Origin: an uncultured Planctomycetales bacterium
Lineage (GTDB): Bacteria; Omnitrophota; Gorgyraeia; Zapsychrales; JAHFFX01
NCBI GenBank assembly: GCA_964612665.1
Contig: CAZTCI010000002.1
Location: 432,334 to 496,333 of the forward strand
Length of the DNA: 64,000 bases
Direction: 5' to 3'
Positions within the stretch are counted from its first letter, which is position 1, and each line of letters begins with the position of its first letter. The position numbers were made by a program, and so were the translations under genes. The notes beneath the pieces are model-generated. The model made no database searches. It was not told where the DNA came from and saw nothing but the letters and a program-made list of their open reading frames with translations. Below are positions 1-64,000 of this stretch, one piece after another.

Positions 1-77
1 GTGCCTTGCATTTGAGCGCTGATCTCGATGCTGCGTTCTTCGGGTTCTTTATTTTCTCGTCGATCTTTGAAAGCCAT
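1..77 (-). CDS. Partial hypothetical protein (N-terminal 25 aa, gene runs off the window start)
   Basis: Minus-strand ATG at 77 preceded by an AAGGAGAG RBS (rc of 83-90); translation MAFKDRRENKEPEERSIEISAQMQG, no family recognised. Confidence 0.4.
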   Translation of the reverse strand, partial: MAFKDRRENKEPEERSIEISAQMQG

Positions 78-190
78 TTTGCTCTCCTTCTTTCGAAGTT
101 AAAATCTATCTATAAAGACTAAGTTGTGTCCGTTAATTTACCGCAAGATGTTTGTATTATATATAAAAAGACTGCCGGCTCAAGATAAAT

Positions 191-1264
191 TCAAGCGTTT
201 GTTTCCTGAATTTGATGCTGGCTATAAATATTTTTAATTTCCGGAAGGATTTTGACAAATGTTTCAACCAAATACGGTTCAAAATGTTTTCCTGATTGAC
301 TTTTAACTTCCTCCACCGCTTTTTGAAACGGCCATGGCTGTTTATAAGGTCGTTGAGAAGTCAGCGCATCAAAGACATCACAAATTCCACAAATCCGGCC
401 CACCATCGGAATTTGGTTTTCCTTGATATGGTTTGGATATCCCGACCCGTCCCACTTTTCATGATGAGTCAACGCGATTGTTTCGGCCATTTTCATAAAT
501 GCGGAACGGCTGCCGCCTAATAATTTGGCGCCGATCGTGGTGTGGGTTTTCATAATTTCGAATTCTTCGGTAGTTAATTTTCCTGGCTTAAGCAAAATAC
601 TGTCAGGAATTCCTAGTTTCCCAATGTCATGTAAAGGGCTTGTTGTTAACAGTAAATCGACTTGACCATTGTTCATTCCCGTGGCGCGGCCCAGGCATGT
701 CGCATACTGACTCATTCGGACAATATGCTCACCGGTTTCTTGATCGCGGAATTCGGCAGCTCTGGCTAAACGGTGAATAACATCTAATCTCGTATCGTGT
801 AATTCTAGTGTGCGTTCGTTTACTTTTTCTTCCAATATTCTGTTTTGATCCCATAATGCCTTGTCCAGCATTCGAACTTCCAGCAAATTCCGAATACGCA
901 GCAAAACTTCAAAACGATCATACGGTTTGTGAATGAAATCTCGCGCACCGGCTTCGAGAGACCGAAGTTTGACCTGCGCATTTTCCTCCTCTGTAACAAT
1001 TAAAATTGGAAGATAACTACTTGGTTTCAATTTTTTTAATTCATCAATAACTTGGAAGCCGTTTAAAAACGGCATATTGATATCGAGAAGAATTAAATCG
1101 GGTTTAAATTTTTGGTAGGCTTGACAGGCATCCCTTGGATCCATAAGACTGCGATAATTAAGGTATCCTGCTTTTTTAAGCATGTCCTCAAGCATCCGGA
1201 CACTGATAATGTCGTCGTCAATGATTAGGATTGGGGCATTTAAAATTTGATTTTCTAAAATCAT
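191..1264 (-). CDS. Response regulator with CheY-like receiver and HD-GYP c-di-GMP phosphodiesterase domain (RpfG-like)
   Basis: N-terminal receiver (IIDDD...LLDINMP), C-terminal HD domain with HDIGK and HHEKWDGSGYP signature. Confidence 0.85.
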   Translation of the reverse strand: MILENQILNAPILIIDDDIISVRMLEDMLKKAGYLNYRSLMDPRDACQAYQKFKPDLILLDINMPFLNGFQVIDELKKLKPSSYLPILIVTEEENAQVKLRSLEAGARDFIHKPYDRFEVLLRIRNLLEVRMLDKALWDQNRILEEKVNERTLELHDTRLDVIHRLARAAEFRDQETGEHIVRMSQYATCLGRATGMNNGQVDLLLTTSPLHDIGKLGIPDSILLKPGKLTTEEFEIMKTHTTIGAKLLGGSRSAFMKMAETIALTHHEKWDGSGYPNHIKENQIPMVGRICGICDVFDALTSQRPYKQPWPFQKAVEEVKSQSGKHFEPYLVETFVKILPEIKNIYSQHQIQETNA

Positions 1265-1319
1265 ACATGCTTATTTTAGAATAAATAAATTTTATGCCCA
1301 ACAAAATGTAAATTATTTT

Positions 1320-2081
1320 TCAGATAGTTAAATTTTTAAAATTAGATAACTTTTGTAACGATGAATAATCGGTGAGATCGCAATGAATTGGTGTTGCGGT
1401 GACATATCCATGATGCAAAGCATACGTATCAACATCTAAATTTTTTTTCGGCGGCGGCATACGGCCGGTCATCCAATAATAATTGCGCAGATTAGGGTCA
1501 GTGCGTTTACGGAAAGATCCGTGGATAGGAATTAATCCTTGACGGGTGACTTTTATCCCTTTAATTTGTTTGGAAGGAATGGCGGGAACGTTTACATTAA
1601 GGAACGTTCCCGGTGGCAAATTGGCTTTAGACAAAAATTTGGCTAATTTAAAACCAATTTGTGCGGCGGGGTTAAAGTTTGGGTTAACAAAAGTCGCCAG
1701 AGAAATGGCCATGGAGGGAATTCCTAGCAAAGCCGCTTCCCTTGCGCCGGCGACGGTTCCGGAATAAAATACACTGCAGCCATCGTTGGCGCCGCAATTA
1801 ATTCCAGAGACAACTAAATCCGGTTTGCGTTTCAAAATAACACTGACGGCAAACTTCACGCAATCTGCCGGCGTACCGCTGATGCCATACCCTTTAAATT
1901 CTGCATGCCGATTAATTTTTGAAAAGCAAATCGGATGAGAAAGCGTGATTCCATGCCCAACGGAGCTTCTTTCAGTATCAGGTGCCACGACCGTGACCTT
2001 GCCCAATTTTTTTAACGTTTCATATAAGGCTCGAATGCCGTCCGCATAAATGCCGTCATCGTTGGTCAATAAAATTTCCAT
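1320..2081 (-). CDS. surE: 5'/3'-nucleotidase SurE
   Basis: MEILLTNDDGIYADGIRAL N-terminus and overall SurE-like sequence, 253 aa. Confidence 0.9.
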   Translation of the reverse strand: MEILLTNDDGIYADGIRALYETLKKLGKVTVVAPDTERSSVGHGITLSHPICFSKINRHAEFKGYGISGTPADCVKFAVSVILKRKPDLVVSGINCGANDGCSVFYSGTVAGAREAALLGIPSMAISLATFVNPNFNPAAQIGFKLAKFLSKANLPPGTFLNVNVPAIPSKQIKGIKVTRQGLIPIHGSFRKRTDPNLRNYYWMTGRMPPPKKNLDVDTYALHHGYVTATPIHCDLTDYSSLQKLSNFKNLTI

Positions 2082-2175
2082 AGAATGTCTTTGTTTTTTA
2101 TATTTAAAATTTCAATGAGCATTAACCTATCATAATCTGTCAATTTATTCAAACGCCCGGCGAATTATTTGGAAA

Positions 2176-2952
2176 CTAAAAATAATGTTCAAACTCCAGA
2201 ATCCACTTAAGTGTTCCATTAGGAGCGGCATCCGACACGCCGAATAGATAGCCGACGTCATATTTAATGTTATTTCCCAATTTTCCATAAAAAGCCGGGC
2301 CGACGCGATGCGTTTGTTCATTAAAATCCTTCCCTTCATTTAATCCGCCAAAATCAGCATGATACTCGAAGCCTGGCTCAAAATATTGATTCAACCGATA
2401 CCGGCTTGACCAGGCAAACCCGCCGTCGGTTTCATTAGTATGGCCACCACCGACTTCATGATCAAAATTAAAGTTAGCGATATTCTCAAAACGGCCAATC
2501 GTTTTATCCAGCAAAATTTTCCATCCCAGATTATCAGCGTGTTTATCTTCCGTTGAAATTTCATACTCAACTAAAAAACCAATATCGACGGGATATTGTC
2601 CAGGTTCAGTGAGTTGAAATTTATTTTCCCACTCGAGTAAAGTAAACCGGAAGTTAAGGTCTTCATTATCCGCGTTACGTTTTTTTTCAACTTCACCGTA
2701 AAGCTCACTAAACCAACGGTCCGTAAATCCGTAGCCCAAGGCGTATTTTTGTTTTTGGAGATTATCTTTCTCGGCATCACGATCAAAATCAATATTACCC
2801 TTGGCCTCAATCTCTAATTCCCCTTTTGTAACGTAAGGATTATAAACTTTTAAAATGGCATCGGCATTTTTAATGTTGATTGCGCTTAGTTCGATAATAA
2901 AAAAACTAGCCAATATAAATCCTTTAACAAAAAAATTTCTCAATGAAGACAT
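2176..2952 (-). CDS. Outer-membrane beta-barrel protein of unknown function (signal peptide, C-terminal Phe)
   Basis: Signal peptide, Y/G/N/F-rich amphipathic strands, terminal ...EHYF typical of OMP C-terminus. Confidence 0.55.
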   Translation of the reverse strand: MSSLRNFFVKGFILASFFIIELSAINIKNADAILKVYNPYVTKGELEIEAKGNIDFDRDAEKDNLQKQKYALGYGFTDRWFSELYGEVEKKRNADNEDLNFRFTLLEWENKFQLTEPGQYPVDIGFLVEYEISTEDKHADNLGWKILLDKTIGRFENIANFNFDHEVGGGHTNETDGGFAWSSRYRLNQYFEPGFEYHADFGGLNEGKDFNEQTHRVGPAFYGKLGNNIKYDVGYLFGVSDAAPNGTLKWILEFEHYF

Positions 2953-2982
2953 ATTTTACCTTTCTAATATGTTAATGAGTGT

Positions 2983-3333
2983 TTATTTAACGACAATAAT
3001 ACCTTTAGCCGTTTTTTTGTGAAAGTCGCCAAAATAAGAATACCATCCAGATTTTAAAGGTCCGAGAAAAACGGTTATCTTTCCTTCGCCGGGAACAACT
3101 TTTTCGCGGTTTAAATCAAAACTCTCGAATTCTTCCGGTGTGGCATCATTATTTTGTATGCTAAGTTTAATTTTCTTATTGGCAGGAATAGTTAATTCTT
3201 CGGGGAGGAAGTGATGGTTCTTTATTGCTAATGTGAAAATTTGGTCTTCTGCAAAACTCGTTCGGATACTGCTTAAACATAAAGCGAATTCTACAATCCA
3301 TAGAATAAACATCATTCGAAAAAATCTATTCAT
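2983..3333 (-). CDS. Secreted cupredoxin-like small protein (copper-ligand Cys absent)
   Basis: Signal peptide; C-terminal GWYSYFGDFHKKTAKGIIVV resembles the cupredoxin G.Y.Y.C..H..M.G motif but has no Cys. Confidence 0.4.
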   Translation of the reverse strand: MNRFFRMMFILWIVEFALCLSSIRTSFAEDQIFTLAIKNHHFLPEELTIPANKKIKLSIQNNDATPEEFESFDLNREKVVPGEGKITVFLGPLKSGWYSYFGDFHKKTAKGIIVVK

Positions 3334-3416
3334 TTGTCTCCTTTACTATTAATTATGAAAATCATTTTCATATCTGAGGCAGAAAATTTGAACTCTATTG
3401 AGCGGTACTCCCTTCT

Positions 3417-3770
3417 TCACGAACTTTTAGGATTTGATCGGCATTTTTGGCAGACGCCAAAAACTTTAAAGTTATGTTTGGTAGGAATAAAACTATTTTG
3501 TTTTGCTAGTTTATCTTGCAGATCTTCGAGCGTCAAATTGTCGAGATAATTATGCTGACCGCAAACGACGCACACCAAATGATTATGATGTTCACAACCA
3601 TTTTTACATTTAAATTGGCGGACGCGAAAACCAAAATCTATTTCAGCACCCGTGCCATCATCTTTAATGACCTTAATTGTTTTATAAACGTTATGGCGTC
3701 CCAAATTATTAGAATTAAGCAGTTGGTTGACTGTCATAGATTTTGTGTCTATAGGATTCGTTTTTTTCAT
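3417..3770 (-). CDS. Fur-family paralog, N-terminally truncated (metal-binding/dimerisation domain, partial DNA-binding domain)
   Basis: HHNHLVCVVCG...FGVCQKC Fur C-terminal Cys/His motifs; only about 40 aa precede it versus about 90 in the adjacent Fur. Confidence 0.6.
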   Translation of the reverse strand: MKKTNPIDTKSMTVNQLLNSNNLGRHNVYKTIKVIKDDGTGAEIDFGFRVRQFKCKNGCEHHNHLVCVVCGQHNYLDNLTLEDLQDKLAKQNSFIPTKHNFKVFGVCQKCRSNPKSS

Positions 3771-3796
3771 TCAAGCTCCTACTCAGACTTAACAAA

Positions 3797-4249
3797 TTAA
3801 CTACATTTTTTGCATAACCCAAAAATCTCTAAACGGTGATTTTGCGGTAGAAAATTTTGTTCCTTCGCTAAACGGGAACTTAAATGTTGGATTTTATCGT
3901 CGAAAACTTCAAAATTGGTGTTGCATTTTGTACAGATGAAGTGAGCATGATACTCGCGGCCCACTTTACGTTCGTAACGTTTAACACCATCTTGAAAGTC
4001 AACAACATCAGCAATCCCACTATCCACAATTAATTTTAAAGTACGATATACCGTCGTATAACTTATGTCCGGATATTTTTCTTTAACTAGCCGGAAAAGA
4101 TCTTCAGCGCTGATATGCTGGTCGGTTTTCAAAAAAATTTTTAAGACTAAATCTCTTTTTTGAGAATGCTTCAAACGCTTATGCGCAACATGTTTTCCAA
4201 AAATCTCTTGCTCTTGAGTCATGGAATGCATTAATAAGCCTTCTTTCAA
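3797..4249 (-). CDS. Fur-family transcriptional regulator (Fur/Zur/PerR type)
   Basis: wHTH ISYTTVYRTLKLI, HAHFICTKC...GLCKKC metal sites, 150 aa. Confidence 0.8.
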   Translation of the reverse strand: MKEGLLMHSMTQEQEIFGKHVAHKRLKHSQKRDLVLKIFLKTDQHISAEDLFRLVKEKYPDISYTTVYRTLKLIVDSGIADVVDFQDGVKRYERKVGREYHAHFICTKCNTNFEVFDDKIQHLSSRLAKEQNFLPQNHRLEIFGLCKKCS

Positions 4250-4325
4250 CTTATTTGCAGAGGCATCCTAACATTGCCTAAAAAATGTGTCAACATCATT
4301 TTATAAAATCATTTACTTAATTATG

Positions 4326-6131
4326 TTAAATGTAATATTCCGGGTCCAAAACAACTTCACGCACCAACAAATCGACAATCTTTTTGACCGCTGACTGGCT
4401 CTCTTCATTTTCCGCCAAGACTAAATCAACTCTTTCTTGCGAAAAAAGATTTTCTCCGACGTTAATGACGAAAGTTTTGTTAGGCCTGTTCAATGACTTC
4501 AACATAGACAGTTCGTAGTCTTCGATATCGGTGATACTGGTAATCAGAATTAGTCCGGAATCAGTCATAATGTGCGCAAGTTCACCGAGCTGCTGCAGAT
4601 GTTCAAATTTACTTAAAATTTTGTCTTTGGAATCGTTCGTGGCTAAGGATAGCCGATTTGAAATACCAAGAAAATAAACAAACTTCCCTAAATTAAATAA
4701 GACTTCTTCCAACGCCTTAGCGATTCTCTGTTTACCAGTATCAATTTGTCCAGTGATAATAATAAAAGCTGCTTTGTGCTGGTATTTAAACGAACGGATT
4801 TCAGGAGTAATATGGCTGCGTTCCCATTCATAGTCACGCTTTTTGATATGCTGATTTAAAGTTGTTTGCTCATCAAAAACGCCGGCGAGAATAATGCCGC
4901 CGCCGGCAATCTCATAATTATCCACGATCACGAAGCGGCCGGTTTCGGTAATTTCGGTTGTAAGGTCAAAGGCAATTGGTTTCATCGTTTCAAGAACACA
5001 TTCAGCAACTTCATGGCGGTCAACGTGCAGCTTGGCCGATGAGGAAAGTTCTGAGGCATTCATGACACTGATAATTTCAGCCAAGACAACCGGGACCTGT
5101 TGCGTGCCAAGTTTTAATTTATAAGTTTTTCCTTTAATAAAAGATTGTTTGCCCATCCAAAAAATATTCACCTTGAACTTTGAACTAACTAACGGCTGGC
5201 GGTCGCCGAGCCTGCACATAATCTCACCCGGGCGAATATAAATTTGTGTTTCAAGGCATACGCCGGTGCTTTGGCCAGCGAATATTTCAGTTTTAACGGG
5301 CGTATTAAAACTTTCAATAGATTTGATTTTAGATTTTTTTCCAGAAGGCAAAAAAACAACTTCTTCGCCAACTTGTCCCACGCCAGTTTCTACCCGGCCA
5401 GCAAAAATCCGGCGATCGTCTTCATCTTCGGTAAATTTATAAATATCCTGGACCGGCATGCGAAATGGCTGTTCCACTTTTGTGGAAGCCTTTTTAAAAT
5501 TATCGAGCGCTTGCAAAACAGAAACATCTTTGTCCCAGGGCATTTTAGAAGAAAGCGAAACAATATTATCACCTTCCCGTGCGGCGATTGGAATCACACT
5601 TGCAGGAACAAGATTAACTTCCTTAAGGAACTGGAGGTATTCTTTTTTGATCTGTTCAAAGGTTTCTTGACGGTAATCAACCAAGTCCATTTTATTTATA
5701 CAGACGGTTACGTTCCTGATTCCCAGAAACGAAAGCATATAACCGTGCCGCTTGGAATTCTCACGAATGCCTTCAAACGCATCGATCACTAAAAGCGCGG
5801 CTTCAGCGCGTGCGGCGCCGGTAATCATATTCTTTAAAAATTCAATGTGCCCCGGCGCATCAATAATAATGTAATCGCGTTTGGCTGACTTAAAAAAGGA
5901 GCGCGCGGTGTCGATTGTGATCCCTTGGGTTTGCTCATCCTTCAAGGCATCAAGCAAAAAGGCATATTCAAAAGGCTTGGCTGTGCGGCGGCAGCGTTCC
6001 TGAACTTCCTCAAGTTTACCTTTGGGTAGCGACCCTGTGTCTGCGAGCAGACGGCCGATCAACGTGCTTTTCCCATGATCCACATGCCCGACGATAACAA
6101 CATTCATTTGTTCACGCTGGTTGATACTCAT
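4326..6131 (-). CDS. cysN: Sulfate adenylyltransferase large subunit CysN fused to a degenerate APS-kinase-like (CysC-like) domain
   Basis: GTPase motifs [18 protein letters not shown]; C-terminal domain aligns to CysC but its P-loop is GQIDTGKQ (GK-S/T replaced by GK-Q) and the DGDN motif is LGIS. Confidence 0.85.
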
Positions 6132-7024
6132 TACATGTACCCTTCCCGCCGAAGCGTTTCTAATCCTCCGCCGTCTTCTTTGTCTTGCGCACGGCCGGAA
6201 CGCTCGGCGATGTTAGCGAATTTCCCTGAACGTAATTCTTCAATAATATCCGAAACATTTTTCGCGGTTGATTCAACCGGAGTCGTGCAAGGATAGCACC
6301 CTAACGATCGGTAACGTTTTCCATTCCCTTGATCAAAATAAAGTGAAGTAATAGGAATTTTTTCACGCTCGATATATTCCCAAATATTTAATTCGGTCCA
6401 ATCTAAAAGCGGATGGATCCTGACATGAGTTCCCGGCGCGAAATCGGTTTTGAATTGATTCCAAAGTTCAGGCGGCTGGTCACCGACATCCCAGTCACTG
6501 TTTCGGTCACGCGGCGAAAAATAACGTTCTTTAGAACGGCTCCCTTCTTCATCCGCTCGGGCACCGACAATAACACCGGTGTAAGGTTCTTTGTTGGGAT
6601 CTAATTCATATTTTCCACTACTATGATTTAACCGGTAACGCGGCCATTCGCCAGATAACGTATGTTTTAAGGCATCCGTCTTTAAAGCCTTGCAGCAACC
6701 AATGCGATCCAGTGCTCCATCGGGAAAAGTTCTTTTGGCTTCGAGCGCGGCTTTATTTTGACCGACAATCATGTTCAATTTCCATTTGATGGCCAGCTCG
6801 TCACGATATTTGATCATTTCCGGAATTTTATAGCTGGTATCAATATGCACCAGCGGAAAAGGAACGTGACCCAAGAAAGCCTTGCGGGTCAGCCACAAAA
6901 GGACCGTGCTGTCTTTGCCAATTGACCAAAGCATGACGAGACTTTTAAATTCCCGGAACGCCTCGCGCAAAATAAAAACGCTCTGCGCTTCTAAACTTTC
7001 TAATTTATCCATTTGACGGTTCAT
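6131..7024 (-). CDS. cysD: Sulfate adenylyltransferase small subunit CysD
   Basis: PAPS-reductase/ATP-PPase fold, [14 protein letters not shown], 297 aa, overlaps the cysN start. Confidence 0.9.
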
Positions 7025-7033
7025 CTTTAACCT

Positions 7034-7762
7034 TTATTTTTTCGTCGGGCGGTTGGGATTATTGTGCAAACCGCATTCTTTTTGCTGAGCTTCTTCCCAC
7101 CACCAGCGGCCCGCGCGAATATCTTCGCCGGGCTTAATCGCCCGCGTGCAAGGCGCGCAACCGATACTGGCAAATCCCTGAGCGTGAAGCGGGTTGACAT
7201 CGACTTTATTTTTTTTAATATATCGTCGAACCTGATCGAGCGTCCAATCCACTAGCGGATTAATTTTTATTTTTTTATTTTCACCGTCCCACTCAAATGT
7301 TTGCAAATCAGAACGCGTGACCGATTGTTCCCGTCGTAAACCGGTTATCCAGGCATCAACTTGAGATAAGGCGCGCTTTAAAGGTTCAACTTTCCGAACA
7401 CCGCAGCAAAGCTTGCGGTTCTCAACGCTTTCATAAAATAAATTGATGCCTTTTTCTCTGACCATACTTTCAACGGCTTTGGTGTCAGGATAATAAATTT
7501 TATAATTTAAGGTGTAACGTTTTTGAGTTTTGGCTAGAAGTTCGTAGGTTTCAGGAAATAACCTTCCAGTGTCTAAAGTAAAGATTTCGATGGGGGGAGC
7601 GTTTTGGGCAATCATATCGGTTAGAATCTGATCTTCCTCGCCGAGACTTGAGGCAAAATTGACTCGTGAACCAAATTCTTTGACGGCAAACTGCAAAATT
7701 TGCGGTGCTGAGAAGCCTTTGGTTTTTTCTCTTAAATCTTGAATTCGTTGTTGGAAATCCAT
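7034..7762 (-). CDS. cysH: Adenylyl-sulfate (APS) reductase, thioredoxin-dependent, Fe-S type (CysH family)
   Basis: CC...C.PC..KECGLH cysteine cluster characteristic of APS reductases; PAPS-reductase fold. Confidence 0.85.
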   Translation of the reverse strand: MDFQQRIQDLREKTKGFSAPQILQFAVKEFGSRVNFASSLGEEDQILTDMIAQNAPPIEIFTLDTGRLFPETYELLAKTQKRYTLNYKIYYPDTKAVESMVREKGINLFYESVENRKLCCGVRKVEPLKRALSQVDAWITGLRREQSVTRSDLQTFEWDGENKKIKINPLVDWTLDQVRRYIKKNKVDVNPLHAQGFASIGCAPCTRAIKPGEDIRAGRWWWEEAQQKECGLHNNPNRPTKK

Positions 7763-7828
7763 CGAGAAAATCCTTTAAATTTGTAGATAATAACTATGCT
7801 ATAGAATTTTCTTTTGTCAATAAAATCT

Positions 7829-8932
7829 TTAAACGTTAGCGAGCGATAATTGCCTTTCCTTTACGTCGGATTTTGTAACGGCCAAACGTTTGATGTGGTC
7901 AACTATTTTGGCGCTTCCAGAGGGCATCGCATAACGATCGAAATCTTTTATTTTGACCCAACAGTGGGTGTCATCAATTTTTGGCCATACTTTGAGCTCA
8001 CAATTAAACACATGTAACTTGACCCGGAATTCAGTATAAAAATGCTGCAAATCAAGCCAATGGGCGGCTTTCGTTACCTGAACGTTGAGCTCTTCTTTGA
8101 TTTCGCGTTTTAAAGCATCGCTTAAACTCTCATTGGCCTCAACTTTTCCGCCGGGAAATTCCCACAAATCCGCAAGCAATCCTTTGGCTGGACGTTTTTG
8201 AATAAAATACGCGCCATCTTTTTTAATAAGGGCAATGACCGCATGAATTTCTTTTAAAACTTTTTTCTTAGGCGTCGGGATAATTTCTTGAATTCCTTTT
8301 AGATACGCGGCGCAGTTGTTTTTGATTGGGCAAAGAATACAAAGCGGTTCTTTATTCCGGCAGACCAATGCGCCTAATTCCATTAAGGCTTGATTAAAAA
8401 AACTCATTTCTTTCTGTGGCATGACTGTTTCCAAGAACTTTAAAATTGTTTCATCCTGCGATGGATCAGCCAGACCTTTAATCGCCAGATATCGCATGAC
8501 AACCCGACGGACATTGGCATCGATTATCGGATGCCTTTTATCAAAAGCTATACTTAAAACCGCACCAACTGTATAAGGACCAAAGCCAGGTAATTTACGC
8601 AGTGCCTGAGGCTCGTCAGGCAGTTTGCCTTTAAATTCTTGGCAAACAATTTGAGCAGCACGATGAATATTTTTCGCCCGCGAGTAATATCCTAACCCTT
8701 GCCATTGTTTTAAAATTTCTTCAGTTGAAGCTTGAGAGACCGCTTCAACCGTCGGCCACATTTTTGTCCAGCGTTCATAATAAGGAATGACCGTCGCCAC
8801 CGTTGTTTGCTGGAGCATGATTTCGGATATCCAGATTTTATACGGATCTTTGGTTTTACGCCAAGGCAGATCGCGGGCGTTGGTTTTATACCATTTCAAT
8901 AAATTCTGAGAAAACATCAGGGATTGGGCCAT
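7829..8932 (-). CDS. mutY: A/G-specific adenine DNA glycosylase MutY with C-terminal NUDIX-like domain
   Basis: HhH-GPD glycosylase N-terminus (LPWRKTKDPYKIWISEIMLQQT), Fe-S Cys cluster, 367 aa. Confidence 0.85.
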   Translation of the reverse strand: MAQSLMFSQNLLKWYKTNARDLPWRKTKDPYKIWISEIMLQQTTVATVIPYYERWTKMWPTVEAVSQASTEEILKQWQGLGYYSRAKNIHRAAQIVCQEFKGKLPDEPQALRKLPGFGPYTVGAVLSIAFDKRHPIIDANVRRVVMRYLAIKGLADPSQDETILKFLETVMPQKEMSFFNQALMELGALVCRNKEPLCILCPIKNNCAAYLKGIQEIIPTPKKKVLKEIHAVIALIKKDGAYFIQKRPAKGLLADLWEFPGGKVEANESLSDALKREIKEELNVQVTKAAHWLDLQHFYTEFRVKLHVFNCELKVWPKIDDTHCWVKIKDFDRYAMPSGSAKIVDHIKRLAVTKSDVKERQLSLANV

Positions 8933-9292
8933 TTATTTATGTTTTAGCAAATCCATAAAAAGTTCAGGGATTTTGGAGTGTTGTCCCACTGGAATGGTTG
9001 TATGAAAAGTGACATTCGGATACCGCCGCTGTGCTTCCTTAATAATCCTAGGAATATCTTGATCAACGTGCTTACCAGCATTAAGAAAATTTAACAAGAC
9101 CGTTACATGTGTTGCGCCCTTTTGAAGGCAGTGGTTAATTCCGTCGGGAATGCTCGGCTTATCAATTTCGAGAAAGGCATATTCAACGATAGCAGGATCT
9201 AATTTTGTTTTTAGCTTCTGGCAAAGCGCAATAACTTCCTGTTTTGTTTTGGGAGAATGACTTCCGTGGGAAATGACAAGAATTGCGTCCAT
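8933..9292 (-). CDS. CbiX/SirB-like small chelatase (sirohydrochlorin ferro/cobalto-chelatase family)
   Basis: 119 aa, MDAILVISHGSHS N-terminus typical of the short CbiX family. Confidence 0.6.
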   Translation of the reverse strand: MDAILVISHGSHSPKTKQEVIALCQKLKTKLDPAIVEYAFLEIDKPSIPDGINHCLQKGATHVTVLLNFLNAGKHVDQDIPRIIKEAQRRYPNVTFHTTIPVGQHSKIPELFMDLLKHK

Positions 9293-10170
9293 TATTTCAA
9301 ACCTAAAACTTTTAAAGGAAATTCCGAATGACGCATGGTGATGGTTTTTCCAAAAGGAAAAGGGGAATTTAAATGCGCGCCGTCAATAAAGACCACTCCG
9401 TTACGCATTAAAGACACAACTTCGATTGGGTCTTTTAATATTAACGCGCTGCCTTTTAATTGATAACGAAAATGGTTTCCTTTATACAATTCTCTCGGGC
9501 GATATTGAATGGCTTGTGAATTAATAGGTAAAATTTTTCCACCCGCCGAATGGATGGCGCCAGATGACCCAGCCGCTGTTGCCACCCAAATTCCGGAGCT
9601 TCGCTGTTCTTCTCTTATCCTGTGAACGGACAGATAATAACGGCTCATCGCCGCCGGGTTAGCATGGCAAATTAGGATATCATTTAATACATTAATTTGG
9701 ATTACCCGTTTATCAAATTCCAAATCCACTTTAATCCGGTGTAAATTTTGTTCGACGATTTTGCCATTGAGAATTTTCTGCAACATCTTTTCAAAATTTA
9801 AACTGGTTGTAGAACAAAAGCGTCCGACGCTATTTTGCGGATCTGAATTGATTCCAAGAATGGACTGCCTTCGCAAACCGCGGGCAGCTTCCAAAAAAGT
9901 TCCGTCTCCGCCAACCGTTAGAACTAAATCATAAGGTTCATAATTTATCTGATGACCACGGCAACGCTTGGCGTAAGAAATATTATATTTCTTTAGAACA
10001 GCTTCAACTACATTTAAAGAACGGTAATGGGCATTATGAGATGCCAGGAATTGCTTGATTTGCGATGCGGGAAATTTTTTCTGTTTGTTATATAACGAAC
10101 TCTTCCGGTCGAGGAAATAAACAGTATAGGCGCTGCGTTTATAAACTAATAAACATCGTTTGGGCTTCAT
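9292..10170 (-). CDS. nadK: NAD kinase
   Basis: GGDGTFL motif and NAD-kinase-like overall sequence. Confidence 0.8.
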   Translation of the reverse strand: MKPKRCLLVYKRSAYTVYFLDRKSSLYNKQKKFPASQIKQFLASHNAHYRSLNVVEAVLKKYNISYAKRCRGHQINYEPYDLVLTVGGDGTFLEAARGLRRQSILGINSDPQNSVGRFCSTTSLNFEKMLQKILNGKIVEQNLHRIKVDLEFDKRVIQINVLNDILICHANPAAMSRYYLSVHRIREEQRSSGIWVATAAGSSGAIHSAGGKILPINSQAIQYRPRELYKGNHFRYQLKGSALILKDPIEVVSLMRNGVVFIDGAHLNSPFPFGKTITMRHSEFPLKVLGLK

Positions 10171-10856
10171 GGCTTATCTTTGTGGACACTTTTTAAAGGA
10201 ACAAACTCAATGGATTGTGTAAGCTGGCGATAAGAAGCAAAAATCTGATCAGCCCCTTTTAAGAATTTTCTCGGCAATGAAGTTTCTAGCGCAAAACATC
10301 TAAGGCCTGCGCTTTTAGCCGATTGGATACCGAAAGGAGCATTTTCAATTACAACGGTTTCGTGCGGCGATATCTTTAAATGCTGGACTGCTTTTCGATA
10401 CGGCTCTGGGTCAGGCTTCCCATAACGAACATCATTTCCCGTAATGGTCACAACAAAAAGACCGTAAATTTGTTTCGGTAAAATTCGTTCTACTTCTGGA
10501 CGGGAGGTTCCAGTGACTAATGCCAAACGAAATCCTGTCCTGTTCAAAGATCTTATATAACTTCTTGCGCCACTGATAAAGCGATGACGAACAATTTTTT
10601 GAAACAATTTTTCCTTCTTCTCTAAAATCTCTCTTGCGCGGCTTTGACTGAATAGTTTTCCATATTTCTTAAAGATTTCCGCAACACTAACAATACCTTT
10701 TTGCCCCTCGCGGCAATAAATATCAAAATGTGTGACGGAAATCCCCTCTTCCTGAAATACTCTCAGCCAAGCGCGGTAATGATAAGGCATTGTATCGGTA
10801 ATGACACCGTCCATATCAAAAATAACGGCATTAACTCTAAAAAGCTTTTTTGACAT
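10167..10856 (-). CDS. HAD-superfamily hydrolase (beta-phosphoglucomutase-like)
   Basis: AVIFDMDGVITDT motif I; likely start at the internal ATG at 10856. Confidence 0.75.
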   Translation of the reverse strand: MSKKLFRVNAVIFDMDGVITDTMPYHYRAWLRVFQEEGISVTHFDIYCREGQKGIVSVAEIFKKYGKLFSQSRAREILEKKEKLFQKIVRHRFISGARSYIRSLNRTGFRLALVTGTSRPEVERILPKQIYGLFVVTITGNDVRYGKPDPEPYRKAVQHLKISPHETVVIENAPFGIQSAKSAGLRCFALETSLPRKFLKGADQIFASYRQLTQSIEFVPLKSVHKDKP

Positions 10857-10967
10857 GATAACGATTATAGGCGATTCAATATAAAAAACAAGCGACGTCA
10901 TGAATTTGAATCACGGATGGAATTGAGGAAGAAATTAAAAATTAATTGAGAACCAACGGTGAGATTA

Positions 10968-11582
10968 CTAGTCCTTACTAAAATGGTCTTTTGGAAAACT
11001 AAATTTTTTGGTGCGGCGTTGTTTTTGAAGACGACCTTGTAAGTCATTATTGATGTTCACTTCTGGAGCATCTACTGATGCTTTAAAACCTTGATGGTTA
11101 GTACTGGTTGGAGATTGGATGCCGCCGTTAAGAGGTGCTTTTTTCAAAGATTCTTCCAAGTTAGTTGGAGGTTGAAATTTGCCGCTTATATCCATACCTT
11201 CGTCTAAGTCACTTGTCAACTTTATTTGCGGTGCTTGAAAACGGCTTTGGGGAAGTTTTCGATTTGGATCTTTTACAACATTAGGCAGATTAATCGGTGC
11301 AGGCGGCTGTTCATCAGAAACCTCTTTCTCAGCTTCTAGTTCGGCCAAAAATGCTTTGCGTTCTTCGGGGTAAGACTCTTCCCAAGAGAAACCATATTCC
11401 TGTTCAAAACGTTTTTGATTTAAGAATGACAGCCCTTGCATGGATTGAATTTGAGGGGAAGTTTGTTTACTTATACTTGGATCGGCGAAAAGGAGCTTAA
11501 CTGAAAATAAAAGTCCACAACCGCTCATCGCCAAGATCAACAAGTTTTTTAATTTAAGCTGATTAAATTGGGTTGATTGCAT
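10968..11582 (-). CDS. Secreted low-complexity hypothetical protein
   Basis: Signal peptide, P/Q/E-rich and probably disordered, no recognisable domain. Confidence 0.4.
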   Translation of the reverse strand: MQSTQFNQLKLKNLLILAMSGCGLLFSVKLLFADPSISKQTSPQIQSMQGLSFLNQKRFEQEYGFSWEESYPEERKAFLAELEAEKEVSDEQPPAPINLPNVVKDPNRKLPQSRFQAPQIKLTSDLDEGMDISGKFQPPTNLEESLKKAPLNGGIQSPTSTNHQGFKASVDAPEVNINNDLQGRLQKQRRTKKFSFPKDHFSKD

Positions 11583-11688
11583 TTTACGAAGATTTTATAA
11601 CCGTTTCATGGGAGAACTGCACTTAAAGTATAGCACACGATAGGCAAGTTGGGCAGGGAAAGGCTAAATTTGCTTTGCTATATAAAAA

Positions 11689-12348
11689 TCAATCAGTGAT
11701 GTGATGTTTAATGACTTTTCCGTCGACCATGTAAATGATATCTTCGCAAATATTGGTCGAATGATCAGCAACTCTCTCCAAATTCTTAGCAACTAAAACT
11801 AGATCAATAATCCGTTCAACGGATGACTGATCTTCAACTTTGCAAGCCAATAATTCCATAAAAATTTCATGGTCTAGATCATCGACTTCGTCATCCCGCT
11901 TGCAGACCTCATAAGCTAATTTTGAGTCTTTAGTAACAAAGGCATTAAGACTATCGCGCAGCATTCCTTGCGCGGCTTCCGCCATTTTAGGGATGTCGAT
12001 TCGTAACTTTAAAGGCGGCACTTTAATTAAATCTAATGTCCGCTGGCCAATATTCACAGCCAAATCACCAATTCTTTCCAGGTCATTATTAATTTTTAAA
12101 GTCGATGTAATAAAGCGTAAATCTCCTGCGGTCGGCTGATAAAGTGCCAGAAGTTTTAAACACAAATCATCAATTTCAATTTCAAGCATGTTGATTACAT
12201 CATCGGACTTAATTACTTTATAAGCTAATTCTGAATTGCGGTCGATCAATGCTTTAATTGAAGTGCTGATGCTCTCTTCAACCAATCCGCTCATGCGTAA
12301 AAGTTTTTCTTTAAGATGATTGAGCGCCTCGTCAAAATGTCTTTCCAT
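11689..12348 (-). CDS. phoU: Phosphate signalling regulator PhoU (copy 1)
   Basis: Two PhoU repeats (DLERIGD / NLERVADH motifs), 219 aa. Confidence 0.9.
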   Translation of the reverse strand: MERHFDEALNHLKEKLLRMSGLVEESISTSIKALIDRNSELAYKVIKSDDVINMLEIEIDDLCLKLLALYQPTAGDLRFITSTLKINNDLERIGDLAVNIGQRTLDLIKVPPLKLRIDIPKMAEAAQGMLRDSLNAFVTKDSKLAYEVCKRDDEVDDLDHEIFMELLACKVEDQSSVERIIDLVLVAKNLERVADHSTNICEDIIYMVDGKVIKHHITD

Positions 12349-12478
12349 AATTATTTCCTTGCTGTAATTATAGCTTAAAGTTTAAAGTATACGATTTTCA
12401 ATTTCATTTTTTTAATAATGCTTAATCAATGATACACAAGGCATCAAAATACTAACCAAAACGCCCAGGAATATAATC

Positions 12479-12703
12479 ATTAACGCCGTGTGCGAGTTTC
12501 AATAAAGCAAACCTTTGAGTTTCAAAAGATCACGGTTTAATTCCAAGTTCAAAAAGATACCACAGGTATTTACGAATAAGGCGGTTGCTCAAATGCCACA
12601 GGCGCCCTCCTTTCGTTTTGGGTTACTTTAGTCAGTTCCCATTTTAGCGTTAGGAGGGTTTCTTTTTTACTTTATTCAGGAAAAACTCGCACACGGCGTT
12701 AAT
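12479..12703. mobile_element. 225-bp non-coding element bounded by perfect 21-bp inverted repeats (MITE-like or IR-flanked sRNA locus) between phoU and phoR
   Basis: ATTAACGCCGTGTGCGAGTTT at 12479-12499, exact reverse complement at 12683-12703; no ORF; internal CCCTCCT/AGGAGGG stem followed by a T-tract. Confidence 0.5.
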
Positions 12704-12755
12704 TGTTAAATAAATATTATGATTTAATTAAAAAATTTAATGTTTGGATAGGAAT

Positions 12756-14120
12756 TTAGCTAGGACAAACAGGAAGGAAAATTGAAAAAGTAGAACCAGC
12801 TTGAGGCTCGCTTTCAACCGAAACTTTGCCTTGATGCAGTTGAACAATATGTTTGACGATAGAAAGTCCTAAGCCCGTGCCGCCAAGCTCTCTTGAACGG
12901 CCGCGGTCGACTCTGTAAAAACGTTCAAAAATACGTGGCAAATGTTCAGACTCAATGCCAATGCCCGTATCCTTAACATCAATTTGAATAAAACCATTTT
13001 GTTGAATACTGTTAATGATGATAGAACCGCCCGGGGGAGTAAATTTGATGGCGTTATCGATTAAATTAAAGAAAACTTGTTCTATTTTATTCCGGTCAGC
13101 CAGAATAGAAGGTAACTCTCGCGCCAGCTTTAAATGAATATTCAGTTTTTGATTCTCAAAACGTTCTTTATATAAGTTGAGTATCGCTTCCAAAAATGCA
13201 TTCACAGAAATCTTTTCACGGTTTAATTTAACTTCACGCGACTCAATAGCTGATAAACTTAACAAATCATTCACTAAATTTTCCAAACGTTCCGTATGCT
13301 TAGCGATGATCTCTAAGAATTTAATTGCGCTCCCTCGATCATTAATCGCCCCTTCTTTCAAGGTCTCAACAAATCCTTTAATTGTAGTTAAAGGCGTTTT
13401 AAGCTCATGAGAAACGTTTGCGACAAATTCTGAACGCAATCGGGCCAGCTTTTTAAGTTCAGTAATATCATGAAAAACCGCAACGACACCCAAAAGATAG
13501 CCTGACTCTAAAACAACCGATGAAACCTGAACACTAAAATGCGTTTCTTCCGGTGAAATAATGGTTAGTTCCCGCACCAGTGAACTTTTTGTGGCCATGG
13601 CCTCTTTAATAAAAGAATTAATCTCCTGATGTCGGATGACTTCCCAATACGGCCGGCCGATTGTTTCACGTGAACGCAGTTCAAGCATCGTATAAACCGG
13701 CGCATTCAAAAGCAAAATGCGTTCATCTTTTCCAACGACAATAACGCCCTCAATCATGCTGGAAACAATCGCTTTAATTTCGCTTTTGTCGCGGATTGTT
13801 TCTTTAACCCGGTTTTGCAACTCGATAGACATCTGATTGAGATTATCGGCCAACTCGCCAAATTCATCTTTATGACTTAAGCGAATATGCTCCTGAAAAT
13901 TTCCTTGAGCCAAATTTTCGATGATTTTCTTAATTTCTTGTATGGGTTTTTGGAAAATTCTCCAGGAGGCAAAACTAACCGCGCAGGTCAGCAGGACACC
14001 GAAGATTATTAAGACAGGGTAATTTGAAAACGAAGGTTGTATAAGTAAAACGAAGATTAAAATTCCAAATTGGATAACAACAAGGTTAATAAAAAATAAA
14101 TTACGTTGAACCTTATTCAT
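12756..14120 (-). CDS. phoR: Phosphate-regulon sensor histidine kinase PhoR-like (TM, PAS, HisKA, HATPase)
   Basis: H-box VSHELKTPLT, N/G-box ATPase motifs; probable start at the ATG at 14120, overlapping the phoB stop. Confidence 0.85.
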   Translation of the reverse strand: MNKVQRNLFFINLVVIQFGILIFVLLIQPSFSNYPVLIIFGVLLTCAVSFASWRIFQKPIQEIKKIIENLAQGNFQEHIRLSHKDEFGELADNLNQMSIELQNRVKETIRDKSEIKAIVSSMIEGVIVVGKDERILLLNAPVYTMLELRSRETIGRPYWEVIRHQEINSFIKEAMATKSSLVRELTIISPEETHFSVQVSSVVLESGYLLGVVAVFHDITELKKLARLRSEFVANVSHELKTPLTTIKGFVETLKEGAINDRGSAIKFLEIIAKHTERLENLVNDLLSLSAIESREVKLNREKISVNAFLEAILNLYKERFENQKLNIHLKLARELPSILADRNKIEQVFFNLIDNAIKFTPPGGSIIINSIQQNGFIQIDVKDTGIGIESEHLPRIFERFYRVDRGRSRELGGTGLGLSIVKHIVQLHQGKVSVESEPQAGSTFSIFLPVCPS

Positions 14121-14814
14121 CGGAGTCTTCCAACTCTTTAAAACGATAACCAACACCACGCACTGTCTCAATCAAATCTGCCGCGTCATCCAATTTTTTA
14201 CGAAGGGCGCGGATATGTACATCAACCGCCCGGTCAACAATATACTTCCCGTCCTTCCAAACCTTATCCATAATTTGATCGCGGCTAAAAACCCGACCTG
14301 GGTAACGGGATAAAAATTCCAAGATATTAAATTCAATGGTCGTTAAATCAATTGACCGGTCTTTATAGGTGATCTTATGTTTCGGTAAATCTATTTTTAA
14401 GAATCCAATTGCGCGGACTTGGTCAGGCATGGCCTTTTCTGACAACCGGCGCATCACAGCTTTAATACGGGCATTAAGAACTTTGGGGCTGAAAGGTTTC
14501 GTAATGTAATCATCGGCACCTAACTGCAACCCGACGACAACATCGGCCTCTTCACTCTTGGCGGTTAAAAAAATAATCGGTATTTTACTGCTCTTGGGAT
14601 CTTGTTTAATGATACGGCAGGTTTCTAAACCATCTATGCCTGGCAACATCAAATCTAAAAGGACAAGCTCGGGCGTTTCTTTGCTTATAATTTCTAAGGC
14701 CTCTTCACCACTCGCCGCCGAAATCACATGATAACCTTCGCGCTCAAGATTATATCGAACCAACTCAATAATGTCTTTTTCATCCTCGATGATTAAAATC
14801 TTTGCTTTGGCCAT
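14113..14814 (-). CDS. phoB: Phosphate-regulon response regulator PhoB (OmpR family)
   Basis: MAKAKILIIEDE receiver, winged-helix C-terminus; start taken at the internal ATG at 14814. Confidence 0.85.
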   Translation of the reverse strand: MAKAKILIIEDEKDIIELVRYNLEREGYHVISAASGEEALEIISKETPELVLLDLMLPGIDGLETCRIIKQDPKSSKIPIIFLTAKSEEADVVVGLQLGADDYITKPFSPKVLNARIKAVMRRLSEKAMPDQVRAIGFLKIDLPKHKITYKDRSIDLTTIEFNILEFLSRYPGRVFSRDQIMDKVWKDGKYIVDRAVDVHIRALRKKLDDAADLIETVRGVGYRFKELEDSDE

Positions 14815-14908
14815 ATTTTTCCTCACACCTAAATTAAATGCAACTGTTCGATATAATACTACAAACACCTGAATCAGAAAACAGTTCTCAAGTGAATTCA
14901 ATTCAGAT

Positions 14909-15559
14909 TTAAATTTTATGATGCTGAATCGCTTTGCCCTCAACCATGAATATCACGTCTTCCCCAATGTTCGTTGAAAGATCAGCGATGCGTTCCAGAT
15001 TGTGAGAAATCCTGATCAAATGTAAAGCCCGTTCAATTGTGGTCACATCGGAAATCATGTAGGTTAAAAGTTCGCGAAAGATTTGCTCAGCTAAACGGTC
15101 CACTTGCGAATCCCGGCCGCAGACATTTTTAGATAAGGAAGCGTCCTCGTTGATAAAAGCATCGATGCTGTCTTTTACCATCCGGACAGTTAATTCAGCC
15201 ATTCGCGGGATATCAATAAGCGGTTTTAGAAGCGGTTTGGAAATTAAAAAAAGACTGCTTTCGGCAATATTCACACCATGGTCCGCCATGCGTTCCAAAT
15301 CTTTATTGATTTTATAAATCATCATAACGGTGCGCAGGTCTTTGGCCTTTGGTTCATACTGCGCCATCAAATGGATACACATTTCTTCGAGTTCCGAATC
15401 ATAGGCATTAGCTTTGATTTCATCTTTGTAAATAACAGCATCCAATAATTCTTTTTCTCTATTCAAAAGCCCTTTAATGCTTTTATCAATTAAATTTTCA
15501 ACAAGCGTGGCAGAGGTGATCAGTTCTTTTTTAAGTGCGTTTAGTTTGACGTCGAGCAT
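14909..15559 (-). CDS. phoU: PhoU (copy 2)
   Basis: Two PhoU repeats, 216 aa, immediately downstream of pstB. Confidence 0.9.
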   Translation of the reverse strand: MLDVKLNALKKELITSATLVENLIDKSIKGLLNREKELLDAVIYKDEIKANAYDSELEEMCIHLMAQYEPKAKDLRTVMMIYKINKDLERMADHGVNIAESSLFLISKPLLKPLIDIPRMAELTVRMVKDSIDAFINEDASLSKNVCGRDSQVDRLAEQIFRELLTYMISDVTTIERALHLIRISHNLERIADLSTNIGEDVIFMVEGKAIQHHKI

Positions 15560-15606
15560 GGATTCTCCTTTTAAGAGTAACGCTACTCTTTACTTCATAA
15601 ATAATC

Positions 15607-16464
15607 TTAACCAAATTTTCCCGTCAAATAAGCTTCCGTGCGTTTGTCCTTTGGAACTGTAAACATTTTTTCGGTGTTGCCGAATTCAATGAGCTCTCCT
15701 AAGTACAAAAACGCAGTAAAGTCTGAAACGCGGGCGGCTTGCTGCATGTTGTGGGTGACAATGATAATGGTGTAATCATTTTTCAATTCAAAAATTAATT
15801 CTTCAATCTTTGCTGTTGCGCCCGGATCCAAGGCTGAACAAGGTTCGTCCATTAAAATAACTTCCGGCCCGATAGCCAACGCCCGGGCGATACAAAGACG
15901 CTGCTGCTGCCCGCCGGAAAGCGCCAAAGCCGATTTGGAAAGATGGTCTTTGACCTCATCCCATAACGCCGCGCGCTTAAGACTTTTTTCGACAATTCCA
16001 TTTAAAGTATCTCTGTCTTTAATGCCGATAATCTTTAATCCATAAACGACATTTTCATAAATGGATTTTGGAAACGGCGTTGATTTCTGAAAGACCATGC
16101 CGATCCGTCGGCGCAGTGCGACCACATCGGTATCGCGATTGTAAATATCTTTACCGTCAATTAATATCTCGCCTTCCATTCGGCTGCTGGGGATCAGATC
16201 ATTCATGCGGTTAAAAGTCCTAATCAGTGTAGATTTACCACATCCGGAAGGACCGATAAGCGCGGTCACCTTTTTACTGGCGATATCAATTGAAATGTTC
16301 GATAAGACTTTGAGCTGGCCATAATAAAAATTTAAATTCTTAACCGCTATTTTGACCGCATCCGGTGCCGTTGTTTTGGAGTCTTCTTTCTGAGTCTTCG
16401 GTGTGGCAAAAACGGGGTTGGCTTTATTTGCAGTTGACAATTTTTTTTCTTCTGTTTTATTCAT
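15607..16464 (-). CDS. pstB: Phosphate ABC transporter ATP-binding protein PstB
   Basis: NLNFYYG, Walker [18 protein letters not shown] signature; about 35-aa N-terminal extension. Confidence 0.9.
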
Positions 16465-16476
16465 GGTTAAACCTCA

Positions 16477-17403
16477 TTATCGTTTGCCTGATGAAATTTT
16501 GAGCTGCCGGGTCACGAAAAAATTCGCCACAATGTTGATTAAAAACACGATAAGAATCAAAACCAGCGCACCAGCCCAGGCTTGCCGGTGCCAGTCATCA
16601 AAAGGAGAAATGGCGTATGAAAAAATTTGCAGAGGCAAAGCAGCAATCGGCTGCATCAAAGATGAATGCCAGAACCGGTTTCCAAACGCGGTAAAAAGTA
16701 GCGGAGCTGTTTCGCCGGCGATTCTCGCCAAAGAAACCATGATGCCGGTCACAATGCCGCCGCTGGCAACGGGCAAAACAATATCTAAAATCACTTTCCA
16801 TTTCGGCGCCCCCAATGCCAATCCAGCCTCGCGTAATGCCTCCGGAACCATTTTTACAAAATTTTCAGTTGTTCTGGTTATCATCGGAATCATCATAATC
16901 CCTAAAGCCATTCCACCGGAGACCGCGGAAAAAGTTTTCATCGGTAAAACAAAAACCGCGTAAGCAAAAATTCCATAAACAATCGATGGAATTCCATTCA
17001 TGACATCCGCTAAAAATCGGACAATATAAGCGAAACGGTGATTGGCATATTCACTTAAATAAATTCCAGCGCCTAACCCAATCGGCACTCCAACGCAAAA
17101 AGCGACTGCTAAAAGAATAAGCGTTCCTACAATCGCATTGGCCATTCCTCCGCCGGCTTCTCCGACGGGTTTCGGCAAATGCGTAAAGAAATCCAAATTA
17201 ATCGAACTCATTCCTGTAGAAAGCAAATGAAAAAGAATACTAAAAAGAAAAATTAAAACACATATCGCGCAAACCGGAAGAACCAGCATAACCACGGAAT
17301 CAACAACCCGCCGCTGCTGCCGTGTCTTTTGAAACGAACTTTCAATGCGTTCATGAATCGCTTTGTCGCTAAATACGTCGAGCGTGAACGTAGTTTCACT
17401 CAT
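16477..17403 (-). CDS. pstA: Phosphate ABC transporter permease PstA
   Basis: ABC permease with EAA-like loop; start taken at the ATG at 17403 with an AAAGGAA RBS, 12 nt after the pstC stop. Confidence 0.85.
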   Translation of the reverse strand: MSETTFTLDVFSDKAIHERIESSFQKTRQQRRVVDSVVMLVLPVCAICVLIFLFSILFHLLSTGMSSINLDFFTHLPKPVGEAGGGMANAIVGTLILLAVAFCVGVPIGLGAGIYLSEYANHRFAYIVRFLADVMNGIPSIVYGIFAYAVFVLPMKTFSAVSGGMALGIMMIPMITRTTENFVKMVPEALREAGLALGAPKWKVILDIVLPVASGGIVTGIMVSLARIAGETAPLLFTAFGNRFWHSSLMQPIAALPLQIFSYAISPFDDWHRQAWAGALVLILIVFLINIVANFFVTRQLKISSGKR

Positions 17404-17414
17404 AATAAATTCCT

Positions 17415-18347
17415 TTAAGCTTTGGCTAAAGTCGGATTTGATTTTGACGTCACGGACCAAATCAAAAGTCGGGCCACGACATTAACCACAATTGAAACGA
17501 CTAACAACACCAATCCAATTTCCATTAAAGCTGATTGATATAATTTTGTTGTTGCTTCTGCAAATTCATTGGCAATAACACTGGCTAACGTATAACCAGG
17601 AGAAAATAACGATGCTGAAATTTTAACGTTATTGCCGATGATCATGGTCACCGCCATCGTTTCTCCGATTGCCCGTCCTAACGCCAAAATAATGCCGCCT
17701 AAAATTCCTGGTTTGCCATAACTTAAAATAATGCCGCGCAATGCTTCCCATCGCGTTACGCCCAATGCGTACGCGGCTTCTTTATAAACTTGAGGGACTG
17801 CTAAAATAACTTCTCGCGAGACAGAAATAATAAATGGAACAATCATGATCGCTAAAATCACGCTGGCCGAAAGAATTCCGACGCCATAATTAGGTCCATG
17901 AAAAAATGGTAAGAACCCAAAACATTTTCCTAGAAAAGGTTGAACATGCAGACGCATAATTGGAACTAAAACAAATATGCCCCACAACCCATAAATGACA
18001 CTGGGGATCGCAGCCAAAAGATCAATCAGCATCGAAACAATTTTACGGATTTGGACTGGCGCGTATTCAGCTAAATAAATCGCCGCGCCCAAACCGATTG
18101 GGATCGCCAGTAAAAGTGCAACGATCGATGATACGATCGTCCCAAAAATAAAAGGCAGTGCACCGAAATTATCAAAAACCGGGTCCCAGGTCTGCGTGAT
18201 CAAAAATTGTAAACCGAATTTTTGTAAAGAAAGTTCGGATGTTTTGAATAATTCAAAAAATATTCCACCGACGATAAGTAAAATCAGGCAAGGAAAAATA
18301 CTAAGAATTCTTTTAAAAATAATATCGCCGGTATCGTGTCTGGTCAT
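17415..18347 (-). CDS. pstC: Phosphate ABC transporter permease PstC
   Basis: Six-TM permease with a PstC-like sequence. Confidence 0.85.
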   Translation of the reverse strand: MTRHDTGDIIFKRILSIFPCLILLIVGGIFFELFKTSELSLQKFGLQFLITQTWDPVFDNFGALPFIFGTIVSSIVALLLAIPIGLGAAIYLAEYAPVQIRKIVSMLIDLLAAIPSVIYGLWGIFVLVPIMRLHVQPFLGKCFGFLPFFHGPNYGVGILSASVILAIMIVPFIISVSREVILAVPQVYKEAAYALGVTRWEALRGIILSYGKPGILGGIILALGRAIGETMAVTMIIGNNVKISASLFSPGYTLASVIANEFAEATTKLYQSALMEIGLVLLVVSIVVNVVARLLIWSVTSKSNPTLAKA

Positions 18348-18380
18348 AATTAGTAAACTTAAAAACGTTAAAAAAAAATA

Positions 18381-18477
18381 GATTTAACGCGAATCATCGC
18401 AGATTACACACCGATTATCGCAGATATTAATTGAAATCTGCGTGTATATATGTGCCATCCGCGAGGATCCGCGTTAA
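18381..18477. repeat. Palindromic intergenic repeat element, copy A (pstC-pstS spacer)
   Basis: GATTTAACGCGAATCATCGCAGATTACACACCGATTATCGCAGAT ... AATCTGCGTGTATATATGTGCCATCCGCGAGGATCCGCGTTAAA. Confidence 0.75.
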
Positions 18478-18491
18478 AAAAGTTTTCAACA

Positions 18492-19499
18492 CTATTTAAC
18501 TTGATCAAGTTTAGCGTCAATCATACTAACGACGGCTTTAGGTAACGGGGCGTAATACAAAGCTTCAGTGTACTTTTGTCCATCGTGAATCGCCCAGCGG
18601 ATAAATTCCACAATGGCTTTTCCTTTAACGGCGTCATCCATTTTCTTATAAATCAAAAGCCAGGTAAACCCACTGATTGGATAAGCAGCGGCATTTGCGC
18701 TGTTGACCAATGACACCCGGAAATCAGCCGGGATAGTGACACCTTCAGCAGCTTTTGAAATACTTTCCAACGAAGGTTCAATAAATTTACCAGATTGATT
18801 TTGAACATAAGCATATCCAAGATCATTTTTAATGGCATAAGAAAATTCCACATAACCAATGCTTCCATCGGTTTGTTTAACCAGCCCAGCCACGCCTTCG
18901 TTACCTTTACCACCTAATCCCGTCGGCCAATTGACCGAAGTTCCTTTACCAACTTTTGATTTCCATGCGCCGCTGACATTGCTAAGGTAATCGGTAAAAA
19001 TATAAGAAGTCCCGCTTCCATCAGAACGATGAATGACGACAATCGCCTGGCTGGGTAGTTTAACGTCGGGATTAGAAGCTTTAATCCGTGCATCGTTCCA
19101 ATCTGTAATTTTTCCCAAGAATATATCAGCGATAACATCGGGCGTTAACTTCAAGCCTTTTTCAACACCGGCAACATTGTAAGTTACGACAACAGCTCCC
19201 ATGACCGTTGGGATATGATAGATCCGGCCCGGAGCTTCGGCTAACTGTTCTTGAGTCATTGGCCCGTCGCTGGCACCGAAATCAACGGTCTTAGCCGTGA
19301 TTTGTTTAATGCCGCCGCCGGAACCTATTGATTGATAATTAAAACGCACTTCGGGATTGATTTTCGAATAAACATCGAACCATTTTGAATAAATCGGATA
19401 CGGAAAAGTAGCGCCCGCGCCATTAATTAAAACCGGCGCTGCCATCACGTTCGTGGCCACGGCAAGTAACATAACAGTAGCTAAAATTTTTTTAAACAT
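18492..19499 (-). CDS. pstS: Periplasmic phosphate-binding protein PstS
   Basis: Signal peptide, GAGATFPYPIYSKW...SGTSY motifs. Confidence 0.9.
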   Translation of the reverse strand: MFKKILATVMLLAVATNVMAAPVLINGAGATFPYPIYSKWFDVYSKINPEVRFNYQSIGSGGGIKQITAKTVDFGASDGPMTQEQLAEAPGRIYHIPTVMGAVVVTYNVAGVEKGLKLTPDVIADIFLGKITDWNDARIKASNPDVKLPSQAIVVIHRSDGSGTSYIFTDYLSNVSGAWKSKVGKGTSVNWPTGLGGKGNEGVAGLVKQTDGSIGYVEFSYAIKNDLGYAYVQNQSGKFIEPSLESISKAAEGVTIPADFRVSLVNSANAAAYPISGFTWLLIYKKMDDAVKGKAIVEFIRWAIHDGQKYTEALYYAPLPKAVVSMIDAKLDQVK

Positions 19500-19564
19500 C
19501 GATACCTTCTCCCTTTTTGATGAGTTTTTTTATTGTGATCGACTTAAAAATTTTCACTGAAACG

Positions 19565-20821
19565 TTAGAATTTGAAATTGAAATCAGTTTGAACCAAACT
19601 CTCTGGCGCCTTGGTGGTCTTTCGGCGTTCCGTGCGGTAATAATCAATCACAAAGCTTACGTTTTTAGCTAAGCCAAGTTCCAAGATGCTTTCATACCCT
19701 TTGACATCCGTTGCACCGCCATAAAAATCTGAATCAGGCAAGGCATCAAGCCAAGCATCTCTGGCAATTGATTTATAGGCACCCGTAATTTTCCAGGCAC
19801 CAGCTGAACTTACGGTTGAATTCCCCATATAGGCCCCAAACATATAAGCGATATCTTGCTTTTCAGGTGATGGATTGTTTAAGTATTCGCCAAAAATACC
19901 AACTCTAGGGACATACAATATAGGAAGAGCTTCACCGAATGGATCGTTCAGCCCTAACTCGACGCCTACTTCCGGTGAAGAATAATGATATACATATTGG
20001 CTGGCCGCGTTTGTTGTGTTGGTTGTAGGACTCGAGCGGTTGGCCAATAAATTTTTATCAACATTATCCAAGCCGTTCCAAGTACCAACCAGTTTATAAT
20101 CAGCTTTTTCTCCCAACTTACCTTTGATGCCGCCCTGGATAACATACATAAACGGATCATCGGTAATTGAGGCACTTTCACTGAGTTGAAAAGCGGCCGC
20201 GGTTAAAAAGGGATTGATATAATCGTTGAGTTTATAATTTAACTGAATAGCACCGCCGTCAGGCGTGATGTCTGAGTCCCACAGGAATTCCATAGGTTCC
20301 CAAATGGGATTTTTCATTTTACCGCCGGTTAGTTTCATATAATCGTTGGGCGAATATTCGGCGTAAGCATAGTTCAAAACAACATTGCCTTTGGCAAAGG
20401 TACTCCCGAAAGACTGATTGTTTGACCGAGGATTACCGCCGTCACTGGCGAGACCAGCAGCCACTTTAACCTTGTCATTGATTTTAGTTTCAATGCCTAA
20501 ACGATAACGGATGCGTCCCCGGTTACGTTGTACGTCCGTGCTGTCGTTACGCAATGAATATTCATGACGTAAACGGAAATCACCGTTTAATTTCATATCT
20601 TGCACCCATTGCGGGAGATCAGATTTCATATTGGCTTCCCGAATGTTTTTTTCATCATAAACAATTTCACCTTTAATTTGGTCGGCTTCTTTTTCAGTCA
20701 GGATTCCTTTTTCAATGAGTTTATTTATTAAGGAATCAACCTGTGTGGTTGCCGCAAAACTGCATTGCGTAAAAACCAGTCCAGCAATAACGAAGATGCT
20801 TACTAAACCTTTTTTTCTCAT
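19565..20821 (-). CDS. Outer-membrane porin, probably phosphate-selective (first gene of the pst operon)
   Basis: Signal peptide, N-terminal coiled segment, beta-barrel strands ending ...TDFNFKF; placement directly upstream of pstS. Confidence 0.6.
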   Translation of the reverse strand: MRKKGLVSIFVIAGLVFTQCSFAATTQVDSLINKLIEKGILTEKEADQIKGEIVYDEKNIREANMKSDLPQWVQDMKLNGDFRLRHEYSLRNDSTDVQRNRGRIRYRLGIETKINDKVKVAAGLASDGGNPRSNNQSFGSTFAKGNVVLNYAYAEYSPNDYMKLTGGKMKNPIWEPMEFLWDSDITPDGGAIQLNYKLNDYINPFLTAAAFQLSESASITDDPFMYVIQGGIKGKLGEKADYKLVGTWNGLDNVDKNLLANRSSPTTNTTNAASQYVYHYSSPEVGVELGLNDPFGEALPILYVPRVGIFGEYLNNPSPEKQDIAYMFGAYMGNSTVSSAGAWKITGAYKSIARDAWLDALPDSDFYGGATDVKGYESILELGLAKNVSFVIDYYRTERRKTTKAPESLVQTDFNFKF

Positions 20822-21212
20822 TACCTTTTCTCCTCCTGTGTGTGCAGCTGTTATGAAACTAGGCAGTTTAAACTTATTTGTATATCAAAATTAAAACTCT
20901 TAAAGCCGATTAGAGTTTTAAGTTGGGAAGAAATTAAATTTTCTCTACAAATTCAGGGTAAGTCTAAATTCAGCAGATTAAATCCGTATTAACCTAAAAT
21001 TAAGATTTGGTAAATTAATATTAGTTTAGCTGTGATTAACAAGAATTACACTAAAAGTATATAGATAATTATTAATTTATTGTAAAAGCAAGGTTAATTT
21101 TGGGTTAAGAAACGAAATTTGAATAAATGCACGAAGGGAATACGATTACGAGGGCATTTTGGTGGAGTTTAGTCTAATTCACCTTTTTTAAGATAATTTC
21201 ATCTCATTTCCT

Positions 21213-21596
21213 TTACTTAAAATTTAAAAAATACTTAGAAACAATCGAACCTATAAAAACTAGCGCTATTCCTAAGATATTACTTAAAACCACATTCATG
21301 AGAGCCAATTTTATCTCACCATCGCGGATCAAATTAAAAGTTTCCAGCGAATAACTCGAAAAAGTCGTAAATCCACCCAGCACGCCGATAAAAAGGAAAA
21401 TGCGCATATTTGGGGAAATAAATCCGGCTTGAAACAGTTCCCACAGAACGCCGATAATAAAAGACCCTAAAAGATTGACCGCCATTGTGCCCCATGGAAA
21501 AATTACCGCTGAAAAGCGGTAAACCGCTCCGCTTAAAACATAACGAAAAACAGTACCCAACCCACCACCCAATACAAGATAAAAAAACTTTAGCAT
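21213..21596 (-). CDS. crcB: Fluoride ion channel CrcB/Fluc
   Basis: 127 aa, 4 TM, GGLGTVFRY and GGFTTFSS motifs. Confidence 0.85.
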   Translation of the reverse strand: MLKFFYLVLGGGLGTVFRYVLSGAVYRFSAVIFPWGTMAVNLLGSFIIGVLWELFQAGFISPNMRIFLFIGVLGGFTTFSSYSLETFNLIRDGEIKLALMNVVLSNILGIALVFIGSIVSKYFLNFK

Positions 21597-21607
21597 AAAT
21601 TTGCCTG

Positions 21608-21650
21608 ATTAAAAATCAAGGCCTATTTCAACTAAAGAGAATAGGCCTTG
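21608..21650 (-). terminator. Rho-independent terminator after the FKBP gene
   Basis: CAAGGCCTAT-loop-ATAGGCCTTG 10-bp stem followed on the minus strand by ATTTTTAAT. Confidence 0.75.
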
Positions 21651-21671
21651 ATAAAAATTTAAACAAACCGC

Positions 21672-22175
21672 TTATTTAATATCCACAACTTTGACATGAA
21701 ACTTGAGTTCTTTTCCGGTGAGCGGATGATTAAAGTCAACAACAATTGTTTGATCTTTGACTTCTTTAATCCGACAAGGAAAAACATGGCCGGTGGCATC
21801 GTGCATTTCCATCGAGGCACCTGGTTCTAATTTTAAATCTTTAGGCATTTGACTTTTCTGAACTTCTTGAAGACCTTTTGGGTCAACTTTACCATATCCT
21901 TCTTCCGGAGGGACGACGACATCTTTTTCCTCGCCAACTTTCATTCCAGCGAGTTGTTTTTCCAAGCCAGGAATAATTTTCTTCTGTCCTTGGGTATATT
22001 GCAGAGGCGCTTTCCCTTCGGAGGTATCAACCACTTTGCCATCTACGGTCAATGTATAATCAATTGAAACGTTCTTTCCATCGGCCACCACGAGATCCTC
22101 GGCCATTACGCCTCTGGCGGTAAAACCAATAACAGCCAACGCGCCGGCCAGTAAAAAAACATGGATCTTTTTCAT
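21672..22175 (-). CDS. Periplasmic FKBP-type peptidyl-prolyl cis-trans isomerase
   Basis: Signal peptide plus FKBP domain (DGKVVDTSEG...GLEKQLAGMKVGE). Confidence 0.8.
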   Translation of the reverse strand: MKKIHVFLLAGALAVIGFTARGVMAEDLVVADGKNVSIDYTLTVDGKVVDTSEGKAPLQYTQGQKKIIPGLEKQLAGMKVGEEKDVVVPPEEGYGKVDPKGLQEVQKSQMPKDLKLEPGASMEMHDATGHVFPCRIKEVKDQTIVVDFNHPLTGKELKFHVKVVDIK

Positions 22176-22239
22176 GGAACAACTCCTTTACTTCAATGAA
22201 ACATTAATAAAAAATCCCCGCGTCTTTGCGGCCTTTTGA

Positions 22240-22274
22240 TTAAAAAATAAAGCCCGAAAATTCTTCGGGCTTTA
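22240..22274 (-). terminator. Rho-independent terminator after cspA
   Basis: AAAGCCCGAA-AATTCTT-CGGGCTTT stem plus T-tract on the minus strand. Confidence 0.75.
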
Positions 22275-22282
22275 TTTTATTT

Positions 22283-22486
22283 TTAAGATACTTTTGTGAC
22301 GTTCTTAGCTTGCTCGCCTTTAGGGCCTTGTTCAATTTCAAAATCAACTTCTTGGCCCTCTTGTAAGGTTTTATAACCGTCACCCTGGATAACACTGTAA
22401 TGGACAAAAACGTCTTTACCGGATTCGGGTGTAATAAATCCATAACCCTTTTGGTTGTTAAACCATTTCACCTTTCCTCTTGCCAT
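22283..22486 (-). CDS. cspA: Cold-shock protein (CspA family)
   Basis: [18 protein letters not shown]...[11 protein letters not shown] motifs, 67 aa. Confidence 0.95.
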
Positions 22487-22675
22487 TTGACCTACTACCT
22501 CCTTTCCTGCCTTGGACTATGTAGCTCGTCGAAAAACTTATTTGCTTACTTGAGATCGTGATAAAAATAAATAATCTCAAACTGCAAATATTGTGTATGT
22601 ATAAATTCAGAGGTCACAATACACTAATTTATTTCGTTTGTCAAAAGAACTTTTAATTGTATAAATAGCCCAATT

Positions 22676-24346
22676 TTACTTAAGTTTTTGTTGCTGCAAG
22701 ATTTGCCGAGCTCGACTCAAGGCTAGATCAATGTCAGTTACGACATTTTCTTTGCCCAGCAAATCTAAAAGTCCGGCTTTTTCTAAAGCTGTGTACGGTT
22801 CAGCATTAATGCCTGAAATAACAAAAAAAATCCCATGCTTTCTTGAATTTTGGTATTGCTGACGCAAAACATGAAGTCCTGTGGTATCGATAATGGGAAC
22901 ATTACGCATACGGATGATACGCACTTTAGGCTTTTTCTTGCCGATGTCAGTCATCGCTTCCATAAATTTATATGCGGCGCCGAAAAAAAATGGGCCGTTA
23001 ACTTCATAAACTTCAACTCCCGGTGGAATGTCTTTTTTATCGATTCCCATAGGATCATTAACGGTTTCATCTTCGTCGGTAAACTCGTGCCGAATAACTT
23101 CAACGGAATCAAGGGCCATCCGTCTCATAAAAAGAAAACAGGAAAGCACAACCCCAACTTGGATGGCCACAGTTAAATCAATAAGAACAGTCAAACCAAA
23201 AGTAACCAGCAAAACAGCGGCATCACTACTTGACGTTTTTAAAACCATCCCAAAAGAATGCCACTCGCTCATATTGTAAGCGACCACAATCAAAATGGCC
23301 GCCAGGGATGCTAAAGGAATATAGGCAACCAAATGTCCCATAAAAAACATAATGATTAATAAAACGATCGAATGAATAATGCCGGCTACCGGTGTTCTTC
23401 CGCCATTATTAATATTGGTGGCGGTTCTAGCAATCGCTCCTGTTACTGGAATACCTCCGAACAAAGGCGAAACTATATTCGCAATTCCCTGTGCGACGAG
23501 TTCCATATTGGAGCGGTGTTTGCCACCGATCATGCCGTCGGCGACAACTGCCGATAACAATGATTCAATTCCAGCCAGAAGCGCGATCGTGAGGGATGAA
23601 GGAAGAATTTGATGAATCAATTCTATACTAAACTTAGGAATCGCCGGTTGAGGTAAAACATGCGGAATTTCTCCAAAACGGCTGCCAATTGTTTCAACCG
23701 GTAAATGCCAATAATAAACCAGCACCGTCGATAAAATAACAACGACCAAAGGCCCTGGAATGCGCTGGGTGATTTTGCGCCAAGCTAGAATGATAATGAC
23801 GCAGCTAATGCTTAAAATAAACGCATAAGGATTAATTGTATTGAGGTGTTCTAAAAATAGGCTCCACTTCGCTAAGAAACTAGCAGGAACAGGACCGGTT
23901 TTAAGGCCGAGAAAATCTTTGACCTGCGATGAGAAAATAATGACGGCAATGCCGCTGGTGAAACCTATGACGACTGGATAAGGAATAAATTTAATCGCTG
24001 ATCCTAACCGCGCCAGGCCCATAATGAGCAGCAACACTCCACCCAAAAAAGTGGCCAGCAAAAGACCGTCCATCCCAAATTGCGTTACAATGCCATAGAC
24101 AATAACCACAAAAGCGCCCGTTGGACCGGAAATTTGAACACGGCTTCCCCCTAAAAGCGAAGCGATAAAACCTCCAATGATCGCTGTAAATAATCCCCTC
24201 TCAGGTGAAACGCCGGAGGCAATGGCAAAAGCAATCGCAAGCGGCAGAGCAACAATACCAACAATCAGCCCAGCCACACTGTCAGCGATAAATTGATCTA
24301 AGGAATAATCTTTTAAAGTCGTTATGATTTTAGGTTTGAGCGGCAT
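22676..24346 (-). CDS. SulP-family anion (sulfate) permease with C-terminal STAS domain
   Basis: 556 aa, SulP TM core and STAS-like C-terminus. Confidence 0.85.
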   Translation of the reverse strand: MPLKPKIITTLKDYSLDQFIADSVAGLIVGIVALPLAIAFAIASGVSPERGLFTAIIGGFIASLLGGSRVQISGPTGAFVVIVYGIVTQFGMDGLLLATFLGGVLLLIMGLARLGSAIKFIPYPVVIGFTSGIAVIIFSSQVKDFLGLKTGPVPASFLAKWSLFLEHLNTINPYAFILSISCVIIILAWRKITQRIPGPLVVVILSTVLVYYWHLPVETIGSRFGEIPHVLPQPAIPKFSIELIHQILPSSLTIALLAGIESLLSAVVADGMIGGKHRSNMELVAQGIANIVSPLFGGIPVTGAIARTATNINNGGRTPVAGIIHSIVLLIIMFFMGHLVAYIPLASLAAILIVVAYNMSEWHSFGMVLKTSSSDAAVLLVTFGLTVLIDLTVAIQVGVVLSCFLFMRRMALDSVEVIRHEFTDEDETVNDPMGIDKKDIPPGVEVYEVNGPFFFGAAYKFMEAMTDIGKKKPKVRIIRMRNVPIIDTTGLHVLRQQYQNSRKHGIFFVISGINAEPYTALEKAGLLDLLGKENVVTDIDLALSRARQILQQQKLK

Positions 24347-24393
24347 TTTTTTAAAAGAACAAATATTTAGGAGGGATTTTATTACACATCAAT

Positions 24394-25314
24394 CTAGTCT
24401 TTTACAATATGAACCGTTCGCTGCGGAAACGGGATGGTAATTTGATTTTTTCTAAACTCATCTAAAATTTTCTTATTAAGATCAAAAACAGTGTCCCAAT
24501 AATGTGCCTGCTTACACCAGATGCGGCCGGTCAGCGTAATGCTTGAGTCGGCAAATTCAGAGATGCCGACTTGAATTTGCTTACTTTGCAAAATGCGTTC
24601 GTCCTTGGCAATAAGTCTTTTCATGATAATAACCGCTTTATCGACGTCACTGTCATAAGCCACACCAACTTTTAAATCGATTTTTTTAAATTCAGAAAAG
24701 TTGTGAATGATTTCACCAATGATGTGTTTATTAGGGACGACAATGACTGTGTTGTCCATGGTGCGCAGTAATGTCCTGGGAAGTGTCATGTCTTCGACTT
24801 CGCCTAAAACACCGGCGACTTCAATAATATCACCGACCTTAAAAGGTTTGGTAAAGATGAGTGAAATGCCGGCGGCATAGTTTGATAATAATCCTTGGAG
24901 AGCTAAACTTATTCCGACGCCAGCAACCGATAATCCAGCGATTAAAGGCGCGATTTCGATACCGAATTTACCTAGGGCGATTATTCCGGCGAAAGTGAAA
25001 ATAGCGAGCTTGACTCCGCCTACTAAAAATTTGGTGACTGTTACATCGATTTGACGTTTATGAAGAAATTTAGAAATGAATTTGGTCACAAAGCCTGCCA
25101 GGATCCATCCTAAGATTAAAATAATAAGCCCGCCTAAGACCTGGAAACTGTATTTCACCATGCCTTCAATTAATAAATCAATGAGATGTTTTGCCGTCGA
25201 TAAGGGGGAAAATAGTGGATCGTTTTGAGTGGTTTGGATTTGAGTTAAAAGGCCTTGCGGTGCTGTTGCGGTTGCTGACAAGTAAATTAATTTTTCTTTG
25301 AATATTTGCTTCAT
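24394..25314 (-). CDS. Small-conductance mechanosensitive channel (MscS family)
   Basis: Three TM followed by an MscS beta-domain (FKVGDIIEVAGVLGEVEDMTLPRT). Confidence 0.8.
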   Translation of the reverse strand: MKQIFKEKLIYLSATATAPQGLLTQIQTTQNDPLFSPLSTAKHLIDLLIEGMVKYSFQVLGGLIILILGWILAGFVTKFISKFLHKRQIDVTVTKFLVGGVKLAIFTFAGIIALGKFGIEIAPLIAGLSVAGVGISLALQGLLSNYAAGISLIFTKPFKVGDIIEVAGVLGEVEDMTLPRTLLRTMDNTVIVVPNKHIIGEIIHNFSEFKKIDLKVGVAYDSDVDKAVIIMKRLIAKDERILQSKQIQVGISEFADSSITLTGRIWCKQAHYWDTVFDLNKKILDEFRKNQITIPFPQRTVHIVKD

Positions 25315-25387
25315 AGCACCCTCCTTTTCATGTCAAAATCAAAATTCGGTTCATTGTAGCAAAAGCACTTATTTGTGCAATGCCTTT

Positions 25388-25417
25388 TTGGCAGCGCAAA
25401 ATTACATATGTTATACT
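25388..25417 (+). promoter_or_regulatory. Sigma70-like promoter (TTGGCA, 18 nt, TATACT) driving the long structured leader
   Basis: -35 TTGGCA at 25388-25393 and -10 TATACT at 25412-25417. Confidence 0.4.
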
Positions 25418-25423
25418 TTAACC

Positions 25424-25733
25424 GGTAGTTAAGAAATTGTAGTCGTTCGTTCTTTAACTTTTAAAAAGGTAAACTACTTCGAAAGAGTAGGACCCCTGAA
25501 CCACGTTCGGTTTCAGGGCTTTGAACTTTTCTAGTTCAAAGCCCGTGAATAATTCGTGGGACAGGGCCCTAAACCCAACGTAGTTTAGGGACAAAGCCGT
25601 GAGCCTAATTTTCTTTTATAGAAATATGGTTGTCTGGCTGCCGTTGTCGATAACGTGATATCGATTGTTTTGGTAAGCACGGGTTCTTGGTCCCTTCTTT
25701 CGAAGTTCAATACCTTAAAAGGGGATTAAGAAA
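25424..25733 (+). promoter_or_regulatory. Highly structured 5' leader, candidate riboswitch with c-di-GMP-I (GEMM)-like P1 (GNRA) and P2 (tetraloop-receptor) pieces split by about 95 nt of extra hairpins
   Basis: At least 6 consecutive hairpins; G-U wobble pairs form only on the plus strand. 25467-25493 resembles the GEMM 5' half (GGUAAACUACUUCGAAAGAGUAGGAC); 25588-25629 resembles GGGAC-AAAGCC...CCUAA...UAUGG. Confidence 0.35.
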
Positions 25734-25985
25734 ATGCGAAAAATTATTAGCATGACCTGTGCTGTTTTTCTTTTAAGCAGTCTAAATTTGAATGCCGCTG
25801 TAACACGAGATGTCGCTTACCATGTTGCGGTCATTATTCCCCCGCACGTTGATACAGCTGTTCTTAATTATTTTCAACCTGAAAAAAACGATGCCAAAGC
25901 GGCCGACGACGATTTTGTCATCACAACTGAAAAGGTCATCCGGAATAAAAAACCGGTTATCATACAGACAATAACTACGAAATGA
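25734..25985 (+). CDS. Small secreted protein (83 aa) of unknown function
   Basis: GGGGA RBS about 9 nt upstream of the ATG, signal peptide MRKIISMTCAVFLLSSLNLNA. Confidence 0.55.
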   Translation: MRKIISMTCAVFLLSSLNLNAAVTRDVAYHVAVIIPPHVDTAVLNYFQPEKNDAKAADDDFVITTEKVIRNKKPVIIQTITTK

Positions 25986-26044
25986 GGGCTCACCGTTAAT
26001 CGGCGAAGTCCTCAGCCCTTCTGGGATCCGCAGGAGGGCAATCT

Positions 26045-26106
26045 CTTTTAAAACAAAAGCGGGCCAGCCCTCGTCGCTGCGTAAATCAAGGGCTGGCCCG
26101 CTTCTT
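26045..26106 (-). terminator. Rho-independent terminator (15-bp GC stem) after the 978-aa gene; partly bidirectional
   Basis: AAGCGGGCCAGCCCT / AGGGCTGGCCCGCTT inverted repeat followed on the minus strand by TTTTGTTTTAAAAG. Confidence 0.7.
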
Positions 26107-26123
26107 TGCTAACTGATCTTAAA

Positions 26124-29060
26124 TTATCGCCGCCTTACCGGAAAATTCAAAATAGAAGTGGCCCCTTCCTTCAAATCAACCGTATTTTTTATTTTAGTTA
26201 CGGGAAGATACTGTAACGGCAAAGAGTTAATATCTAAGGTAATCGTATGTTTCCCCGGCGGAATGTCGGTGAAGAAATAACTGCCCTGATAATCGGTCGT
26301 CATGGTTTCGTTGCGATCCAGCGTAACTTTTACGCGCGGGATCAAGATTTCACCGGGATCGACTTTATTGTTTCCGTTAGTATCTTCAAAAACAGCGCCA
26401 TAAATTCCTGAATGGGTGGCGACCGCAAAGTTAAATGTTTTTACCTTGTCCTGTTCAATGATTACGTCTTCATATAAAGGCGTATTGACCACATACCCGG
26501 CGGGAATATTTTCAGGATTGATGGCAATTGAAATTTTTTTGGCGCGGATCGTGGTTTGATAAAAACCAAGATGATTCGTCATAACTTCTCGTTCACCCAC
26601 CTTGACTTTAATTCCTTCCAGGCCTGGTTCGTCCGTATCCTTTTTATTATTGCCGTTTAAATCCTTAAAGACCGTCCCCTGAATGATGCCAAGCGGACTA
26701 TAACTAAATGGCAAATCCCAGGCCGAACGGATGCCCCAACGCAGATCACCTTCAGCGTAGGGATGGTTCTCCCGATTTTCCGCCCAAACATTACGTATTT
26801 CGCCGTCGACAAATAATTCAAAATCTTGTTTAGGCCGGTAAGATAATCCCAGCGTTCCCGAAATACTGTCTTCGCCTGCGAGAAAACTGTGCAAGCTTTC
26901 GCTTTGTTCTTCATTACGATAATAAAAGCCAATTGTGCCGGACAAGCGTTGGTTTAGCTGTTTATTATAATTAATACCCGTTGTATAAACCTGCGGGTTC
27001 GAACGTTCTTTTGAGGAAGTTTCCGTCAGCCATGAATATTCATAATTAAAGAAATAATAAAGCCCTTGTAAAATCCCAATGCGAAAGCCTGTGGTCAACC
27101 CATAACGGTCGAACTCCGAGATCGGCGACAAGGGAAAACGGCTGCGTTGATACACATTACCTACAAACGCCGAAAAAAGCTGCCCGCCTGAAAGTTGAAA
27201 GCTTTTCGAATATGTATCTGAGATTCGCGCGTCACGTCGGGGTGAAATCGTCCCGGGCGTATCAACATAAAAAAGATTAGTACTTAAGCCTGAAGTATCA
27301 TCCAACGGCACTTCAAATGAACTGCTTAAATCATAATTAATTTTATCCGGATGATTCGGGTTCGGAAAAGCCCGGTCTTTATAAATATCGAAATTAGAAT
27401 AAGCGCCCCACTTATCATGCCGATAATTCCAAGTTGCAATACCGCCCAGTTCTCCGCGGTCCGATGGAAAACTACTGACCGTTGTAAAATCTTTATCGAT
27501 GTTACGAAAATTCAACTGTAGATTATTATCCCGACCTCCGAACTGCGTGTTGACCAAGCTTGCAAACCGTTCCTCGTCGTGCGCCACTTCCGCATCAAGG
27601 TACATCTGTTTAAATTTATGACTAGTCTCAACCGAATAGGCCCTCTTTTTAAGGAAGTTCGGGCGGGCCGTTCCATAACCTTGGGCGTAATTCAAGGAAA
27701 CGGAATGATCTTCATGAGGAAACAATGTCGTGCGCAGACCTTCTATATAAGAATCCGTTCTCTTAGTAAGTCCTGGGACCAGATATCCAAATGTCGACTG
27801 GTCCAGCCCCCACAAGGCTGAATAACCTAACTTATTATGAAAGGCTTCGGCATTCAGCAACACACCGCGAAAATATTTTCCAGGAAGCGTGAGCGGTGTA
27901 AAATGCTGGGCCGCGTCGAAACCGCGGATATTGAAATCTTTAAAGTTACCTATCTTTCCATTGGTTAGTCCAACAGTGTAGCCCGTTGCTTTGGTCGTAT
28001 CTTCGAATTTATTAAAAATGGCAGAGGTGTCAAATTCACCATAAGGCGTGGCGCCATAGATTCCGGTATACTGAAGATAATTTAAACTCTGTCTTTTTTG
28101 GCTTCGAACACTATGACCAGTGTAATAAGAACTCCAATCAGACGAATAGGTAAATCTAAAAGGTTTTTCTTTTTCTTCCACTGTCTTTTTAGTTTCCGAC
28201 TGAGCAGTGATAGCCAAAGGATAAATGACCTTCACATTAAATGTCCAGCGTCCGTGCTGTTCCCAAATATGCAGTAGCGTTTCTCCTCGAGCAACCGCTG
28301 TTAATGCTAAGTGGTCATTGTCTAACCGTTTTATCTCAATAAAACCTGGTGTAATAATCAAGTAGCGTTCAATATTTCGGCCGGAAAGAGTGACCGTGGA
28401 ATTTAATTCTACATTTAATTCACTGCGCGGTTGCTGGGCCCATAATCGGTCATCGAGATATATCGTTTGCAGTTCCTGTCCACCTGCTTTTTGGATATGT
28501 GTTAGGCTGGGTTGCGCTTGATGAGGTTCTGATTTTGTGATCGGAAGCGTTGACTTTTTAGAAATTTTGGCCGGTTGAGATACAACAACGGGTGTAGTTG
28601 TGACTAATTCAACCCGCTGGTGGGCTTCGATCGGTTCTAATTGTTGTACAGATTGAGTCTGAACCGTTTGTTTTTGTTGAGATGGCCGTGCTAAGGAAGT
28701 CTTTTGGGAAGTCGCCGGGATAGAAGCGCGTTTGATTTCTTTGACGGAGAGTTTTCCAACAACGACTTGTTGTTTTACCGACGGTGGAAAGGTTTTGACT
28801 GGCGGAAGCTCCTCAATCTTCCCTTCTTTAAAAAGTTCAATTTGATGAAGATAATTCTTGGGTTCTTGAGCTTTCGGGTCAGACAGAGACGCTAAATTAA
28901 AATATAAAATGGCCTTATCGTAATTACCCTGATCAATTGCAGTCTTGCCTAAGTGAATGAGCTCTTGATAAGAAAGGACTTCATCACTTTGAGCGGGGAC
29001 GGGCCAAAACAATAAATAAACAACCACGACCATTCGAAGAAGAAAAGGAAGTTTGCGCAT
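26124..29060 (-). CDS. Large outer-membrane assembly-platform-like protein: signal peptide, TPR, secretin-N/CpaC_N-like domain, beta-barrel, two C-terminal Cna-B/SdrD-B-like beta-sandwich domains
   Basis: TVTLSGRNIERYLIITPGFIEIKRLDNDHLALTAVARGETLLHIWEQHG matches the pilus-secretin N-domain pattern; Y/G/N-rich barrel region; GTVFKDLNGNNKKD and GAVFEDTNGNNKVD repeats. Confidence 0.5.
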   Translation of the reverse strand: MRKLPFLLRMVVVVYLLFWPVPAQSDEVLSYQELIHLGKTAIDQGNYDKAILYFNLASLSDPKAQEPKNYLHQIELFKEGKIEELPPVKTFPPSVKQQVVVGKLSVKEIKRASIPATSQKTSLARPSQQKQTVQTQSVQQLEPIEAHQRVELVTTTPVVVSQPAKISKKSTLPITKSEPHQAQPSLTHIQKAGGQELQTIYLDDRLWAQQPRSELNVELNSTVTLSGRNIERYLIITPGFIEIKRLDNDHLALTAVARGETLLHIWEQHGRWTFNVKVIYPLAITAQSETKKTVEEKEKPFRFTYSSDWSSYYTGHSVRSQKRQSLNYLQYTGIYGATPYGEFDTSAIFNKFEDTTKATGYTVGLTNGKIGNFKDFNIRGFDAAQHFTPLTLPGKYFRGVLLNAEAFHNKLGYSALWGLDQSTFGYLVPGLTKRTDSYIEGLRTTLFPHEDHSVSLNYAQGYGTARPNFLKKRAYSVETSHKFKQMYLDAEVAHDEERFASLVNTQFGGRDNNLQLNFRNIDKDFTTVSSFPSDRGELGGIATWNYRHDKWGAYSNFDIYKDRAFPNPNHPDKINYDLSSSFEVPLDDTSGLSTNLFYVDTPGTISPRRDARISDTYSKSFQLSGGQLFSAFVGNVYQRSRFPLSPISEFDRYGLTTGFRIGILQGLYYFFNYEYSWLTETSSKERSNPQVYTTGINYNKQLNQRLSGTIGFYYRNEEQSESLHSFLAGEDSISGTLGLSYRPKQDFELFVDGEIRNVWAENRENHPYAEGDLRWGIRSAWDLPFSYSPLGIIQGTVFKDLNGNNKKDTDEPGLEGIKVKVGEREVMTNHLGFYQTTIRAKKISIAINPENIPAGYVVNTPLYEDVIIEQDKVKTFNFAVATHSGIYGAVFEDTNGNNKVDPGEILIPRVKVTLDRNETMTTDYQGSYFFTDIPPGKHTITLDINSLPLQYLPVTKIKNTVDLKEGATSILNFPVRRR

Positions 29061-29084
29061 AGTTGATTTTCATTTGAGGCCGTA

Positions 29085-29897
29085 TCAATCTCTTTCCTCA
29101 CGAATAACAAAATGACCGGAATCATCTTTCGTAAAATCGATCTCTTTCACTAAGCTATCGTCTTGCCCCAAATCAAAAGTAAGAACGATCGTATAAGCCC
29201 CAGCTCGAAGATTAGGTGAAATTTTTATTTTAAAAGGTGTCTTTTTGCCTGGCGGTAAATAAAATGGCTGAGTTTTCCCACGGTCAACAATCAGACTATT
29301 TTTATCCATAATGTAATAAGTACAGGATGGGATAAGAATGATGTTCCCGATATTGAGAAAATCACCGCTAACGGCATTATCCTTAAGGGCTGCGTTTTGA
29401 ACTTTCCCTGCCTTATTACGGTTCGAAGGTTCGACAAAAAACAGACTTCCCACTCGAGTGATAATACTTAAACCTGTTTGACTGCGCATAGCTTTGCTGA
29501 CGGATTTTTCAAAAAATAAAACACCATAATGACCGCCTTGAATATTATCTGGAACTTTGATTGAATAGCGGACTTTCTGTTGTCCATAAGAAGGCAAGTT
29601 AAATTCTTGAGGAGAAAATTGAACCCATTGATACATTGTGTAAGGAGTTGATCCGGCCGGTAAAAAATCTTTCTTACCACCATATGGAGGGATATACGTA
29701 AAATCTTCCCAATAAGCTCTAACAATTTGAGCTTCTGGAGAAGTATTGTGTACAGTAATCGTGCCACTAAGAGATTGCCCCGGCGTCACCTGAAGATTGA
29801 TTTTGCCTTCTTCAATCAACAGTTGAGCCGAGGCAGTCTTATGGCCGGTTAAAATCAATAGCGTCGAAAGAATAACGCTGATCAATATACGTTTCAT
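29085..29897 (-). CDS. Periplasmic PapD/FimC-like pilus chaperone candidate
   Basis: Signal peptide; LQVTPGQSLSGTITVHNTSPEAQIVRAYWED and HYGVLFFE match the chaperone N-domain pattern (R.I..........V.N.s..P.L.Q.W.D and ESLFYLN); ATG at 29897 (GTG at 29924 possible). Confidence 0.5.
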   Translation of the reverse strand: MKRILISVILSTLLILTGHKTASAQLLIEEGKINLQVTPGQSLSGTITVHNTSPEAQIVRAYWEDFTYIPPYGGKKDFLPAGSTPYTMYQWVQFSPQEFNLPSYGQQKVRYSIKVPDNIQGGHYGVLFFEKSVSKAMRSQTGLSIITRVGSLFFVEPSNRNKAGKVQNAALKDNAVSGDFLNIGNIILIPSCTYYIMDKNSLIVDRGKTQPFYLPPGKKTPFKIKISPNLRAGAYTIVLTFDLGQDDSLVKEIDFTKDDSGHFVIREERD

Positions 29898-29927
29898 ATT
29901 GCAGTGGCCATTTTTCTTTGTCACTTA

Positions 29928-30563
29928 TTATGTTGCCGTCGCTGAGATTAACAAGGTTCCGTCATAGCTTCCGGCCTTATCGGCATTAGAGAAAACTTCA
30001 CCAGCTGTCGGATCAGGAATTGGAGCTGTGGCATCTTTCGTCACAATTCCTAAATAAACTCTTAACCATCCTCCAGCCGTCTCGGTTGATGCAATTGTTT
30101 CACCATGAACATCCTTTAAGAGTTTTTTAGGCCCATGCGCACTTATAGGACTTTCAGTGGTATCCGTCGGATTGGGGCCAACAAAAACAACCTTCATAAA
30201 CGTGGCGGTTGATTTCCAACCTAGACCGTGGGCAGGATTATTTGGGTTAGCGCCTTCCGTATAAGTGACAACCGCGCTTGGACTGCCCGCTCCTCCGGAA
30301 CTTACCACATCAATGGCAAAAAAATGATCCGGAAGATAAATACCAATTGCGGGATTAAGTGTCATTGGCGAAAAGTTTAAAGTTGTTCCTGTGACAGCCG
30401 TAAAAACCGGCGGCGTTCCTTTAACCGAAAAAGCGTTAATACCAACACTCGTCGCGGCCGGAACTGTTGCAGAAATAACGAATGTCTTATCAAGGGCAAA
30501 ACTTTTGGCAGAAGCAAAAACTGCGACACAAAAAACAAGTAAACCTAGTAATATCTTTTTCAT
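29928..30563 (-). CDS. Pilin-like secreted subunit candidate (about 211 aa)
   Basis: AGGAGG RBS before the ATG at 30563; signal peptide; T/S/A/G/V-rich beta protein ending AGSYDGTLLISATAT, like the C-terminal G.Y..T.T..V.Y strand of chaperone-usher pilins. Confidence 0.45.
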   Translation of the reverse strand: MKKILLGLLVFCVAVFASAKSFALDKTFVISATVPAATSVGINAFSVKGTPPVFTAVTGTTLNFSPMTLNPAIGIYLPDHFFAIDVVSSGGAGSPSAVVTYTEGANPNNPAHGLGWKSTATFMKVVFVGPNPTDTTESPISAHGPKKLLKDVHGETIASTETAGGWLRVYLGIVTKDATAPIPDPTAGEVFSNADKAGSYDGTLLISATAT

Positions 30564-30648
30564 GATGTTTTCCTCCTTTTGAGTATGAGTTACATGTTGA
30601 ATGTCAGCTTTCAAAAACACCGACCTGCAGTTCATTATCATAATACAA

Positions 30649-32034
30649 CTACATTTCGCTTAGCGAGTACATTACAGCGAGATTGTAGTCTCCAGGTTGC
30701 ATTTCGGGATAAGGGCTTAATTGATAAAGTACCCGAAACGTTGTCAAAGTACCTTGAATATCAGAGAACAAAATTGGTACAGTCCCGGATGGTACAGCAC
30801 TAAAGTCATTAAATTCGGTCTTTCCCGTTTGACCTTCTAATACTTCAATCTTCATGCGAAAAGCGTCTGATGGAATTTTTTCTCCTTTTTCGCTGGTTAA
30901 TGATGAATTAATGTTTTGAGTTACCATAAACGGTTTGCCTAAATTAGTGTTAACCACAACTTTAATTTCTTTGATCTGACTTGGCGTTCCAGGCAATAAT
31001 TTTGAGAAACGCAATCCATCCGATGGATATTGTACATCGAGATTAAAGATCGGAGTCACTTCAATATTGAGATCAAAATCCACGGTTTCCGGGCGATCAC
31101 CTTTTTCAATCGTGTAACGGATTTTACCCCGGTAATATCCAGCTTTTTGATTGGTTAACGTTTTATCATCCAGCGCAAAGTCAACAATAAAGGAACCACT
31201 GTTTTCTGAAGCGCTGTAAAGTAGTTGATGCTTTCGTTCGAGGGAAACAGGATTCAAATAAGAAAGCTGTCCTTGATCTCCGGCCAGCTCGTGGGTCGAA
31301 AACACTAAACTTCCCGGAAGTAAATCTTCATCCAATTCATTGTGCGGAAATTCTAACACATCTTGATAAATGCGGAGATCGCCTGGATTCCCCTCGTACC
31401 CTATTTTGACATAACCTGTTTGGTCTTTTCCGTTATGTGTACTCAACTTGACTGATTGTTTTCCTGATGAACCTTCTATGGTGAATTTATTTTCCTTCGA
31501 CACTTCAAACGACATATTCAAAACAGCATCTTCAACGCTACCAGCGCCGATAGGACGCAATACATATTGTAATTTGCCAAGGTAATCACCTGACTGTTCA
31601 ATTTTGTTTTTATCGATATTATAAACGACTTGGAAGGAATCACTATCGCCGTTCGGATTTGAAGTATAAAGCAGTTGATCTGAATAACCGAAAGATGTCG
31701 GTTCTTGAACGTACAAGGTTCCGGCAGAATTTGAAGCATTGAGCGTATAAGTTGTTATTCCAGAGGGATTCATGGAGTAACCTCTTTCATTCACTAAGGG
31801 TTCCAGAATTCTTTGAAAGATCTGATACTGTTTACCGTCGTTTGAAATGATGCGTATGCGGGCTTCTTTATTGGCCACGGACTGGTTATCCACCCGTCCA
31901 AAACGAAGACTATTCCCACCTTCGACCGGATTTACGGACAGATTGGTTACAGCATATGTGGATACGGGCGCAAGACCAAAAAAGATCAAAAATAAAAGAT
32001 AGGGTAACCGTTGATTGAACATAAGAAGCCTCAC
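30649..32034 (-). CDS. Secreted protein with three tandem pilin-like domains
   Basis: Signal peptide; three roughly 140-aa repeats each ending with a G-[DY]-Y-x-G-x-[LI]-x-Y-x-[LI] strand (SGDYLGKLQYVL, AGYYRGKIRYTI, PGDYNLAVMYSL). Confidence 0.45.
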   Translation of the reverse strand: MRLLMFNQRLPYLLFLIFFGLAPVSTYAVTNLSVNPVEGGNSLRFGRVDNQSVANKEARIRIISNDGKQYQIFQRILEPLVNERGYSMNPSGITTYTLNASNSAGTLYVQEPTSFGYSDQLLYTSNPNGDSDSFQVVYNIDKNKIEQSGDYLGKLQYVLRPIGAGSVEDAVLNMSFEVSKENKFTIEGSSGKQSVKLSTHNGKDQTGYVKIGYEGNPGDLRIYQDVLEFPHNELDEDLLPGSLVFSTHELAGDQGQLSYLNPVSLERKHQLLYSASENSGSFIVDFALDDKTLTNQKAGYYRGKIRYTIEKGDRPETVDFDLNIEVTPIFNLDVQYPSDGLRFSKLLPGTPSQIKEIKVVVNTNLGKPFMVTQNINSSLTSEKGEKIPSDAFRMKIEVLEGQTGKTEFNDFSAVPSGTVPILFSDIQGTLTTFRVLYQLSPYPEMQPGDYNLAVMYSLSEM

Positions 32035-32121
32035 GAGACGACTTTATTATAGAGGAAAGAAAAACGAATGTAAAGAGAGTCTTATAGACGGGTGAGTTCT
32101 TAAAAACTATATTTTAAATGG

Positions 32122-34272
32122 TTATGCTGAATTTAGAACAATAACCGGACAGGTCGCGCTTTTTAAAACGCGTTCGACACGCGGACCAAGAAAAAGTTTA
32201 TTAGAACTTGGTCGAACGCCTGTTCCTAAAATGATTAGATCAACTCCCTCTTTTTTCGCTAAAGTTAAAATAACTGTCTCAGGATCCGCGGCAACCCGAA
32301 CTTCAACCCTGGTCTGAATATTTTTTAATTGCGCTAATTCTTGTAACTCTTCAGCGGCATGTTTCGCTAAGTTAGTTTGTCTTTGAAGAATCGCGCCGCT
32401 TGCGTCATGGATTCCAGAAAAAGAATTAGTTTCAATAACTGAGAGAAATATAATTTCGTTTTCACTTGAAGCCAACAGAAAAGCCAATTCGGCGGCTCGG
32501 CGGGACGGCAGAGAACCGTTGGTCGGCACCACAATACGGTTAGGTTTCCATTGTTTAGTGTCGGAAAATCCTTGAACAACCATCGTTGAGCATGGAGAGA
32601 ATCGGACTAATGCATCAATCGATGGCGAGAAAATATTATCTTGGTTGTGGTGATGCTCGGAAGCGCCCAAAAGAACCAAATCATAATTTTTCTCAGCCTC
32701 CTGCAAAATAACATCGACGGGCTTTTTGCTGACAACCACTTTTTTAATGAGTTCTATTTGTAAAAATTGACCGCTTAAATTCTCAACAAACTTTCCTCCG
32801 TCGCTGCGTTTATCTTCATTCATGATGGTTAAAATCGTAATGGAAAGTTTAGTTTTAGCTTCCAAGCGTTGCAAAAGATACGCCTTGATCGCATGAATCG
32901 CCTCTAATTGCCCTTCCCTATATCTGACCGGCAGAAGCACTCGATGCATTCTGGCAATGGGACTGTTTTGAATCAATTCTTCTTCGCGCAATCGTTTTAA
33001 CTCTTGTTCTTCCGGTTTAATATGCCGCAGAGTCCAGCGCAGCGCCGTCGGTGCCATTAATGAGGTTACAATCGCCATTAACACAATAATGGAAAACATG
33101 TTCGGCGATAAAATACCAAGCGAAAGTCCGATCGTCGCGATAATGATTTCCATCGCACCTCTGGCGTTGATCGCCATGCCAAAACTTAACGCCGTCCAGC
33201 GGCCTCTTTTGCCGATCCATCGCGCTCCCCAATAACCTCCGATCACTTTTCCGAGGGTCGCAACCAAAATAACGATGCCGGTGATCATCAATAGCGTCGG
33301 TTCGAGCAATCCCTTTACATTAACCTTCAAACCAGCAACGGCAAAAAATATCGGAGCAAATATGCCCAACGTGATATTTTCTAAAACCTGATAAACGTTG
33401 CTCGGCAGGCGGCGCATTTGGCCGAAAATAATTCCCGTCACAAAAGCGCCCAGCATGGCTTCTAATTTTAAAGACTGAGATAAAGTTCCCAACGCGAAAG
33501 CAAAGACCATAATCAATGTCAAAATACTGTATGGGCTTACAAATTCATCTTGGACAAAATCTAAACTTTTTTTGGCCGTCCATCGTCCGATTGTAAAACT
33601 GAAAATCATAAATCCGGCGACAATGCCAATCTCTTTAAAAACCATCATAAAACCAATCGCTTGGCCTTTGGCCAGCCCGGCCACAATCGAAAGTAAAATC
33701 CATCCAATCGTATCGTCGCACATGCCCGCCGCAATAATCGTCTGGCCAATATCTCGACGGATTAAATTTAAATCAATTAAAACCTTAGCAATAACTGGAA
33801 TCGCCGAAATTGACATGGCCGTTGCCAGAAATAATGAGAAGACAATACGCTTGTCAGGTTCCATTAGCAATGCATCCGGGATCAACTGCCCTAACCCAAA
33901 ACCTAAAACAAAAGGCAAAATAAATCCGCCCAACGAAACGCCGACACCAGTTTTGGCATGATGCCGGATTAAAGCCAAATCGGTTTCAAGGCCGGTGAGT
34001 AAAAGCAAAAACATAACGCCGATAAAACTGACGACTTCTAAAAGATATCCTTGAAGCTGTGTTTGCGGAACAATCCAATGATGCACGGCAGGGAAAAAAC
34101 CGGAAAGGCATGATGGTCCTAAGAAAATACCGGCGAGGATTTCGCCAACGACAGACGGCTGTCCTAGACGTTGAACAATCTCGCCTAAAAGACGGGCGGT
34201 TAAAAGAAGCAGTGTGACACGGAACAATAAAAACAGTATGTCACTATGAGGAGCGGCGGTAAAGACAGGCAT
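32122..34272 (-). CDS. CPA2-family cation/proton antiporter (Kef/NhaP-like) fused to two C-terminal universal stress protein (UspA) domains
   Basis: About 400-aa 12-TM Na_H_Exchanger core; two USP-like modules (LLGASEHHHN..., IILGTGVRPS...VLKSATCPVIVL). Confidence 0.8.
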   Translation of the reverse strand: MPVFTAAPHSDILFLLFRVTLLLLTARLLGEIVQRLGQPSVVGEILAGIFLGPSCLSGFFPAVHHWIVPQTQLQGYLLEVVSFIGVMFLLLLTGLETDLALIRHHAKTGVGVSLGGFILPFVLGFGLGQLIPDALLMEPDKRIVFSLFLATAMSISAIPVIAKVLIDLNLIRRDIGQTIIAAGMCDDTIGWILLSIVAGLAKGQAIGFMMVFKEIGIVAGFMIFSFTIGRWTAKKSLDFVQDEFVSPYSILTLIMVFAFALGTLSQSLKLEAMLGAFVTGIIFGQMRRLPSNVYQVLENITLGIFAPIFFAVAGLKVNVKGLLEPTLLMITGIVILVATLGKVIGGYWGARWIGKRGRWTALSFGMAINARGAMEIIIATIGLSLGILSPNMFSIIVLMAIVTSLMAPTALRWTLRHIKPEEQELKRLREEELIQNSPIARMHRVLLPVRYREGQLEAIHAIKAYLLQRLEAKTKLSITILTIMNEDKRSDGGKFVENLSGQFLQIELIKKVVVSKKPVDVILQEAEKNYDLVLLGASEHHHNQDNIFSPSIDALVRFSPCSTMVVQGFSDTKQWKPNRIVVPTNGSLPSRRAAELAFLLASSENEIIFLSVIETNSFSGIHDASGAILQRQTNLAKHAAEELQELAQLKNIQTRVEVRVAADPETVILTLAKKEGVDLIILGTGVRPSSNKLFLGPRVERVLKSATCPVIVLNSA

Positions 34273-34311
34273 TTTTCAATATTTCTTCCGACCGAGTAAA
34301 AATAAAAAAGG

Positions 34312-35595
34312 TTACTTACACTTGTCGCTTCGATTGAGCCGGATAATCAAACGTAATCCGCGGTCATAGCTTATGTAATTCCACATCCAATTCACAAAAA
34401 CGACCAAACGGTTACGAAACCCGACGAGTGTCATCAAATGCACAAACATCCAGACAAACCACGCGAAAATTCCTTGAAAATTAACAAACGGTAGTTCCAC
34501 GACGGCTTTATTCCGTCCGACAGTCGCCATAACACCTTTATTATGGTAGACAAACGGTTGAAGCGGTTGGTTACGTAAAAGCTTTTTGAAATTATTTCCC
34601 AAACAAGTGGCTTGCTGAATCGCAACTGGCGCCAGCATCGGATGTCCTTTAGGCATTTTTTCTGAAATTATGGCGCCGACATCACCAATTGCAAAAATAT
34701 TTTTAGACCCTTCCATTCTATTAAATTCATCCACCTTTACGCGTCCACCTACAATTAATCCAGGGTTTATCCCGGGAAGCAAACTTCCAGTAACACCCGC
34801 CGCCCAAATAACAGTCCGCGTTAAAATTCTTTTTCCGTTGGAAAGCCCCAAGACTTGCCCGTCGTAGGAAACAACACCCGTGTTTAACCAGACCGTCACA
34901 TTAAATTTCTTTAAGAATTCTTGACCTTTGACCGATGAGGCTTCAGACATGCCGCTAAAAACCCGGTCCATCCTTTCGACAAGGTGAATTTGCATTTTGG
35001 CGACATCTAATTCGGGATAGTCGCGCGGCAAGATATGATTTTTAAGTTCGCCTAAAGCACCCGCCGTTTCAACACCCGTTGGCCCGCCGCCGACAACGAC
35101 AAAATTCATGAGACTCGCGCGTTCTTCCAAATTAACCGTAAGCACTGCCTTTTCAAAATTATCCAGAATAATACTGCGCAGATTGAGCGCTTCCACGATG
35201 GATTTCATCGGCACGGCGTATTTTTGAAAATCTTGCATGCCAAAAAAATTGGATTGAGAACCGGTGGCGATAACTAAATAATCATAATTAATCTCGCCAA
35301 TCGAAGTTTCAACTGTATTGTTTTCCGGTTTAATACTAATAACCTCAGCCATTCGAAAGATAAAATTTTCTTGAGCCTTAAAAATTTTTCGCAGCGGAAA
35401 AGCGATGGAATCTGGTTCGAGGCCACTGGTGGCAACTTGATACAAAAGCGGTTGAAATGTATGGAAATTATTTTTATCAAGCAAAACGACTTGGACATCT
35501 TCATTTTTTAATCTTTTAACCAGATGAATTCCAGCGAATCCTCCGCCGATGATAACAATCCGTGGCTTATTCGTGACTTCGATATTGACTGGCAT
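34312..35595 (-). CDS. ndh: Type II NADH dehydrogenase (NDH-2)
   Basis: Two Rossmann GxGxxG motifs (IGGGFAGI, VGGGPTGVE), 427 aa. Confidence 0.85.
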   Translation of the reverse strand: MPVNIEVTNKPRIVIIGGGFAGIHLVKRLKNEDVQVVLLDKNNFHTFQPLLYQVATSGLEPDSIAFPLRKIFKAQENFIFRMAEVISIKPENNTVETSIGEINYDYLVIATGSQSNFFGMQDFQKYAVPMKSIVEALNLRSIILDNFEKAVLTVNLEERASLMNFVVVGGGPTGVETAGALGELKNHILPRDYPELDVAKMQIHLVERMDRVFSGMSEASSVKGQEFLKKFNVTVWLNTGVVSYDGQVLGLSNGKRILTRTVIWAAGVTGSLLPGINPGLIVGGRVKVDEFNRMEGSKNIFAIGDVGAIISEKMPKGHPMLAPVAIQQATCLGNNFKKLLRNQPLQPFVYHNKGVMATVGRNKAVVELPFVNFQGIFAWFVWMFVHLMTLVGFRNRLVVFVNWMWNYISYDRGLRLIIRLNRSDKCK

Positions 35596-35767
35596 ATTAA
35601 GCTCCCAAGCCGCACTCTATAGTTAAGCAATAGGTTTTAGGACAATGAACAGCTAATAGTTTACTATTGGAACGACTTGGAATAAAGAGCTAGATTTGGA
35701 CAAAACACATCCTAGGCAAAGGGGATTGCTTTGGCGGAAGTGTTCAAGCAAGATACGATCGGTGAAG

Positions 35768-36409
35768 TTAGAGAACGGAATTTAAATGAGCTTCTTCTTT
35801 TTTTTGTTTACGAATTTCGATGATAAGTGGAATGAAGGAAAGTACAATCACTATACCGATGACGAGATGTAAATATTTTTCGATATTGGGAATCGTTTTA
35901 CCGACGAAGAATCCTAACAAGACTGTTGAAAAAACCCAGCCAATGCCGCCTGCGATATTGAAGAAAACAAATTTTTGATAAGGCATACCGGCGGCACCGG
36001 CAACGGCCGGGGCAAAGGTGCGGACAATCGGAACAAACCGGGCCAGTACAATTGTCTTGGATCCATGTTTCGCATAAAAGGCCTGAGTTCTTTTTAAATA
36101 GACTTGTTTAAAAAATCTTGAATCCTTTTTTGAGAACAACAGCTTTCCCATTTTATTCCCAATGAAATAACCCACTTGATCACCGACGACCGCGCATACC
36201 GCGGCTAATAGTAAAAGCGACCCTAAATTTAAAACACGCGCCGCGGCAAAAATTCCGGCGGTGATTAACAGCGAATCTCCCGGAAGAAAGAATCCAAAAA
36301 ACAAACCGGTTTCAACGAAAATAATCACACCGATGATTACCAATCCGCCCCATTCAATAATTCCTTTTACGTCCAACATGTGATGAATCAATTGCATTAT
36401 ATTTTCCAT
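35768..36409 (-). CDS. dedA: DedA-family membrane protein
   Basis: FLPGDSLLITAG motif, 213 aa. Confidence 0.8.
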   Translation of the reverse strand: MENIMQLIHHMLDVKGIIEWGGLVIIGVIIFVETGLFFGFFLPGDSLLITAGIFAAARVLNLGSLLLLAAVCAVVGDQVGYFIGNKMGKLLFSKKDSRFFKQVYLKRTQAFYAKHGSKTIVLARFVPIVRTFAPAVAGAAGMPYQKFVFFNIAGGIGWVFSTVLLGFFVGKTIPNIEKYLHLVIGIVIVLSFIPLIIEIRKQKKEEAHLNSVL

Positions 36410-36426
36410 AAGCCCTTCCTTATCGT

Positions 36427-36696
36427 TTAATTAACTTTTTCCACTTTGCTTAGTATCAGTGTAATTTGATTCTTAAAAACATCGAAAAAGCCGGCTTCAC
36501 TGGACTTAAAAATTTGCGTTTGGCCGCTGGGTTCTCTTAAAGTAATTTGACCGGGTTTAAGAGTGCTTGCCATCGGCGTGTGATCGGCCAGGACACCGAA
36601 ATAGCCCGCCTCGCCCGGGACAATGACCGATGTCACTTCACCTTCAAAAATTTTTTGCTCAGGGGTGAGCATACTTAAATGAATCGGACGTTCCAT
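36427..36696 (-). CDS. atpC: F1 ATP synthase epsilon subunit, short form (beta-sandwich only, 89 aa)
   Basis: N-terminal beta-sandwich sequence; C-terminal helical hairpin absent; directly downstream of atpD. Confidence 0.85.
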   Translation of the reverse strand: MERPIHLSMLTPEQKIFEGEVTSVIVPGEAGYFGVLADHTPMASTLKPGQITLREPSGQTQIFKSSEAGFFDVFKNQITLILSKVEKVN

Positions 36697-36699
36697 AAA

Positions 36700-38974
<2,275 letters not shown>

Positions 38975-39065
38975 ATTTAGTAATTCTTTTTAAACTTCAT
39001 GTCTCAATGCTGCAGGCTTCATAAGCTGTACGGCATGAAGCTTGCGGCTTTAAATTTATAAAATA

Positions 39066-40592
39066 TTATTTCGTTTTCACAAATTGATGCTTAAAAGCAG
39101 CTAAAGCTTGATTCAATTTTAAGCGAAGATCGTCGGACAGTTCTTTTTTCGTTTCAATTTCGTGAATGATGGCGGAATATTTTTCCTGAATATATTTATT
39201 AAATTCAATTTCAAAACGGTTAATTTGGGAAACAGGCAAATCATCCAGAAAGCCGTTAACCCCGGCGTAGATAATTAAAACTTCACGCGCGACCGACAAC
39301 GGATCGTATTGGCCTTGCTTTAAAATTTCAACCATCCGCTCGCCGCGGGTCAATTGCATTTGGGTGGCTTTATCGAGTTCCGAACCAAATTTGGTGAAAG
39401 CGACCAGTTCCTTATACTGCGCTAAATCCAATCGCAATTTTCCGGCGACTTGACGCATGGCTTTAGTTTGAGCTTTACCGCCCACACGTGAAACCGACAA
39501 ACCGACGTTAATGGCCGGACGAACACCGCTATAAAAAAGATCGTTGTCCAAAAAGATCTGACCGTCGGTAATAGAAATAACATTAGTTGGAATATAACTT
39601 GTAATGTCCCCTGCTTGCGTTTCAATTAAAGGAAGTGCGGTTAAAGATCCGGCGCCCAAATTATCATGCAGTTTGGCGGCGCGTTCAAGCAAACGCGAAT
39701 GAAGATAAAAAACATCGCCCGGATAAGCTTCACGGCCCGGCGGCCGGCGCAGCAACAATGATAATTGACGGTACGCTTGAGCGTGTTTGGAAAGATCATC
39801 GTAAATAACCAACGCATTTTGACCAGCATACATAAATTCTTCACCGATCGCGCAGCCAGCGTAAGGCGCTAAATATTGCATGGATGCTGAATCCCGCGCG
39901 GAGGCGCAGACAATCGTTGTGTAAGCCAACGCGCCATGCTCTTCTAAAATTTGCGCCAGCCCAACGACGTTTGAAATCTTTTGACCAATGGCAACATAAA
40001 TACAATAAACGCCAGAATTTTTTTGATTCATAATCGTATCAACGACAATCGCCGTCTTTCCGGTCTGGCGGTCACCGATAATTAATTCGCGCTGTCCTAA
40101 ACCAATTGGAATCATGGCATCAATTGCTTTGATCCCGGTTTGCAAAGGATCTTTAACCGGCTGACGGTCAATAACACCGGCCGCCTTGGATTCAATCGGA
40201 CGATAGCGGTCAGGAACAATCGAGCCTTTTCCGTCGATAGGATTTCCCAAAGCATCAACCACGCGGCCCAACATTGCTTTTCCAACGGGAACTTGAGCGA
40301 TCTTTCCTGTCCGTTTTACTATTTGCCCTTCCTTAATATTCTTATCTGGATTGTCGGCTCCGAAAATAATTACACCCACACTATCTTCTTCGAGATTAAG
40401 CACTAATCCAGTTGATTGATCTTCAAAGGTCACAAGCTCTCCCAGCATCGCCTGGTCAAGCCCATGCACCCGCGCGATGCCGTCACCGACCTGAATCACC
40501 GTGCCGATCGATTCTTGACGGAGTTTAGTTGAAAAATCTTGGATTTCTTTTTGAATAACGGCGGTAATCTCTTCTGGTCTTAGAGGAATCAT
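39066..40592 (-). CDS. atpA: F1 ATP synthase alpha subunit
   Basis: GDRQTGKT Walker A, 508 aa. Confidence 0.97.
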
Positions 40593-40628
40593 AGAATAAC
40601 CTTTTTTTCTGACAGGATTTTTGTGTGA

Positions 40629-41174
40629 CTAATGAACCTTTACGGTCATAAGCCTTTGCTTGAGTTCTCCTAAAGATTCTTGCAGAGAATAATCAAATAA
40701 CTGGTGCCCGACGGTCAACCGGATGCCGCCTAAAAGATCCGGATCTAAATGAATATAAAGTTTCAGGCGCCGGTTCAATTTGTTTTCTGTTTTTTGTTTG
40801 ATCGTTTCTAAAACTTCTGTGTCGAGCGGAAAACTGGTTTGTAAAACCGCCTCGAGCGCTTCGCCGTTGGCATAAGTTTGGCGGACATATTCCGTAATGT
40901 CATTTAATAAATCAACCCGGCTGCGGTTAATAAGAAGAAACAAAAAATTACGGGTTAAATCTAAAAAGCCTTCGTTAAAAATACGGTTAACAATTTCGTA
41001 TTTTTCCGCACGGGTTAAAACCGGTGCGATCAAAAATCGCAAGACGTCGGGTTGATCGCGTAAAATGCTGCGCACATTTCGTAATTCTTTAATTCCCGGC
41101 TCTAAGCCTAATGTTTCTTTAGCGGCCCGTAAAAAACCTTCAGCGTAGCGTTTAGCGATGACTTTATTTTTCAT
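40629..41174 (-). CDS. atpH: F1 ATP synthase delta subunit (OSCP)
   Basis: Delta/OSCP-like; start at the ATG at 41174 overlapping the atpF stop (ATGAAAAATAA). Confidence 0.8.
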   Translation of the reverse strand: MKNKVIAKRYAEGFLRAAKETLGLEPGIKELRNVRSILRDQPDVLRFLIAPVLTRAEKYEIVNRIFNEGFLDLTRNFLFLLINRSRVDLLNDITEYVRQTYANGEALEAVLQTSFPLDTEVLETIKQKTENKLNRRLKLYIHLDPDLLGGIRLTVGHQLFDYSLQESLGELKQRLMTVKVH

Positions 41175-41655
41175 TTTTAGTTTCGAGCTCGCGCAAAAAG
41201 TTTTCAACCAGATTCTTGTCCGATTGAGGGTTTAGTTTTTCTTGAATCATCCGTTCGGTCGCTTGAAGCGTTAAATCAATAACACTGCGTTTCAACTCTT
41301 CTTTCACTTTAATGACTTCCTGCTGAATGTCCTGCTTGGCGTCGCTGATTATTTTTTCCGATTCAGCGCGGGCCTTTTGGCGGATTTCTTCCGCCATTTT
41401 TTGGCCGGATTGAATCGCGTCTTGAATTTTCTGGCGCGACGTTTCTTCAATTTTGGCCAAGCTGGTTTCGTACTGGACTTTTAAATCAGCCACTTCTTTC
41501 TTGGCCGCTTCAATGGAGGCGAACTCGGTGCTGATTTTGGCCCGTCTTTCTTCCAAAATAGCGACGAAGCGTTTCCAAAGAAATTTCTGCAGCAAAAAAA
41601 CTAAAATTAAAAAATTAACAATTTGAGCTATGAGCTGACTAATATTTAATTCCAT
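41164..41655 (-). CDS. atpF: Fo ATP synthase b subunit
   Basis: N-terminal TM plus long charged helix, 163 aa. Confidence 0.85.
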   Translation of the reverse strand: MELNISQLIAQIVNFLILVFLLQKFLWKRFVAILEERRAKISTEFASIEAAKKEVADLKVQYETSLAKIEETSRQKIQDAIQSGQKMAEEIRQKARAESEKIISDAKQDIQQEVIKVKEELKRSVIDLTLQATERMIQEKLNPQSDKNLVENFLRELETKNEK

Positions 41656-41671
41656 AGGATTTCACTTTGGT

Positions 41672-41896
41672 TTAATGAAGTTTATAGAAAGCAAAACCCA
41701 AAACGAAAATGGTGATGGCTTCGATAAAAGCGCAGCCGATCATCATCATTAAAAGGATTTTTCCTTGCGCTTCGGGCTGGCGGCCTAAGGCTTCCAACGC
41801 TGATCCGGCGGCCCGGCCAAGCCCCATCCCTGAACCTAAAGCAGCCAATCCCAACCCAATTGGAACAGACAAAGATAATGCTGTTGCTACATCCAT
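41672..41896 (-). CDS. atpE: Fo ATP synthase c subunit
   Basis: 74-aa hairpin proteolipid with the carboxylate in AFIEAITIF. Confidence 0.9.
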   Translation of the reverse strand: MDVATALSLSVPIGLGLAALGSGMGLGRAAGSALEALGRQPEAQGKILLMMMIGCAFIEAITIFVLGFAFYKLH

Positions 41897-41990
41897 ATCA
41901 TTCCTCCTTCATCATAGTACCGCATTTTTTAATCGATTGTGGTATACGGCACGGACCACACGTTTCAAGTGAACTAGTTTTAATTTTAAA

Positions 41991-42740
41991 TCAGTGGTGC
42001 TCTTCGTCCTCATGATGCAAAGCTAACGCAAAATAAACGGTTGATAGCAAGAAAAAAACCAACGCCTGAACTACAGCGGCGATCAAGGCCAGAATAGATA
42101 TAAAAAATAAAACTGGTAATAACGGAACACCAAATCCAGCGACGATCGCCAGGATTAAATCTTCGCCCCAAATATTCCCCCGCAAACGCAAAGATAATGT
42201 CAGCGGTCTTAAAAAAATTGAAATCGTTTCCATAATAAAAAGAAAAATCGGCAGAATTAAAGTCCAAAGCAAAACACCGCGTGGTTTGCCGGCCAAATGA
42301 TCAATGAAACCGACGACTCCCATTTCTTTAAAATAGGTGAAGAAAAAGTAAAGAAAGACACAGATGGCCATTGAAGCAGTTGTGGCCAGGTTAGATGTTG
42401 GCGATTTGAAGAATGGAATTAAACCAATGAGGTTCATTAGAAATATATAGATGAAGATAGTTCCTAAAAACGGCAGAAGAATTTTGGCGTGCTTGCCTAG
42501 AATGCCGTTTAAAAAGTCAAGCATGTTTTCAACCAGGAATTCAAAGGCGTTTTGTAATTTTCCCGGAATCAAAGTCATTTTACGGGAAGCGATAATACTC
42601 ATTGTCACCAAGAAAACAATAACCATTGAAGAAAAAATCACATCTTCCCAAAAATGTAAAAAATGGCCGACCTGTTCGTTCGGCGCATGCTCGGCGGCTA
42701 AAGAAATAATATTGGGTAGTTCTAGGCTATTTTGGGACAT
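41991..42740 (-). CDS. atpB: Fo ATP synthase a subunit
   Basis: Conserved Arg in LSLRLRGNIWGEDL, 249 aa. Confidence 0.9.
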   Translation of the reverse strand: MSQNSLELPNIISLAAEHAPNEQVGHFLHFWEDVIFSSMVIVFLVTMSIIASRKMTLIPGKLQNAFEFLVENMLDFLNGILGKHAKILLPFLGTIFIYIFLMNLIGLIPFFKSPTSNLATTASMAICVFLYFFFTYFKEMGVVGFIDHLAGKPRGVLLWTLILPIFLFIMETISIFLRPLTLSLRLRGNIWGEDLILAIVAGFGVPLLPVLFFISILALIAAVVQALVFFLLSTVYFALALHHEDEEHH

Positions 42741-43051
42741 GCGACCAGGATACCTCCGACGATAAAAGCGGACACCGCACCCATGATTAAACCCAATTTA
42801 GGCAAACCGCTTTTAAGGACAATAAAAAATCCGGCCAGATAAAGGACCGGATATTTTAAAAAAATCATCCACTTTAATTTTTGTATCGCTACTTTATTAC
42901 TGACGGCCAATACAATGGCGAGCATTGCCCAAACATTCGCAATAGACCATGCCCCGCCGACCATAACGCCGATACCCCACGCCACATTTTTCTTCACACA
43001 CAAAAAGCCCGCCATCAGTATTACACTGACCACTGTGACCGGGATAATCAA
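42722..43051 (-). CDS. atpI: ATP synthase-associated small membrane protein (AtpI-like)
   Basis: 109-aa hydrophobic protein immediately upstream of atpB. Confidence 0.55.
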   Translation of the reverse strand: MIIPVTVVSVILMAGFLCVKKNVAWGIGVMVGGAWSIANVWAMLAIVLAVSNKVAIQKLKWMIFLKYPVLYLAGFFIVLKSGLPKLGLIMGAVSAFIVGGILVACPKIA

Positions 43052-43092
43052 ACCGCTATTTCTGATAGGTAATTGAGTAATTTTTCCCTCTC

Positions 43093-43356
43093 TTATGACT
43101 TATCATTACTCTTTTTTATAACGATTTGCAGAAGCCGCCAGGTTTCTTTAATACTAAAAAATGTACCCAGCAAGATTAGGACAATCAGAACAATGGCTGA
43201 GAAATGCCAGCGTTGAACTAAATAATTTCCGATGAAGTAACCGAGTAAAGGCCCTCCCGCTAAGACAAAAGGGATAAATGAAAGTATGCTGCCGATACGG
43301 ATCCATTTATAGGTTTCATTCGTTGGCATGACAACTTTCAGTCGAAAAAGCGGCAC
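43093..43356 (-). CDS. atpZ: ATP synthase-associated small membrane protein (AtpZ-like)
   Basis: 87 aa, 2 TM, first gene of the atp operon. Confidence 0.5.
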   Translation of the reverse strand: MPLFRLKVVMPTNETYKWIRIGSILSFIPFVLAGGPLLGYFIGNYLVQRWHFSAIVLIVLILLGTFFSIKETWRLLQIVIKKSNDKS

Positions 43357-43393
43357 TATAATATCATACTTATTTATAAGTAAAAGAATATTT

Positions 43394-44167
43394 TCAGAAA
43401 ATGTTTTTGATTGTGTAGGCGGCGCTCAAAACGACACGATAAATACCAAATGCAATGAAAGTGTGGTTCTTGATAAAGTGAAGTAAAAACTTAATGCTTA
43501 AAATAGCGACTGCAAAAGAGACTAAAAAACCGACGCCAAGTACTTCGATTTGACCACCGCCGAAATGATGGGCGCTTTTTAATAAATCTAAGGCGGTCGC
43601 GGCCATCATCGTTGGGACAGCTAATAAAAAAGAAAATTCTACAATCGTTTGCCGCTTTATGCCTAAAAGAAGTCCACCAATAATCGTCGCCGCCGAACGT
43701 GAAACGCCTGGGATAATCGCTAGAGATTGAAAAATGCCAATAATGACGGCCTGTTGGTAGGAAATCGCAGCCAAATCATTGATTGCACCTGGCTTTTCTT
43801 TATGCAAACATTCAAAAGCAATAAGAATAACGCCGCCGACAAAAAGCGACAAGATAACTACTGTCACATTCCCCAATAAAAAATGCTTGATGAATTTATA
43901 AAGAATAAGCCCTAAAACCGCTGTTGGCAGGAATGCGGCGACAATTCTTTTCATAACTTCAATGTCAACCAATAATTTACGCCAATATAAAACCACAACC
44001 GCCAGAATCGCGCCGAGTTGGATCGCAATTTCAAAACTTTTTACGAATTCATTTTGCGTTAGTTTAAGAAAATCACTGACTAAAATTAAATGGCCTGTTG
44101 AAGAGATCGGTAAGAATTCGGTAATGCCTTCGACAATACCTAAAATAACTGAATAAAGAAAATCCAT
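43394..44167 (-). CDS. uppP: Undecaprenyl-diphosphate phosphatase UppP/BacA
   Basis: GITEFLPISSTGHL and PGVSRSAATI motifs. Confidence 0.9.
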   Translation of the reverse strand: MDFLYSVILGIVEGITEFLPISSTGHLILVSDFLKLTQNEFVKSFEIAIQLGAILAVVVLYWRKLLVDIEVMKRIVAAFLPTAVLGLILYKFIKHFLLGNVTVVILSLFVGGVILIAFECLHKEKPGAINDLAAISYQQAVIIGIFQSLAIIPGVSRSAATIIGGLLLGIKRQTIVEFSFLLAVPTMMAATALDLLKSAHHFGGGQIEVLGVGFLVSFAVAILSIKFLLHFIKNHTFIAFGIYRVVLSAAYTIKNIF

Positions 44168-44200
44168 GAGTTCCCTCTCTTTTTTAATTTAAGTTGCTAA

Positions 44201-44245
44201 AATAATGCGGTGCGATGGGCGGCCCTGGATTGACGCAGCGCCGCA
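44201..44245 (-). terminator. GC-rich hairpin downstream of the tauE-like gene (possible terminator)
   Basis: GGGCGGCCCTG ... CAGGGCCGCCC 11-bp stem with 16-nt loop; moderate U-tract on the minus strand. Confidence 0.4.
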
Positions 44246-44269
44246 GGGCCGCCCACGTCGGATATTTTC

Positions 44270-45046
44270 TCAAATAATTCCAACCCCCAACAACCCCGCA
44301 ATCACAAACAACATGACCGCGACAGCAAGCTGAACAAAATGAATTGTAGTTTTCTTCGCCAACTGATTACCTAAAAAACTTCCCATAAATGCACTTACTG
44401 TGGTAACAACTAACGTCAATCCCCCTCCTCGCCAATTTAAAACCTGCCAATGCTGTCCATACACAACCAACCGACTTATATCAACCAAACACGCAATCAC
44501 AATGCCTGTTCCTAAAAAAGCTTCCTTATTTAACCCTGCATTAATTAAAAAAGCGCTGCGCAGCGCCCCTTGATTTCCTGACAATCCTCCCAAAAAACCG
44601 CTTAAAATACCGCCGAGGCTTAAATATTTCCGCTCAAAATTTAATTTTTTAAACCGCGGTAGAAGTTCGAGCAAGGCAAAGGCAACCATTATTAAAGCTA
44701 CAAGCACTTTAAGAAACGTTATTGAAAAATGCTTTTCTCCGATTTGATAAGTCACGAAAGGCGCAATCGTACCCAACTTTACTAATATCCACGCACCGAA
44801 CCAAGCTGCAACCATAGCAGGAAAACCAAAACGAAAAACAACCGCCCAATCAGAGAATTTTCCCAGCAAAAAAAATTTAAAAATATTATTAAGCAAATGG
44901 ACAACAGCGGTTAAAGCAATAGCAACAGACACCGGAAAGAAAACCGCCAAAACCGGCATCAAGATTGTCCCCAGACCAAATCCTGAAAAAAGTGTTAGCC
45001 AAGCAATGAAGAAAGCCGCCGCACCGACGATTAATAACTCCATCAC
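44270..45046 (-). CDS. TauE/SafE-family sulfite/anion exporter
   Basis: 258 aa, 7-8 TM, duplicated 4-TM halves typical of TauE/SafE. Confidence 0.7.
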   Translation of the reverse strand: MMELLIVGAAAFFIAWLTLFSGFGLGTILMPVLAVFFPVSVAIALTAVVHLLNNIFKFFLLGKFSDWAVVFRFGFPAMVAAWFGAWILVKLGTIAPFVTYQIGEKHFSITFLKVLVALIMVAFALLELLPRFKKLNFERKYLSLGGILSGFLGGLSGNQGALRSAFLINAGLNKEAFLGTGIVIACLVDISRLVVYGQHWQVLNWRGGGLTLVVTTVSAFMGSFLGNQLAKKTTIHFVQLAVAVMLFVIAGLLGVGII

Positions 45047-45050
45047 TCAC

Positions 45051-45290
45051 CTACTCACCTTTTCTCTTCCCAACAAATTTAAACCGTGGACTGCGCTTTC
45101 CTTCAATCAAAATTTTTTCCAAAAACATTTTTTTAGGCCGAATCCATAATGAATTCTTGCCAAACCGGGTTCGATACAAAGCTTTGTAAACAACCATAAG
45201 TTCCAAGGTTTCGCTATGACGCGCCTCACCCAAAACTTCATAAAGCTTGCCCTTATAATGAGCGTATAATCCTTTTTTTAATTTTTTCAT
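45051..45290 (-). CDS. DUF1653-like small protein
   Basis: YAHYKGKLYEVLGEARHSETLELMVVYKALY matches the DUF1653 signature. Confidence 0.6.
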   Translation of the reverse strand: MKKLKKGLYAHYKGKLYEVLGEARHSETLELMVVYKALYRTRFGKNSLWIRPKKMFLEKILIEGKRSPRFKFVGKRKGE

Positions 45291-45308
45291 GGAAAATAAT
45301 TTGTGGAT

Positions 45309-45794
45309 TCAACTGCGGACTTTCAATTTCTGTTTACGGCTCATCAAAATAAAAAATGTTAAAAAATAAACGGCAACTCCAATGACCAAACTCACCACAA
45401 AATAACCAAAAAAAACAGAGCCCACCAATTTAAGCATTGAGCCCTGTTTTAACTTTAACCAAACATTATTCAAATGTAAGTCATGAATAAATTCATTCCA
45501 GTCTGCTTTCAATTTTTGTTCATCGCTTCCCGGAAGAAGCGCCGCGACCCGGATTGAAAATCCCAACGTAATTAAACTTAACCAAGTATTGGTAAGCACA
45601 CTGCCCAGCAAGGCGGTGGCGCGGTTGGCGCGAAAAATAAAGGCGGCAATGAGTGCCGTCACCGGCCCCATACTAGGGAAGTTACCCAGAAAAACACCTA
45701 AGCCTAAACCAAGCGCTTTACGATGCGGCGTGTCATTAATTCCTAATATATGGTGGTACTGCTTTTTAGCCCAAACTTTAGCGTTATCAAACAT
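45309..45794 (-). CDS. Small integral membrane protein (DUF2062-like)
   Basis: 161 aa, 3-4 TM. Confidence 0.4.
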   Translation of the reverse strand: MFDNAKVWAKKQYHHILGINDTPHRKALGLGLGVFLGNFPSMGPVTALIAAFIFRANRATALLGSVLTNTWLSLITLGFSIRVAALLPGSDEQKLKADWNEFIHDLHLNNVWLKLKQGSMLKLVGSVFFGYFVVSLVIGVAVYFLTFFILMSRKQKLKVRS

Positions 45795-45807
45795 GCTTAA
45801 CCGTCTT

Positions 45808-46422
45808 TTATTTTAAAAGCGCCTCAACTTCATATCCGATGACACCGTGCGCATCAATGACTACTTTTTTAAAACGATAGATTTTTTGTAGCATAGTTAA
45901 ATAAGGACTTTCATTCTCAATAACAACCCAAAGCAAATCTTCGTTATAACGAATTTTGTCTTCAACAGTGCTGCGGTCAATAATCCAGCCGTTGCCTTCT
46001 TTATAAAGGAAAATTGGCGCTAAATGATTATCTTGCGGAAAATAAATAACGGCATACTTACCGTCTTCACTGACTTTAAATGGTTTGTTAAAGGCCTTAG
46101 CGGATTCTTGAAAATCCGGAGAACTGAGAATATGGTGTCCTTTTTTGCGCCACTGCGGATCAAAAAGCGGCAAGTCGTAACAGTAAATGCCTTGGGCAAC
46201 TAACTGCAGCTCGAGTTGATAAGATTCTTTAGGAGTTTTTTGGGGAACATATTGCTGTACTAACTCATCGTAATAAGCTTTCTCGGCTTCTTTGGAATTA
46301 GTGGCAGAATCCGTGGGAGACGGTTGAGCCGGCAAAGCACCAGTGGAATAACACGCCAAAAGAAGGAATAATATAAAAAAAAGGCGGCAATTTTTATTTA
46401 ATGATTTATGATTTATAAACAT
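45808..46422 (-). CDS. Lipoprotein of unknown function
   Basis: Start taken at the internal ATG at 46422; lipobox LLLAC; about 204 aa. Confidence 0.5.
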   Translation of the reverse strand: MFINHKSLNKNCRLFFILFLLLACYSTGALPAQPSPTDSATNSKEAEKAYYDELVQQYVPQKTPKESYQLELQLVAQGIYCYDLPLFDPQWRKKGHHILSSPDFQESAKAFNKPFKVSEDGKYAVIYFPQDNHLAPIFLYKEGNGWIIDRSTVEDKIRYNEDLLWVVIENESPYLTMLQKIYRFKKVVIDAHGVIGYEVEALLK

Positions 46423-46664
46423 ATACTTATTTAGGATAGCAACATCCATCATACTGTCAAGCGGGAAAATCCCGAAAAAATAAACGAATACTGTTTCTAC
46501 AAATTTGTGTGCTATAATACCGCCACTTTTTCGGTCAACCAAATTAGACATCGGAAAAAACTTAATTACTGGCCTTTTCTTTCCCAAATATTTTTCTATC
46601 ATTCTCAGGGAGAAAAGGCGTAGTACTAGACTTTTGCAATGCAAAAGTCAGTAAGGAGAGTGGG

Positions 46665-47054
46665 ATGTTCTCTAAAGAATGGATGAATACGCTAAAAAAA
46701 TATTGTTTGGTAGGAACGTTCACCCTGTTAGCTGGCTGCGCGACTATGAGCCCGGTGGTTACCGAAACCGAATCAGGCAATAAAAATTTATCTGTTGAAA
46801 ATATTTTGAAAATTGAAAAAGGCAAGACAACCAGCGAAGAAATCAAAAAGTTATTTGGAGAGCCAGATTTAAAGTACGAAAATGCTTCCGATAAATCGAC
46901 ATCTTGGGTCTATGATTATTCAAAAACTCGTAAACGCAGTATGGAGCGCGCGCCCTTCGCCATTGATCAAACCCAACTAGAAATCACCTTTAACAACGAC
47001 GGCATTGTTAAAGAATATACTCACACGGTTTCCAATAAGACAAAAAAAGATTAA
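46665..47054 (+). CDS. bamE: BamE/SmpA/OmlA-like outer-membrane lipoprotein
   Basis: Lipobox LLAGC; GKTTSEEIKKLFGEPD resembles the BamE G-T-x-x-V-x-x-L-G-P motif. Confidence 0.55.
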   Translation: MFSKEWMNTLKKYCLVGTFTLLAGCATMSPVVTETESGNKNLSVENILKIEKGKTTSEEIKKLFGEPDLKYENASDKSTSWVYDYSKTRKRSMERAPFAIDQTQLEITFNNDGIVKEYTHTVSNKTKKD

Positions 47055-47071
47055 ACTCGAATTAAGTACAA

Positions 47072-47106
47072 TAAAAAAGCCAAGCAATTTGCTTGGCTTT
47101 TTTATT
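47072..47106. terminator. Bidirectional Rho-independent terminator
   Basis: AAAAAAGCCAAGCAATTTGCTTGGCTTTTTT: perfect 9-bp stem flanked by A- and T-tracts. Confidence 0.85.
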
Positions 47107-47131
47107 GTGTAATCCTTTAAAAACTTTATCT

Positions 47132-47509
47132 TTAATCGCGAGCGGCAAAGCGCTTGAACTTCAACAGCACTTCAAGAACTTGAACATTTATCAACACAAA
47201 AAATAAAGTCAAAAGTGAAATTTCCAGAGGATGCATTTGCAGAATGTTATGTATAGCTAAATGAGATCCTTTAAGTTTTGGCTGCAACGAAATGGCCAAT
47301 TGATTAATAAAAATACCCAAAATAAGACCCGTTGCCCAAAACCCTCCCACAATTCCGAGTCCTAGTCCTACTTGAGAACGGACAAAACGCCAGCGCTTTC
47401 GGCTGCTTTTACCGGATATCGTCTTAATCAATTCATTAACTGGCATAACAAAAACACTTAAAAGGTAAAAAATCCCTCCAATACCTGTTCCGGGAATTCC
47501 TGCGACCAT
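47132..47509 (-). CDS. Small membrane protein (GtrA/DUF2062-like) downstream of the GT2 gene
   Basis: 125 aa, 4 TM, 2-nt gap to the GT2 gene. Confidence 0.4.
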   Translation of the reverse strand: MVAGIPGTGIGGIFYLLSVFVMPVNELIKTISGKSSRKRWRFVRSQVGLGLGIVGGFWATGLILGIFINQLAISLQPKLKGSHLAIHNILQMHPLEISLLTLFFVLINVQVLEVLLKFKRFAARD

Positions 47510-47511
47510 TT

Positions 47512-48624
47512 TTAGTGCCCTTTCTCGTAAACCGAAAAGCGTTTACGTATAATCCACTCACTCCAAATTGCTTCTAACATGAAGACTGCATTTACTGTCC
47601 GCAATATGAAAAAAGCTGGAATGCTGGTTAAAACAAGTTTAACTTCTTTTCTAGGAATGGCCTTATATAATGTTGGGACTAATACCGCCGGAATGTCAAT
47701 GAAGTAGCCTAACAATAAATAAGGATTTTGTAGCCAAATAACTAAAATTGGCAGCAAGACTAAATACACAAAGGAAGCGACAACCGCATCCCACAATGCG
47801 ACTGCAATAATCGAACGCAAATATTTGATCCCTAAAATATCTTTCCAGTGCAATTGAACGTTTTGAATAAATCCGTGCGACCAGCGTTTTAATTGCTTAT
47901 GCATGAAATTATAATTGTGCGGTTCGATTGGATAACAAAAAGCATCAGCCACAAAACGGACTTTATGGTTCTCTTTATAGAAACTCCAGGTCAAGTCCAT
48001 ATCTTCAGCGAGCGTTCGCGTTGACCATCCTCCATTCTGTTTTAGAATGTCTGTCCGATAAACGGAAAAACAGCCCGATGAGATCAAAGGCTTTTCATAA
48101 TAGTCCTGAATTGGTTTAAAAAAGGTAAATGCGAACAAATATTCAATGTAACGCCCGCGTTCCCATAACGTTTTCACGTGACGAGGAATTACAAAACCGC
48201 ACGCCGCTGCTACGTGGAAATCTTCAAAAGCGGATAAAAGTTTTTCAATGGCATCTGGCGCTAGGGTTGTATCAGCGTCGATGGCCATAGTAAATTCGGT
48301 TTTAACATATTGTAGAGCGAAATTCTGGGCACCGGCTTTGGAACCGGTATTTTTAGGCGGGCGGATAACGGTGACACCTAGGGCACGGGCGACATCACCT
48401 GTGCCGTCGCTGGAAAAATCATCAATAACAATGATTTCTTCGGCGGGGATGGTTTGATTCTGCAGGCTAATAATCGTATCAGATATGCTTTGGGCCTCAT
48501 TGTACGCGGGGACCAAAACGGTAAGACGGCTTGATCTTTTTATTAAATTGAAAATAGACAATCGTTTAATACGGCTTCCAGTGGCTGCCATATTAAACCC
48601 TTTTTTATCCAATAAACTATACAT
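47512..48624 (-). CDS. Family-2 processive glycosyltransferase with C-terminal TM segments (NodC/PgaC/cellulose-synthase-like catalytic core)
   Basis: LTVLVPAYNE, DDFSSDGT, DAD, QxxRW (KQLKRW) motifs. Confidence 0.8.
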   Translation of the reverse strand: MYSLLDKKGFNMAATGSRIKRLSIFNLIKRSSRLTVLVPAYNEAQSISDTIISLQNQTIPAEEIIVIDDFSSDGTGDVARALGVTVIRPPKNTGSKAGAQNFALQYVKTEFTMAIDADTTLAPDAIEKLLSAFEDFHVAAACGFVIPRHVKTLWERGRYIEYLFAFTFFKPIQDYYEKPLISSGCFSVYRTDILKQNGGWSTRTLAEDMDLTWSFYKENHKVRFVADAFCYPIEPHNYNFMHKQLKRWSHGFIQNVQLHWKDILGIKYLRSIIAVALWDAVVASFVYLVLLPILVIWLQNPYLLLGYFIDIPAVLVPTLYKAIPRKEVKLVLTSIPAFFILRTVNAVFMLEAIWSEWIIRKRFSVYEKGH

Positions 48625-48793
48625 TATCTATCGTTCCTTACAATTTTTCAAAACGTTATAATTTTGAATTTATCGCAGGCAGGAAAATAAAAAACCAATG
48701 TCCAGATGCATCAGAACATTGGCCAGTTGAAATAAGTATAAACGAACCACTAACTGATGTCAAGTTGACTAAAATTTTTTTTAAGTAATGGGA

Positions 48794-49213
48794 TTATCTG
48801 TACAAAGCATCTTCGAGGGCTTGCGGATCGAATCCAGAGACAACGGTGCGCCCAATTTTGGTGAGCGGAACTTCCCCTTTCCCGCCGATATCCGTATAGC
48901 GTTTTAAATTGGCCGGATACCGCTGAATATCATATGTTTTATAGCGGATATTTTTATTTTTTAAATATCTAACCACCTGGTCGCAGTAAGAACATTCGGC
49001 GATCACGAATATTTCGGCGGAATTATATTTGTATTTTTTATGAGCGGAAGTTTCTTTTTGTTTTTGTGAAACTGAATTCTCCACAGCTTGCTTCAATGGC
49101 GCCGCTGGTTTTTCAGTTGTCTGAGAATTGCTCTGGAGTTCAGATAGACAAGTGGTCCAATAGATCATGGCCACTGCCAAAGTTAACAAAAGTCGTTTTA
49201 TAATCGCTTTCAT
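48794..49213 (-). CDS. Secreted glutaredoxin-like thiol-disulfide protein
   Basis: Signal peptide plus CSYC active site in a glutaredoxin fold (FVIAECSYCDQVVRYL...TKIGRTVVSGFD). Confidence 0.6.
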   Translation of the reverse strand: MKAIIKRLLLTLAVAMIYWTTCLSELQSNSQTTEKPAAPLKQAVENSVSQKQKETSAHKKYKYNSAEIFVIAECSYCDQVVRYLKNKNIRYKTYDIQRYPANLKRYTDIGGKGEVPLTKIGRTVVSGFDPQALEDALYR

Positions 49214-49228
49214 TCTATTTTCGCTCCT

Positions 49229-49612
49229 TTAATTAACCGTTGCGACGGCTTCCATTTCAACCAAGACATCCTTTGGCAAGCGGGCGACTTCGATTGTACT
49301 GCGCGCCGGGGCTTGTTCGGGTTTAAAGAATTCACTGTAAACGGCGTTCATCGCTGCGAAATCATTCATATTTTTTAAAAAGACCGTCATCTTGACGACA
49401 TTTTGAAGTGATGAGCCAGCCGCTTCTAAAACATTTTTAAGGTTGGTTAAGACCATGCGAGCTTGTTCGGTGATGCCACCCGAGATCACATTGTTATTTA
49501 CATCCAACGGAATCTGCCCGGATGTATAAACAAAATTTTGGATTTTAACCGCCTGATTATACGGCCCGACGGGCGCAGCGACTTTAGGTGTTCGAATGAT
49601 TTCTTTTGTCAT
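49229..49612 (-). CDS. ridA: RidA/YjgF-family enamine/imine deaminase
   Basis: 127 aa, PARSTIEVARLP C-terminal motif. Confidence 0.85.
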   Translation of the reverse strand: MTKEIIRTPKVAAPVGPYNQAVKIQNFVYTSGQIPLDVNNNVISGGITEQARMVLTNLKNVLEAAGSSLQNVVKMTVFLKNMNDFAAMNAVYSEFFKPEQAPARSTIEVARLPKDVLVEMEAVATVN

Positions 49613-49673
49613 AAAATTCTCCTTGGTTGAAAATAAAACTTAATCTTCCTCGCACAGCTCTTGTTGTGGTTTT

Positions 49674-50510
49674 TCATTTTAGGGAAGAACTTCCGCGTAT
49701 AAAACTGCCGCCGGTGATCACATTAGAATGGGTCGTGCCAGTTGGTATAATTGAAGAGGCAAATTGAACCCAGTAATCGTTAGAGCCACCATTCACTGTC
49801 CAATTCATCGTGACACTCGCCGCCCCGGCCTTAGTGCTACCTCCGATGTTATTACATTCTAGGGCAGTATTTACGTTAAGAATATATTGTTGAGTTTCAC
49901 CGGTCGAATCTGCACTAGTTCCCGCGCAAATAGTATCTAAAACCAGGTCATTAGCAGCACTGCTAACGGTAACACTCGCCACATTCCCATGATTTAATCC
50001 GTCATTAGCATTATGATTCCTAATGGGAGTACCTTGATCCACTCCAGTTAAAGATGTCGCTCCGCTTAAAATAGCGCATTGCGCACTACTTAGCGTGACT
50101 ACGACATTATGAGCTCCAGTTGCCGGAGCAATCAAGTACCAGTGATCCACACGTGCCGCGTTTCCTCCGCTTTGAACCATAACATATGAGCCAATTTGTG
50201 TAAGATTTACTCCGTTGTAAGTAACGGAGGCAACCGATTTTAGATCTTTATTTGTGTTATCGGTGAGAACTACCCCCACGACCAGAAGCCGGTTGGACCC
50301 TCCTGCTCCCACGGTTATAGAATAAGTCAACGAAGAACAAGTCTGTGCACCACCTCCACTATAGCAATTTGAGGAAGCGTTCGTGTCCACAGCAATCGCC
50401 GCCCAGACTTTATTGTTTAATACAAATAAATTCCCGACGAAGAACCAAACCAATAAAAAAATGAGTATAGCTTTTGTTTTCTGTTTTATTCTATTGAAAG
50501 AATTTGGCAT
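49674..50510 (-). CDS. Secreted S/G/T/N/V-rich beta protein of unknown function
   Basis: Signal peptide/TM, 4 Cys, no recognised domain. Confidence 0.4.
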   Translation of the reverse strand: MPNSFNRIKQKTKAILIFLLVWFFVGNLFVLNNKVWAAIAVDTNASSNCYSGGGAQTCSSLTYSITVGAGGSNRLLVVGVVLTDNTNKDLKSVASVTYNGVNLTQIGSYVMVQSGGNAARVDHWYLIAPATGAHNVVVTLSSAQCAILSGATSLTGVDQGTPIRNHNANDGLNHGNVASVTVSSAANDLVLDTICAGTSADSTGETQQYILNVNTALECNNIGGSTKAGAASVTMNWTVNGGSNDYWVQFASSIIPTGTTHSNVITGGSFIRGSSSLK

Positions 50511-50528
50511 ATACGTTTCTTCAGAAAT

Positions 50529-51116
50529 TTAATTCTTAGCCCAAGCCACGATGTCCCAGTCAATCGTAATATGGTTTCCCACAATAAGTCCTCCCTGGTC
50601 TAATATTTTATTCCAGACAACATCAAAGTCCTTGCGGTTAACGACCCACCTTCCGCTCGCTTTAATATAGGAACGCTGATGCACGTCTTTAAATGGACCT
50701 TTAACATCAAAAGGAAACGCCAACGATTTTGAAATCCCATGCAAGTGCGCTGTGCCAATGACCCAATAGCCCGACGGTTTCTTGGTAATCGATTGGCTTT
50801 CGAAAGTCATGGTGGGATACGCTGCGGCATCCAGCAATCTTTTCGATAAAATAATTCGATCCAGCTTTGGGTAACGCGAATGAAGACTTTTGGTTTTAAC
50901 TGTTAAAACAACTGAACTTTGAGCTAGATGATTAGGATCAAAATTAATTTTGCCGCCAATATCATTAAACTGCGCACGGTAACGGCCGATAACTGTATAA
51001 CTAACTGAACCTTTTATATGCGATTGCTTTTTATCGACGATATACAGTGTTTGAGCCAAACAAGGCGAAGTCCATATTAAACTGAGAAATAAAATGATAC
51101 AAAACCTTTTTACCAT
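50529..51116 (-). CDS. YceI-family periplasmic protein
   Basis: Signal peptide plus YceI-like sequence (YIVDKKQSHIKGSVSY...). Confidence 0.7.
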   Translation of the reverse strand: MVKRFCIILFLSLIWTSPCLAQTLYIVDKKQSHIKGSVSYTVIGRYRAQFNDIGGKINFDPNHLAQSSVVLTVKTKSLHSRYPKLDRIILSKRLLDAAAYPTMTFESQSITKKPSGYWVIGTAHLHGISKSLAFPFDVKGPFKDVHQRSYIKASGRWVVNRKDFDVVWNKILDQGGLIVGNHITIDWDIVAWAKN

Positions 51117-51143
51117 TTTTAATTTTCCAAAATCACGTCTGAA

Positions 51144-51749
51144 TTAATTCATTTGTAAACCAATGACACCGACCACATAATTCCCATAATCTCCCAATAA
51201 TTCAACGCTCAGCTGTGAATCCATGGCTAAACTCAAATTATAAATCCGCGGTTTGCTGCGTTCGAAATCGACTTGAAAAAATTTATTGAGCGATTGATCG
51301 GCTTGACGGGATTTGACAGCAATTTTTAGACGGATATCCGAAAGCGTCATCTTCTCGACTTTGATCTCCGGCCAATCGAGTTGGCGATCATTATGAAAGT
51401 TGTGCAGTTTGCCGGCGTACGCATTTGAATTTGATACTAAGAATAATTGGTAGCCCGCCGCAAAACGTTTGGTTAAATCGGCCTCTTGTTGTGAATCAAC
51501 TGAATCTAAAACGTTTTGAAATTCCGTCGGAATTAAGTTAGTTTGAAGTGGATGTTTGGAAAAATAACTAAAAACAAGCAACCCGGCGAGAATAGTAATC
51601 GTGGCGATACCGATTTCGATATCATAACGCTTCCAAAATGGAATCCGCTCAGCGCGTAAACCTGCGCTAGAAAATTTCGCCTGAATCGCCTCTTTCTTTC
51701 GGCGGATCGCTTTAAGCTGCCGGGCCCGTTTGGAACGCTTTTGGCTCAT
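51144..51749 (-). CDS. Hypothetical single-TM protein with basic N-terminus
   Basis: K/R-rich N-terminus, one TM, periplasmic domain; no family recognised. Confidence 0.4.
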   Translation of the reverse strand: MSQKRSKRARQLKAIRRKKEAIQAKFSSAGLRAERIPFWKRYDIEIGIATITILAGLLVFSYFSKHPLQTNLIPTEFQNVLDSVDSQQEADLTKRFAAGYQLFLVSNSNAYAGKLHNFHNDRQLDWPEIKVEKMTLSDIRLKIAVKSRQADQSLNKFFQVDFERSKPRIYNLSLAMDSQLSVELLGDYGNYVVGVIGLQMN

Positions 51750-52963
51750 TGACCTAAACGTTTTTTAATATAATTTTCCAAGATATCAACAAATTCCTCT
51801 TTAATGCGGTCGCCTTTTAGAATTGTGAGTTCCTGACCGTCGACATAAACGGGCGCGATCGGTTTTTCGGAAGCGCCTGGTAAACTGATGCCGATGTCTG
51901 CGTGACGGCTTTCGCCAGGGCCGTTGACCACACAGCCCATGACCGCGATTTTTAAGCGTTCAACGCCGGGGAATTCCTTTTTCCAAATTGGCATCTTGCG
52001 TTCGATGTGTTGATTAATGTCCTGGGCCAAATATTGAAAATAGTTTGAACTCGTGCGGCCGCAGCCAGGACAACTGGTGACACTTGGTTTAAAATAACGC
52101 AGTCCCATCGATTGTAAAAGATGTTTGCAAACTTCAACTTCTCGCGAACGTTTAACATTGGGTTGAGGTGTGAGTGAAACGCGGATGGTGTCGCCGATTC
52201 CCTGCTGTAATAAAATCGCCAGCGCCGCCGAACTTGCCGAAATCCCTTGAACGTCCCCGCCCGCTTCCGTTAATCCTAAATGCAAAACATAATCACAACG
52301 CTTGGCCAATCGCGTGTAAACCGCCACCATGTCTTGAAGAATCGACATCTTAACACTGACGACAATCCGTTCCTTGGAACAGCCGATTTTTTCAGCCAAT
52401 TGCGCGCTGGTTAAAGCGCTTTGAATCATGGCTTCGTACGTCACTTCTTTAAAATCTTTGGGTTCTTTGAGCTTGGCGTTTTGATCCATCAATGAGGTTA
52501 AAAGTTCTTGGTCAAGCGAACCCCAGTTAACGCCGATGCGGATGGCTTTATTGTTATCGACGGCGATTTTGACGATGCTGGAAAAATTTTCGTCGTGGCG
52601 TTCGCCGCGGCCGACGTTACCGGGATTAATACGGTATTTGTCTAAAGCTTTGGCACAGGCAGGATGTTTTTGTAAAAGCGTATGGCCGTTAAAATGAAAA
52701 TCGCCGATAATCGGCGTGTTGAATCCACGGTCGCGCAGGCGTTTGATTATTTCGGGAACGGCTTGAGCAGCCGCATCGTCATTAACAGTCCAGCGGACGA
52801 GTTCGGAACCGGCGTCGATTAATTCGATTGTTTGAGTGAGCGTGGCGTCGATGTTGGCGGTGGGCGTGTCGGTCATTGATTGAATGACGACCGGGTGGCT
52901 CAAGCCCATTTTGATTGAGCCAACTGTAACGGTTGGGGTAAAACGACGTGTAAAGAGTTCCAT
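51746..52963 (-). CDS. ispG: 4-hydroxy-3-methylbut-2-en-1-yl diphosphate synthase IspG (GcpE)
   Basis: GcpE TIM-barrel and CPGCGR Fe-S motif; start taken at the ATG at 52963 (MELFTRR). Confidence 0.9.
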   Translation of the reverse strand: MELFTRRFTPTVTVGSIKMGLSHPVVIQSMTDTPTANIDATLTQTIELIDAGSELVRWTVNDDAAAQAVPEIIKRLRDRGFNTPIIGDFHFNGHTLLQKHPACAKALDKYRINPGNVGRGERHDENFSSIVKIAVDNNKAIRIGVNWGSLDQELLTSLMDQNAKLKEPKDFKEVTYEAMIQSALTSAQLAEKIGCSKERIVVSVKMSILQDMVAVYTRLAKRCDYVLHLGLTEAGGDVQGISASSAALAILLQQGIGDTIRVSLTPQPNVKRSREVEVCKHLLQSMGLRYFKPSVTSCPGCGRTSSNYFQYLAQDINQHIERKMPIWKKEFPGVERLKIAVMGCVVNGPGESRHADIGISLPGASEKPIAPVYVDGQELTILKGDRIKEEFVDILENYIKKRLGQ

Positions 52964-52982
52964 AGATTTAGACGAAAGAATA

Positions 52983-53057
52983 CGCGGGGCGGCCTGCCGA
53001 CAGAAAATACCAGGCAGGCCGCCCGCGGGACCCATCTACACCTCCGGGGTGTAGATG
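52983..53057. promoter_or_regulatory. Two consecutive GC-rich palindromes in the divergent ispG/ispH control region
   Basis: CGCGGGGCGGCCTGCC...GGCAGGCCGCCCGCGGG (15-bp arms), then CATCTACACCTCCGGGGTGTAGATG (10-bp arms, 53033-53057). Confidence 0.5.
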
Positions 53058-53144
53058 AGTATATTTAGCAAATTATAATTTCACAACAATTTCAAAAATG
53101 TTATAATTACGCGCAATTATAAGGAAATTTCGAGGAGAATTCAA

Positions 53145-54065
53145 ATGGAAATCTATTTAGCGCGCACGCAAGGATTTTGCGCAGGTGTCGCCAGCGCCGT
53201 TGAGATCGTCGAACGGGCCCTGCAAAAATATGGCGCCCCTCTCTATGTTTTTCATGAAATTGTTCATAACACCTTTGTCGTGGCCGATTTTCGAAACCGC
53301 GGCGTCATTTTCGTGGATGATTTAAGTGAAGTGCCGGATAATGAACGCGTAATTTTTAGCGCGCACGGTGTTTCACCCAGTGTCTTGACTGAAGCCAAAC
53401 GCAAAAATCTCAAATTTATCGACGCCACCTGTCCTCTCGTCACCAAAGTCCACCGCGAAGCCATCACCTTTTCTAAAAAAGATTACGAAATCGTTTTAAT
53501 CGGCCACAAAGGCCATCAGGAGTTAATCGGAACCTCCGGTTATGTCGCGCCTCACCTCCTGCATATCGTTGAAGATGAAGCCGACATTGAACAATTGAAC
53601 ATTGATCCTTCCCAAACCGTCGGCTATTTGACGCAAACCACTCTTTCCGTCACTGAAACTCAAGGTTTAATCAAAAAACTTAAAAACCGTTTTCCAAAAC
53701 TAATCGCCCCGCCCCGCGAAGATATTTGCTACGCGACGCAAAACCGGCAGGACGCGGTCAAAGAATTGGCCCAACTCTGCGACATCATTATTATCTGCGG
53801 TTCGCCGAATAGTTCCAACAGCAACCGTCTGCGCGAAACCGGCGAAGAAGAAAATGTCCCGAGCTATATTATAGATTCGGCGGATGAACTTGACATGAAA
53901 CTTTTAAACGGCAAAACCAAAGTCGGTATCAGCTCCGGTGCTTCTGTGCCGCGGCATATTGTTGATGAGTTGGTGAACCGTATTAAAGAATTTTTTCCCG
54001 GAACGATGGTGAACACTTTTCCAGATCCTGAAAAAAATATTCACTTTCAACTTCCGGCGATTTAA
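53145..54065 (+). CDS. ispH: 4-hydroxy-3-methylbut-2-enyl diphosphate reductase IspH (LytB)
   Basis: Three conserved Cys (C12, C96, C195 regions) and LytB-like sequence, 306 aa. Confidence 0.92.
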   Translation: MEIYLARTQGFCAGVASAVEIVERALQKYGAPLYVFHEIVHNTFVVADFRNRGVIFVDDLSEVPDNERVIFSAHGVSPSVLTEAKRKNLKFIDATCPLVTKVHREAITFSKKDYEIVLIGHKGHQELIGTSGYVAPHLLHIVEDEADIEQLNIDPSQTVGYLTQTTLSVTETQGLIKKLKNRFPKLIAPPREDICYATQNRQDAVKELAQLCDIIIICGSPNSSNSNRLRETGEEENVPSYIIDSADELDMKLLNGKTKVGISSGASVPRHIVDELVNRIKEFFPGTMVNTFPDPEKNIHFQLPAI

Positions 54066-54080
54066 TTAGAAAAATTTTCC

Positions 54081-54335
54081 ATGGCCAAATTCATTCTCGA
54101 TAACATCGAATATGATCTCCCCGACGGCACGGCGCTGGCAGAGACTTGCGAAAAAGCCGGCGTTCCTTTTAGCTGTAATTCGGGCGTCTGCGGGACCTGC
54201 CAGATTGAGATCTTGGAAGGTTCGGAAAATCTTTGTGAACTAAACCAGGAAGAAAAAGATTTAGGTATGGATCAAAACCACCGCTTGGGCTGTCAGTGTA
54301 AAATCATTCAGGGGATTGTTAAAGTTAAGTTTTAA
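54081..54335 (+). CDS. [2Fe-2S] ferredoxin (plant/adrenodoxin-like fold), 84 aa
   Basis: C-x4-C-x2-C ... C pattern (CNSGVCGTCQ ... LGCQC). Confidence 0.75.
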   Translation: MAKFILDNIEYDLPDGTALAETCEKAGVPFSCNSGVCGTCQIEILEGSENLCELNQEEKDLGMDQNHRLGCQCKIIQGIVKVKF

Positions 54336-54348
54336 GTTTTAATTTATA

Positions 54349-54452
54349 AAACGCGGATTTACGCGGATTGCGCACAGATCAACGCAGATATGAAAAATAT
54401 TTTTAAACCTATCTGCGACCATCCGTGTGTAATCCGCGTAAATCTGCGTCAA
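54349..54452. repeat. Palindromic intergenic repeat element, copy B (fdx-moaE spacer)
   Basis: AAACGCGGATTTACGCGGATTGCGCACAGATCAACGCAGAT ... inverted copy ATCTGCGACCATCCGTGTGTAATCCGCGTAAATCTGCGTCAA. Confidence 0.8.
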
Positions 54453-54467
54453 TTTTTGTTTTCAATT

Positions 54468-54923
54468 ATGTTTAAACTCTCCTCAACCCCGTTAGAAAAT
54501 CTTCCCTTAAATAAAGGCCTAAGCCATCCAGCCAACGGCGCGATTGTTGGGTTTGAAGGTGTGGTGCGCAATCATCATCAAGGTCAAAAAGTCGTGGCGT
54601 TGGAATATGAGGCTTTTGCAAAATTAGCCGATAAAGAAGCGAAACGGATTTTGATGGAAGCTAAAAAAAAATTCGATGTGACGGCTGTCCAATGTTTTCA
54701 CCGCGTTGGGAAATTAAAAGTCGGTGACATGGCCGTGTGGGTTGGCGCCGGCGCCGCTCACCGCGATGAAGCCTTCAAAGCCTGCCGCTACACCATCGAT
54801 GAAATCAAAAAACGCCTGCCGATTTGGAAGAAAGAATATTATAAAAACGGGGATTCGGGTTGGGTGAATTGTAAATTAAGTGGTTCAAGAAATAAACGCG
54901 AATTATCGCAAATTACACACTAA
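54468..54923 (+). CDS. moaE: Molybdopterin synthase catalytic subunit MoaE
   Basis: VGFEGVVRNHHQG...ALEYEAF...WVGAGAAHR; start at the ATG at 54468; last about 10 codons lie inside repeat copy C. Confidence 0.8.
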   Translation: MFKLSSTPLENLPLNKGLSHPANGAIVGFEGVVRNHHQGQKVVALEYEAFAKLADKEAKRILMEAKKKFDVTAVQCFHRVGKLKVGDMAVWVGAGAAHRDEAFKACRYTIDEIKKRLPIWKKEYYKNGDSGWVNCKLSGSRNKRELSQITH

Positions 54924-54990
54924 TCTCGCGAATTTTACGATTGAACGATTCGCGTTTATTCGTGTGTAATTCGCGATAATTCGCGTTCAA
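54894..54990. repeat. Palindromic intergenic repeat element, copy C (moaE-ATR spacer)
   Basis: AAACGCGAATTATCGCAAATTACACAC ... GTGTGTAATTCGCGATAATTCGCGTTCAA. Confidence 0.8.
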
Positions 54991-55006
54991 ATCTTTTAAT
55001 AATCTT

Positions 55007-55567
55007 ATGAAGAAAATTTCCATCACAACTAAAACCGGCGACAAAGGTTACTCTCACCTTTTCTCGGGCGAACAGGTTTTAAAAAATTCATCACGCCTGG
55101 AGACTTATGGGGATTTGGATGAACTGGTGAGCTTTCTAAGCATTGCCCGACATGCGGTTCAAAATACAAATTTAAAAGAAGATATTCTCTGGATTCAGCA
55201 AACTCTCTTTACCGTCGGAAATGAATTGGCGACAACCCAAGGAAAATTGCACAAGCTTAAAAAACGCATCGATACCAAGACAGTTGAGAAAATGGAAACG
55301 AAACGGCTCGCGCTGGAATCTCAAGTAGAAGTCCCTGACAATTTTGTGATTCCTGGAAATACAATAGCCGCCGCGTATCTCGATTACGCCAGGACAATTT
55401 CCCGTCGGCTGGAACGAAAAGTCGTTGACTTAAACGCCCAAAAAGAAATCGACAATAGCTTTCTATTAATTTGGCTGAACCGTTTGTCTGACTATCTCTA
55501 TTTAATGGCGCGGCTGGAAGAAAAAAAGCCGCTCTTGGTCAATTCACTCGATCAATTGAATTATTGA
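55007..55567 (+). CDS. PduO-type ATP:cob(I)alamin adenosyltransferase
   Basis: ITTKTGDKGYSHLFSGEQV...ETYGDLDELVSFLSIAR matches the Cob_adeno_trans signature. Confidence 0.85.
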   Translation: MKKISITTKTGDKGYSHLFSGEQVLKNSSRLETYGDLDELVSFLSIARHAVQNTNLKEDILWIQQTLFTVGNELATTQGKLHKLKKRIDTKTVEKMETKRLALESQVEVPDNFVIPGNTIAAAYLDYARTISRRLERKVVDLNAQKEIDNSFLLIWLNRLSDYLYLMARLEEKKPLLVNSLDQLNY

Positions 55568-55668
55568 CTTTTGTGAATCCAAAGGAAGAAACAAAAGTCA
55601 ATATTAGGCCTTTTCTCTTGGATGATAAGAATGAAAAATTCTCTTTGGAAAGGAAAAGGCCAATAACT

Positions 55669-56634
55669 ATGCCATCCATTCTTGATGACCTGGATCACCT
55701 TAATTTAACCGTCAAAAATAACGCTGCGTTATCCGACTACACAACCTTCCGCCTCGGCGGACCTTGCCCTTCACTTATTTCCTGCCAAACCGCAGTGCAA
55801 TTAGAAGCGGTTGTTTTGCGATTAATTAAAAGTAAAGAGCCTTTCATTTTAATCGGCAGCGGATCGAATCTGGTTGTTTCGGATGAAGGATTATCGTGTA
55901 CAGTTGTGCGTTACGTCAGCCCGACGCCGTTTGTTCAGAAAGATGGAACGGATTTAATTGTTTCCGGCTCGACGCTGCTGGATGATTTAGCGAAAGTCGC
56001 TTTAGACTTTTCGCTGGAAGGCATTAATTACGCGTCGGGGATTCCAGGCACCATCGGCGGCGCGATTGTCGGGAACGCCGGCGCGTTTGGCAAGCAAGTC
56101 GGTGATTATTTGAAATCGGTTTGTGTCATTACCAAGACAGGGATCAAAAAAGAAGTCGATCTCTCTTATTTGGGATTCAGTTACCGTCATTCGAAACTCA
56201 AAGAAACCGGTGACATTGTTCTGTGGGCGCGGTTTGGATTTAAAGATGGCAATAAAACTGAACTTGCGCGTGAACGCGGAGAAATTCTAAAAATCCGTCA
56301 CGAAAAACATCCCGACCTCGAAACACAGCCCTGCGCCGGAAGTTTTTTCCGTAACGTCGAACCCACCTCCAAAGCCGAACGCCGTCAGGCCACGGGATTT
56401 TTTCTAGAAGAAGCCGGCGGCAAAGATTTACACGTCGGCGGCGCGGTCATTTTTGACAAACACGCCAACATCATCATTAAATCCAACGGCTGTACCGCGC
56501 AAAACGTTCATGATCTTTCTTTAAAAATGGCGGCCCTTGTGAAAGATAAATTTGGAATTGAGTTGGTGCGTGAAGTGAGGTTTGTGGGACAGTTCTTAGG
56601 AAAACCTTACGAAGCTCGAGAGATTATTTGGTAA
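55669..56634 (+). CDS. murB: UDP-N-acetylenolpyruvoylglucosamine reductase MurB
   Basis: FAD-binding TTFRLGGP, GSGSNLVV; start uncertain (ORF opens at 55564, first plausible ATG at 55669). Confidence 0.8.
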   Translation: MPSILDDLDHLNLTVKNNAALSDYTTFRLGGPCPSLISCQTAVQLEAVVLRLIKSKEPFILIGSGSNLVVSDEGLSCTVVRYVSPTPFVQKDGTDLIVSGSTLLDDLAKVALDFSLEGINYASGIPGTIGGAIVGNAGAFGKQVGDYLKSVCVITKTGIKKEVDLSYLGFSYRHSKLKETGDIVLWARFGFKDGNKTELARERGEILKIRHEKHPDLETQPCAGSFFRNVEPTSKAERRQATGFFLEEAGGKDLHVGGAVIFDKHANIIIKSNGCTAQNVHDLSLKMAALVKDKFGIELVREVRFVGQFLGKPYEAREIIW

Positions 56635-56635
56635 G

Positions 56636-57700
56636 TTACCCGCCGATCTGAAACATCTCAATCTTCTTCACCGACTTCCCTTCAATCGAAGAAACCAGCG
56701 CTCGGTTTTCGGAGTAGCGGTCTTGTCTTTGGGTCCAAACTGATTTGATGCGTTCAAGCAACTCTTCATCGCTGGCGCCTTCGCGTAACGGCGTTCGTAA
56801 GTCTGTGCCTGTTCCGGCAAAAAGGCAGGTATATAATTTTCCGTCGGTAGAAATTCTCGCGCGTGAGCAATTGCCGCAAAACGGCTGCGTCACCGACGCA
56901 ATAAAACCGATCTCGCCCGTCCCATCCAAATACTGATAACGCTCAGCGACCTCACCGGTATAATTCGGTTCAACCGGTTTCAGCGGAAAATGTTTGTGAA
57001 TTCTATTTAAGATTTCTTTAGACGGCACAACAAATTTGGATTCCCAGTGATTGCAGTTACCCACGTCCATATATTCGATAAAGCGAACGACGTGTCCGGT
57101 TCCTTTAAAATAACGGATCAAATCAAGCAGCGTGTGGTCGTTGATTCCCTTTTGCACGACGGTATTAATTTTGATTGAACTGAAACCAGCGCGTTCGGCT
57201 TCTTTAATGCCTTTGAGAATTTGAGCAGCCGTGCTGCGCCCGCCGTTCATACGCGCAAAAACTTTTTCATCAAGCGTATCGAGGCTGACCGTTAAACGTT
57301 TTAATCCAGCCGCTTTCAAGGCAACGGCATATTTATGAAGCAGACTGCCGTTCGTTGTCAGGGCTAAATCATCGATCGATGTGATTCTGGAAAGTTGTTC
57401 AATCAATCGCGGAAGATCCGGCCGTAAAAGCGGCTCTCCACCGGTCAATCGTACTTTACTCACGCCGAGATTTACGAAAATTTGGGCCAGACGAAAAATC
57501 TCCGGTAAGGTCAGCCAATCTTTCTTTTCTAAAAATTGATAATGCTGACCTTCGTCTTCAGGCATGCAATAGGTGCAGCGGAAATTACAACGGTCGATGA
57601 CGGAAATGCGTAAATCATGAAGTGGACGATTGAGGCGGTCACGCAATAAATTCTTCCCAATATTATTTTCAGTCTTTGCGTTGGTTAAAAGAAATTTCAT
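56636..57700 (-). CDS. moaA: GTP 3',8-cyclase MoaA (radical SAM)
   Basis: CNFRCTYC radical-SAM cluster, C-terminal CGNC second cluster, 354 aa. Confidence 0.9.
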   Translation of the reverse strand: MKFLLTNAKTENNIGKNLLRDRLNRPLHDLRISVIDRCNFRCTYCMPEDEGQHYQFLEKKDWLTLPEIFRLAQIFVNLGVSKVRLTGGEPLLRPDLPRLIEQLSRITSIDDLALTTNGSLLHKYAVALKAAGLKRLTVSLDTLDEKVFARMNGGRSTAAQILKGIKEAERAGFSSIKINTVVQKGINDHTLLDLIRYFKGTGHVVRFIEYMDVGNCNHWESKFVVPSKEILNRIHKHFPLKPVEPNYTGEVAERYQYLDGTGEIGFIASVTQPFCGNCSRARISTDGKLYTCLFAGTGTDLRTPLREGASDEELLERIKSVWTQRQDRYSENRALVSSIEGKSVKKIEMFQIGG

Positions 57701-57822
57701 AGTTCACAGATGTTACTCTTTCAACGAAGTTGCGGGTCCTGCCGCTTCGTTACGTGAATGGGCCCCTCCGCCTGGTGTAGATCCTCCCATTCACTTCACT
57801 GCGCGTCACCAGCAACCGACGA
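57701..57822 (-). promoter_or_regulatory. Structured sufU-moaA intergenic leader (two hairpins immediately upstream of the moaA RBS); possible Moco-responsive element
   Basis: On the minus strand: GUGAAUGGG-22 nt-CCCAUUCAC, then AACGAAGCGG-CAGGAC-CCGCAACUUCGUU, ending 22 nt before the ATG. Confidence 0.2.
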
Positions 57823-58299
57823 TTACAATTTATTTTCTTCACCCTCGGTCGACACGGTCTTCACTTTATGCAACGCGCCATTCATCGCGTGCCAGGCGAG
57901 ACTCGCGCACTTAACGCGCGCCGGATATTGCCACACACCGGAAAAAATACTCAATTTTCCTAAGACATTCGCATCTTTGTCTGGTTTTAATTCGCCGATC
58001 ACAAGTTTATGAAATTGAGTGAAAACTTTCTCAGCTTCAACAACGCTTTTACCTTTTAAACTTGTTGTCATCATCGACGCTGAAGCTTTTGAAATCGCGC
58101 AGCCTGAACCTTCGAACGAAATATCTTCAATGACTTTTTGCGCGTTGACTTTTAAATAAACCAAAAGATGATCCCCGCACAACGGATTATAACCTTCGGC
58201 GAAATGAGTTGCATTTTCAATTTTGTGAAAATTCCGCGGCTTTTTATTGTGCTCCAAAATCATTTCCTGATAAAGCTCGTTACGGGCATCCAGGTTCAT
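57823..58299 (-). CDS. sufU: SufU/IscU-like Fe-S cluster assembly sulfur-transfer protein
   Basis: NPLCGD, GSGCAIS, RVKCASLAW motifs. Confidence 0.85.
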   Translation of the reverse strand: MNLDARNELYQEMILEHNKKPRNFHKIENATHFAEGYNPLCGDHLLVYLKVNAQKVIEDISFEGSGCAISKASASMMTTSLKGKSVVEAEKVFTQFHKLVIGELKPDKDANVLGKLSIFSGVWQYPARVKCASLAWHAMNGALHKVKTVSTEGEENKL

Positions 58300-59534
58300 T
58301 TAAAAACACCCTTTGCTTTGTTGACGGCGGCAACCAGCTTATCAAGTTCTTCTTTTGTATTATAAAAAGCCAGCGACGCCCGCGCGGTCGCCGGGACATT
58401 AAACCGTTTCATTAAAGGCATCGTGCAATGATGACCAGTGCGGATGGCAACACCTTCTTGATCGACGAGCGTTCCTAAATCATGCGGATGAATGTTAGGA
58501 AGCACAAACGCCAGCACAGCGGCTTTTTCTTTAGCGGTTCCAATCATTCGTAGGTCTTTGATTGATCCTAACGCGCTCGTCCCATACGCCAATAAATCTT
58601 TCTCATATTTTTGAATTTGATCAAAACCAATCGACCGCACATAATCAAGCGCCGCGCCCAGTCCAATCGCTTCCGCAATCGGCGGAGTCCCGGCTTCAAA
58701 TTTATAAGGCAAAACATTGTACATTGTTTTTTCAAACGTCACGTAAGCGATCATATCGCCGCCACCTTGCGCCGGCGGCATTTGATCCAAAAGCTCATGC
58801 CTGCCATACAAAACGCCAATTCCCGTCGGGCCATAAAGCTTGTGGCCAGAGAACGCCAGAAAATCACAGTCCAATTGCTGAACCTTGACCGGCAGGTGAT
58901 TCACCGCCTGAGCGGCATCAACTAAAACCGGAATTTTCTGACGGCGCGCGGCTTTAATAATCTTTTTAACCGGATTAACTGTTCCCAACGAATTTGAAAT
59001 GTAAACAAGCGAAATAAATTTTGTTTTAGGACTTAAAAGTTTTTCAAACTCTTGATAAATCAATTCACCGTTATCATTGATCGGCACGGTCTTAAGAATA
59101 CAACCCTTCTCTTCACAAAGCATTTGCCAGGGCACGATATTGGAATGATGTTCCATCTGGGAAATAATGATCTCATCGCCTTTTTTTAAAAAAGTCCGGC
59201 CATAACTTTGAGCGACGATATTAATGGCATCGGTTGTGCCGCGGGTGAAAATAATTTCGGAAGCTCTACGCGCACCGATAAAGTCGCGCACATTCTCGCG
59301 CGCGCCTTCATATAACTTGGTCGCGGCTTCACTTAAATAATGGACGCCGCGGTGAACGTTCGAGCAGGTTTGGGTGTAATAATTATCGAGAGCCTTGATG
59401 ACTGGAAGCGGTTTTAAAGTCGTGGCGGCATTGTCGAGATAAACTAAGGACTTGCCATGGACTTTAACACTGAGGTTGGGAAAGTCCCGGCGGATTTTAT
59501 TGACGTCAAAAGAGTTCTTTGAAGCATGTTTCAT
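58296..59534 (-). CDS. sufS: Cysteine desulfurase SufS
   Basis: Class-II aminotransferase; PLP Lys in SGHKLYGPTG; RTGHHC active-site loop. Confidence 0.9.
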   Translation of the reverse strand: MKHASKNSFDVNKIRRDFPNLSVKVHGKSLVYLDNAATTLKPLPVIKALDNYYTQTCSNVHRGVHYLSEAATKLYEGARENVRDFIGARRASEIIFTRGTTDAINIVAQSYGRTFLKKGDEIIISQMEHHSNIVPWQMLCEEKGCILKTVPINDNGELIYQEFEKLLSPKTKFISLVYISNSLGTVNPVKKIIKAARRQKIPVLVDAAQAVNHLPVKVQQLDCDFLAFSGHKLYGPTGIGVLYGRHELLDQMPPAQGGGDMIAYVTFEKTMYNVLPYKFEAGTPPIAEAIGLGAALDYVRSIGFDQIQKYEKDLLAYGTSALGSIKDLRMIGTAKEKAAVLAFVLPNIHPHDLGTLVDQEGVAIRTGHHCTMPLMKRFNVPATARASLAFYNTKEELDKLVAAVNKAKGVFK

Positions 59535-60835
59535 TTATACTCCGTAAAGCTTGTTCCTAAAAGTTTATTAATTTTTGCAACGATAGACGCATGTTCAATC
59601 CGGTTTAAAATGTCGTCGACAAATCCGCGCGCGAGCATTTTGACGGCGATGTCCCGGGGAATACAACGCGTTTCCAAATAAAAAATTTCATCTTCGTTAA
59701 GCTGGCCAATCGTGGCGCCATGGGTGCATTTGACGTCGTCGGCAAAAATTTCGAGCTGCGGTTTGGTGTCGGCGCGGCAATTCGAACCTAACAGTAAATT
59801 TTTATTAAGCTGATAAGAATTGGTTTGCTGCGCTTCACGGCTGACTAAAATCTTTCCATTAAAAACCGCACGCGAGGCGCCGTTTAGGATTCCTTTATAA
59901 AGCTGGTTACTCGTGCAATTCGGCGGGCGATGTTCGACACAAGTGTGATTATCCACGTGCTGATTGTCCGCGACGGCGTAAAGCCCGTTTAAAATCGAAT
60001 TGGCTCCGGAACCATTTAAAACAATATTTAAATTATTACGAGTGAGCATCCCGCCTTTTGTCATCGAAAATGAATTAAGCTGGCTGTCGCGTTCTTGCCA
60101 AATCCGCGTCGTGCCAATATGAAATGATTGAAGACTCTCGCCCTGTGCCTTGCAGTATAAAAGATTTGCATTTTCCGCGAGATGAACATCCGTCAAACAA
60201 TCGGCAAAATAAACAGCTTGGCCAAATGAAATATGACTTTCCAAAATGTGCGCCTGCGCCGATTCTCCGAGGAGAATAACCGTCCGTGGCGCAGTAACAA
60301 TTTGTTCATTCGTACTGGTGACATGAACAATATGTATCAAGGGAGCGATGTTCACTTTGGCTTCAACTTTCACAAAAGCGCCATCACTGATAAGCGCTTT
60401 GTTAAGCGCGACAAACGCGTCTTCGGTGCTGTATTTTTGAGATAATGCGGCGATTTCTTTTTCAAATGAAACAGCGGCTTCACTTAGATTAAGAACCGTA
60501 ACACCTTTGGGAAGGGTTTTGATTTGAGAAAACTCGGCGTTAAAAACACCATTTACAAAAACAAGATTAATTTCTTTGGGGTCGCAATAATCTTTGAGCG
60601 CGTCTTTTTCTAAAATCTTTTGTTCTGTTGAAATAACAAATCGAGAGTTGGCGATCGGCTTGACATTCGTGTATTTCCATTCTTCATCTTCCAGCGTCGG
60701 GAAACCCAGCTCACGGAAACGGTTTAATCCAGCATTACGCCAATCAGCAAAGAGCGCGGATTTATTTTTATTCTTTTTTTCAAATGTTTCCCAACCTTCA
60801 ATCAAGGTTGATAATGGATCTGACTTCACAATCAT
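59531..60835 (-). CDS. sufD: Fe-S cluster assembly protein SufD
   Basis: SufBD beta-helix domain; start at the ATG at 60835 (MIVKSDPL), leaving repeat copy D in the sufC-sufD spacer. Confidence 0.8.
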   Translation of the reverse strand: MIVKSDPLSTLIEGWETFEKKNKNKSALFADWRNAGLNRFRELGFPTLEDEEWKYTNVKPIANSRFVISTEQKILEKDALKDYCDPKEINLVFVNGVFNAEFSQIKTLPKGVTVLNLSEAAVSFEKEIAALSQKYSTEDAFVALNKALISDGAFVKVEAKVNIAPLIHIVHVTSTNEQIVTAPRTVILLGESAQAHILESHISFGQAVYFADCLTDVHLAENANLLYCKAQGESLQSFHIGTTRIWQERDSQLNSFSMTKGGMLTRNNLNIVLNGSGANSILNGLYAVADNQHVDNHTCVEHRPPNCTSNQLYKGILNGASRAVFNGKILVSREAQQTNSYQLNKNLLLGSNCRADTKPQLEIFADDVKCTHGATIGQLNEDEIFYLETRCIPRDIAVKMLARGFVDDILNRIEHASIVAKINKLLGTSFTEYK

Positions 60836-60860
60836 AGTTTTTCCTTTAAGAAAAATAGGC

Positions 60861-60930
60861 AACGCGGATTGCACACGGATTTACGCAGATGTATTGAATC
60901 TGCGATCATCTGTGTGTAATCCGCGTTAAA
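60861..60930. repeat. Palindromic intergenic repeat element, copy D (sufC-sufD spacer)
   Basis: AACGCGGATTGCACACGGATTTACGCAGAT-GTATTGA-ATCTGCGATCATCTGTGTGTAATCCGCGTTAAA. Confidence 0.8.
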
Positions 60931-61680
60931 TTAAGTTAACCAATCATAACCCTTCTCCTCAACCTGTAGGGCCAGTTCTTTGCCGGATGAGCGGACGATT
61001 TTTCCTTTATGCAGGATATGGACAAAATCCGGGACGATATAGTTGAGCAGTCGCTGATAATGGGTTATCAGGATAATGGCGTTGTTTTTATTTCTTAGTT
61101 TGTTAACACCTTCGGCGACGATTTTCATAGAATCGATATCCAACCCCGAATCGGTCTCATCCAAAATCGCTAGACGTGGATTTAAGACAGCCATTTGCAG
61201 GATTTCGTTGCGTTTCTTTTCCCCGCCGGAAAAATCCACATTGACTGGACGGTTGATAAATTTTTCATCCATATTTAGCAGCTTCATTTTTTTACGCAAA
61301 TAGGTGTCGAATTCAATCGGGTCCATTTCTTCAGCGCCTTGATGTTTGCAAATCGCATTAAAAGCCGCACGCAAGAAAACCGCCGTATTAACACCAGGAA
61401 TCTCAACGGGATATTGAAAGGCCAGAAAAACGCCTTCACGCGCCCGTTCATCAGCATCAAGTTCTAGCAGATCAATCCTTTTAAAATTGACTTCATACTG
61501 CATTGAACCTTTTGTTACTTGATAATCTTTATGACCGGCCAACACTTTCGCCAATGTACTTTTCCCAGAACCGTTCGGTCCCATAATGGCATGAACTTCA
61601 CCGGCGCCGACTTCCAAATTAATCCCATTAAGAATTGGGGTTTCATTGATACTCGCGTGCAGATCTTTAATCTCTAACAT
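60931..61680 (-). CDS. sufC: Fe-S cluster assembly ATPase SufC
   Basis: MLEIKDLHA start at 61680 with a GAGGGAG RBS; Walker A GPNGSGKST; LSGGEKKR. Confidence 0.92.
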   Translation of the reverse strand: MLEIKDLHASINETPILNGINLEVGAGEVHAIMGPNGSGKSTLAKVLAGHKDYQVTKGSMQYEVNFKRIDLLELDADERAREGVFLAFQYPVEIPGVNTAVFLRAAFNAICKHQGAEEMDPIEFDTYLRKKMKLLNMDEKFINRPVNVDFSGGEKKRNEILQMAVLNPRLAILDETDSGLDIDSMKIVAEGVNKLRNKNNAIILITHYQRLLNYIVPDFVHILHKGKIVRSSGKELALQVEEKGYDWLT

Positions 61681-61708
61681 AAACTCCCTCTTTTTCATTG
61701 AATGTATT

Positions 61709-63151
61709 TTATCCAACACTGCCTTCCAGTTTCATTTCCAAAAGTTTAACCGCCTCGACGGAAAATTCCAAAGGCAGTTCCTTAAAGACTTCTTTACAAA
61801 ACCCATTAATGATAAGCGAAACCGCGCCTTCCAAATCTAATCCACGCGATTGCAGATAAAACATCTGCTCCGCGCTGATTTTTGAGGTGGACGCTTCATG
61901 TTCCAAGGTTGCGGTTGAATTTTGCACTTCAATATAAGGAAAAGTGTTCGCGCTGCAATTGTTGCCAACCAGCATGGAATCGCATTGCGAAAAATTCCGC
62001 GCGCCATCGGCGCTTGGCAAAATTTTAATCAAGCCACGATAATTATTATTAGAGTAATCAGTTGAAATCCCTTTTGAAACAACCGTGCTTTTGGTATTTT
62101 TGCCGATATGAATCATCTTGGTGCCGGTGTCGGCTTGCATGTGATTATTTGTCAAAGCGACCGAATAGAATTTCCCAACGGAATTATCACCTTGAAGGAT
62201 AACGCTCGGATATTTCCAGGTAATCGCTGCGCCAGCTTCCACTTGCGTCCAGGAAATCTGTGAATTGCGTCCCTGGCATTTGCCACGTTTAGTCACAAAA
62301 TTGTAAATGCCGCCTTTCCCTTCTTTATCGCCGGAGTACCAGTTTTGGACGGTTGAATATTTTATTTCAGCGTTGTTAAGAGCCACTAATTCAACGACCG
62401 CTGCGTGCAATTGGTTTTGATCGCGCGACGGCGCGGTACATCCTTCCAAGTAACTCACATAACTGTCATCTTCTGCGACGATCAAAGTCCGTTCAAATTG
62501 CCCGGACTCAGCCGCGTTAATTCTAAAATACGTTGAAAGCTCAAGCGGAGAGCGTACACCTTTGGGAATATAACAAAACGATCCATCACTAAAAACCGCG
62601 GAATTAAGCGCCGCAAAAAAATTATCCGTGTAGGGAACAACCGAGCCTAAATATTTCTGAACCAAATCCGAATGATGCTGAATCGCCTCTGACATCGAAC
62701 AGAAAATAATCCCAAGCTTGGCTAATTCATTTTTATGCGTTGTTCCGACGGAAACGCTGTCAAACACCGCGTCCACCGCAACGCCGGTTAAACGCTTTTG
62801 TTCGGTTAAAGGAATGCCGAGGCGCTCGAACGTTTTCAAAAGCTCTTGATCAACTTCCTCAAGGCTGTTTGTTTTTTTCTTCTGTTTGGGAGCGGAATAA
62901 TAAGTAACGGCTTGATAATCAATCGGCCCGTATTTAAAATTGGGCCATTTGGGTTCCGTCATCTTAGTCCAATGACGAAAGGCCTTTAAACGCCATTCAA
63001 GCATAAAGGCAGGTTCTTTTTTCTTTTCTGAGAGCATGCGGACGATGTTCTCATTAAGACCTTTGGGGAATTCTTCGGTTTCGATATTGGTCACGAAACC
63101 GTATTTATATTCGCGGTTGGTTAATTCTTGTTGTTGAACTGATTTAGACAT
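61709..63151 (-). CDS. sufB: Fe-S cluster assembly scaffold SufB
   Basis: 480 aa with strongly SufB-like sequence. Confidence 0.92.
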
Positions 63152-63171
63152 AGTAAAAACCTCGACTATAT

Positions 63172-63639
63172 TTAGTCTTTGACGGCTGTGGATTCAACGG
63201 GTTTTAATTTAATGACTTTTTCTTTTGGATTTTTGGATCCTAATAAATCTTTGACGGTGATGGTGTCAAACAATTGGCTTAATTTTTCGTTGAGGTTCAG
63301 CATCGGCGAAATTAAGTTGCAGCAACCGGTTAATTCACAGAAAGAATGTTTTTCATGAAAGCAATTTACAATTTCGATCGGACCGATGATGATCCGGATC
63401 AATTCATTTAGTGTCACCCGGGAAAGATCTTTTTGAATCAAATATCCGCCATGCGCGCCGTGTTCGGCTTTGAGAATTCCACTTTGCGCCATCAATTGCA
63501 GTACGCGGGAAGTTGGATCAAAAGGCGTATGATAAACATCGCAGATTTCTTTTGCGGCGGTGAGTTGACCTGGATAATTCCCGCTCATATGTTTGAGCGC
63601 GATTAAGGCGTATTCGACTTTACGATTGATTTTAAACAT
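63172..63639 (-). CDS. Rrf2-family transcriptional regulator (IscR/SufR-like, three-Cys cluster)
   Basis: N-terminal wHTH ([12 protein letters not shown]), C92/C98/C104-like cysteines [15 protein letters not shown]. Confidence 0.8.
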
Positions 63640-63643
63640 AATG

Positions 63644-63991
63644 TTATTTTTTTAAGTCCGCCGGAAGTTCATCAATTTTAGCCGCCAGAATAAAATCATT
63701 GTCGGTTAAACCACCGAGCGCGTGGGTTGATAATTCAACACGCAATTTCCGGTAGCCGGTTAAATGAAGATTCGGATGATGGTTTTCAGCTTCGGCGATT
63801 TTGGCAATACGGTTGATTAAATCAACACCGGCCATGAAATTCTTCAAAACATACTCGCGAAAAATAACTTTACCCGACGGATCCAATCGCCACTGGTTTA
63901 ATGATTTTAAATGTTGCTGAATTTGATCCAGTGCTAATGTCTCCCCGATGCCTTCGCAGGGCTGGCATTTTTTTTGAGCTAACTGCGTCAT
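63644..63991 (-). CDS. Pterin-4a-carbinolamine dehydratase (PCD/DCoH)
   Basis: 115 aa, EAENHHPNLHL motif. Confidence 0.8.
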   Translation of the reverse strand: MTQLAQKKCQPCEGIGETLALDQIQQHLKSLNQWRLDPSGKVIFREYVLKNFMAGVDLINRIAKIAEAENHHPNLHLTGYRKLRVELSTHALGGLTDNDFILAAKIDELPADLKK

Positions 63992-64000
63992 TGTTCTGCC

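Follow-up and report, generated by a model that had tools for sequence, protein, structure and literature searches.

Four operon-borne palindromes in an Omnitrophota genome are probably gene-less relatives of a GxxExxY nuclease cassette

REP and REPIN sequences of Enterobacteria and Pseudomonas are dispersed intergenic palindromes whose associated RAYT protein is a Y1 HUH (IS200/IS605-like) transposase, and free-standing homing endonuclease genes and inteins are likewise established systems for comparison. The Rickettsia palindromic elements (RPEs) were reportedly introduced by Ogata et al. in 2000 as palindromic repeats compatible with open reading frames (ORFs), and we know of no gene-bearing form of them. 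Such repeats become parts of ORFs that are not destroyed by their presence (PMC10969869). Two versions of the intervening sequences (IVSs) of 23S rRNA exist, one of ~430 nt with an ORF (S23p four-helix bundle) and one of ~100 nt without, and RNase III removes them (PMC4990558). In the window, by which we mean the whole 64-kb stretch of DNA analysed here, four palindromic elements share features with each of these systems, and we consider it probable (about 0.7) that they are non-autonomous, gene-less, MITE-like members of a selfish GxxExxY cassette family.

A sequence-only reading of the window had proposed a dispersed family of palindromic repeats inside operons, each made of two inverted half-copies around a spacer. 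All four copies that it listed are present to within a few bases, at four of four sites between co-directional genes and 3–35 nt from the adjoining stop and start codons (Table 1). The half-copies are more regular than had been described: each arm holds three or four heptamers (H, CRCRRAT) spaced 10–11 nt apart in the layout H1-3nt-H2-4nt-H3-3nt-H4, with the second arm inverted relative to the first across a short loop. The forms found in the window are CGCGGAT, CGCAGAT and CACGGAT, with CGCGAAT/CGCAAAT instead in copy C; the variants ACGCTAAA, CACAGAT and CACGAAT were also seen in the course of the analysis. As named and defined here, the family has spacers of 3/4/3 nt, a middle t[ag]ca, and ends AACGC...GCGTT. 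Copies A–D fit this definition, and in an alignment with 20 elements of other genomes they match over all four heptamers.

Table 1. Repeat copies and associated features, in coordinates of the 64-kb window.
Feature	Position	Strand	Structure and site	Basis
Copy A	18381-18480		Left arm 18386-18425, 4 heptamers; right arm ~18436-18477, decayed; between pstS (18492-19499, minus) and pstC (17415-18347, minus)	Detector, folding, covariance model
Copy B	54345-54455	minus	4+4 heptamers; arms 54350-54389 and 54411-54450, loop 54390-54410; between fdx and moaE (plus)	Folding, covariance model
Copy C	54890-54992		4+4 heptamers CGCGAAT/CGCAAAT; arms 54895-54933 and 54948-54987; between moaE and adenosyltransferase gene (55007-55567) (plus)	Folding, covariance model
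Copy D	60846-60930	minus	3+3 heptamers; arms 60861-60890 and 60898-60927; between sufC and sufD (minus), 85-nt block between sufC stop (60931-60933) and sufD ribosome-binding site	
Spurious ATG	54390-54392	plus	Loop of copy B; taken as moaE start by ORF/gene callers, giving a 177-aa product	Called on L001
moaE, true CDS	54468-54923	plus	151 aa	Pfam PF02391, E=3.6e-35
Element-encoded MoaE tail	54894-54923	plus	KRELSQITH (54894-54920) and TAA (54921-54923), in left arm of copy C	
sufD, likely true start	60833-60835	minus	ATG after AAAGGAAAAACT	434-aa gene call on L182; N-terminal alignment with L184 sufD
Unrelated element	12471-12711		29-nt inverted repeats (90% complementary) around 183 nt	

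The motif search that had been suggested for the core ACGCGGATTACACAC gives 7 matches in the window at up to 3 mismatches, against 1.1 expected, and none of 100 shuffles reaches 7; a sharper pattern, CGCRRATTRCACACNRAT with at most 2 mismatches, also matches 7 times, against 0.10 expected. A heptamer-cluster detector run over the 64 kb finds arms at the sites of copies A–D only. A covariance model of 24 family members, searched with filters off, returns the four loci of copies A–D at E<=1e-14 and a next best match at E=0.13; since the model was built with the window copies included, its search speaks only to the absence of a fifth copy. The Logan assembly of the same organism stops at 54986, inside copy C, as is expected for a multi-copy repeat. 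An element at 12479-12703 had been put forward as a possible relative, but it shows no heptamer periodicity, no model match and no Rfam match, and has no other copy in the loci fetched. At the gathering threshold Rfam finds only a c-di-GMP-I riboswitch, elsewhere in the window; with permissive settings, two regions yield nothing beyond generic miRNA-hairpin matches of 20–31 bits, against thresholds of 58–211.

Between copies within one MAG the heptamer positions are 97–100% identical, against 44–58% for the 3-nt spacers, and the spacers are frequently non-complementary between the two arms of a copy. As judged from these alignments, the functional unit is the heptamer, the constraint being strong on the heptamers and not on the spacers.

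The same arms also occur in a long form of ~465 nt, where they surround a gene for a GxxExxY / PD-(D/E)XK nuclease of 125–135 aa (PF13366, TIGR04256). At 50% identity this family falls into 12,522 clusters. PMC3424549 gives its function as unknown, and a search of open-access text found no papers linking GxxExxY to repeats. At four loci (L067, L072, L172 and L174) the arms stand 385–392 nt apart and enclose a gene matching PF13366 (E=2.5e-31) and TIGR04256 (E=1.4e-30). In L175 one heptamer is found at the TTG start of a GxxExxY gene and others follow its stop codon, and two such genes lie within 2 kb; the gene is multi-copy in some genomes. The repeat-flanked gene is PDDEXK_3 / GxxExxY in five loci, and the cassette gene is sense-oriented within operons in five of five cases; in L172 the cassette lies between mlaF and mlaD. 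The gene's ATG falls within the start arm (..CACAGATGGTCGCAGAT) and its stop within the first heptamer of the end arm (..AAATCTGCGTAA/TGA), and among 120 close GxxExxY homologues the N-terminus is heptamer-encoded in 64 (MVADK, MNADK..) and the C-terminus in 76 (..KSA, ..LRKSALDLRESA). An AF2 model of the protein (pLDDT 90) has a PD-(D/E)XK fold with D72, E82 and K84 invariant, a catalytic motif of the metal-dependent DNA-nuclease type. Searching the PDB by sequence gave no match, and the fold search returned generic PD-(D/E)XK relatives only (TM ~0.5), with splicing endonucleases among the weak matches.

No GxxExxY gene lies within the 64-kb window. Against the start arms of gene-bearing elements, copies A–D show 23–35 identities over 30–40 positions; the arm of copy A reaches 29–34/40, and copy B 30–35/40 to the start arms of L067, L072, L172 and L174. 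The ATGGTC start remnant is kept in many short copies, including copy B, whose minus strand retains the cassette start-codon remnant ATGGTCGCAGAT (plus-strand 54411-54422); the minus strand of copy D retains ATGATCGCAGAT. Because the short elements keep both arms with 2–27 nt between them, they look like internal-deletion derivatives of the cassette, analogous to MITEs or REPINs. Short (L055, L090) and long (L072) forms are found together in one MAG, and the SAG AM-311-N09, with the short copy L042 (on a 59,805-nt contig) and the GxxExxY protein P0005, is probably a second such genome.

Evidence of insertion comes from the sufC-sufD junction, where the gap is 95 nt in the window but 13 nt (L184) or 12 nt (L195/L196) in syntenic relatives, a presence/absence polymorphism at an orthologous site that is filled in the window and empty in these relatives. 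In this single filled/empty comparison the 5-nt sequence CTTAA stands as a direct repeat on both sides of copy D and could be microhomology; across the flanks of 27 elements there is no consistent repeat that would mark a target-site duplication. The outer ~20 nt of the elements are AT-rich and in one MAG are conserved as extra inverted repeats. At the moaE locus, relatives have an ATGA overlap between moaE and the adenosyltransferase gene; in the window copy C separates the two genes. No element is present at 80 metagenome loci with 52–70% MoaE identity, relatives too distant for an exact empty-site comparison.

These properties allow a closer comparison with described repeats. Like REPs and REPINs, the elements are short imperfect palindromes dispersed at many copies, with doublets as long hairpins, and the non-autonomous repeats go together with a protein gene that stands between inverted copies of them. 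However, the associated gene at the five loci in other genomes is PF13366 GxxExxY and not a Y1 HUH RAYT, it is present more than once in some genomes, its start and stop codons lie inside the arms, and the arms themselves are 40 nt long with three to four heptamers and AACGC ends, whereas a REP is a single 20–40 nt palindrome with a GTAG head. With Correia elements and other MITEs they share a length of 70–150 nt, terminal inverted repeats, the lack of an ORF, insertion polymorphism between relatives, and a nature as co-transcribed hairpins that are potential RNase III substrates and may donate coding sequence (PMC10969869). They differ in that the inverted repeats are internally periodic, the only long form found carries a PD-(D/E)XK gene in place of a DDE transposase, and no TA duplication was seen, only the 5-nt repeat at one site. 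The designation 'REP/BIME or Correia-type' in the sequence-only reading holds as regards possible behaviour in mRNA but not as regards membership; the associated gene in related genomes encodes neither a RAYT nor a DDE transposase.

RNA folding, also proposed as a check, predicts a long hairpin for each of copies A–D on both strands (-36 to -58 kcal/mol, z = -5.8 to -11.5). Compensatory A-U/G-C changes are present in the arms but track the genome-wide heptamer variant, and so give no independent proof of selection for pairing. Very stable hairpins so close to the ends of co-directional genes are what one would expect of host-selected mRNA stem-loops, cis-acting operon elements such as REP/BIME-like stabilisers, processing sites or translational decouplers, whose likeness to the GxxExxY flanks would be secondary. 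RNase III is known to act on Correia elements in mRNA (PMC10969869), and at the pstS-pstC junction two relatives have unrelated long hairpins (30-bp and 19-bp stems) in the place of copy A, so that a hairpin after pstS seems to be selected. We nevertheless think this explanation unlikely for the elements as a whole, since it accounts neither for conserved heptamers with free spacers, the ATGGTC remnant and the gene-bearing long form, nor for functioning relatives whose sufC-sufD junction lacks a hairpin. Elements also occur in both orientations to transcription, some of them between convergent genes, and the share of co-directional sites (15 of 19) is about the rough general expectation for bacterial gene pairs.

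Several other identities were considered and set aside. An intrinsic terminator would be a GC-rich hairpin with a U-tract right behind it; a consensus scan across 54000-55300 picks out neither of copies B and C in full and gives one small match at chance level (1.8 expected). CsrA-type GGA sites are rejected because many copies have AGAT, GAAT or AAAT in place of GGAT. Integron attC sites differ in that the ends here are not consistently RYYYAAC/GTTRRRY and each arm has four units, not two boxes.

A scan of genomes recovered 4+4 heptamer palindromes of this kind from ~15 Omnitrophota MAGs/SAGs, one of which (MAG RVF170221_bin_270) has 10 copies or more, and also from MAGs that bear the label Planctomycetales; the cassette family is common in Candidatus Omnitrophota. 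CRCRGAT heptamers also stand beside GxxExxY genes in Gemmatimonadota, Spirochaetota, Fusobacteriota and Patescibacteria, albeit in layouts that differ between phyla. In Gemmatirosa a whole CGCGGAT palindrome (3+3) lies downstream, ~20 nt past the GxxExxY gene, and two megaplasmids of ~1 Mb each carry the repeat at no more than 7 and 10 places; the Treponema gene is flanked by inverted CACACGGATTCG / CGAATCCGTGT, and the flanks in Fusobacteria ZRK30 are direct repeats. No obvious heptamer arrangement is seen in the GxxExxY flanks of Persicobacter. Scan matches in Bacteroidales/Bacteroidota belong to a different composite repeat with one homologous arm only and no GxxExxY gene nearby. Viral contigs gave 6 pattern matches, all of them chance and without a palindrome; a phage collection contained no GxxExxY homologue and a plasmid collection no DNA match to copy B.

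The heptamer period bears on a further explanation, in which the arms are an array of double-stranded DNA sites where a host protein, such as a nucleoid or regulatory factor, binds CRCRRAT once per helical turn, and mobility plays no part. The 10–11 bp period and the conserved heptamers with free spacers would suit such an array, but the period is 9 bp in Gemmatirosa, which weakens a strict helical-phasing model, and copy C has GAAT/AAAT heptamers in the same genome. Moreover, the sites lie downstream of or between coding regions, a promoter reading is rejected for want of promoter enrichment in the scan, and copy number and presence/absence pattern are those typical of a repeat family. We find a pure binding array scarcely credible.

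In Patescibacteria the cassette, and also a solo arm, lie in frame inside GatB, LepA and RecG. The arms of the Paceibacterota GatB insert have the layout H-3-H-4-H-3-H, as in the window arms, and insertion has recurred at the same conserved site in LepA (7 clusters) and RecG (7 clusters). Recurrent same-site insertion and a small nuclease gene set in sense between or within conserved genes recall homing endonucleases and inteins, although there is no Hint/splicing domain, and inverted heptamer arms and abundant gene-less derivatives are foreign to those systems.

The nested copies are also relevant to whether the elements act as RNA. The arms of the long form are predicted to pair over long range, in MFE and centroid structures alike, which gives four helices with 3x3 loops between them and places the AUG at the edge of a helix. 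An IVS- or intron-like element might be supposed, its arms forming a stem in the transcript that RNase III or the encoded nuclease excises, so that insertion does no harm, with the short copies as the ORF-less version. The rRNA IVSs also exist with or without an ORF and have complementary borders and RNase III excision (PMC4990558); the sense orientation of the cassette gene and the splicing endonucleases among its weak fold matches point the same way, and the two systems are further alike in being inserts in a transcribed unit, with an ORF of unknown function and a sporadic distribution. They differ in ORF family and in location, the present elements lying between or within protein-coding genes and not in rRNA. 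On the other side, the host frame runs uninterrupted across both arms of the copies nested in LepA, RecG and GatB, which argues for translation and against RNA removal; short copies are found in both orientations, and the catalytic motif is of the DNA-nuclease type. This explanation would account for tolerance of insertion and not for spread, and we regard it as quite improbable.

The sequence-only reading had preferred 54468 to 54390 as the start of moaE, and this choice is upheld: the aligned first residue is an ATG in 12 of 14 orthologues (MF[QK]LS..), several of which have an in-frame stop 0–2 codons upstream. Its view that both flanking repeats contribute moaE coding sequence is correct for copy C, which supplies the last 9 codons (roughly 10 had been estimated) and the stop; copy B supplies no real coding sequence. 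In tblastn comparison MoaE homology stops at residue 136 (..GDSGWVNC), orthologues extend only 3–9 variable residues further, and the KRELSQITH tail occurs in no orthologue; the 80 orthologous moaE loci served for the comparison of both termini. The start given for sufD in the ORF list, a GTG at 60874, falls inside copy D. In-frame contribution to host ORFs, by copy C to MoaE and in GatB, LepA and RecG of Patescibacteria, is shared with the RPEs, although the window elements are essentially intergenic and the likeness drawn here is one of description.

If the window elements are, as we favour, gene-less members of the cassette family, a mechanism can be outlined. The full cassette consists of a four-heptamer start arm, the nuclease gene and an inverted four-heptamer end arm, and internal deletion of the gene would leave short palindromes with both arms. 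We infer that the GxxExxY nuclease recognises the heptamer arrays and mobilises the elements, long and short forms alike, acting in trans from a gene copy at another place in the genome; the nuclease could instead be cargo and not the mobilising enzyme. Inserted palindromes would be transcribed within operons as 30–40 bp interrupted hairpins, possibly serving as mRNA processing or stability elements and RNase III-type substrates, and would incidentally donate start codons, tails and stops, such as the MoaE tail. We suggest tentatively, and with some doubt, that GxxExxY/PF13366 genes and inverted CRCRGAT arrays together form an undescribed class of selfish mobile element in several phyla, in which a nuclease recognises its own arms and gene-less derivatives accompany it, invading operon spacers and, in frame, the surface loops of essential proteins (LepA, RecG, GatB, RtcB).

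For the genomes that carry it, the family accounts for annotation errors in Omnitrophota and CPR, namely wrong start codons (moaE, sufD) and contig breaks, and for odd peptide tails (MoaE; 'NADK..' and '..LRKSA' termini) and fused or 'nested' proteins. Gene pairs with coupled translation, for instance that of moaE and the adenosyltransferase gene, are split by the elements, which may have been co-opted as inter-cistronic hairpins, for example at pstS-pstC. The link to a DNA motif and to MITE-like derivatives provides a first concrete functional lead for the large GxxExxY family, and the pairing of the nuclease with CRCRGAT arrays is a testable hypothesis for which the cultured Gemmatirosa kalamazoonensis, with a GxxExxY gene at 437260-437652 on plasmid 1 of strain KBS708, is available.

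Four palindromic elements (copies A to D, listed below) lie in the window where the sequence-only reading had placed them, as inspection of the sequence confirms, and a repeat finder sorts them into direct and inverted families. The core motif claimed to recur matches seven times in the window against 1.1 expected, and a sharper 18-mer pattern matches seven times against 0.10. A detector of heptamer clusters (C[AG]CN[AG]AT, 8-14 nt spacing) finds arms at these four sites only in the 64 kb, and a covariance model run with filters off gives no fifth copy in the window, the next best match having E=0.13. That match (15.9 bits) is to an AT-rich hairpin with convergent genes on its two sides, probably a bidirectional terminator. 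One Logan assembly of the same organism breaks off at window position 54986, within copy C, as expected of a multi-copy repeat. The arm layout is H1-3nt-H2-4nt-H3-3nt-H4, where H is a heptamer CRCRRAT and the spacer in the arm middle is t[ag]ca; the inverted arms are separated by a loop of 7-21 nt. Heptamer variants in the window are CGCGGAT, CGCAGAT and CACGGAT, with CGCGAAT/CGCAAAT throughout copy C; copy D has 3+3 heptamers, and copy A has a decayed right arm. When folded as RNA, each copy gives a long hairpin on either strand, with energies of -36 to -58 kcal/mol and z-scores of -5.8 to -11.5.

Coordinates and settings of the repeat elements, GxxExxY cassettes and neighbouring features; for copies A to D the strand is that of the flanking genes.
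Feature	Position	Setting	Strand
Copy A	window 18381-18480	pstS-pstC	minus
Copy B	window 54345-54455	fdx-moaE	plus
Copy C	window 54890-54992	moaE-adenosyltransferase gene	plus
Copy D	window 60846-60930	sufC-sufD	minus
AT-rich hairpin	window 47049-47122	between 46665-47054 (plus) and 47132-47509 (minus)	
29-nt inverted repeat	window 12471-12711	between two minus-strand genes	
RF01051 aptamer	window 25555-25645		plus
Spacer with imperfect palindrome	L184 9879-10000	sufB-sufC	
Unrelated hairpins	L193 2896-3000; L194 1215-1296	pstS-pstC	
L172 cassette		between mlaF and mlaD	
L174 cassette		3' of two T2SS-F genes	
L175 cassette, two copies		glycosyltransferase / radical-SAM cluster	
Frameshifted GxxExxY gene	L072 2526-2914		
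Arrays of other Omnitrophota clades	L067 100-700; L175 7990-8600		
Gemmatirosa palindromes	L185 785-875; L186 701-773	NZ_CP007129, NZ_CP007130	
GatB with nested domain	L197 1501-3447	Candidatus Paceibacterota	

Between copies in one MAG (14 arms), identity is 97-100% at heptamer positions and 44-58% in the 3-nt spacers, and arm-to-arm complementarity of the spacers is often absent; the conserved unit is therefore the heptamer, not a continuous stem. Compensatory A-U/G-C changes between arms are present, but follow the genome-wide heptamer variant.

SufC and PstC identical to those of the window are recorded on an NCBI contig of 515 kb as well as in SRR12313477-79 (Logan assemblies), and the nearest named homologues are from Candidatus Omnitrophota/Omnitrophica (71-83% identity). 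When 185,579 species genomes were scanned with ATTRCACACNRATNNNCGCRRAT, the window's own genome being absent among these representatives, 90 loci were returned, about one third of them chance matches within coding sequence. Apart from these and a block of Bacteroidales/Bacteroidota loci (below), the loci have exactly the architecture seen in the window and come from ∼15 Omnitrophota MAGs and SAGs, as well as MAGs with the label Planctomycetales/Planctomycetia. Alignment of the window copies with these elements extends over all heptamers. RVF170221_bin_270 has at least 10 copies, with ∼20 nt more of AT-rich inverted repeat per side that is conserved between copies, so that the full element there is ∼145 nt. 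CACGAAT variants are found in one KSB1 MAG and one Omnitrophica WOR_2 MAG. Among 19 classifiable sites, the neighbouring genes are co-directional at 15, convergent at three and divergent at one.

Scan loci in two MAGs, Bacteroidales Tobar18m-G2 and Bacteroidota Y22_30dBSd2.bin.61 (L004, L006, L010, L013, L016-L018, L020, L022, L023 and others), were rejected as another composite repeat with one homologous arm in common. This high-copy repeat of ∼200 nt opens with the arm CGCTAAT-tt-CTCTAAT-taca-CACCAAT-taa-CGCGGAT, in the geometry of the window family, followed by short tandem repeats of TAATTCG and CATCA(T/C)CGC; there is no GxxExxY gene near it.

In loci L067 and L072 the arms are separated by ∼390 nt, and the ORF between them matches PF13366 PDDEXK_3 (E=2.5e-31) and TIGR04256 GxxExxY (E=1.4e-30). 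Its ATG lies within the start arm (caCAGATGGTCGCAGAT, encoding M V A D); its stop falls in the end arm, inside the first of the heptamers. A protein search gave 515 close GxxExxY homologues, most labelled Omnitrophota; among the best 120, N-termini are heptamer-encoded in 64 (MVADK, MNADK, ..TQMVADK) and C-termini in 76 (..KSA, ..LRKSALDLRESA). In L172, L174 and L175 the gene sits within an operon, always co-directional and with heptamers on both sides, the full 4+4 arms being present in L172 and L174. Many short elements retain an ATGGTC start remnant ahead of the last heptamer, as does copy B on the minus strand; copy D has ATGATC. A single MAG carries both forms (short, L055 and L090; long, L072), and SAG AM-311-N09 has a short copy (L042) on a contig of 59,805 nt, which is also the length of the longest contig for GxxExxY protein P0005. 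Arms in the window are 70-88% identical to start arms of long elements. From the shared arms, start remnants, coexisting forms and arm identity we conclude that the window elements are gene-less derivatives of a GxxExxY cassette, formed by internal deletion. The L072 gene carries a frameshift (tblastn match in two pieces, ORF of 75 aa), indicating that cassette genes decay in place.

Copy D is an insertion. In a syntenic relative (L184, SufC 85% identical, Nfu-Rrf2-sufBCDSU order as in the window) the sufC-sufD spacer is 13 nt, and in Omnitrophica WOR_2 RIFCSPHIGHO2_01_FULL_48_9 (L195/L196) it is 12 nt, compared with 95 nt in the window, where an 85-nt block separates the stop codon from the ribosome-binding site. 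The 5-nt sequence CTTAA is directly repeated at the two ends of the block; as a single case this is insufficient to establish target duplication, and no consistent duplication was found across 27 element flanks. The GTG at 60874 given for sufD in the ORF list falls within copy D, and the true start is likely the ATG at 60835. The sufB-sufC spacer is 122 nt in L184 versus 28 nt in the window, and holds another imperfect palindrome (..CGTCATTCTGAGGCCGATAGGCCGAAGAATCTC..), possibly of a different repeat family. On a 2682-nt ENA contig (P0121), a 418-aa SufC-like ORF outscores the exact 249-aa SufC and may be a read-through or fusion over a neighbouring junction in a close relative.

All four copies separate co-directional genes, as the intra-operon claim had it. 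The gene callers' ATG at 54390 is in the loop of copy B, and the alternative moaE start proposed at 54468 is borne out: of 14 orthologues, 12 have an ATG (MF[QK]LS..) at the aligned first residue, and an in-frame stop lies 0-2 codons 5' of it in several. MoaE homology stops at residue 136 (..GDSGWVNC), after which orthologues carry 3-9 variable residues; comparison of these C-termini agrees that copy C supplies the tail, KRELSQITH, and the stop. Copy C contributes coding sequence to moaE; copy B, also credited with doing so, contributes none, and the 54390 ATG is spurious. In several relatives moaE runs into the adenosyltransferase gene, stop and start codon sharing bases (ATGA); copy C pushes these genes apart in the window. 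The pstS-pstC spacers of two relatives hold long hairpins unrelated to copy A (a 30-bp perfect stem with a T-run; a 19-bp stem), which suggests that a hairpin after pstS is under selection and that copy A may perform a host function there.

A further element, at 12479-12703, had been suggested as a relative, but is a singleton: it has no Rfam match, and the fetched loci contain no second copy. Its inverted repeat (90% complementary) surrounds 183 nt with a GCCCTCCT...AGGAGGGT+T-run hairpin, and the element may be either another MITE or a gene for a small RNA. The sole Rfam match in the window is a c-di-GMP-I riboswitch aptamer (35.7 bits, gathering score 35), with no obvious plus-strand gene downstream of its gap.

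The GxxExxY protein is modelled (AF2, mean pLDDT 90) as a canonical PD-(D/E)XK fold, closest among solved folds to lambda exonuclease and Cas4 SSO0001 (TM ∼0.5); a PDB sequence search gave no match. D72, E82 and K84 are invariant, so that an active nuclease is predicted. Steczkiewicz et al. entered PDDEXK_3 as of function unknown, with multiple transfers (PMC3424549).

The association of protein and repeat crosses phyla. On plasmid 1 of the cultured Gemmatirosa kalamazoonensis (Gemmatimonadota) a 3+3 CGCGGAT palindrome with a 9-nt period lies ∼20 nt 3' of a GxxExxY gene; the family occupies only 7 and 10 places in two ∼1-Mb plasmids, making this adjacency unlikely by chance. The Treponema saccharophilum gene has inverted CACACGGATTCG / CGAATCCGTGT on its two sides, that of Fusobacteria ZRK30 is flanked by direct repeats with ATCCGTG, and that of Persicobacter has no obvious flanking repeat. 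Two other Omnitrophota clades have inverted arrays of ACGCTAAA-type and CACAGAT-type units. These two kinds of array hint that protein and repeat covary.

Searched with a profile, 1.84 billion representatives yielded 12,522 clusters with GxxExxY, and the best 150 comprise 60 stand-alone, 30 tandem and 60 fused to neighbours. In 29 of these 60 fusions the domain is nested in frame within conserved proteins, including LepA (7 clusters, one common loop), RecG (7 clusters, same site, between helicase motifs), GatB, GT2, GT1, transketolase, RtcB and Asn synthase, with junction peptides encoded by heptamers (examples: P0364, P0367, P0370, P0374, P0378, P0394, P0405, P0414, P0417, P0418, P0438). DNA of the Candidatus Paceibacterota GatB has H-3-H-4-H-3-H arms as in the window family, and the ORF also holds a second, solo arm. 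One nested case from Candidatus Paceibacterota is annotated merely 'GxxExxY protein'.

The nuclease would recognise heptamer arrays and mobilise both cassettes and gene-less derivatives, and the promoter-less gene would be expressed through its sense orientation in operons. In folded long-form RNA the arms pair to close a loop of 390 nt, and the AUG sits at a helix edge; such pairing may restrain expression or permit RNase III processing, for which rRNA IVSs (PMC4990558) and Correia elements (PMC10969869) are precedents. In working, the window family is nearest to REPIN/RAYT and MITE/IS pairs. The likeness to REP/BIME or Correia-type elements drawn in the sequence-only reading may hold for behaviour in mRNA but not for membership, as the gene flanked by the repeats in five loci is GxxExxY rather than a RAYT, and no DDE parent or TA duplication, as in MITE/IS and Correia elements, was seen. 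Family members of other phyla behave like RPEs and inteins, although the cassettes have no Hint domain, and the long form structurally resembles ORF-bearing rRNA IVSs, albeit outside rRNA. The elements match no Rfam family, and we found no open-access text linking GxxExxY/PF13366 to flanking repeats or describing such repeats in Omnitrophota. In practice, the copies in the window form stable hairpins between cistrons, split the moaE/adenosyltransferase overlap, give MoaE a new tail and supply start codons that mislead. More broadly, GxxExxY and its heptamer arms may plausibly be mobile elements of a new, nuclease-borne class.
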